DNA of 63,853 nucleotides, the filler included, from Octopus bimaculoides (lineage: Eukaryota), in the NCBI RefSeq assembly GCF_001194135.2. It is 6 parts of 5 records of this genome, joined end to end, with 100 filler letters (N's around TTAATTAATTAA, not from the genome) between each part and the next. Parts side by side here need not be neighbours in the genome. Positions count along the whole stretch, not along the records: positions 1 to 15,313 come from NC_068982.1; 5 more parts are not named here. One strand, 5' to 3'. Of this stretch, positions 1 to 63,853 are shown in pieces; position 1 is the first letter of the stretch, and every line of letters starts with the position of its first letter. The position numbers and the translations under genes are program-made. The notes beneath the pieces are model-generated. The model worked only from the letters and a program-made list of their open reading frames with translations. It was not told where the DNA came from and did not search any database.

Positions 1-18
1 GGAGGAGGAGGAGGAGGA

Positions 19-538
19 ATACCCTGGTGCAATATCAGGCACTGGTTCTCATGGCTTCTTAAATGACTTGAAGTGTTAACATGTACATGTTTTGTCTTGG
101 TATACAACAAATATTCGACTCAATACTATAGATTTGCTTGTCAGTTGTTTGACCATAACCAGTTAAGTATCTCCTTAATGGCTAACGATATGTGCATCTT
201 TGATCACGAGCAGAGATAGCAGGGGAACACCAAAGCCATGTGTTGAGGGGGATTCTTTAGAGGTTGAATAAATCACCTCTGGAAATATGGATATTTCGTT
301 CATCTTTAAACACTTTTCGAGCGGGATGGGCTACTCGACCTGAAGACAATTCTAACTAGATGCTACATGCAAGATCATACGCTAGTTATCTCGATATGAG
401 GTTACCATGTCGCGCACATACGGTCGTGGTGCATGTGCCTGGTTTACCATTAACAAACTGGTAGTCATGATGGGCATATTGGGTTTGGTATATTTGTACC
501 CCAACGTTGCTTTGAAGGCATGCGCTACCCTCTCATTC
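19..538. repeat. Interspersed repeat ending in (AAT)n; class unresolved (possible LINE UTR or non-autonomous element)
   Basis: Positions about 320-500 match the reverse complement of 28726-28885 (roughly 75% by eye); the repeat terminates directly in (AAT)n. Confidence 0.65.

Positions 539-594
<56 letters not shown>
539..594. repeat. (AAT)n microsatellite
   Basis: Perfect trinucleotide run. Confidence 0.99.
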
Positions 595-595
<1 letters not shown>

Positions 596-1187
596 CTTTT
601 AAATTGAGTGCAGTGTTGTGCATATGAATAAGGGTGACCAAGATTGAATAGATGAAGCTGAGATATAAACTAGAGAATTCTCAATTAAAGAACTCAATGT
701 CATTTTAATTTTAAACTTTTCTTAAATGGAAAGCAGACGATAATGGATATAGATACGAGAGATAGATGCGAATCAGAAGACTAGTTAAAAATAACAGTCA
801 GCTGCTAGAGAGAATCATGCACAAAAAGAAAGAAAATACATTGAAAGAAATTTATGTTCTCTCTTTTTTTATTTACCATTATATAAGATACACGAAAACT
901 ACTTAATTTTTTTATGTAAGTCAATAAACTCGTAAAACTACATCTAATTCATTTATTTCCTTCTTTACTTATATCAATATTCATAGGTTTGTTTTCATAC
1001 GATATTTCTGGAAGTTGAAGTTATGGTATTTTGCGAAGTCTGAATAACAATCGCTGATTTTACTCGTCGATTACTGCGGGTTTAAACAACGCAGTGTTTT
1101 CCGGCTGGCATTGCCAGCAGTGATCGTAATATTCTTACATTATTTACATTTGACGGATATTTGTCCTCATCTTGTTTGTCGATAACA

Positions 1188-1224
1188 CGTTTCGGTTGAT
1201 ATACCCTCCAGCCTTCATCAGGTT
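1188..1224 (-). ncRNA. Degenerate hammerhead-like motif
   Basis: Minus strand CTGATGA-A-GGCTG..CAACC-GAAAC; helix II has one mismatch; helices I and III are not clean. Confidence 0.35.
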
Positions 1225-1292
1225 TCTTGGAGAAATTTTGAACCTGGGTTCTCACTCTTTAAGTATTTTTCGATATTATTATTATTATTATT

Positions 1293-1583
1293 TTATGTTT
1301 GACTTTTGTTTTGCATTTGTACAAGTTGGATCCAAGTCTCACCCAGAGACCTCAAGAGACAACAAGTTAGAAGTTCATGTAGGTGTTATGCCTAGGGTAC
1401 CATATATTTGGATTTGTACAGTTTTGTTCAAGTGAATGTTTAAGAAACCATAAGAAAATTATGTGTTTGCTTTAAAATTTGAGATCACATAGACAGTATT
1501 TTACGTAGGATATGGACAGTTCCCATGAGCACTATCTTTTGAACTTCAGCCATTTTGGGGTTTCCTGGAATCTGATCTAGGTA
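1293..1583 (-). mobile_element. R4/Dong-like non-LTR retrotransposon 3' end (ORF C-terminus plus 3'UTR)
   Basis: Minus-strand YLDQIPGNPKMAEVQKIVLMGTVHILRKILSM* fits the R4/Dong C-terminal Q-x3-LGT-x-ILRK pattern; 3' end abuts (TAA)n at 1274-1292; the same terminus recurs at 23893. Confidence 0.85.
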
Positions 1584-1997
1584 NNNNNNNNNNNNNNNNN
1601 NNNNNNNNNNNNNNNNNNNNNNNNNNNNNNNNNNNNNNNNNNNNNNNNNNNNNNNNNNNNNNNNNNNNNNNNNNNNNNNNNNNNNNNNNNNNNNNNNNNN
1701 NNNNNNNNNNNNNNNNNNNNNNNNNNNNNNNNNNNNNNNNNNNNNNNNNNNNNNNNNNNNNNNNNNNNNNNNNNNNNNNNNNNNNNNNNNNNNNNNNNNN
1801 NNNNNNNNNNNNNNNNNNNNNNNNNNNNNNNNNNNNNNNNNNNNNNNNNNNNNNNNNNNNNNNNNNNNNNNNNNNNNNNNNNNNNNNNNNNNNNNNNNNN
1901 NNNNNNNNNNNNNNNNNNNNNNNNNNNNNNNNNNNNNNNNNNNNNNNNNNNNNNNNNNNNNNNNNNNNNNNNNNNNNNNNNNNNNNNNNNNNNNNNN

Positions 1998-2110
1998 GAG
2001 AGACAGACAGACAGACAAACAGGCAGGTAGGCAGGCAGGTAGGCAGGCAGGCAGACAGACAGACACAGACAGACAGAGGGAGAGGGAGAGACAGACAGAG
2101 AGAGAGAGAT
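1998..2110. repeat. Compound (GACA)/(GGCA)/(GA) microsatellite
   Basis: Direct reading. Confidence 0.9.
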
Positions 2111-2315
2111 GAGGGGTTTTGGTATCCAGAAGATCCAAAAGCAAGTAAAGCTATTTAAGTGCTACGAAAGGACCGTTGTTAGACTCCTGGTTCGATAATT
2201 GTATGAGTGAGGAGTCTAATGCGGGGGCTGTTGTGAGCGTGTATATGTTAAATAAAATGCGACAACAAAGCCAAGGCAGTGTAAAATTTCTTAGACATTT
2301 ATAAAGAGAAAGTTA

Positions 2316-2363
2316 GCCTTACAGCTGTTTCAGGGATATAAAAGATATCCCATCATCAGAGAC
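2316..2363 (-). ncRNA. Minimal type I hammerhead ribozyme motif
   Basis: GTCT-CTGATGA-T-GGGATAT/ATATCCC-T-GAAA-C-AGCT-GTA-AGGC; perfect 7 bp helix II; helix I has one G.U pair. Confidence 0.75.
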
Positions 2364-2660
2364 GGTATGAGAGATTTTACACAAGATCACTTTGAATGAA
2401 CAGTACAGAGAATTAATATCTGCTTACTATCTATTTCTAGTAACAAAATATGAACTCCTATCGGAATTTACATACCATGGACAAGAAGCCTCTTTACCCA
2501 TTCTACACAGCACATTCCTTGGATAACGGAACAGCAACTTTAACTTCCAACATATATTTTTATTCTTATATTTCCCTTTATACTTCCTATATCTCTCCAT
2601 TTTCAAAATAACTTCTTATATTGAACTCTACTATTTCCTTCTATTTAACTCTCTCATACC

Positions 2661-2708
2661 GTCTCTGATGATGGGATATCTTTTATATCACTGAAACAGC
2701 TGTAAGAC
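2661..2708 (+). ncRNA. Minimal type I hammerhead ribozyme motif
   Basis: GTCT-CTGATGA-T-GGGATAT/ATATCAC-T-GAAA-C-AGCT-GTA-AGAC; helix I GTCT/AGAC; palindromic ACAGCTGT; predicted cleavage after A2704. Confidence 0.8.
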
Positions 2709-3027
2709 TACCTTTTTTCTTTATAAATATCCTAGAAGTTCTGTTTGTCCGTCTGGGACCCCTATATCTCAGTCTACATTTGCTCTAAATAGCCATATTA
2801 TACCTTTTTGGAATCAGGATGATCCCGGAATTGAAAATCTGCCTTCATTTGGTTCTTGAACATCCAGCATTGGGATAAGGTCTGGATGAGGATTTCTTAT
2901 ATGCTAACAGTTGAAAATTCAAATTTTAAAAGAACTCCCAAAATGTGTTCATTTAAACTGAATTTAAAGTAATACCATATTGGTAGGGTACCAACAAATG
3001 CTTTATTATCATTATTGCTCTCTTTAG

Positions 3028-3451
3028 ATTTGGGCTGCAGGCCCACTTAGCCCTCCGCAGGATCTAGTTGAAAAGTGCGCACGGAGTGCAGCTTTTAAGC
3101 TAGTATATNNNNNNNNNNNNNNNNNNNNNNNNNNNNNNNNNNNNNNNNNNNNNNNNNNNNNNNNNNNNNNNNNNNNNNNNNNNNNNNNNNNNNNNNNNNN
3201 NNNNNNNNNNNNNNNNNNNNNNNNNNNNNNNNNNNNNNNNNNNNNNNNNNNNNNNNNNNNNNNNNNNNNNNNNNNNNNNNNNNNNNNNNNNNNNNNNNNN
3301 NNNNNNNNNNNNNNNNNNNNNNNNNNNNNNNNNNNNNNNNNNNNNTACTGATATATATTAGAGACATACACAATACTACGGTTAAATTTAAATTAAAAAT
3401 ACTGGAAGAGTTCGTCCATAATATTGAAGGGCTGGAAAATGGAGAATCTAC
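3028..3451 (+). CDS. Candidate coding exon(s) of an unknown gene, split by a gap
   Basis: Acceptor ctctctttag at 3027, then open frame IWAAGPLSPPQDLVEKCARSAAFKLVY up to the gap; after the gap open frame LIYIRDIHNTTVKFKLKILEEFVHNIEGLENGES ending at a GTAAGT donor (3452); no homolog recognised. Confidence 0.2.
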
Positions 3452-3548
3452 GTAAGTTAGTGGTACCAAGGAAATGTGTCATGGTAATATTCAAATTTTT
3501 TTCAGGTCTGATTTGTGGTTATGCGTCGTATATGTCCATATACACACA

Positions 3549-3585
<37 letters not shown>

Positions 3586-3665
3586 ACACACACACATATG
3601 TATATATAATACATACACACACACACAAACACACATGTATGTGTGTGCGTGGATGTTGTGAAGAT

Positions 3666-3908
3666 GCGTGGTTGAGTAGTAAGAATATTCAGCGTGAGTT
3701 CGATTTCGGGCGACACGTTGACGTTGTATCCTTGAGCAAGACACTTTATTTCACATTGCTCCTATCCACTCAGCTGACAAAAGAAATAGTGTAATACCTG
3801 TATTTCAAAGGGCCAGCCTTATCACTTTAATTTCACGAACAGGCTGCTGAGTTTCTGTTGATAGGATCAATTGGAACCCTGCTTATCGTAACCGACAGAG
3901 TGCCAGTT
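3666..3908 (+). mobile_element. SINE family V (internally deleted), tail type 1
   Basis: B-box-like GAGTTCGATTTC; CCTTGAGCAAGACACTTTATTTCAC domain; tail GTAACCGACAGAGTGCC. Confidence 0.8.
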
Positions 3909-4101
3909 ATACATCCCTCAGTCAAAACATGTCGAACCGGTGTCGCAAAGTAGGCTCATCAAACTAATATGATGTCAAGCTCAAATTCACGGCCTCCACA
4001 TCAGACAGTGGTTGGTGGAGAGAACATGTTGAGGTTCATGTGCTGCAGTAGGCAATCCAATCCAATACATACATGCACACACACACACATAAACAGGAAC
4101 T

Positions 4102-4410
4102 AACTGGCACTCCACTGGTTACGACTACGAGGGTTCCAGCTGATCCGATCAACGTGAAATTAAAGTGCAAGTGTACTCTTAACGTACAAACACGTGTACT
4201 CTTAACGTAGTTCTCTAGAAAGTTCAGCGTGACACAGGAATGTGACAAGGCTAGCTCTTTGAAATACAGGTACTACTCATTTTTGCCAGCTGAGTGGACT
4301 GGAACAACGTAAAATAAAGTGTCTTGCTCGAGGACACAACGCGTCGCCGGGAATTAAACTCACGACGGTACGACCGTTAGCCGAATACTCTAACCACTAA
4401 GCTATGCGCC
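4102..4410 (-). mobile_element. SINE family V, tail type 1
   Basis: Reverse complement of 3666-3908, with tRNA-like head (A box TAGCTTAGTGG). Confidence 0.85.
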
Positions 4411-5057
4411 TTTACACACACACACATAGTAACTGTGTTGATTGCTTTCTATGTCTGTTATTGGCGCAATAGTGTATGCATATCTATATCCTTTTCTTGT
4501 TGATTGATTTCAAATCAAACTGTGTGATTTGAAGCAGATTTGCATATTATTTCTAACTGATCGGGTGACCATGTAGAGGATTCCCCTGTCGAATTAAGTG
4601 TGTGGCCTCTATCAAAGGCAAACCATCCTGAAAAGACTGTCATTGAACAAGGATGTGATGAAGACTTCTGATTGTGTGTGTGTGTTTTGGTTTGACAGAG
4701 AGTGAAAGATAAAGATAAAGAGAGAGAGAGAGTATTATGAATAGTTGTGAGAGACACGTTAATTATTAATACATGGCATATCGGGTAGAGGTTGGGGTTT
4801 AAACACTTTCACATTTCAATGAAATTATTTCTTAGAAACTTTCTGGCCTTTAGCTAGTTTGCTTTATAAAAAGAAAAAGAAAAAAAGAAACAATCTCCTT
4901 ATGACTAATCTGCTTTATTTCTGTAACCTTACAAAGCATTAGTCAACTTTGCCATGTTTTTTTTGTAAATGGAGGCTTTCTTTATTCATCTGTTTAAAAT
5001 TACGATACAAAACAGCTTATGTTTGCAATGATAACCAGAGGATTGTTAATAATAGTG

Positions 5058-5116
<59 letters not shown>

Positions 5117-5516
5117 GAAGACAGAGAGAGGGCAGTGGGTGGCAGAAACGGTGGAGTGGAGTACTAAATGTTACTATGGCACTTAGCCATATCTTTTTAG
5201 TTATGTTCTAAGTTCAAATCACACCTCGACCAGATTTGAATTTCTGGGCGTTATAGAAAATAAAAGAACTAGAAATGCATTGAAATTCATTTAATCGAAT
5301 TTACATACGCGTACCCTCTGCCAATGTTAAGGGTTTATCATTGTTCTGGTCTAGACACTTGGTCAGCCCTTATTTAAAAGGCCTTGGTGTGTACAATATA
5401 CAACTTGGTGTGACACGCAGATCTATTGCTTCACATACCATATCTTGCAAACATCAGGCTTTCTCTTTAAGCATGCAATTTACCTGAAAGATTGAGTCTT
5501 AATGTCTTAAAATTAT

Positions 5517-5721
5517 AAGCAGTGAGCTGGCAGAATCGTTAGCACACCGAGCAGAATGCTTTTGTTCGTTCATACGTTCTGAGTTCAAATTCCACCAAGG
5601 TCGACTTTGCCTTTCATTCCTTCAGGATCGATAAAATAAGTACCAGTTAGATACTGGGGATCGATATAATCGACTTAGCCCCTCCGCCGATATAACTGAC
5701 CCTGTGCCAATATTTGAAACC
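5517..5721 (+). mobile_element. SINE family M with 16 bp target-site duplication
   Basis: Head GAGCTGGCAGAATCGTTAGC; M domain; flanked by identical AATGTCTTAAAATTAT at 5501-5516 and 5722-5737. Confidence 0.9.
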
Positions 5722-6476
5722 AATGTCTTAAAATTATCCACCTTTTATTTTCTTTAAAATGTCCTTCACAATTGCTGCAAGGCTTTTGCTTTGTTTCTCG
5801 ATTTTTTTGTTCCTTTTAACATTAAGTCTAGAGGAGAGGCAACGTCCAAGACTTTTTATAGGACCTCTGAGAATACTAGAAGAAGAGAAGAGTGGTATCT
5901 TCAAACCAGAGATCTAGCATGAGTACTTGCAACAGATTGAACTCTGTTAAAGGCTCCCAAAGCCAACACTGCACCCCTAGCACGCTACCACAGAATTTGA
6001 ACTCAGAAAGCAAGGAGACGTAATAAAATAATACACCTGGAACGATGTTCTACCAATCCATTACATGAGAGTGACACTTTTTATTGACCCCGAAAGGGAT
6101 GAAAAGCAAAATTGAGCTCAGCGGCGCACAGACTTGGAACATCTACCGCGAGGTACTCTATTTGAAGATACTAAGAGATAAATTACTGTTAATTAAGAAT
6201 GTTTGGTATGACTAGTAGAAAGCTACATTGTGTACTTTTCTACAAAGGATGCTTTTCTCCCGCTCTTCTTATTTTGTGTTTTTATATACCCGCACGTCCT
6301 GGTGGTTGACAGAGGTAAGTTAGATGAATTCGGTCAGTACTGCTGTCGCGGTTCCTCTATACTAATCATTCATTGGTGGTATACATCCCAGCACAATGCG
6401 GTGATGATGATGGTGTTGATGATGATGATGATGATGACGACGACGACGGCGGCAACGATGTTGTTGCTATTTGTGT

Positions 6477-6573
<97 letters not shown>

Positions 6574-6960
6574 GATTATCTGAACCTAGTGGGAGAGACA
6601 GTGTTCTTTAGACGGTCCTATAGGCATTGTAAATATGTCTGGTTGTTTGGGTAAGAAGGAGGATGACTGTGTGGGTTGAAGCTTTCTCTGGCTATAAGCT
6701 GTGCCCATCGCATGTCCTGGTGGTCTTTTATTTTTAGTTTCTTTGTTTCGTCGCAGAGACAGTGCAAGAGAGTGTAAACTGCAATGCAGCCTGTGATGAT
6801 GCCAAATGTAATTTTCTGCATTCTTTGTACTTTGTTCTCTGATTTATTGTGCAAAAACTGGGATCTTAGACATAATGAATCTAAGATATTCTTTGCACTC
6901 TAATTTTGTTGTTGTTGCTGCTAGTGAAGTTGTTGGTGCTGTTGTTGTTTAATCCCATGA

Positions 6961-7232
6961 AGGCATGTAGCTTAGAGGTTAAGGTATTCAGTTCACGATA
7001 GTAAGGCGCGTTGTGTCCTTGAGCAAGGCACTTTATTTCCCTTTGCTCCAGGTCACTCAGCTGACATAAATGAGTTGTACCTGTAATTCAAAGGAACAGT
7101 TTTGTCATATTCTGTGTCACGCCGAATCGCCCTGAGAACTGCCTTAAAGTTACTTGCACATTAATTTCACGAGCAGGCTGTTCTGTTGATCGAATCAAAT
7201 CGAACCCACGAGGTCGTAACCGACGGAGTGTC
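6961..7232 (+). mobile_element. SINE family V, tail type 1
   Basis: CCTTGAGCAAGGCACTTTATTTC domain and GTCGTAACCGACGGAGTG tail. Confidence 0.75.
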
Positions 7233-7668
7233 GGTTGTTTAACCCCGGTCGACTTTGACTAAACAAATTGCAATTTAAGTAGATTAAAGTCTTACGAGTC
7301 ATAATTATTCCATCTTGTTTTCAGGAATGATGTGGCTAAAACCACATTATTCAACGTCCCTTCCTTCACTTTTATTTAAAATAGCTGGGTTTGACTTGAG
7401 AGAGATTTGGTTACTATTTCTAGCAAATCGAGTGACCACATAGACACCCGCCGGTTAACTCATGTCGATTAATGTTATTTATATGTTGACAAAATACGAT
7501 GGCTATGTGTGTGTGTATGTGTGTGTGTGTGTGTGTGTNNNNNNNNNNNNNNNNNNNNNNNNNNNNNNNNNNNNNNNNNNNNNNNNNNNNNNNNNNNNNN
7601 NNNNNNNNNNNNNNNNNNNNNNNNNNNNNNNNNNNNNNNNNNNNNNNNNNNNNNNNNNNNNNNNNNNN

Positions 7669-7699
<31 letters not shown>

Positions 7700-7744
7700 A
7701 CAGTGTTTTTTCCTTTTTGTTTCTTTTCTCTGTACTTATACATT

Positions 7745-7912
7745 GGCGCAGTCATGGCTATGTAGCAAAGAAATTCGCTTGGCAAACACGTCGATTAAGT
7801 ATAGTGCCACTGCACGGCACCTTGGGCAAGTGCCTTCAACTATAACCCTGACCGACCAATGCCTGGTGAGAAAATTTGATAGAGGGAAATTGTGTGAAAG
7901 TCCATCACATAT
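7745..7912 (+). mobile_element. SINE family C, 5' half
   Basis: GGCGCAGTCATGGCT head; GGCACCTTGGGCAAGTGCCTTC CORE-like domain; runs into (TATG)n. Confidence 0.75.
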
Positions 7913-7923
7913 ATGTATGTATG

Positions 7924-8260
7924 TCATTATTCAGTTTTATTTCAAGAGTCCTTGCCAATAGAGATAGAGCCGGTTTCTAAACTAGATCCAAGACTCCTTC
8001 ATTGGAATGTCAACATCAACGACGGTATTTTTATGTATGTATGTATGTATGTATGTATGTATGTATGTATGTATGTATACGTGCAGCATGCATATACCTG
8101 CATATCTAGACGTGCTCGTATATACTTAAATGATAAACTTCTGGAAAGTTTTACTGATTTTTACTGTTCCAGTGATGGTTTGGATCTGTAGTCTCCGAAT
8201 CAGCTTTCTCCTTTCTGATTTTGAGAAGGCTAATTTCTCAAGATTGGTACTTAGGCAGTG
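7924..8260 (-). mobile_element. R4/Dong-like LINE 3' end, (CATA)n-associated family, copy 1
   Basis: Minus frame ends ..GTVKISKTFQKFII*; 3'UTR ends CTGAATAATGA then (CATA)n; internal (CATA)n at 8031-8078. Confidence 0.8.
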
Positions 8261-8290
8261 TGTGTGCATGTATGTATGTATGTATGTATG

Positions 8291-8630
8291 TCATTGTTCA
8301 GTTTTATTTCAAGATTTCTAGCCAATATCGAAAGAGTCGGTTTCTAACCTAGATTCAGGGGTCATTCATTGAAATCTCAATATCATCAACAGGATATTTT
8401 TGTTTGTATGTATTTGTGCAGATTTGTATGTTTTGCTTTATGTATGTCTTCTCACGCATATAGTTGCATATCTAGACATACTCATATATATTGAAATGAT
8501 AAACTTCTGGAAAGTTTTACAGATTTTCACAGTTCCAGTGATGGGTTGAATCTGTAGTTTTCGAATCAACTTTCTCCTTTCTGGTTTTGAGAAGCCTAAT
8601 TTCTTAAGATTGGTACTTAGGCAGTGTGTG
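8291..8630 (-). mobile_element. R4/Dong-like (CATA)n family, copy 2 (recombinant of copies 1 and 3)
   Basis: Identical to copy 3 over 8291-8611, then identical to the junction of copy 1. Confidence 0.85.
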
Positions 8631-8668
8631 TGCATGTATGTATGTATGTATGTATGTATGTATGTATG

Positions 8669-9136
8669 TCATTGTTCAGTTTTATTTCAAGATTTCTAGC
8701 CAATATCGAAAGAGTCGGTTTCTAACCTAGATTCAGGGGTCATTCATTGAAATCTCAATATCATCAACAGGATATTTTTGTTTGTATGTATTTGTGCAGA
8801 TTTGTATGTTTTGCTTTATGTATGTCTTCTCACGCATATAGTTGCATATCTAGACATACTCATATATATTGAAATGATAAACTTCTGGAAAGTTTTACAG
8901 ATTTTCACAGTTCCAGTGATGGGTTGAATCTGTAGTTTTCGAATCAACTTTCTCCTTTCTGGTTTTGAGAAGCCTAATTTCTTAAGATTAGTATTTAGGC
9001 AATGTTTTACATACCCAGAGGCCCAATAATTACAAGTATACACCTGAACTTATAATCTGGATAGAGTAACTGCAGATTTCTCAATAGTTCAGCGTAGGTA
9101 TTCTCTTTTTCACTGGTCTTCAGGTTTATGCTAACA
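8669..9136 (-). mobile_element. R4/Dong-like (CATA)n family, copy 3 (longest)
   Basis: VSINLKTSEKENTYAELLRNLQLLYPDYKFRCILVIIGPLG / frameshift / YVKHCLNTNLKKLGFSKPERRKLIRKLQIQPITGTVKICKTFQKFII matches the C-terminal part of the RLE domain (K..EK..Y..L..L ... IIG.LG ... LQ...GT..I). Confidence 0.85.
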
Positions 9137-9250
9137 TGTATGTATGTATGTATGTATGTATGTATGTATGTATGTATGTATGTATGAGTACATGTGTGTG
9201 TGTGTGTGCATGTACGTATGTATGTATGTATGCATGCATATGTGAATATA

Positions 9251-9410
9251 GGTGCAGATGTAGCCGTGTGATAAGAAGTTTGCTTCCCAACATGGTCCAA
9301 GATACCACTGCGTGGTACCTTGGACAAGTGTCTTCTACTGTAGACCCGAGCTGACTGATCAAAGCCTTATCAGTGGATTTGGTAAACGGAAACTGAGAGA
9401 AGCCTGTCGG

Positions 9411-9490
<80 letters not shown>

Positions 9491-9720
9491 GTGCACGTGT
9501 ATCTTTGGGTTCGTGTTTGTCCCCTACCACCGCTTGACATCCGGTGTTGGTTTGTTTAGGTCCCCATGACAATAACTGGTTCGGCAAAAGTGGCCGATAG
9601 AATAAATACCAGACATAAAAAATATATAATGGAATCAATCTGTTTGATTAAACTCTTCCAGGCGATGCCCCAACATAGCTGCGATCCCATAACTGAAACA
9701 GGTAAATAATAATAAAAGAA
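9251..9720 (+). mobile_element. SINE family C, full length, with internal (TG)n
   Basis: Head, CORE-like domain, (TG)n at 9412-9485, tail GGTTCGGCAAAAG..ACTGAAACAGGTAAA. Confidence 0.85.
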
Positions 9721-9847
9721 ACTCTTGCCCTGGCTTCAGCCTGTGCTTATATTGTTCTATCGTTACGTCGTGCTGGCAGTTACGGGTAATGATTTTTTAT
9801 ATTCTTTGCTGTTATAGGCAAACAGGAATAACATCAAGAATAATATC

Positions 9848-10502
9848 GGTTTGGCACAAGGCCAGCAATTTCTGAGGACGGAGTAAGTCGATTAGATCGA
9901 CCCCAGGATTTCACTGGTACCTATTTTATCGATCCTGAAAGGATAAAAGACAAAGTCGACCATGATGGCATTTGAACCCAGATCGTAAAGACGGGCGAAA
10001 GGCCGCTAAGCATTCTGCCCTGTGAGGTAGCGATTCTACCAGCTCGCAGCCTTAATATCAAGAATAATATCCTTTCTAATAAAGGAACCAGGCCTGAAAT
10101 GTTGGTGGGAGGGGACTAACCGATTACATCGATCCCAGTGTTTCACTGGTACTTAATTCATCGACCCGAAAAGGATGAAAAACAAAGTCGACCTCAGTGG
10201 AATTTGAACTCAGAACGTGGAGACAGATGAAATACCGCTAAGAATTTCGTCCAGCGTGCTAACGATTCTTCTTTCTTTGTTGCCCACAAGGGGCTACACA
10301 CAGAGGGCACAAACAAGGACAGACAAAAGGATTAAGTCGACTACATCGACCCCAGTGCATAACTGGTACTTTACTTATCGACCCCGAAAGGATGACAGGC
10401 AAAGTCGACCTCAGCGAAATTTGAACTCAGAACATGGAGTCAGATGAAATACCGATAAGCATCTCAACCAGCGTGCTAACGATTCTGCCAGCTCACCACT
10501 TT
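9848..10502 (-). mobile_element. Three stacked SINE family M copies
   Basis: M domain repeated at about 9920-9960, 10150-10200 and 10370-10415, each with a different 3' tail. Confidence 0.9.
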
Positions 10503-11143
10503 AATATCGAGAATAATTTCAAGAATAATATATGCAACAAGACCCTCATTTTCAAAGACCTTACTGCGCTTAAATACCTGCAAATTATCAATTCCGATTC
10601 AGTAATTCTGCACATGCTTTATTACAATAGTATAATACTGATTCAATCTTGGTATTTTAAGTTGATCAAATATTCGAAATACTTCCCAGATCCAATCCAA
10701 TTTTAATTAAAGGAATTACAATAATCAACTTGACTGGCAACGGTAAATGGACTGACTTCATTCATACTAATTAATGGATTTGCTACTCTATTTCCCTATT
10801 TTGATGTATTAAACTTGTCATATACAATAAATGGCCCTAATTACTATCTTTCTCGTAAATGAGATTGGTTGAAACCAATCAGATCATTAATGATCTATTA
10901 TAGACACCATAATGATAACTATTCCTATTAAATCAACTTGGGTTTTTTTGTTTTTTTAAACAAGAAACATTTTAGTGAGCACATTTTCTACATATGACGC
11001 TATTGTACAAATCAATAGTCGCCTTTTCAACGTTAGACCACAAAAATAAATCTATACTACTAAAATAACATAATGTGTCTGTTACACATTAACATTGACC
11101 TCTAATAAATAATAACTTGAACTAAATTCACCCCTGTGTATGC

Positions 11144-11193
11144 GTGTGTGTAAAGAGAGAGAGAGAGAGCGAGAGAGAGAGAGAGAGAGAGAG

Positions 11194-11234
<41 letters not shown>

Positions 11235-11236
11235 GA
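11144..11236. repeat. (GA)n/(GAAA)n microsatellite
   Basis: Direct reading. Confidence 0.95.
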
Positions 11237-13559
11237 GTGGGGTAAGAGACAGACGCAGAAATCAAAGGCTTTACTTGGATACTTTGTTAGAACGGTACCT
11301 CCGTTTCATATTTACTCTGCACTGCGTGGAGATTGTGTTTTACGTAAACTACGATATACTTTTTTATATTCATTTCCTTGAAATCATAGGACAAATATTT
11401 TCGTTCTTTATTTGGTTTTCCTAAATTTATAAGCAGTATAACAATGTATGAGGACGGATAAATCATTTATCCTTTATGCATGTCGGTTTTCTTCCCTCTG
11501 AAAAGATAATTTCTTTTTAATAAGTTTATTTTTCACCTCTTGAAAACGTTACTTTATTATTACACCCATATCCTTTCACAATAGATAATGTAGACAAATT
11601 ACATTTTAACCAAAAAAAAATACAGTGTTAATTGATATGCTTAACTGTTCTGAAACACTGAAGTGCCGACCTAGATAATTTCTGTTTTTCTATACGTGTA
11701 TATTATTGATAAAGAGATAAAGAAAAACACAAAGAGGCAAAGGCAGATGGAAGAAAGTAAACATGGAATATACGAAGAGAATGGCATTTTGAGAATCCTA
11801 AACTGAACGAAAGCAGTTCAAGAAAAGAGATTTGTTATAATGCTATTATGAAAATTATATAAGGTTAATAGACTTTGTATTGGAACAAGAACCCCAGTAA
11901 TTTATTTATATGAATGTATGAGTTACAGAAACTGAATATTATGGAAAACATGTTACTGGGCCAAGAATCAAACTTCACTCTCCCATCCACTCTTACATGC
12001 ATAGTTTCCAGTTCAGGTGGTTTTCCTCATGACAGCCAATAAATCTGTGTCAATCATTGATTCAAGTATGTTCTTCCCAACTGATCTGTTTACTCACGAA
12101 TAATTGTGTGTGTCCTGACAAGCACCAAACAGTGTGCTGCTGGTGTAGTGGCAATACCGAGAAATGTCAAGAAATCAGAATTTGCAGTGACAGGATTCAA
12201 ATCACTAAAATTCGCCACTTGATAATGTTTTTTTCTGTAAGGCATTACTGTTAAGTCTTTCCCATCAACGCATAAAAAAAAAAGAATTGATAGTTAGCGA
12301 GAGATCACAAGTTTCTGGTGTATCGGGAGTGTTGGCAATTACTAGATGTCCGTTAATAAAAGTCATCTCACGTTGAGGTCTCTGTTGAAATATACACATG
12401 GTCGGAGCTCTGAAGAAAGGGAATCTTACGCAGGTTTTCTTAAGGGCAAGAGCTATGATGAATAAGAGAGGGAACGCTAACATAATTAACAGCTTCTAAC
12501 CAGTTGTCTTCTAGTGTTAACTATTCGAATGTCACAAACAACATCGCCTAACTGATAAATATCAAGCTTTTAGTAAAAATAATAAATGATAAATCCCTTG
12601 TATTCAATTCGATTAACACCCCATGATAATTTGTTGTGATCTCGATGGCATATTGGTTAGTTATTTTGCTAATATGCCATAAGCTGCAAGGATGTTGTTA
12701 GATTAAGGAAATTCAATAAGAAGATAAAAGCAGTAACTTTAGTTTTCTGTATTGCCTTTTGTTGTGATACGGAAGATATTTAAATGAGTCAAATATGATT
12801 TATTGTTATGACTATTTAGTCTCATTCAGCATTGATTAAGCTGAACTATGATCGAAGAATTTCAAACCATGTCCATCCTGTCCTTTTACAGTCATAATAT
12901 ATCTAAATCTACTCTCGCTATCCTTTCAGGGAAAAAGTGGGGTAAAATTCATTAAATAATAAAGTCTAGGCTATATTGATTATACATGAAAAAACGCAAA
13001 GTGACTATGACTCGAACGCCTTTTATCATATGTCTCCTCTATCCAAGATTGACCTAAGTCTAAAAAACATTAATATTAATGCATTAGAAACTGCACAGCT
13101 TCCAGTACATGTAAGTACTTGCTATTAATCTCCCATGTGCATGACGAGACAATTTTCCAATCCTTCTTTCCAAAAATGTATATCCACTTGAACTCTACTG
13201 CTACTAAATATTTCTTTCCAGCCAATAACCTAAAATTGCTCGTTCTGAAGAGTATCGTATCCAGTTATTCCAATATTTCAGCTTGTGGGGGCTCAAAATA
13301 GACATTATTAAAAGCATTGTATTTTGTCTGGCGAGTGAACAAATACAATCTGGCTGCAATTAAATTATATAAAATGGTAGTCATAACCGCCATTCATAAA
13401 TGTTTATGACTAGATAGCATGTACAATTCCTTTGCTAATAGTTTTAGACGTCTATGGATTCACAAACAGACATAAATGCAATATCGGTGCTCCAAGACTT
13501 AACCCAACGGAACATCAAGAATGTGACAGCTGGTGAGAGAGAGTGAACTGCACCAACAC

Positions 13560-13712
13560 TCAGCTGTTGTTTATTTTTGGTTAAGTCAACTTGAACAACG
13601 TGAACTAAAATAAAATACAATGTTCAAAGACACAACGCTCCACCAAGTCAGGAGTCGAACTCACGACATTATGATTATGTACCTAACACCTAACAACAAG
13701 GCCACGCGCCTA
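13560..13712 (-). mobile_element. Degenerate SINE family V 5' part
   Basis: GAGTCGAACTCACGAC (reverse B box) and AAAGACACAACG domain remnant. Confidence 0.6.
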
Positions 13713-13810
13713 GTGGGTACAGTGTTGGGTGCACATTCATAAGACAGGTGTGTATGCATGTATATATGTGTATATATATATATTTGTGTGTGGTGTGTGC
13801 GCGTGCGTGT

Positions 13811-13892
<82 letters not shown>

Positions 13893-13996
13893 TTACAATA
13901 CCCAGACAAGATACGTGATGCAGAAATAATAAAGACAAGAAATTCGCAATTCTTTTTGTCTTGTATTTATCTAAATCATTCCAAAATATATTACTA

Positions 13997-14265
13997 CGAA
14001 AGTTGGTTGAAAAGTTCATAGGCTGACCAAGATACTCTCATTGAATGTGACCAAATGAGCTTTATCTTCGAAAATGTCCTCCTTGCGGACTACACAGTTC
14101 TTCCATCAGTGTTGCAGTGCTTCGATTCCATTGCTGAAGAAGCTTTCATCCTGTTCGTCAAAAAAGTCATCAACAGCAGATACGACATTATCATCACTGC
14201 GCTATTAGTTTCCAACCAAGAAGTTTTTCATGTTGGAGAACAGATGATAGTCAGATTGGGATAAA
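13997..14265 (-). pseudogene. Mariner transposase C-terminus plus right TIR
   Basis: LSQSDYHLFSNMKNFLVGN**RSDDNVVSAVDDFFDEQDESFFSNGIEALQH*WKNCVVRKED matches the mariner DLAPSDYHLF...W.KCV..G.Y region; TIR-like CGAAAGTTGGTTGAAAAGTTCATAGGC after TA at 13995. Confidence 0.85.
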
Positions 14266-14289
14266 TCAAGAGAATAGGGAGGCTATTCT

Positions 14290-14760
14290 ATTTATGAATG
14301 GCGGCTATGATTACCATTTTATAAAATTTAATTGCAGCCAGCTTGTATATGTGAAGACAGGAAGAGTTATCTTTCGTAGGAATTTTGAAGTACATCTTTT
14401 GATGCGCTTCAAAGGAATTCTCTAGGAAATTTTTTGTTCGAATAACCAATGTGTGAACGCTTGATTTAAGGTATATTGATTTAAGGTATATTGTCCAGAA
14501 GTTGAACGTTATGGAAAACAACATTATGCCAAAAAAATTTTAAGCAGATCATCCGCCATTCGTCCTTACGTGATTATAGTTTCCACTTGGAGTGATTTTT
14601 GCAATGACAGACAATCAATCTTAATATTAAGCTTAAAGTAAAATAAATCTGTTATTCTCAAATAATCGCTTTGTGCATTAATAATTGTACGTTGCTTTGT
14701 CAAGCGCGTAACACCATGCAAAACAACATGCGACCCAGCGTGCTTCAGGTACAGTAACAA
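14290..14760 (-). mobile_element. Possible pogo/Tigger transposase N-terminal remnant
   Basis: HGVTRLTKQRTIINAQ resembles the Tigger-type GVT.LTKQR segment before the CENP-B HTH; heavily degraded. Confidence 0.35.
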
Positions 14761-14922
14761 TGATAAAAAAAAAATTCCACAGCACTGTGTTCACTGACGT
14801 TTTCCAATGTTAAAACTTTCTTCTAAACTATAATAGCTTCCGGATAATAAATTTAGTAAATTCAGATAGATTTATATATACGTTGACATTTTAGAAGTTA
14901 TCTTTATCGTAACACACACGCG

Positions 14923-14957
<35 letters not shown>

Positions 14958-14958
14958 T

Positions 14959-15297
14959 GAGACCCCCTTCGGTCATAACTGACCATGGGATTGCACTAGA
15001 AAGTTACCCTCTCAGGCACAAGTCCGGGCAAGGTTGTTATGGATGACCGGCAGTCGACCATGCATACCGGCCACCTCTCTCCACATCACCAGTGTTATCG
15101 TGTTATCCAAGGGAAAGGCAAATGCCGATACAGCTTAGCACCTGTGAGGTCGCAACTCATTTCTACAGCTGAATGAACTGGAGCAACGTGAAATAAAGTG
15201 GTCTTGCTCACTCAAGAACACAACACGCAGCCCGATCCGAGATTCGAACTCACAACCTCACGATCGTAAGCTCGACGCTCTAACCACTGATCCAGCG
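14959..15297 (-). mobile_element. SINE family V with tail type 2
   Basis: tRNA-like head with GAGTTCGAATC, V domain, distinct tail ending ATGACCGAAGGGGGTCTC. Confidence 0.85.
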
Positions 15298-15492
15298 TGT
15301 GTATATGTATATGNNNNNNNNNNNNNNNNNNNNNNNNNNNNNNNNNNNNNNNNNNNNTTAATTAATTAANNNNNNNNNNNNNNNNNNNNNNNNNNNNNNN
15401 NNNNNNNNNNNNNATATATATATATATATATATACATATGCATATATATGTAAACATACACACACAAACTCACAGTTATAACAAGCATTGTG

Positions 15493-15575
15493 TGACGTAA
15501 CACGTAATCACACGTTGGCAAACGTTTTGATGTTAATATATAACGTCATATCTTCCGTTTTTCTTATGACGTCAT
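15493..15575. promoter_or_regulatory. Cluster of ACGT-core (CRE-like) motifs
   Basis: TGACGTAA at 15493; ATGACGTCAT palindrome at 15566-15575; six ACGT cores in 83 bp; CTTCCG at 15552. Confidence 0.3.
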
Positions 15576-15955
15576 CATCGTATTTCACTGACAAACCTGC
15601 CAGACGACAGAGCGAGTAAGTTTTACAAGCAATTGAGAACTGCAAAATATTCCCACCTAAATTTCCTGTAAATTACAGAGCTTATCGGTTTAAAGAACGA
15701 ATGTCACATTGGATAATGGTATCCTGTCATTGATATACAAAAACATAAAAAGAAAAGATAGATGGCTGCTGGAACAAGCATGGTTGTGTAGTTAAAAAGT
15801 CTGTTTCAAGTCCACGTTGCTTGCAGATTAGTTCTACAAAGCGGTATCTTTTGTCCACTTACGCGGTGACCCAATGCTTTCAGTGTGAATTTTGTTGATG
15901 GACAATGAATGAAGTTTGTCCTTCATACATACATATATACATAAAAAAGGAGCGA

Positions 15956-16158
15956 TCCGTCGGTTACGACGACGAGGGTCCCAGCTGATACGATCAACGG
16001 AATAGCTTGCTCGTGAAAATAACGTGCAAGTGGTTGAGCACTCCACAGACGTGTGTACCCTTCTCGTAGCTCTCATGGAGATTCAGCGTGACACAGAGTG
16101 ACAAAGCTGGCCCTTTCGAATACAGGTACTACTCATTTTTGCCAGCCGAGTGGACTGA
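15956..16158 (-). mobile_element. SINE tail type 1 fragment
   Basis: Matches the 3' halves of 4102-4410 and 53174-53508. Confidence 0.8.
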
Positions 16159-16311
16159 GTTGACATACATACATACATACATATGATGGAGTTTGTATCT
16201 TCGTTGGAAACTGGTTTCCCCCTCAGTGGAAGATTTATAATAAGAGATAGAAGAGATACATACATACGTACATACATACATATATACTTACATACATACA
16301 TACATACATAC

Positions 16312-16342
<31 letters not shown>

Positions 16343-16344
16343 CA

Positions 16345-16584
16345 TCATTGGAACTGTAAAAATCCGTACAGACGTTTATCATTTAAATATATATGTGCAT
16401 GTCTAGATATGCAACTATATGCATGAGAATACATACATAAAAATCTGCACGTATACATACATACATACATACATACAAAAATACTCTAATGATGTTGAAA
16501 TTCCAATGAAGGAGCCTTGGATTTGGGTTAGAAACCAGTTCTTTCTCAATTGGCAAGAAATCTTGAAACAAAACTGAATAATGA
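16345..16584 (+). mobile_element. R4/Dong-like (CATA)n family, copy 4
   Basis: GGAACTGTAAAAATC..TTTATCATTTAA, same 3'UTR, ends CTGAATAATGA; preceded by (CATA)n. Confidence 0.85.
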
Positions 16585-17432
16585 CACAAATATACTTAAA
16601 TACATACATACATACATGCACACACACATATATGCACACATATCTGCACACATACATATGCACACAGTACAGGCACAGATATATACACGCATATATACAT
16701 ATATACAAACACACAAATATGCATGCATACGTACATTCCTGCACACACATATAAACATACATACATCTATACATGCATACACACAAATACATATATGCAT
16801 ATATACACATACATACTCACATACATATAGAAGCACAAACACATACATACACACATACACGCATATATACAAACAGACATACATACGAATATACATAGAG
16901 CCGTCGTCATGTTTCGCTCATTGGTCCTCACCTAATTGCCAAATATCATGTCCTACACCGATTGGTAAGATCGGCGCAAATAGATTTATAATACTGTATA
17001 CTTTATCATTAACATACCTACTCCATTGACAAATATACAAGATGTGTGCCTGATTTCTCTGACTTATAGATTATACCTACCTACCTACCTACCTACCTAC
17101 CTACCTACCTACTTACCTCTGTACTTAAAGACAGACATACATAGACACAAGCATATACACGATATATGCACGTATGTACGTATATTTATTTGTATATATG
17201 TATACGTATATATGTACATATATGTGTGTGTATATATATATGTATATATACATATGTATATATATACACACATAGATATATGCATACATATATGGGTATG
17301 TATATACCTATATATATATGTATATAGATATACAATAATAATAAAGGGTAAAATTAATTAATTAATTAATAATTAATAATTTTACCAAGTAGTTCAGTAT
17401 GTTAAAATAACCTTTATCGGTAATATACAAAC

Positions 17433-17642
17433 ATTCTATAATTATAAGCATAATTATAATTAGGGTTTAGCAAATTGTTTCACCACATACCGAAGTCCAG
17501 AAATAGCAGTTCAATACTATTCCTCTACCATAAGATATCTCCCAGACAGCAATACTCTCAATTCACTGCTATTTCTAAATTTCGGTATGTGGTAAAGCAC
17601 TTTGCTGAACCGTAATCATAATTATGCTTATAATTATAGAAT
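17433..17642. repeat. 78 bp inverted repeat with 54 nt loop
   Basis: Arms 17433-17510 and 17565-17642, 9 mismatches by hand alignment. Confidence 0.9.
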
Positions 17643-18676
17643 TTATATGTATATATATATATATATATATATTGGAAGGTTTGGAGGTGATGTACAGGGA
17701 TTATATATTGGAAAAAATAATAAGGTACTCAGATATCTGCATGGTTGTACATTTACAGATTTTTATTAATATGTCACATGTTTTATAAATATTAGCGCTT
17801 GCACCTATTCTTGTAGGTTCTTCAATATATNNNNNNNNNNNNNNNNNNNNNNNNNNNNNNNNNNNNNNNNNNNNNNNNNNNNNNNNNNNNNNNNNNNNNN
17901 NNNNNNNNNNNNNNNNNNNNNNNNNNNNNNNNNNNNNNNNNNNNNNNNNNNNNNNNNNNNNNNNNNNNNNNNNNNNNNNNNNNNNNNNNNNNNNNNNNNN
18001 NNNNNNNNNNNNNNNNNNNNNNNNNNNNNNNNNNNNNNNNNNNNNNNNNNNNNNNNNNNNNNNNNNNNNNNNNNNNNNNNNNNNNNNNNNNNNNNNNNNN
18101 NNNNNNNNNNNNNNNNNNNNNNNNNNNNNNNNNNNNNNNNNNNNNNNNNNNNNNNNNNNNNNNNNNNNNNNNNNNNNNNNNNNNNNNNNNNNNNNNNNNN
18201 NNNNNNNNNNNNNNNNNNNNNNNNNNNNNNNNNNNNNNNNNNNNNNNNNNNNNNNNNNNNNNNNNNNNNNNNNNNNNNNNNNNNNNNNNNNNNNNNNNNN
18301 NNNNNNNNNNNNNNNNNNNNNNNNNNNNNNNNNNNNNNNNNNNNNNNNNNNNNNNNNNNNNNNNTATATATATACATACATATATATATAAATACATAAA
18401 TATCTTCGTTATAAGATCATAAATCAGGAGAAGAGCATACCCTATAAAATAAAGAGCAGTTGTTCATTTTTGTATGTGTAAAGTAACAGTATAGAAAAAG
18501 GGCCATTGGTTGCATATCTAACGTGAACTAGAGATTTCTTCAGTTTTTCTAAACGATAACCGTTCTCTGCCAAGAATGTTTTTTTAAGCACAAGAACGCC
18601 GGTGAAAGTTAAAGATATATTCCACTATAAAAAATTTTGGCGGAGCGAGTTGTCTTCCTTCGCTTGGTAACTAGGT

Positions 18677-19380
18677 TTACCAGATTTGAAGTATAAATTT
18701 CCGAAAATGCGGACAACTCCCTACGGCTTCCGTCCTGGTGTTCAGGTAGCCTCCTGGCTCATGTGAGTTCATGAGGATTACATATATTTCTGCCATACAC
18801 AATTTACACAGTCTTGTTCCATTGCGATAGGGTCCGCAAGTTTCCAGTAATTTCCACCTGATGTTAAAGGGCGTATGATAGTCCTTTAAGCGCCCTAAGT
18901 ATGGTGTGAGTGCTGTTGTGTTGCGTCTCTCCGGGACCCTGAAAGATGATCTGTGGTTGTTCAGGCGAATTTTAAATTTGGATTCACAAGATCCGACATA
19001 AATTTTAGTGTGTGTCCCTGTATTGGCATTGATGTTACTGATATTTGTGCTGCTTCTGTTTGAGGCTACCTTTGCTTGGTACGCTGTAGCCTCGGTGTCA
19101 CATCAGCCGTCCATTGGGCATTCATTTCTAATCCTGCCTGAAAATCACTATATTTACGCATCAGGCAGTTAAAGAGAAGAAATTGTTAAGGTAGAGTTTC
19201 GGATTAAGACGCCTACATAAGTTCTATTTTCTCCGTTTTGACGGGGATTTTCCAATTTTATTTTTCGCTAAAGCCTTCGAAATGATGTGGGTAGGGGAAT
19301 TTAAAAGAATTTTTATTTCCATATCTACGATTTCTTTTTCGCCTCACCTACATTCTCCTGGCCGATATTGGATTTTCTGG
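18677..19380 (-). pseudogene. Penelope-like element C-terminal GIY-YIG endonuclease (Nematis-like)
   Basis: Hand translation: ECPMDG*CDTEATAYQAKV..KIYVGSCESKFKIRLNNHRSSFR..RWKLLETCGPYRNGTRLCKLCMAE..LNTRTEAVGSCPHFRKF; stop TAA at 18677-18679. Confidence 0.9.
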
Positions 19381-20579
19381 TTTTTTTTTTTTTGTTTTTG
19401 GTTTTTTTTTACACTAAGGACTTAAAAACCACGATAGAAACCTTTCCGGTAAAAAAAAAAAATGTAAATATTTTCAAACAGAGAGATGTGTGATTTCAGG
19501 ATGATTTAGCTGCTGTTTCTAGCACACTCCACTACCACCTTCCTCGTTTCTTTGTCACTGTCACGTATTGATGCTTTTCAATAACTTTCTTCCCATAAGC
19601 ACATTTTATGGAATGATGTTACGGAAGTTACACACACGTGATACATTGCTGGAATCTAGGCAACAAAAAAAATTGAAATTTAAATCTTCCTCCCCACCAC
19701 CCACGCAATATTTGTAGACCCAGTATATATACAGAAAGACTGAGAGAGAGAAAGAGAGAGAGAGAATAATGCAGATTTCTTTATTCATACGACGAATATT
19801 CAATTCTACATACATACGCACATAAAAGGAACTTACTCAACGAATCTCTCACTCACCCCTCTCTCTCTCTCTCTTGCTCACTGTATGTATGTATACATAC
19901 ACATACGCACATACATACATGCACACACACATACACACATACACACATACGTACAGATATACACATACATACATACATACATACATACATACATACATAC
20001 ATACAAACATACATACACACAAACATACATATCTGTGAATTTTCAGGCAATTTCATTCACCACAAAAATTACGGCACGAATGGATTAAAACCTCTCAGGA
20101 GAAATACAACTAGGTAATCACTCACTCAATTTACTATCTTTTACTGACAAAAAGATTACTATGTATCATAAAACCATAAAAAACATTCTTCAGTCACAGA
20201 AAGTAACTTAAATACAGCACAAGAGCGGGAAAGTCTTTTTCCAGTTTTTCAATAAAATCTCGTGAGTGGAAAAAATATTTTTAAAACATTCGGATGTATG
20301 AATGAAGGCAAAAAATTTGGCTGACTCCTTAAATTTTATCGTCTTGCATATACTTTATTTTAAAGGAATTGATACAGAAAGAGCTTTGCATAGCGATGAT
20401 GAGTTGGGCATTAAAACACGGCCAGTTGTCAAAAATTATTCGCACTTTTGCCCAAACTTTCATTAGCTTGGCAGCACTGCATTTAGCGTCCTTGTACTAA
20501 ATTGGTTGTCTTCTAGTGGATACGTGACTAAGGTTTGAACTTGGACACTTCAGCTTGCTTTCTTGTGCTACAGAGTGAA

Positions 20580-20725
20580 ATGGCGGCTTCGCTGGCAGTG
20601 TGCACCAAGAAAGAACACAGATCTGATTTATGTAGTGTGAAGGTGTATCAGGGGCTGAAATTCTTCTCTGGCTTTCAGTAGAATACAGGGACAGCGCTCT
20701 ACCAAAACACGAAGTCTATTGTTCA
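20580..20725 (+). pseudogene. Mariner transposase N-terminal fragment
   Basis: MAASLAVCTKKEHRS../SEGVSGAEILLWLSVEYRDSALPKHEVY fits the mariner HTH start (EGV.GAEI..RL...YG...L....VY). Confidence 0.7.
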
Positions 20726-20929
20726 AGAAAGTGTTATTTTTTTCATTACAATACAAACTCTCATAAGCTATCCTTCATCATTGAAACCATTCAAAATTGG
20801 GATTTTAGTTGCGGAAACGTCCTGCATATTGTCCAAATGCCACCCCATCTGAGTGTCATACATTTAGACCCCTCAAACATGGGTTCCGATGACAAGTGTT
20901 CCTCTTGATGCGGTCAGCGGAAATTAATG

Positions 20930-21212
20930 TGAAAGTGGTCGTGAAATTAATGTGAAATTAATGCGGTCGTGAAATTAATGTGATAGTGGCTGAGCATTCC
21001 AAAAACACGCGTACCCCTTAACGTAGCTCTGAGAGAGGTTCAGCGTGACAGCGTGAGAATTTTGGCCCATTTGAATTGCCGCTACAACTCATTTCTACCA
21101 GCTGAGTGAACTGGGGCAAGATGAAAAATATATCTCACTCAAAGAAACGCTGTATCACCAGAAATCGAACTCACAACCGTGAGTTGAATGCCCCTAACCA
21201 CTAAGCCATATA
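20930..21212 (-). mobile_element. SINE family V, tail type 1, degenerate
   Basis: GAAATCGAACTCAC reverse B box; tail GTACCCTTAACGTAG. Confidence 0.7.
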
Positions 21213-21962
21213 TATTCACTATCTATAATCTAGTCTTAAGAGCATAGCTGAAAATTTCAGCAAATTAATGACTGTCACCATTATGATGTGAAGATAGAAC
21301 TATCTTAACATCCATTTATAACTACGTTTTACTTCCGGTCTATTATACTTCTGCCTACACAACATCCTTAATATTGAACTCCTTTTAAGTCATTATAATA
21401 CCTCACTTTTCATTCAATCGATCATAAGTAATGATTATAAATTGTGTATAATAGCCCAAAAGAATAATAATAAATAAACAGCTAACGGTAATCGAAACAA
21501 TGAAAGTTACAAAAATTAATAATAACAGTAATTATCCGCTCACTTTCTTCATTATCTGGTGAACTGCTTTGTGAATGAGGTACAACATTTTGTTGATTAT
21601 ATTTTTTACATTTATTTTCAAAACATTCACTACAATATGAAAATTATTGATTACAAGATTTTAAGCCAGAGAACACGCTTCTTCGTGAAGATTTTGTGCA
21701 TGGATCACACTAAGCTCCAAACAACATCAATCGACTACTAAACACAATGTTTTAGAGTGATTCTACCCCTTCAGCGATGTATCCCTCTACGATCATTTGA
21801 AGTTAGACATATATATATATATATTTCGGTGCGAATGATTTTTTTATTACCGTGCCATGATTTACAATCCTGTAAATGATAACAATAGTACTATTTTATA
21901 TAAGCTTAAAGCTTATGGCGATCACCGTGCAATGACTAAGGAAAATAGTCCAATAAAGAGAC

Positions 21963-22038
21963 ATATACGCCCTCGACAGAAAAAAAAGCTTTCCTATCCG
22001 TAGGAAAGCTTTCTTTCTTTTCTGTCGAGGGCTTATAT
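21963..22038. repeat. Foldback hairpin with 4 nt loop
   Basis: ATATACGCCCTCGACAGAAAA..AGCTTTCCTA-TCCG-TAGGAAAGCT..TTTTCTGTCGAGGGCTTATAT. Confidence 0.9.
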
Positions 22039-22077
22039 AAAAGTACCATTGTTTATATATATATAAATATACATATA

Positions 22078-22666
22078 CGATGTCTGATCAATAAGTATCC
22101 GGACTGTTACTGTCCTTGAACTATGCTGTACACGCGCACTAAGTTTTAACGTTTTAGCTCACTTCCGCTGTTTAGAGCAATGTTTGAAAGAAGGTGTGTA
22201 GCGTGTGATCGTCGCGGTGACCATGACAGAGGAAATTGTCACAGCGAAGTTGCAGAAAGTGTATGGAGAGGAGTGTATGAGCCACACTCAAGTCTACAAG
22301 TGTTTCAAACGTTTCTAAAAAATGTCGATATTCGCGAATGTTCTGGGAAACTCACAACCAGAAGAACTGAGAAACACATCACAGGCGGCGAGCTGGCAGA
22401 ATCATTAGAGCGCCGGGTGAAATGCTTAGCGGTATTTCGTCTGCCGTTACGTTCGAAGTTCAAATTCCACCGAGGTCGACTTTGCCTTTCATCCTTTCGG
22501 GGTCGATAAATTAAGTACCAGTTACGCACTGGGGTCGATGTAATCGACTTAATCCCTTTGTCTGTCCTTGTTTGTCCCCTCTATCTTTAGCCCCTTGTGG
22601 GAAATAAAGAAATAAGATATGTGTGCAACTGTGAGAAGAAATCGTCGAATCAGCATCTGTGAGTTA
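22078..22666 (+). mobile_element. Mariner 5' end (TIR plus transposase N-terminus) interrupted by a SINE
   Basis: TA then CGATGTCTGATCAATAAGTATCCGGACT TIR; TAKLQKVYGEECMSHTQVYKCFKRF..ECSGKLTTRRTEKHIT | SINE | CATVRRNRRISICEL. Confidence 0.85.
22383..22617 (+). mobile_element. SINE family M, full length, little decayed
   Basis: AGGCGGCGAGCTGGCAGAATC head, GAAGTTCAAATTCC B box, intact M domain, A-rich end. Confidence 0.92.
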
Positions 22667-22769
22667 TATATATATATTCATGTACATATAACGAGGATAG
22701 GCTTGAGTGCTAACTGAGAGTCTTCAGAAAGTCTGCTTATCAGACTAGCATTTGTTAAATAAAGCTCAT

Positions 22770-23700
22770 ATTCTTAGAAATATCGGTTATTTTCACTGCC
22801 AGTATTTTGTTGGTAATCGTTGTTTTTATATTTTTGTACGCAAACAGTTCCTCCATTTCTTTCAGCGATACATTATCGTCTGCTTGGAATATAACTTTGA
22901 TTATGAAGTACTTCCTTTTCCGGTAGTCTACGAATCCTTAATCTCTCAGTCTGTGTGGATTGGTATATCCTAGAATGTGGACACTCCACCCAGCTCTGAA
23001 ACCTCTTATTTTCTCCGCTTATGCCAACACTTTGCCACTTTCTTCACGATATTCTACAACACTTGCACACCTGTAAATATATTCTTTCTTCTCTAAGAAT
23101 AAACAACCACAGTTAATGGGGTTAATTGCTTCTGCGCCACCTCCATGTAGTCTGCAATTACCGAACGTTATTTGATTATAGTCTTTAGGTAATTTCAGTG
23201 TCGTAATAATAACAAAAAACATATCCTTCAGTTTCACTTTTTATTCTTGCACTTCTCAAGTCAGTGCTGCGATTTTTCTTTATCTATTTCCTGTGGTCTT
23301 GTATTATTATTATTATTTTTTTTTTTTTCAGGTAATTACCATGTGAAGACAGTCTTGCCATTATTTTGGCATGGCATTGTTTTCTTTTCTTTTTTTAGTC
23401 TTTCACCTTTTCTCTAGTTGTTTCCACTTTCTCTTAACAACTATCTATCATTTCAGTCTCGATTCTGTATTTGTTGGTTTCTTTGAATACAGTAATAATA
23501 TTATTTTGATTTGTTCGTAACTATTGGAATTCATTTTCTATTATTCTTTACTAAATATATTTTATAGTAGCTACCGTGGATATTTTAGAGTAGTGTTCTT
23601 ATAACAGAAGTACGCTTCCTCCTATATTCGTGGTAAATATAATATTTCTCAGCAAGGCTTTAGATAGTATACTGTAAATAGAGACAATCTTCCAGCAGTT
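22770..23700 (-). pseudogene. Degraded R4/Dong-like ORF (CCHC knuckle plus RLE domain)
   Basis: KSETEGYVF; NCRLHGGGAEAINPINCGCLFLEKKEYIYR; DIPIHTD*EIK; VDYRKRKYFIIKVIFQADDNVSLKEMEELFAYKNI; the part above 23245 is weaker. Confidence 0.75.
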
Positions 23701-23798
23701 TTTTTTTTTTCACATCTAGTATTGCTAATTCCCTTTGTCTTATAAGCTTAAAGGTTTATGAGTTTGCATCTTGGCTTGAGGACTAACGTCGGTTGCAC

Positions 23799-23799
<1 letters not shown>

Positions 23800-23887
<88 letters not shown>

Positions 23888-23892
23888 TTATT
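23800..23892. repeat. (ATT)n microsatellite (resumes at 24182-24283 after a gap)
   Basis: Direct reading. Confidence 0.98.
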
Positions 23893-23933
23893 TTATGTTT
23901 GACTTTTGCTTTCCATTTGTACAAGTTGGATCC
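23893..23933 (-). mobile_element. R4/Dong-like (TAA)n family 3' terminus, copy 2
   Basis: 39/41 identical to 1293-1333; abuts (ATT)n. Confidence 0.85.
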
Positions 23934-24181
23934 NNNNNNNNNNNNNNNNNNNNNNNNNNNNNNNNNNNNNNNNNNNNNNNNNNNNNNNNNNNNNNNNNNN
24001 NNNNNNNNNNNNNNNNNNNNNNNNNNNNNNNNNNNNNNNNNNNNNNNNNNNNNNNNNNNNNNNNNNNNNNNNNNNNNNNNNNNNNNNNNNNNNNNNNNNN
24101 NNNNNNNNNNNNNNNNNNNNNNNNNNNNNNNNNNNNNNNNNNNNNNNNNNNNNNNNNNNNNNNNNNNNNNNNNNNNNNNNN

Positions 24182-24260
<79 letters not shown>

Positions 24261-24299
24261 TTATCATTATTATCATTATTATTGGGGCTAGTTAAGGGT

Positions 24300-24750
24300 A
24301 TAAACGATGGTGGCTTAGGATTGAATCTAATCTTCGACGAAAACAGTCTGACTTGTCTCTTCCGAAGGACCTTCGGGTCGAAGATCATTGGCAATTTCTA
24401 AAAGTCTTTGGCGTAGCAGTGCTACACAGGAGCATTGTCTGTTCGAGACAAGCTCTTCACGCATGAATAGAAGAGCCAACAGCAGAACCTGCCCGAAATG
24501 CTTTCAAGGGGAAGAAACCGTCCTGCATGAAATAATTCAGTATCCGTGCATTAGAAAGCTGTGGGATTGTGTGGAGCTGCTGTTGTCGCGTGTAAGACGA
24601 ATTCAACTGCCTGCCGATTGTATAGTGAAGACTGTCGCACCACCTTTCCTTAGCAGAGAAGGAAGGCAAGTCTTTCTCTGTTTAGTGGATGTGGCAAAAG
24701 AGGCTGCGTGGTGGACCTGTCTGAAAGGTTTGAAGACAAGCACACTCTCC
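24300..24750 (+). pseudogene. L1/Tx1-clade LINE ORF2 C-terminal (zf-RVT) fragment
   Basis: LTCLFRRTFG..NF*KSL / A*QCYTGALSVRDKLF; RTCPKCFQGEETVLHEIIQYPCIRKLW (C-x2-C..ET..H...C..W); VAKEAAWWT. Confidence 0.8.
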
Positions 24751-25029
24751 CCAGACACAACAAAATATGCTTTAACACACGAACTCGCATCAAGAATCTT
24801 GCAGACCAAATACGAAGCGAAATATACATATATACGTACGTACGTACATAGATAGATACATACATACAAACACACACACATCCATACATACTTACATACA
24901 TACATACATACAAGCAAACATACATACATACATACATACACACACATACATACATACATACATACATACATACATACATACATACATACACACATACATA
25001 CATACATACATACATACATACATACATAC

Positions 25030-25425
25030 TACCTAAATACCAGTCTTGAGAAATTAGGCTTCTCAAAGCCAGAAAAGAGACAGCTGATTCGAAGACTACA
25101 GATCCAATCTATCACTGGAACTGCACAAATCTGTAAAATTTTCCTGAATTTTATCATTTAAATATACATGAGCATGTCTAGATATGCAATTATATGCATG
25201 TGAATATATACATAAATTATACAAATCTGCACATAGACACATACATACATACATGCATGCATGCGTGCATCTATGCATACATACATACATACATACATAC
25301 AAACAGATAGAGCGACAAAAATACCCTGTTGATGTTGAAATTCCAACGAAGGTGCCTTGAGTCTAGGTTAGAAACCGGTTCTTTTTCTATTGCCGAGAAA
25401 TCTTGAAATAAACTGAATAATAATG
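25030..25425 (+). mobile_element. R4/Dong-like (CATA)n family, copy 5
   Basis: LNTSLEKLGFSKPEKRQLIRRLQIQSITGTAQICKIFLNFII*; same 3'UTR; long (CATA)n upstream and TACATAC downstream. Confidence 0.87.
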
Positions 25426-25781
25426 TACATACATTAAATGAACGTAACATTGTTCATTGGGTTCTCCTTACCCAACCGAAGTTATAAGATTTTGCATTAG
25501 CAGATGAAGAGTATCGCCTATGACATTAGGTTCCTAGTATCTTAACGATGATAGAAATTACCAATGCTATGTCTTAGAAAAGAATAAATAACGACGAATA
25601 GAAACAAAAGTTTCCTTGCATTTCTGGATGTTTATCGCGTCCTTTACATTGCAATAGGGGAAATATATTGCCTTAATTAAATTTGGACGATTTATATAAG
25701 GTGTTGCGCAATTATTATCTGCCTGTGGGCATATATAGATAGATCAACAGATAGATAGATCGATAAATAGATGAGAATATA

Positions 25782-25820
<39 letters not shown>

Positions 25821-26271
25821 NNNNNNNNNNNNNNNNNNNNNNNNNNNNNNNNNNNNNNNNNNNNNNNNNNNNNNNNNNNNNNNNNNNNNNNNNNNNNNNN
25901 NNNNNNNNNNNNNNNNNNNNNNNNNNNNNNNNNNNNNNNNNNNNNNNNNNNNNNNNNNNNNNNNNNNNNNNNNNNNNNNNNNNNNNNNNNNNNNNNNNNN
26001 NNNNNNNNNNNNNNNNNNNNNNNNNNNNNNNNNNNNNNNNNNNNNNNNNNNNNNNNNNNNNNNNNNNNNNNNNNNNNNNNNNNNNNNNNNNNNNNNNNNN
26101 NNNNNNNNNNNNNNNNNNNNNNNNNNNNNNNNNNNNNNNNNNNNNNNNNNNNNNNNNNNNNNNNNNNNNNNNNNNNNNNNNNNNNNNNNNNNNNNNNNNN
26201 NNNNNNNNNNNNNNNNNNNNNNNNNNNNNNNNNNNNNNNNNNNNNNNNNNNNNNNNNNNNNNNNNNNNNNN

Positions 26272-26337
<66 letters not shown>

Positions 26338-27605
26338 AATATATATGTATATATATCCGCATCTGAATGGATGTCTCCATGTATCATGTTTGTATGTACG
26401 TACGCATGTTCGTCCGTATCCGTGTATCAATATTTCACTATCAATTATCCACGAGTTCGATCCCAACACCACCCGTCATATCAACACGGACAGACCAAAT
26501 TGTCGAAGGCTATTGGACGGAGGGAATGTATCTATTATTAAACAAGGCCGACATCTAAAATATCTTTTTTGCTGCCTATGGAATACTCAGCCACTGACTA
26601 TTCCACAGTATAACTAAAGCTGCGGGTGATTCAATTTATCGAACAACTCAAAGACTCCTCGTCTAAACTGACGGAGGTCCTTTGCGTGTTGGTGTGTTTG
26701 CCATGTATTTCTATTAGCTATATGTTTAATACAAGAGAGGAGTTTATTTATTAGATGTACCACGGACATTATGTTAAGTTTAGCAATATTCATCGCCTTG
26801 CATCACACTATATATTACAGAATCCAGCTTATATTGCTTTGTCAGGATTACTTTAGGCTGCTTATATCAATCTATGTATGTGTGTGTGTGCGTGTGCGTG
26901 TAAGTAACGTAATATAAGTAACGTAATATATGTATGTATATATATATGTGTGTTCAAATATAAATATACATTGGGAAATAAACATATAAACATACATCCA
27001 CAATAATATATGCTAATTGTACGTTAAAAGATATTCACACTCACACCCATACATATACTAATGCGTGTGTATATACACAGATATCCATATATACATACAT
27101 ATGTATATATATATTAATATATATATATATATATATATANNNNNNNNNNNNNNNNNNNNNNNNNNNNNNNNNNNNNNNNNNNNNNNNNNNNNNNNNNNNN
27201 NNNNNNNNNNNNNNNNNNNNNNNNNNNNNNNNNNNNNNNNNNNNNNNNNNNNNNNNNNNNNNNNNNNNNNNNNNNNNNNNNNNNNNNNNNNNNNNNNNNN
27301 NNNNNNNNNNNNNNNNNNNNNNNNNNNNNNNNNNNNNNNNNNNNNNNNNNNNNNNNNNNNNNNNNNNNNNNNNNNNNNNNNNNNNNNNNNNNNNNNNNNN
27401 NNNNNNNNNNNNNNNNNNNNNNNNNNNNNNNNNNNNNNNNNNNNNNNNNNNNNNNNNNNNNNNNNNNNNNNNNNNNNNNNNNNNNNNNNNNNNNNNNNNN
27501 NNNNNNNNNNNNNNNNNNNNNNNNNNNNNNNNNNNNNNNNNNNNNNNNNNNNNNNNNNNNNNNNNNNNNNNNNNNNNNNNNNNNNNNNNNNNNNNNNNNN
27601 NNNNN

Positions 27606-27636
<31 letters not shown>

Positions 27637-28412
27637 CATACATCCATATGTTCATAGTCATACCACATACATACATACCAACATACATACATACCAACAT
27701 ACATACATACCAACATACATACATCACAGTTTACTAAATTTGTTACCTTAATCTCATCCACCATATTACGCCATATCTCATCCTTTCGCCGTACCATTGT
27801 CTTACATTTGTCTGTTTTCTTTATTTATGATACTTTGCTTTGGATTAACAATTTTATTTCCGTTGTTATATGTTACGTTCCTCAAAGTTTAATTCTTGGC
27901 AACATAACTTCACACATAGATATGTCTGTGTGACTAAAAGACTGGCTTTGCATCCATCTGGTTCCGGTTCCATTCCCTCTTCGCGACATCTTGTGCAAGT
28001 GTCTTTTACTATTGCCACATTCGGACTAATTAATGCCCTGGGAGTAAAAGAAATAAGCGCAAACTTTATATGTCGTGTCTGTATGTGTGTGTGTGTGTAT
28101 GTGTTTCCTTATGAATTACCTAATCACAGCTTGTCAACTGGTGATGGTTTGTTTATGTTCGTGTAATTTAACAGCCCGAGAGAGAATACATATCAGAAAA
28201 TAGTGATAAGTGCATTTAGTTTTAACGCATTGGTACACGCAGAAGTGTGAATGTCATCTGATACAGGATTTTGTATCGGAGCTTTGTATGTGTAAAATCA
28301 ATGCATAAAGTCAGTGCACTACAAGACTCAGTGTTTCGGTATGTTTTCGCCTCCTCCGCAATAGATACTGACTCGGTCATTTGGAGTTAGACAGGAAATT
28401 CCTTCTTATATA

Positions 28413-28539
28413 CAGGGTGTCCACAAAGTCTGGGTACATGGGGATTAACACATACTTTAAGAAATTATTATTTCTTATATTTAATTGTTTATGTTATGAT
28501 TTTATTTACTCCATGTACCCAGACTTTGTGGACACCCTG
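28413..28539. mobile_element. Tc1/mariner-type MITE, 127 bp
   Basis: Perfect 29 bp TIRs CAGGGTGTCCACAAAGTCTGGGTACATGG, flanked by TA on both sides. Confidence 0.93.
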
Positions 28540-28725
28540 TAGAATAGAGAAAAATATCTGCTCGAGTGTGCTGAGCCTTGCCAAACAGTAAAGATACACG
28601 AAGCAGCAAGTGCAAAACAGTAACGTACACATTATTTGTGAAACTTAACTGCACATTAGATTTTGAATATTATTCGCTGAAGGCTTTTACTTCGGAGAAC
28701 ATTTTTCTCTCCGTGGACTGTTATT

Positions 28726-28940
28726 GTAAAATATACGAAGCCCAGTATAACCATCATGACTACGCGTTTGATAAGGGTACACCAGGCACATGCATTACAA
28801 CCATATGTGAGCGACATGGTGATCTCATATCAAGAAAAACAGTGCATGACCTTGCAGGTGGGGCCCAGGTCGAGTAGCCCGCTCAAAAGGTCCCTTATTA
28901 AGGGTTGTTAAGGATTTTGAACGGAATACCCATGGATGGG
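28726..28940. repeat. Second, inverted copy of the 19-538 repeat
   Basis: Shares CCATCATGACTAC, CCAGGCACATGCA, GCGACATGGT and CAGGTCGAGTAGCCC blocks. Confidence 0.75.
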
Positions 28941-29161
28941 ACGCCAGTGTGTTGCAGGTGAGCTGCTAGATGCAGGAGGAAAGAGCGAGAGAAAGTTGTG
29001 GCGAAAGAGTCAGCAGAGTTTCACCATCACCTTCTGCCGGAGCCGCGTGGAGCTTAGGTGTTTCGCTCATAAACACACGAATATCGTCCTGTCTCAGATT
29101 CGAACCTGCGATTTCGCGACCACGAGTCCGTATTGCTCTAACCACTAGGCCATGTGCCTTC
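28936..29161 (-). mobile_element. SINE family D head with tail type 3 remnant
   Basis: Head homologous to 63541-63720; tail piece GGATGGGACGC shared with 48115-48350. Confidence 0.75.
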
Positions 29162-29199
<38 letters not shown>

Positions 29200-29880
29200 A
29201 TTTGTGTGTGTGTGTGTGTGTATGTGTGTGAATGATATATTCTGATATCAATAATAGCAAATGTGTCTGCCTGATGGAAATCAATAATACGGGGTGGGAG
29301 TTCTGCAATCTAAGTATATTGAATATATATAAATACCCATGGAGTCGAGTCTACCCACATAAAGAGAATAACGTGTTGAAAATCTCCCTGCGTTACCTAT
29401 GAGGATTTTCAGATTTTTTCAACTTCCCTACAGGGAGTTTCTGTTTGCTAATTACTTGAATAATCTGAATACATTACAATTTTTCAACTCATTATATTAG
29501 GTTTATTGGAGTTTATTCTTTATTTGTATCAACAATGCAGAACAATCCCTTGAGGCGACGTTTACCTGGTGATATTGATAGATTTTCGCCTGAGTTTGTT
29601 TTTCTTTGTGTATGTGTGTATGCACGCGCGCGCGTGTGTGTGCGCGTGCTCGCGTTTCGGAATAGATATGTGTCTACGTTTCTTTGCGTCCGAGTTGGTG
29701 ACTGTCTTCGCAGTACCGAGATATTATCTACCCAGCTCCGAGGTGTGTTTTTAGTAAATAATGGAAAACAAAATATCCTGAAGCAGGAAAATAAAATATC
29801 TTCTACATATGTATACTTCTACATATATATATGTGTGTGTATGTGAGTGTGTGTGTGTGTCTATACACATACATTTATAC

Positions 29881-29915
<35 letters not shown>

Positions 29916-32234
29916 CATATATATATNNNNNNNNNNNNNNNNNNNNNNNNNNNNNNNNNNNNNNNNNNNNNNNNNNNNNNNNNNNNNNNNNNNNNNNNNN
30001 NNNNNNNNNNNNNNNNNNNNNNNNNNNNNNNNNNNNNNNNNNNNNNNNNNNNNNNNNNNNNNNNNNNNNNNNNNNNNNNNNNNNNNNNNNNNNNNNNNNN
30101 NNNNNNNNNNNNNNNNNNNNNNNNNNNNNNNNNNNNNNNNNNNNNNNNNNNNNNNNNNNNNNNNNNNNNNNNNNNNNNNNNNNNNNNNNNNNNNNNNNNN
30201 NNNNNNNNNNNNNNNNNNNNNNNNNNNNNNNNNNNNNNNNNNNNNNNNNNNNNNNNNNNNNNNNNNNNNNNNNNNNNNNNNNNNNNNNNNNNNNNNNNNN
30301 NNNNNNNNNNNNNNNNNNNNNNNNNNNNNNNNNNNNNNNNNNNNNNNNNNNNNNNNNNNNNNNNNNNNNNNNNNNNNNNNNNNNNNNNNNNNNNNNNNNN
30401 NNNNNNNNNNNNNNNNNNNNNNNNNNNNNNNNNNNNNNNNNNNNNNNNNNNNNNNNNNNNNNNNNNNNNNNNNNNNNNNNNNNNNNNNNNNNNNNNNNNN
30501 NNNNNNNNNNNNNNNNNNNNNNNNNNNNNNNNNNNNNNNNNNNNNNNNNNNNNNNNNNNNNNNNNNNNNNNNNNNNNNNNNNNNNNNNNNNNNNNNNNNN
30601 NNNNNNNNNNNNNNNNNNNNNNNNNNNNNNNNNNNNNNNNNNNNNNNNNNNNNNNNNNNNNNNNNNNNNNNNNNNNNNNNNNNNNNNNNNNNNNNNNNNN
30701 NNNNNNNNNNNNNNNNNNNNNNNNNNNNNNNNNNNNNNNNNNNNNNNNNNNNNNNNNNNNNNNNNNNNNNNNNNNNNNNNNNNNNNNNNNNNNNNNNNNN
30801 NNNNNNNNNNNNNNNNNNNNNNNNNNNNNNNNNNNNNNNNNTATATATATATCTACGTATATGTCTGTGTGTCTGTTTACGTCACATAGTGGTTCGGCAA
30901 GAGAAACCGATAGAATAAGTACTAGGCTTATAAAGAATAAATCCTGGGGTCGATTTGCTCGACTAAAAGCGAAGCTCCAGCATGGCCGCAGTCAAATGAC
31001 TGAAACAAATAAAAGAATAAGCCGAGGCCATGAAAGTCAAAGGCGACCTCGACAGAATTTGAACTCAGAACGTATAAATAAGAAAAAGTGTCGCTAAAGC
31101 ATTTTTAGCCGGGATGGTAACGATTGTGCTAGCTTACCGAATTATTTCCGTTTAGAATAATAGAAGGAAAACACGAAAAGAAAATATAAGAATTATATCA
31201 ATTAAATGAATGTCTTCGATAAAATTTATTTCGTTTGAAGGTCAGAATGGAGGTCACTGAGAAGAATGTGGTTATAACAAGAGGCTTAGTATTCGGCAGA
31301 GATATTATTTCCAAAATTTAGTTGTTCGTCACGTGATGAAATTCGGTTTGTGCACGCTTGTATATGTGAGCATGTCTGTCTCTCTTCACTATAGAAATAT
31401 CTTGCTAAAAATAGAGCGTTCTTGAAAATATAGCTTGTATTTGAGGATTTATAAGAAAAGAATGGAAAAGGTAAAATAAAAACGAAATTATACTGAAGCT
31501 TCGGTCAAAGGGATTTTTCTTTTTCTTTCATTTCTGTTTGAAGGTTAAATTGGAGTCATTGACCGGAGTATCATTTTGTTATTATGTGTGAAGTATTGTC
31601 TGGCCTGTTGAGTATTTCTATGTTTAGGTCACTAAGGACGTTTGAGAGGCTAGAAGCGGGTTATAGGGTGCTAAACTAAAAAAAAAAAAACAACTTTGAT
31701 GGGGAACTAACGATACACACACACATAAGCACATAAGCTCACACATGTTGTACACACAAACACACACACTGGCATACATAGCCACACAGAAACTCGCTCG
31801 AATACACGCACACACACACAAATATTATACACACACAGAATGAGAGAGAGACTAGCAAGCAATTTGCTTTCACAAGCAGCAGCATAGGAACGCTCTGCAA
31901 ACTCGACGCCAGTATTGGGGAGGGGAGAGTTACGAGCCTTAATCAAAAGGGTATGCCCCCCAGTTTGGGGACTTCCACTTGACAGTCTTCAAAAGCACCG
32001 GTCCCCGCCTACAGGCGCTTGTGGGATACACCTCCGATTTGAACAATTGAATAACATCCGATCTTATGTTCTTTATGTCCGTATCAGCATTACCTTGGGC
32101 AAGTATTTTCTGCTATAGCGTCGGGCCTTGTCAGTGGATTTGAGAGACAGAAACTGAAAGAAGCCCGTCGTCTGTATGTGTGCGTGCGTGTGTGTGTGTG
32201 TGTATGTGTGTGTGTGCGTGTGTGTGTGTGTGTG

Positions 32235-32271
<37 letters not shown>

Positions 32272-34574
32272 ACAATAATTATTACAAATTAAAAGGGTAA
32301 AGGATTATCAATTTATTAATTAATAAATCAATTAATAATTAATAATTTTTACCAAGCCCATCGGTATGAAAGCACNNNNNNNNNNNNNNNNNNNNNNNNN
32401 NNNNNNNNNNNNNNNNNNNNNNNNNNNNNNNNNNNNNNNNNNNNNNNNNNNNNNNNNNNNNNNNNNNNNNNNNNNNNNNNNNNNNNNNNNNNNNNNNNNN
32501 NNNNNNNNNNNNNNNNNNNNNNNNNNNNNNNNNNNNNNNNNNNNNNNNNNNNNNNNNNNNNNNNNNNNNNNNNNNNNNNNNNNNNNNNNNNNNNNNNNNN
32601 NNNNNNNNNNNNNNNNNNNNNNNNNNNNNNNNNNNNNNNNNNNNNNNNNNNNNNNNNNNNNNNNNNNNNNNNNNNNNNNNNNNNNNNNNNNNNNNNNNNN
32701 NNNNNNNNNNNNNNNNNNNNNNNNNNNNNNNNNNNNNNNNNNNNNNNNNNNNNNNNNNNNNNNNNNNNNNNNNNNNNNNNNNNNNNNNNNNNNNNNNNNN
32801 NNNNNNNNNNNNNNNNNNNNNNNNNNNNNNNNNNNNNNNNNNNNNNNNNNNNNNNNNNNNNNNNNNNNNNNNNNNNNNNNNNNNNNNNNNNNNNNNNNNN
32901 NNNNNNNNNNNNNNNNNNNNNNNNNNNNNNNNNNNNNNNNNNNNNNNNNNNNNNNNNNNNNNNNNNNNNNNNNNNNNNNNNNNNNNNNNNNNNNNNNNNN
33001 NNNNNNNNNNNNNNNNNNNNNNNNNNNNNNNNNNNNNNNNNNNNNNNNNNNNNNNNNNNNNNNNNNNNNNNNNNNNNNNNNNNNNNNNNNNNNNNNNNNN
33101 NNNNNNNNNNNNNNNNNNNNNNNNNNNNNNNNNNNNNNNNNNNNNNNNNNNNNNNNNNNNNNNNNNNNNNNNNNNNNNNNNNNNNNNNNNNNNNNNNNNN
33201 NNNNNNNNNNNNNNNNNNNNNNNNNNNNNNNNNNNNNNNNNNNNNNNNNNNNNNNNNNNNNNNNNNNNNNNNNNNNNNNNNNNNNNNNNNNNNNNNNNNN
33301 NNNNNNNNNNNNNNNNNNNNNNNNNNNNNNNNNNNNNNNNNNNNNNNNNNNNNNNNNNNNNNNNNNNNNNNNNNATATATATATATATATATATACATAC
33401 ATATATATACACACGCACACATATATATACATGTACATAAGTATTCATATATGTATATATTTAGTTACATATATTGCATGCATGTGTATACACACACACA
33501 CACACACACACAGACATATGTACATGTACGCTTGCGTTTCTGAGTGTCAGTTGGGGATTTTAATAAAAACCTCAGTAATTGCTATAATGTTACTAGTGAT
33601 AATAGGAGAGTGTACTGATGAATACATACATGCACCAATATACCTATCCAATTTAAGATCTATAAATACATAGATTGTATAGATACTTGGAAATCGTGAT
33701 TATATGCATGTTTAACGAGGCATGGGTGTGTATCTGCTTAAAAACAAACACACTCATGCACACTAACATACATACATAGTACACACACACACATATATAT
33801 AAATACATATAACACATATAGACCAAAACATACATACTACCATAAATATATATATATACATATGCCTTGTCGATTATTTCAAATGGTCGAATACATTTGG
33901 AATCGNNNNNNNNNNNNNNNNNNNNNNNNNNNNNNNNNNNNNNNNNNNNNNNNNNNNNNNNNNNNNNNNNNNNNNNNNNNNNNNNNNNNNNNNNNNNNNN
34001 NNNNNNNNNNNNNNNNNNNNNNNNNNNNNNNNNNNNNNNNNNNNNNNNNNNNNNNNNNNNNNNNNNNNNNNNNNNNNNNNNNNNNNNNNNNNNNNNNNNN
34101 NNNNNNNNNNNNNNNNNNNNNNNNNNNNNNNNNNNNNNNNNNNNNNNNNNNNNNNNNNNNNNNNNNNNNNNNNNNNNNNNNNNNNNNNNNNNNNNNNNNN
34201 NNNNNNNNNNNNNNNNNNNNNNNNNNNNNNNNNNNNNNNNNNNNNNNNNNNNNNNNNNNNNNNNNNNNNNNNNNNNNNNNNNNNNNNNNNNNNNNNNNNN
34301 NNNNNNNNNNNNNNNNNNNNNNNNNNNNNNNNNNNNNNNNNNNNNNNNNNNNNNNNNNNNNNNNNNNNNNNNNNNNNNNNNNNNNNNNNNNNNNNNNNNN
34401 NNNNNNNNNNNNNNNNNNNNNNNNNNNNNNNNNNNNNNNNNNNNNNNNNNNNNNNNNNNNNACACTCATGCACACTAACATACATACATAGTACACACAC
34501 ACACATATATATAAATACATATAACACATATAGACCAAAACATACATACTACCATAAATATATATATATACATA

Positions 34575-35088
34575 TGCCTTGTCGATTATTTCAAATGGTC
34601 GAATACATTTGGAATCGAAACACCAAACCTTGCCGCAAATCCACGCGTAGTTTGAGATGTATCCGCTTCTGCTACAGATGTATCCAGCTTATCATTATCC
34701 ACCTTGGTCTCAAATCTACCGTGGTTGATTTTCAAGTGTAAAGTCACCAGACCGGAACTTCTCAAACCATTGACGTGCAGTGCGCTCATTCGCCACATCT
34801 TTATCAAACACCGCATCGATGTTTCGATCTGTCTGGGATGCATTGGTTCCACGACGGAATTCATATTCATAATTTATACGAATTTCTGATCTGTCCATGG
34901 TTTCGCAAATATTGATTTACAAGAGAAAACTCACAATATAATCAGACACCATGAATATATTGCGAAAGGTGATGATGTAATTCTTCAATGTTGTAAAACA
35001 AGAAATTGTCAGGATAAAACATTAGAATTAACAACGGTCAAACTTGGTGAATAAGAAAATCGGACACTTCATTCTTAATGATCTGATA
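34575..35088 (-). pseudogene. Mariner left TIR plus transposase N-terminus
   Basis: MDRSEIRINYEYEFRRGTNASQTDRNIDAVFDKDVANERTARQWFEKFRSGDFTLENQPR*GRFETKVDNDKL..EADTSQTTRGFAARFGVS (HTH_48-like, WF.KFRSGDF.LE); TIR near 35060-35088 followed by TA. Confidence 0.92.
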
Positions 35089-35209
35089 TATACAAAAACG
35101 CGTGTATTTCTTGAAGTCCATATATAGTGGATATGTATAAATATACATATGCATGTATGCATGTGTATATACATATATTTACACACCCACATGCATATAT
35201 ACATATATA

Positions 35210-35342
35210 CGACGGGCTTCTTTCAGTTTCCGTCTACCAAACCCACTCACAAGGCTTTAGTCGGCCCGAGGGTATACTAATAGACACATGCGTAAGGTGA
35301 CACGCAGTGGGAATGAACCCGGAACCACATAGCCACTCCCGC
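35210..35342 (-). mobile_element. SINE family C 5' half
   Basis: GACGGGCTTCTTTCAGTTTCCGTCTACCAAA block. Confidence 0.8.
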
Positions 35343-35404
35343 ACATAAATATACATATATATATGTATATATATATGCATGATATATATACATACATACA
35401 TACG

Positions 35405-35436
<32 letters not shown>

Positions 35437-35901
35437 NNNNNNNNNNNNNNNNNNNNNNNNNNNNNNNNNNNNNNNNNNNNNNNNNNNNNNNNNNNNNNNN
35501 NNNNNNNNNNNNNNNNNNNNNNNNNNNNNNNNNNNNNNNNNNNNNNNNNNNNNNNNNNNNNNNNNNNNNNNNNNNNNNNNNNNNNNNNNNNNNNNNNNNN
35601 NNNNNNNNNNNNNNNNNNNNNNNNNNNNNNNNNNNNNNNNNNNNNNNNNNNNNNNNNNNNNNNNNNNNNNNNNNNNNNNNNNNNNNNNNNNNNNNNNNNN
35701 NNNNNNNNNNNNNNNNNNNNNNNNNNNNNNNNNNNNNNNNNNNNNNNNNNNNNNNNNNNNNNNNNNNNNNNNNNNNNNNNNNNNNNNNNNNNNNNNNNNN
35801 NNNNNNNNNNNNNNNNNNNNNNNNNNNNNNNNNNNNNNNNNNNNNNNNNNNNNNNNNNNNNNNNNNNNNNNNNNNNNNNNNNNNNNNNNNNNNNNNNNNN
35901 N

Positions 35902-35933
<32 letters not shown>

Positions 35934-35945
35934 TATATATGTATG

Positions 35946-35976
<31 letters not shown>

Positions 35977-36060
35977 CACATATACACTTATGTACATGTC
36001 AAGTAAAATGTACGTCCGTAGATGCATACAGAGCGCGAAGTAGCAGGAACATGCAGGCAT

Positions 36061-36061
<1 letters not shown>

Positions 36062-36126
<65 letters not shown>
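36062..36126. repeat. (TAG)n microsatellite
   Basis: Direct reading. Confidence 0.98.
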
Positions 36127-36127
<1 letters not shown>

Positions 36128-36465
36128 CAATAGTAGCAGCAGCACCAGCAGTTTTTGTTTATCGCACAAATTTCGTTTTCCTCTTCAGAGCAGTGATAAT
36201 CGAAACACCAGGATACCAATAGGAGACATGACTTCCATATTTAAGCAACATATATCTCAACTAAAATTTAGATCGCTAATACAAAATCATGACAATAATA
36301 CATGTATAATATGTACACACTCACACACTCACACACACACACACACACACGCACGCACACACGCTAACATAGATATATATACATATATGTGTATGTATAT
36401 AAATAGCTTACACACAAATACACACGTAGTTACACGCGTATACATGTGTGTGTGTTAATAATATG

Positions 36466-36510
<45 letters not shown>

Positions 36511-63853: not shown

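What the first reader, a model, noticed from the sequence alone, without database searches (positions are those of the whole stretch)
7914..9185. Candidate (CATA)n-specific R4/Dong-like retrotransposon (five copies in 18 kb)
Seen: copies at 7924, 8291, 8669 (minus) and 16345, 25030 (plus) share one 3' end (CTGAAYAATRA) followed by CATA-type repeats. Four different 5' truncation points also abut (CATA)n, copy 1 via a short CA spacer. The sense strand is always the CATA strand, although (CA)n and (TA)n tracts are far more common here. The peptide is the C-terminal part of an RLE domain. Established: R4/Dong target rDNA or TAA repeats; other sequence-specific LINEs target TC, TTC or AC repeats. 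I do not recall a described tetranucleotide CATA-targeting R4 family (inference; needs a literature and Repbase check).
Basis: partly seen in the sequence, partly recalled or inferred. Interest (0 to 1): 0.8.

Follow-up and report, generated by a model that had tools for sequence, protein, structure and literature searches.

The report
CATA-repeat-targeting LINE fragments in octopus DNA
The region holds three dead 3'-end fragments of a jumping gene (a LINE with a restriction-like nuclease) whose relatives in several genomes consistently sit inside (CATA)n repeats.

Summary
The sequence is as described in outline. On the minus strand, three fragments end in CTGAAYAATGA followed by (CATA)n, and they encode the last ~89 residues of a restriction-like-endonuclease (RLE) LINE protein.

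They are not three independent insertions. TRF finds one 378-bp tandem repeat (7912-9005). Copies 1 and 2 share the same 5' junction. Copy 2 is a recombinant with copy 1's junction and copy 3's body (99% identical). The (CATA)11 at 8032-8075 lies inside copy 1's 3' UTR. The piece therefore holds at most two insertions and two distinct 5' ends.

Targeting of (CATA)n is nevertheless well supported from outside the window:
- An independent Octopus vulgaris copy abuts (CATA)3 at its 5' end.
- 5'-truncated relatives in other assemblies have (CATA)n on both sides.
- One locus carries three very different elements head to tail, separated only by (CATA)n.
- Sister families are flanked by (CTTA)n or (AC)n.

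Full-length relatives (~1164 aa) have RT, a CCHC knuckle and RLE, with no APE domain and no N-terminal zinc finger. This fits R4/Dong, but the RT phylogeny could not be run.

Microsatellite-specific RLE LINEs are a known kind, and I found no paper describing CATA specificity in them. Verdict: a new variant of a known kind, of moderate interest.

The parts
9139..9186 (-). (CATA)12 abutting the 5' end of copy 3. It is part of a compound microsatellite, (CATA)4..(CA)n..(CATA)12, that runs to about 9236.
   Evidence: Regex and TRF; sequence read.
8669..9137 (-). Copy 3, the longest fragment (469 bp). It covers residues about 1076-1164 of the LINE ORF (the end of the RLE domain) plus a ~200-nt 3' UTR ending in CTGAACAATGA. 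A 1-bp deletion near 9013 shifts the frame. The original stop codon (8872-8870) has mutated to TCA. An internal degenerate CATA-like tract lies at 8825-8779.
   Evidence: tblastn against the full-length relative P0209; alignment with the O. vulgaris copy; coordinates; peptide homologs.
8637..8668 (-). (CATA)8, which is both the 3' tail of copy 3 and the 5' flank of copy 2.
8291..8629 (-). Copy 2 (~338 bp). Its 5' junction and first ~20 nt match copy 1. The remaining ~317 nt are essentially identical to copy 3 (99% overall). It is a recombinant (unequal crossover or gene conversion), not a separate insertion.
   Evidence: Alignments; blastn identities; TRF period 378.
8271..8290 (-). (CATA)5, which is both the tail of copy 2 and the 5' flank of copy 1.
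7924..8263 (-). Copy 1 (~340 bp), 81% identical to copy 3 overall, with the TAA stop retained at 8128-8126. Its internal 3'-UTR CATA-like tract has expanded to a perfect (CATA)11 at 8032-8075. It ends in CTGAATAATGA.
7912..7923 (-). (CATA)3 tail of copy 1. It is continuous with the TG/TA-type microsatellite that follows the plus-strand SINE at 7740-7905.
   Evidence: SINE ends compared.
7740..7905 (+). Context only: a copy of an octopus SINE-like repeat whose trailing microsatellite adjoins the 3' end of the LINE array. A second copy lies at about 9255-9560.
   Evidence: blastn against the window and the O. vulgaris locus L001.

Best explanation
The region is a small head-to-tail cluster of dead, 5'-truncated 3' ends of a non-LTR retrotransposon. 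The element encodes a reverse transcriptase followed by a CCHC knuckle and a restriction-like (PD-(D/E)xK) endonuclease.

This lineage inserts, in one orientation, into (CATA)n microsatellites. The inferred mechanism has four steps:
1. The element's protein nicks the (TATG)n strand.
2. The nicked end pairs with the (CAUA)n tail of the element's RNA and primes reverse transcription (target-primed reverse transcription).
3. Copying usually stops early, which gives 5'-truncated copies.
4. The cDNA is joined back into the same repeat, so the insert has (CATA)n on both sides.

Each insertion brings a fresh (CATA)n tail, so later copies land in the tails of earlier ones and build arrays.

In this window, two old insertions (copy 3 and copy 1) lay in tandem in a compound (CATA)n/(CA)n microsatellite next to a SINE. 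An unequal crossover or conversion between them then produced copy 2, which gives the 378-bp periodicity.

Shown: the anatomy, the homology, the recombinant nature of copy 2, and the flanking repeats in the window and in related loci. Inferred: the nicking strand, priming by tail pairing, which protein part reads the repeat, and the order of events.
For: Anatomy and tandem structure.

Protein identity:
- The window peptide hits an O. vulgaris protein (85% identity) and P0001 (64%), which carries RPD..E..EK.
- An alignment of 21 relatives shows the CCHC knuckle and the conserved PD / E / EK motifs.
- Full-length relatives of 1164-1221 aa have a central RVT_1, then CCHC, then RPD, with no APE domain and no C2H2 finger.
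- Their RT matches solved R2 proteins at E = 3e-28.

Targeting (all tracts are on the sense strand):
- L001 (O. vulgaris) is an independent copy with a different truncation point, and its 5' end abuts (CCAT)n(CATA)3.
- L007 covers aa 266-1164 and lies between (CATA)~99 and (CATA)~64.
- L008 covers aa 923-1163 and lies between (CATA)~66 and (CATA)~56.
- L012 carries three elements with no meaningful nucleotide similarity to each other (~40-60% at protein level). They sit head to tail and are separated only by (CATA)20 and (CATA)31. The outer flanks are (CATA)6 and (CATA)9.
- Sister families are flanked on both sides by (CTTA)n (L003 full length; L011 in an array) or by (AC)n (L013).

Background: in ~35 kb of octopus sequence (window plus L001), only one (CATA)>=3 tract is not attached to a copy.
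Against: - Only three independent octopus-family junction sets could be examined (window copy 3, window copy 1, L001). Copy 1's 5' repeat is simply copy 3's tail.
- The L001 copy has almost no 3' tail (CTGAATAATGA then CTGACATATATA).
- The related copy in L009/L010 has (CATA)50 at its 3' end but no recognisable microsatellite at its 5' end. The old Argonauta copy (L004) shows no clear flanking repeat.
- No empty site, no active octopus copy and no biochemistry are available.
- The hosts of the ENA contigs are unknown.
Confidence: 0.8

Rival explanations
1. Tail only. (CATA)n is merely the 3' tail that this LINE's reverse transcriptase makes, as many LINEs end in a short repeat. Insertion is not targeted, and the local array arose purely by tandem duplication of one insertion plus its tail.
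For: TRF sees one 378-bp tandem repeat. Copies 1 and 2 share a junction, and copy 2 is clearly a recombination product. L009/L010 lack a 5' microsatellite.
Against: Different 5' truncation points abut (CATA)n in window copy 3, L001, L007 and L008. L012 has three elements with essentially no nucleotide similarity to one another in tandem within one (CATA)n locus, and duplication cannot produce that. Copies 1 and 3 are as divergent from each other (81%) as either is from the unlinked O. vulgaris copy.
Confidence: 0.08
2. Same behaviour, different clade. The element is a microsatellite-specific member of HERO (or another RLE clade such as NeSL), not of R4/Dong.
For: Some HERO families are reported to be microsatellite-specific, and Togen (NeSL-related) targets (TG)n (PMC4640811). 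Hero-type elements are annotated in cephalopods (PMC13282606; PMC10294476). No reference sequences were available for an RT tree.
Against: Dong-R4 is by far the commonest RLE LINE type annotated in octopus: 1129 recently active insertions against 13 Hero and 1 R2. The architecture without N-terminal zinc fingers matches the published description of R4/Dong (PMC7998251).
Confidence: 0.25
3. Preference without protein specificity. The endonuclease is not sequence-specific, and the association arises only because the RNA's (CAUA)n tail must pair with the nicked DNA. Insertions then succeed mainly where (TATG)n is present.
For: Every copy carries the same repeat in its tail as in its target. Sister families differ in tail and target together: (CTTA)n and (AC)n.
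Against: No tool here can separate this from protein-directed nicking. In R2, the best-studied relative, the protein binds the target DNA (established knowledge).
Confidence: 0.2
4. The 378-bp repeat is an ordinary satellite or segmental duplication with no transposon content.
For: Tandem periodicity.
Against: The unit encodes the conserved C-terminus of an RLE LINE protein. Homologs include full-length RT-RLE ORFs and an unlinked copy in O. vulgaris.
Confidence: 0.02

Closest known systems
Dong (Bombyx mori) and Dong-like elements of the R4 clade
   Same: A single ORF of about 1100-1200 aa with RT followed by a CCHC knuckle and a restriction-like endonuclease. There is no APE domain and no N-terminal zinc finger. 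Insertion is into a microsatellite away from genes, and the type is present in molluscs (PMC3812793; PMC7998251).
   Different: [quoted passage not shown] Here the flanks are (CATA)n, with sister families at (CTTA)n and (AC)n. Clade membership by RT phylogeny was not tested.
Waldo (WaldoAg1/2, WaldoFs1), R1 clade
   Same: It targets ACAY microsatellites, and ACAT repeats are the same sequence as (CATA)n (PMC3812793).
   Different: Waldo uses an N-terminal APE-type endonuclease, belongs to a different LINE group and is found in insects. The resemblance lies in the target only and is convergent.
Togen (NeSL-related) and microsatellite-specific HERO families
   Same: These are RLE-encoding LINEs that insert into microsatellites; Togen inserts into (TG)n (PMC4640811).
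   Different: The repeat units and clades differ. The relationship to the present lineage was not tested.
R2 (28S rDNA-specific)
   Same: The RT is clearly homologous (E = 3e-28 to solved R2 proteins). The CCHC motif aligns and the RLE sits at the C-terminus, so the TPRT mechanism is presumably shared.
   Different: R2 targets a single site in 28S rDNA and has N-terminal zinc-finger/Myb domains. No C2H2 finger is present here.
Kibi (TC)n and Koshi (TTC)n, Tx1 group
   Same: Microsatellite-specific LINEs.
   Different: They are APE-type elements of fish and target different repeat units.

Membership tests
RLE-encoding non-LTR retrotransposons (R2 group in the broad sense) | Reverse transcriptase domain of LINE type | tested here: met
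   Not present in the window itself, which holds fragments only. Full-length relatives that share the window's C-terminal peptide have RVT_1 (E 1e-22 to 1e-26) and match R2 structures at E = 3e-28.
RLE-encoding non-LTR retrotransposons (R2 group in the broad sense) | C-terminal CCHC knuckle followed by a PD-(D/E)xK restriction-like endonuclease, with no APE domain | tested here: met
   CRLCx7Hx4C, (R/K)PD, a conserved E and EK are seen in the alignment of 21 relatives and in P0209, P0223 and P0235. Pfam gives no Exo_endo_phos hit. The window retains only the part from the EK motif onward.
RLE-encoding non-LTR retrotransposons (R2 group in the broad sense) | 5'-truncated copies sharing a common 3' end (the signature of target-primed reverse transcription) | tested here: met
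   Copies start at aa 1, 16, 202, 266, 388, 923, 1076, 1084 and about 1120 of the ORF, and all run to the 3' end.
R4/Dong clade | Placement within the R4 clade in an RT-domain phylogeny | not testable with these tools
   No reference R4, Dong, Rex6, HERO or NeSL sequences are reachable. Homologs returned carry no names.
R4/Dong clade | Insertion into rDNA or a microsatellite | tested here: met
   Microsatellites flank both sides in the window, L003, L007, L008, L011, L012 and L013.
R4/Dong clade | (TAA)n as the microsatellite target (typical of Dong) | tested here: not met
   The flanks are (CATA)n, (CTTA)n or (AC)n. No (TAA)n flank was seen.
R4/Dong clade | N-terminus without zinc fingers but with a divergent Myb/SANT-like domain (PMC7998251) | tested here: inconclusive
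   No C2H2 pattern was found in P0209, P0223 or P0235. Pfam finds no Myb in the N-terminal 100 aa even at E <= 10. Profile-profile or structure comparison of the N-terminus was not possible with the allowed inputs.
Waldo / R1 clade (ACAY-specific) | N-terminal APE-type endonuclease | tested here: not met
   No APE domain, and an RLE sits at the C-terminus.

The most novel reading that the evidence does not exclude
These fragments may belong to a widespread, so far undescribed lineage of Dong-like RLE retrotransposons of marine invertebrates. Its families would have switched repeatedly between short-repeat targets: (CATA)n, (CTTA)n and (AC)n. That would give a natural series for working out how an RLE LINE reads a 4-bp repeat unit in one orientation. 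It would also show the elements seeding and expanding long microsatellites (up to ~100 units) and building mixed-family tandem arrays.
Probability: 0.35. Interest if true: 0.55.

Novelty: new variant of a known kind. Interest (0 to 1): 0.4.

Why it matters
Site-specific RLE retrotransposons, chiefly R2, are now being engineered for gene insertion, so natural examples with other specificities are useful comparison material. A lineage whose sister families differ in a simple, asymmetric 2-4-bp repeat target would allow direct tests of what sets specificity: the N-terminal domain, the nuclease, or pairing with the RNA tail.

For octopus genomics, the finding explains why (CATA)n tracts co-occur with Dong-R4-type fragments. 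It also shows how such elements create microsatellites and short tandem arrays, which assemblers and repeat annotators may misread as satellites.

It is an incremental finding. Microsatellite-specific LINEs have been known since Dong (1993), and ACAY-targeting since Waldo (2003).

Tried and rejected
- One metagenome scan for the 3'-end motif TTGAAATAAAACTGAAYAATGA returned only two chance matches in bacterial-looking contigs (L005, L006).
- The protein search with the window peptide gave only two hits, so a genome-wide census of the octopus family was impossible.
- The search with the RT of a relative gave 415 hits, none with a source name. Cluster look-up gave no accessions, so clade naming by annotation failed.
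- The literature was searched for R4 clade + microsatellite, Waldo/ACAY, ACAT/CATA/TACA/ATAC + non-LTR, Dong + TAA, and target-specific + HERO/NeSL. No paper describing a CATA-specific R4/Dong family was found.
- Kojima & Fujiwara 2004 and Novick et al. 2009 are not held.
- A Pfam scan of N-terminal segments for a Myb domain found nothing.
- Rfam and tRNA scans of the window found nothing.
I rejected this because all independent copies, including the unlinked O. vulgaris one, carry it in the same arrangement and with comparable divergence.
- The Argonauta copy (L004) was too decayed to read its junctions.

Full report
**What is in the window.** The piece is metazoan DNA rich in (TG)n tracts, with three assembly gaps. 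The closest named protein hit is from Octopus vulgaris.

Between 7912 and 9186, read on the minus strand, the order is:
- (CATA)12
- copy 3 (9137-8669, 469 bp)
- (CATA)8
- copy 2 (about 8629-8291)
- (CATA)5
- copy 1 (about 8263-7924)
- (CATA)3

A SINE-like repeat on the plus strand follows at 7740-7905. All three copies end in CTGAA(C/T)AATGA immediately before the repeat. All six (CATA)>=3 tracts of the 15.3-kb piece lie at this locus, on the element's sense strand.

- TRF reports a single tandem repeat of period 378 and 3.0 copies over 7912-9005.
- Copies 1 and 2 have an identical 5' junction, (CATA)n-CATGCAC-ACACACTGCCTAAGTACC.
The unlinked O. vulgaris copy reads ...TAACACACTGCCTAAATACC at that point.
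- Copy 2 matches copy 1 at the junction and at the three diagnostic positions within the first ~20 nt. It is then essentially identical to copy 3 for the remaining ~317 nt (99% overall).
- Copy 1 is only 81% identical to copy 3.

The simplest history is two old insertions in tandem (copy 3, then copy 1), followed by an unequal crossover or conversion between them that created the hybrid copy 2. This is an inference from the mosaic pattern.

The perfect (CATA)11 at 8032-8075 is not a flank. It is an expansion of a degenerate CATA-like tract that all copies carry inside the 3' UTR (8825-8779 in copy 3), and homology continues on both sides of it. The piece therefore holds at most two independent insertions and two distinct 5' ends, not three or four.

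**What the copies are.** Copy 3 translates, across a 1-bp deletion near 9013, to VSINLKTSEKENTYAELLRNLQLLYPDYKFRCILVIIGPLG / YVKHCLNTNLKKLGFSKPERRKLIRKLQIQPITGTVKICKTFQKF.

This peptide matches an O. vulgaris predicted protein at 85% identity. It also matches a 134-aa ORF (P0001) that extends upstream through RPDIV...VEVSCPADVN...EKEN. A search with P0001 found 80 relatives. Their alignment shows a CCHC knuckle (CRLCx7Hx4C), then RHD, (R/K)PD, a conserved E, and EK. That is the signature of a restriction-like endonuclease of R2-type LINEs.

Contigs carrying these ORFs have RVT_1 ORFs directly upstream. Cluster members include intact ORFs of 1164-1221 aa, built as follows:
- an N-terminal region without C2H2 fingers
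- RVT_1 at about 457-721
- CCHC at about 969
- RPD at about 1053
- no APE domain

The RT matches solved R2 proteins at E = 3e-28, and the CCHC region aligns with R2's. Against the 1164-aa relative P0209, window copy 3 covers aa 1076-1162, and copies 1 and 2 cover about 1120-1162. The window thus holds only dead terminal fragments: the last ~89 codons plus a ~200-nt 3' UTR.

**Is (CATA)n a target or only a tail?** The window alone cannot decide this. Copy 1's 5' repeat is copy 3's tail, and copy 2 is a recombinant. Related loci do decide it.

1. L001 (O. vulgaris chromosome) has an unlinked copy 82% identical to copy 3. It starts 20 nt further in than copy 3, and its 5' end abuts (CCAT)n(CATA)3. 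Its 3' tail is nearly gone.
2. L007 is a copy beginning at aa 266. It lies between about 99 and about 64 units of (CATA)n.
3. L008 is a copy beginning at aa 923. It lies between about 66 and about 56 units.
4. L012 is the strongest case. Three elements (aa 202-1162, full length, and aa 16-1163) sit head to tail, separated only by (CATA)20 and (CATA)31, with (CATA)6 and (CATA)9 outside. The three share no meaningful nucleotide similarity and only about 40-60% protein similarity. They are independent insertions of different families into one (CATA)n locus, and duplication cannot explain them.
5. In every case the repeat reads CATA on the element's sense strand.
6. Sister families show the same pattern with other units. 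A full-length element and an array lie between (CTTA)n tracts (L003, L011), and a copy lies between (AC)n tracts (L013).

Background (CATA)n is rare. Only one unattached tract of three units occurs in about 35 kb of octopus sequence.

The exceptions are L009/L010, which have a (CATA)50 tail but no recognisable 5' repeat, and a decayed Argonauta copy.

**Mechanism.** What is shown is orientation-specific residence inside (CATA)n, a common 3' end with variable 5' truncation, and head-to-tail arrays.

By analogy with R2 and other LINEs (established knowledge), I infer the following. The protein nicks the (TATG)n strand. The nicked end pairs with the (CAUA)n RNA tail and primes cDNA synthesis. Incomplete copying gives the truncations, and the new tail becomes a fresh target.

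Whether the protein itself reads the repeat, or whether tail pairing alone biases successful insertion, cannot be told here.

In the window, the 3' end of the array is continuous with the TG/TA-type microsatellite that follows a plus-strand SINE. Such SINE-borne repeats may have supplied the original target; this too is an inference.

**Comparison with what is known.**
- Microsatellite-specific LINEs are well established: Dong at (TAA)n in Bombyx, Anopheles and the snail Biomphalaria; Waldo at ACAY; Mino at AC; Kibi at TC; Koshi at TTC (PMC3812793).
- Togen targets (TG)n, and some HERO families are also microsatellite-specific (PMC4640811).
[quoted passage not shown] They lack N-terminal zinc fingers (PMC7998251).
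- Dong-R4 LINEs are abundant and recently active in octopus, with 5 families and 1129 young insertions (PMC13282606).
- Among molluscs, R4-Dong and R2-Hero types are found almost exclusively in cephalopods (PMC10294476).

Neither octopus paper mentions a target. The present lineage works like Dong and has Dong's architecture, but its repeat unit differs. ACAT repeats have been reported as a target only for the unrelated, APE-bearing Waldo.

Membership of the R4 clade rests on RT phylogeny, which I could not run, so HERO remains a live alternative. I found no paper describing a (CATA)n-specific RLE LINE.

**Verdict.**
The copies, the shared 3' end, the CATA flanks and the RLE peptide are real. 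The count of independent copies and of truncation points is not.
(CATA)n targeting by an RLE LINE is well supported by comparative evidence, while the R4/Dong assignment is plausible but untested.
- This is a new variant of a known kind and of moderate interest (0.4). It would fall to 'already known' if Repbase already lists the family with this target.

Noticed in passing
window 7740-7905 and 9255-9560 (+ strand): Two copies of an octopus SINE-like repeat bracket the LINE array. The second carries an internal (TG)41 followed by a conserved 3' part (GTTTGTCCCC...). Seven further copies in the 20-kb O. vulgaris locus L001 have variable TG/TA/TATC-type repeats at the same point. Rfam and ARAGORN find no tRNA-like head.
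   Followed up: partly
window 7539-7668 (also 1584-1997 and 3109-3345): These are assembly gaps (runs of N). The one at 7539-7668 sits inside a (TG)n tract, so the true repeat length there is unknown.
   Followed up: no
window 5518-5720, 9850-10530, 4274-4411 and 15155-15298: Other interspersed repeats share 71-85% identity with several places in the O. vulgaris locus L001 (for example window 10266-10497 against L001 17729-17960, 85%). Their families were not identified.
   Followed up: no
window 8032-8075 versus 8825-8779: The family's 3' UTR carries an internal degenerate CATA-like tract about 110 nt before the true 3' end. In copy 1 it has expanded to a perfect (CATA)11. It may be the relic of an older tail followed by an acquired 110-nt terminal module.
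   Followed up: partly
L012 671-12784: Three very divergent RLE LINEs of this lineage sit head to tail in one (CATA)n locus. The middle one is full length, with a ~540-nt 5' UTR that starts directly after the repeat.
   Followed up: yes
L011 4387-10898 and L003 4824-9447: A sister family is flanked by (CTTA)n and also forms arrays. In L011, an (AACG)60 tract is embedded between two (ACTT)n tracts.
   Followed up: partly
L013 1-3006 (NCBI GCA_024712025.1): A relative with 41% protein identity is flanked by (AC)n-rich repeats on both sides, which suggests a third target type in the lineage. The host organism was not identified.
   Followed up: partly
L001 10068-10148: The 5' flank of the O. vulgaris copy is mainly (CCAT)20, changing to (CATA)3 only at the junction. 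The annotated 'hypothetical protein' P0002 is a translation of this microsatellite plus the LINE fragment, so it is a gene-prediction artefact.
   Followed up: partly
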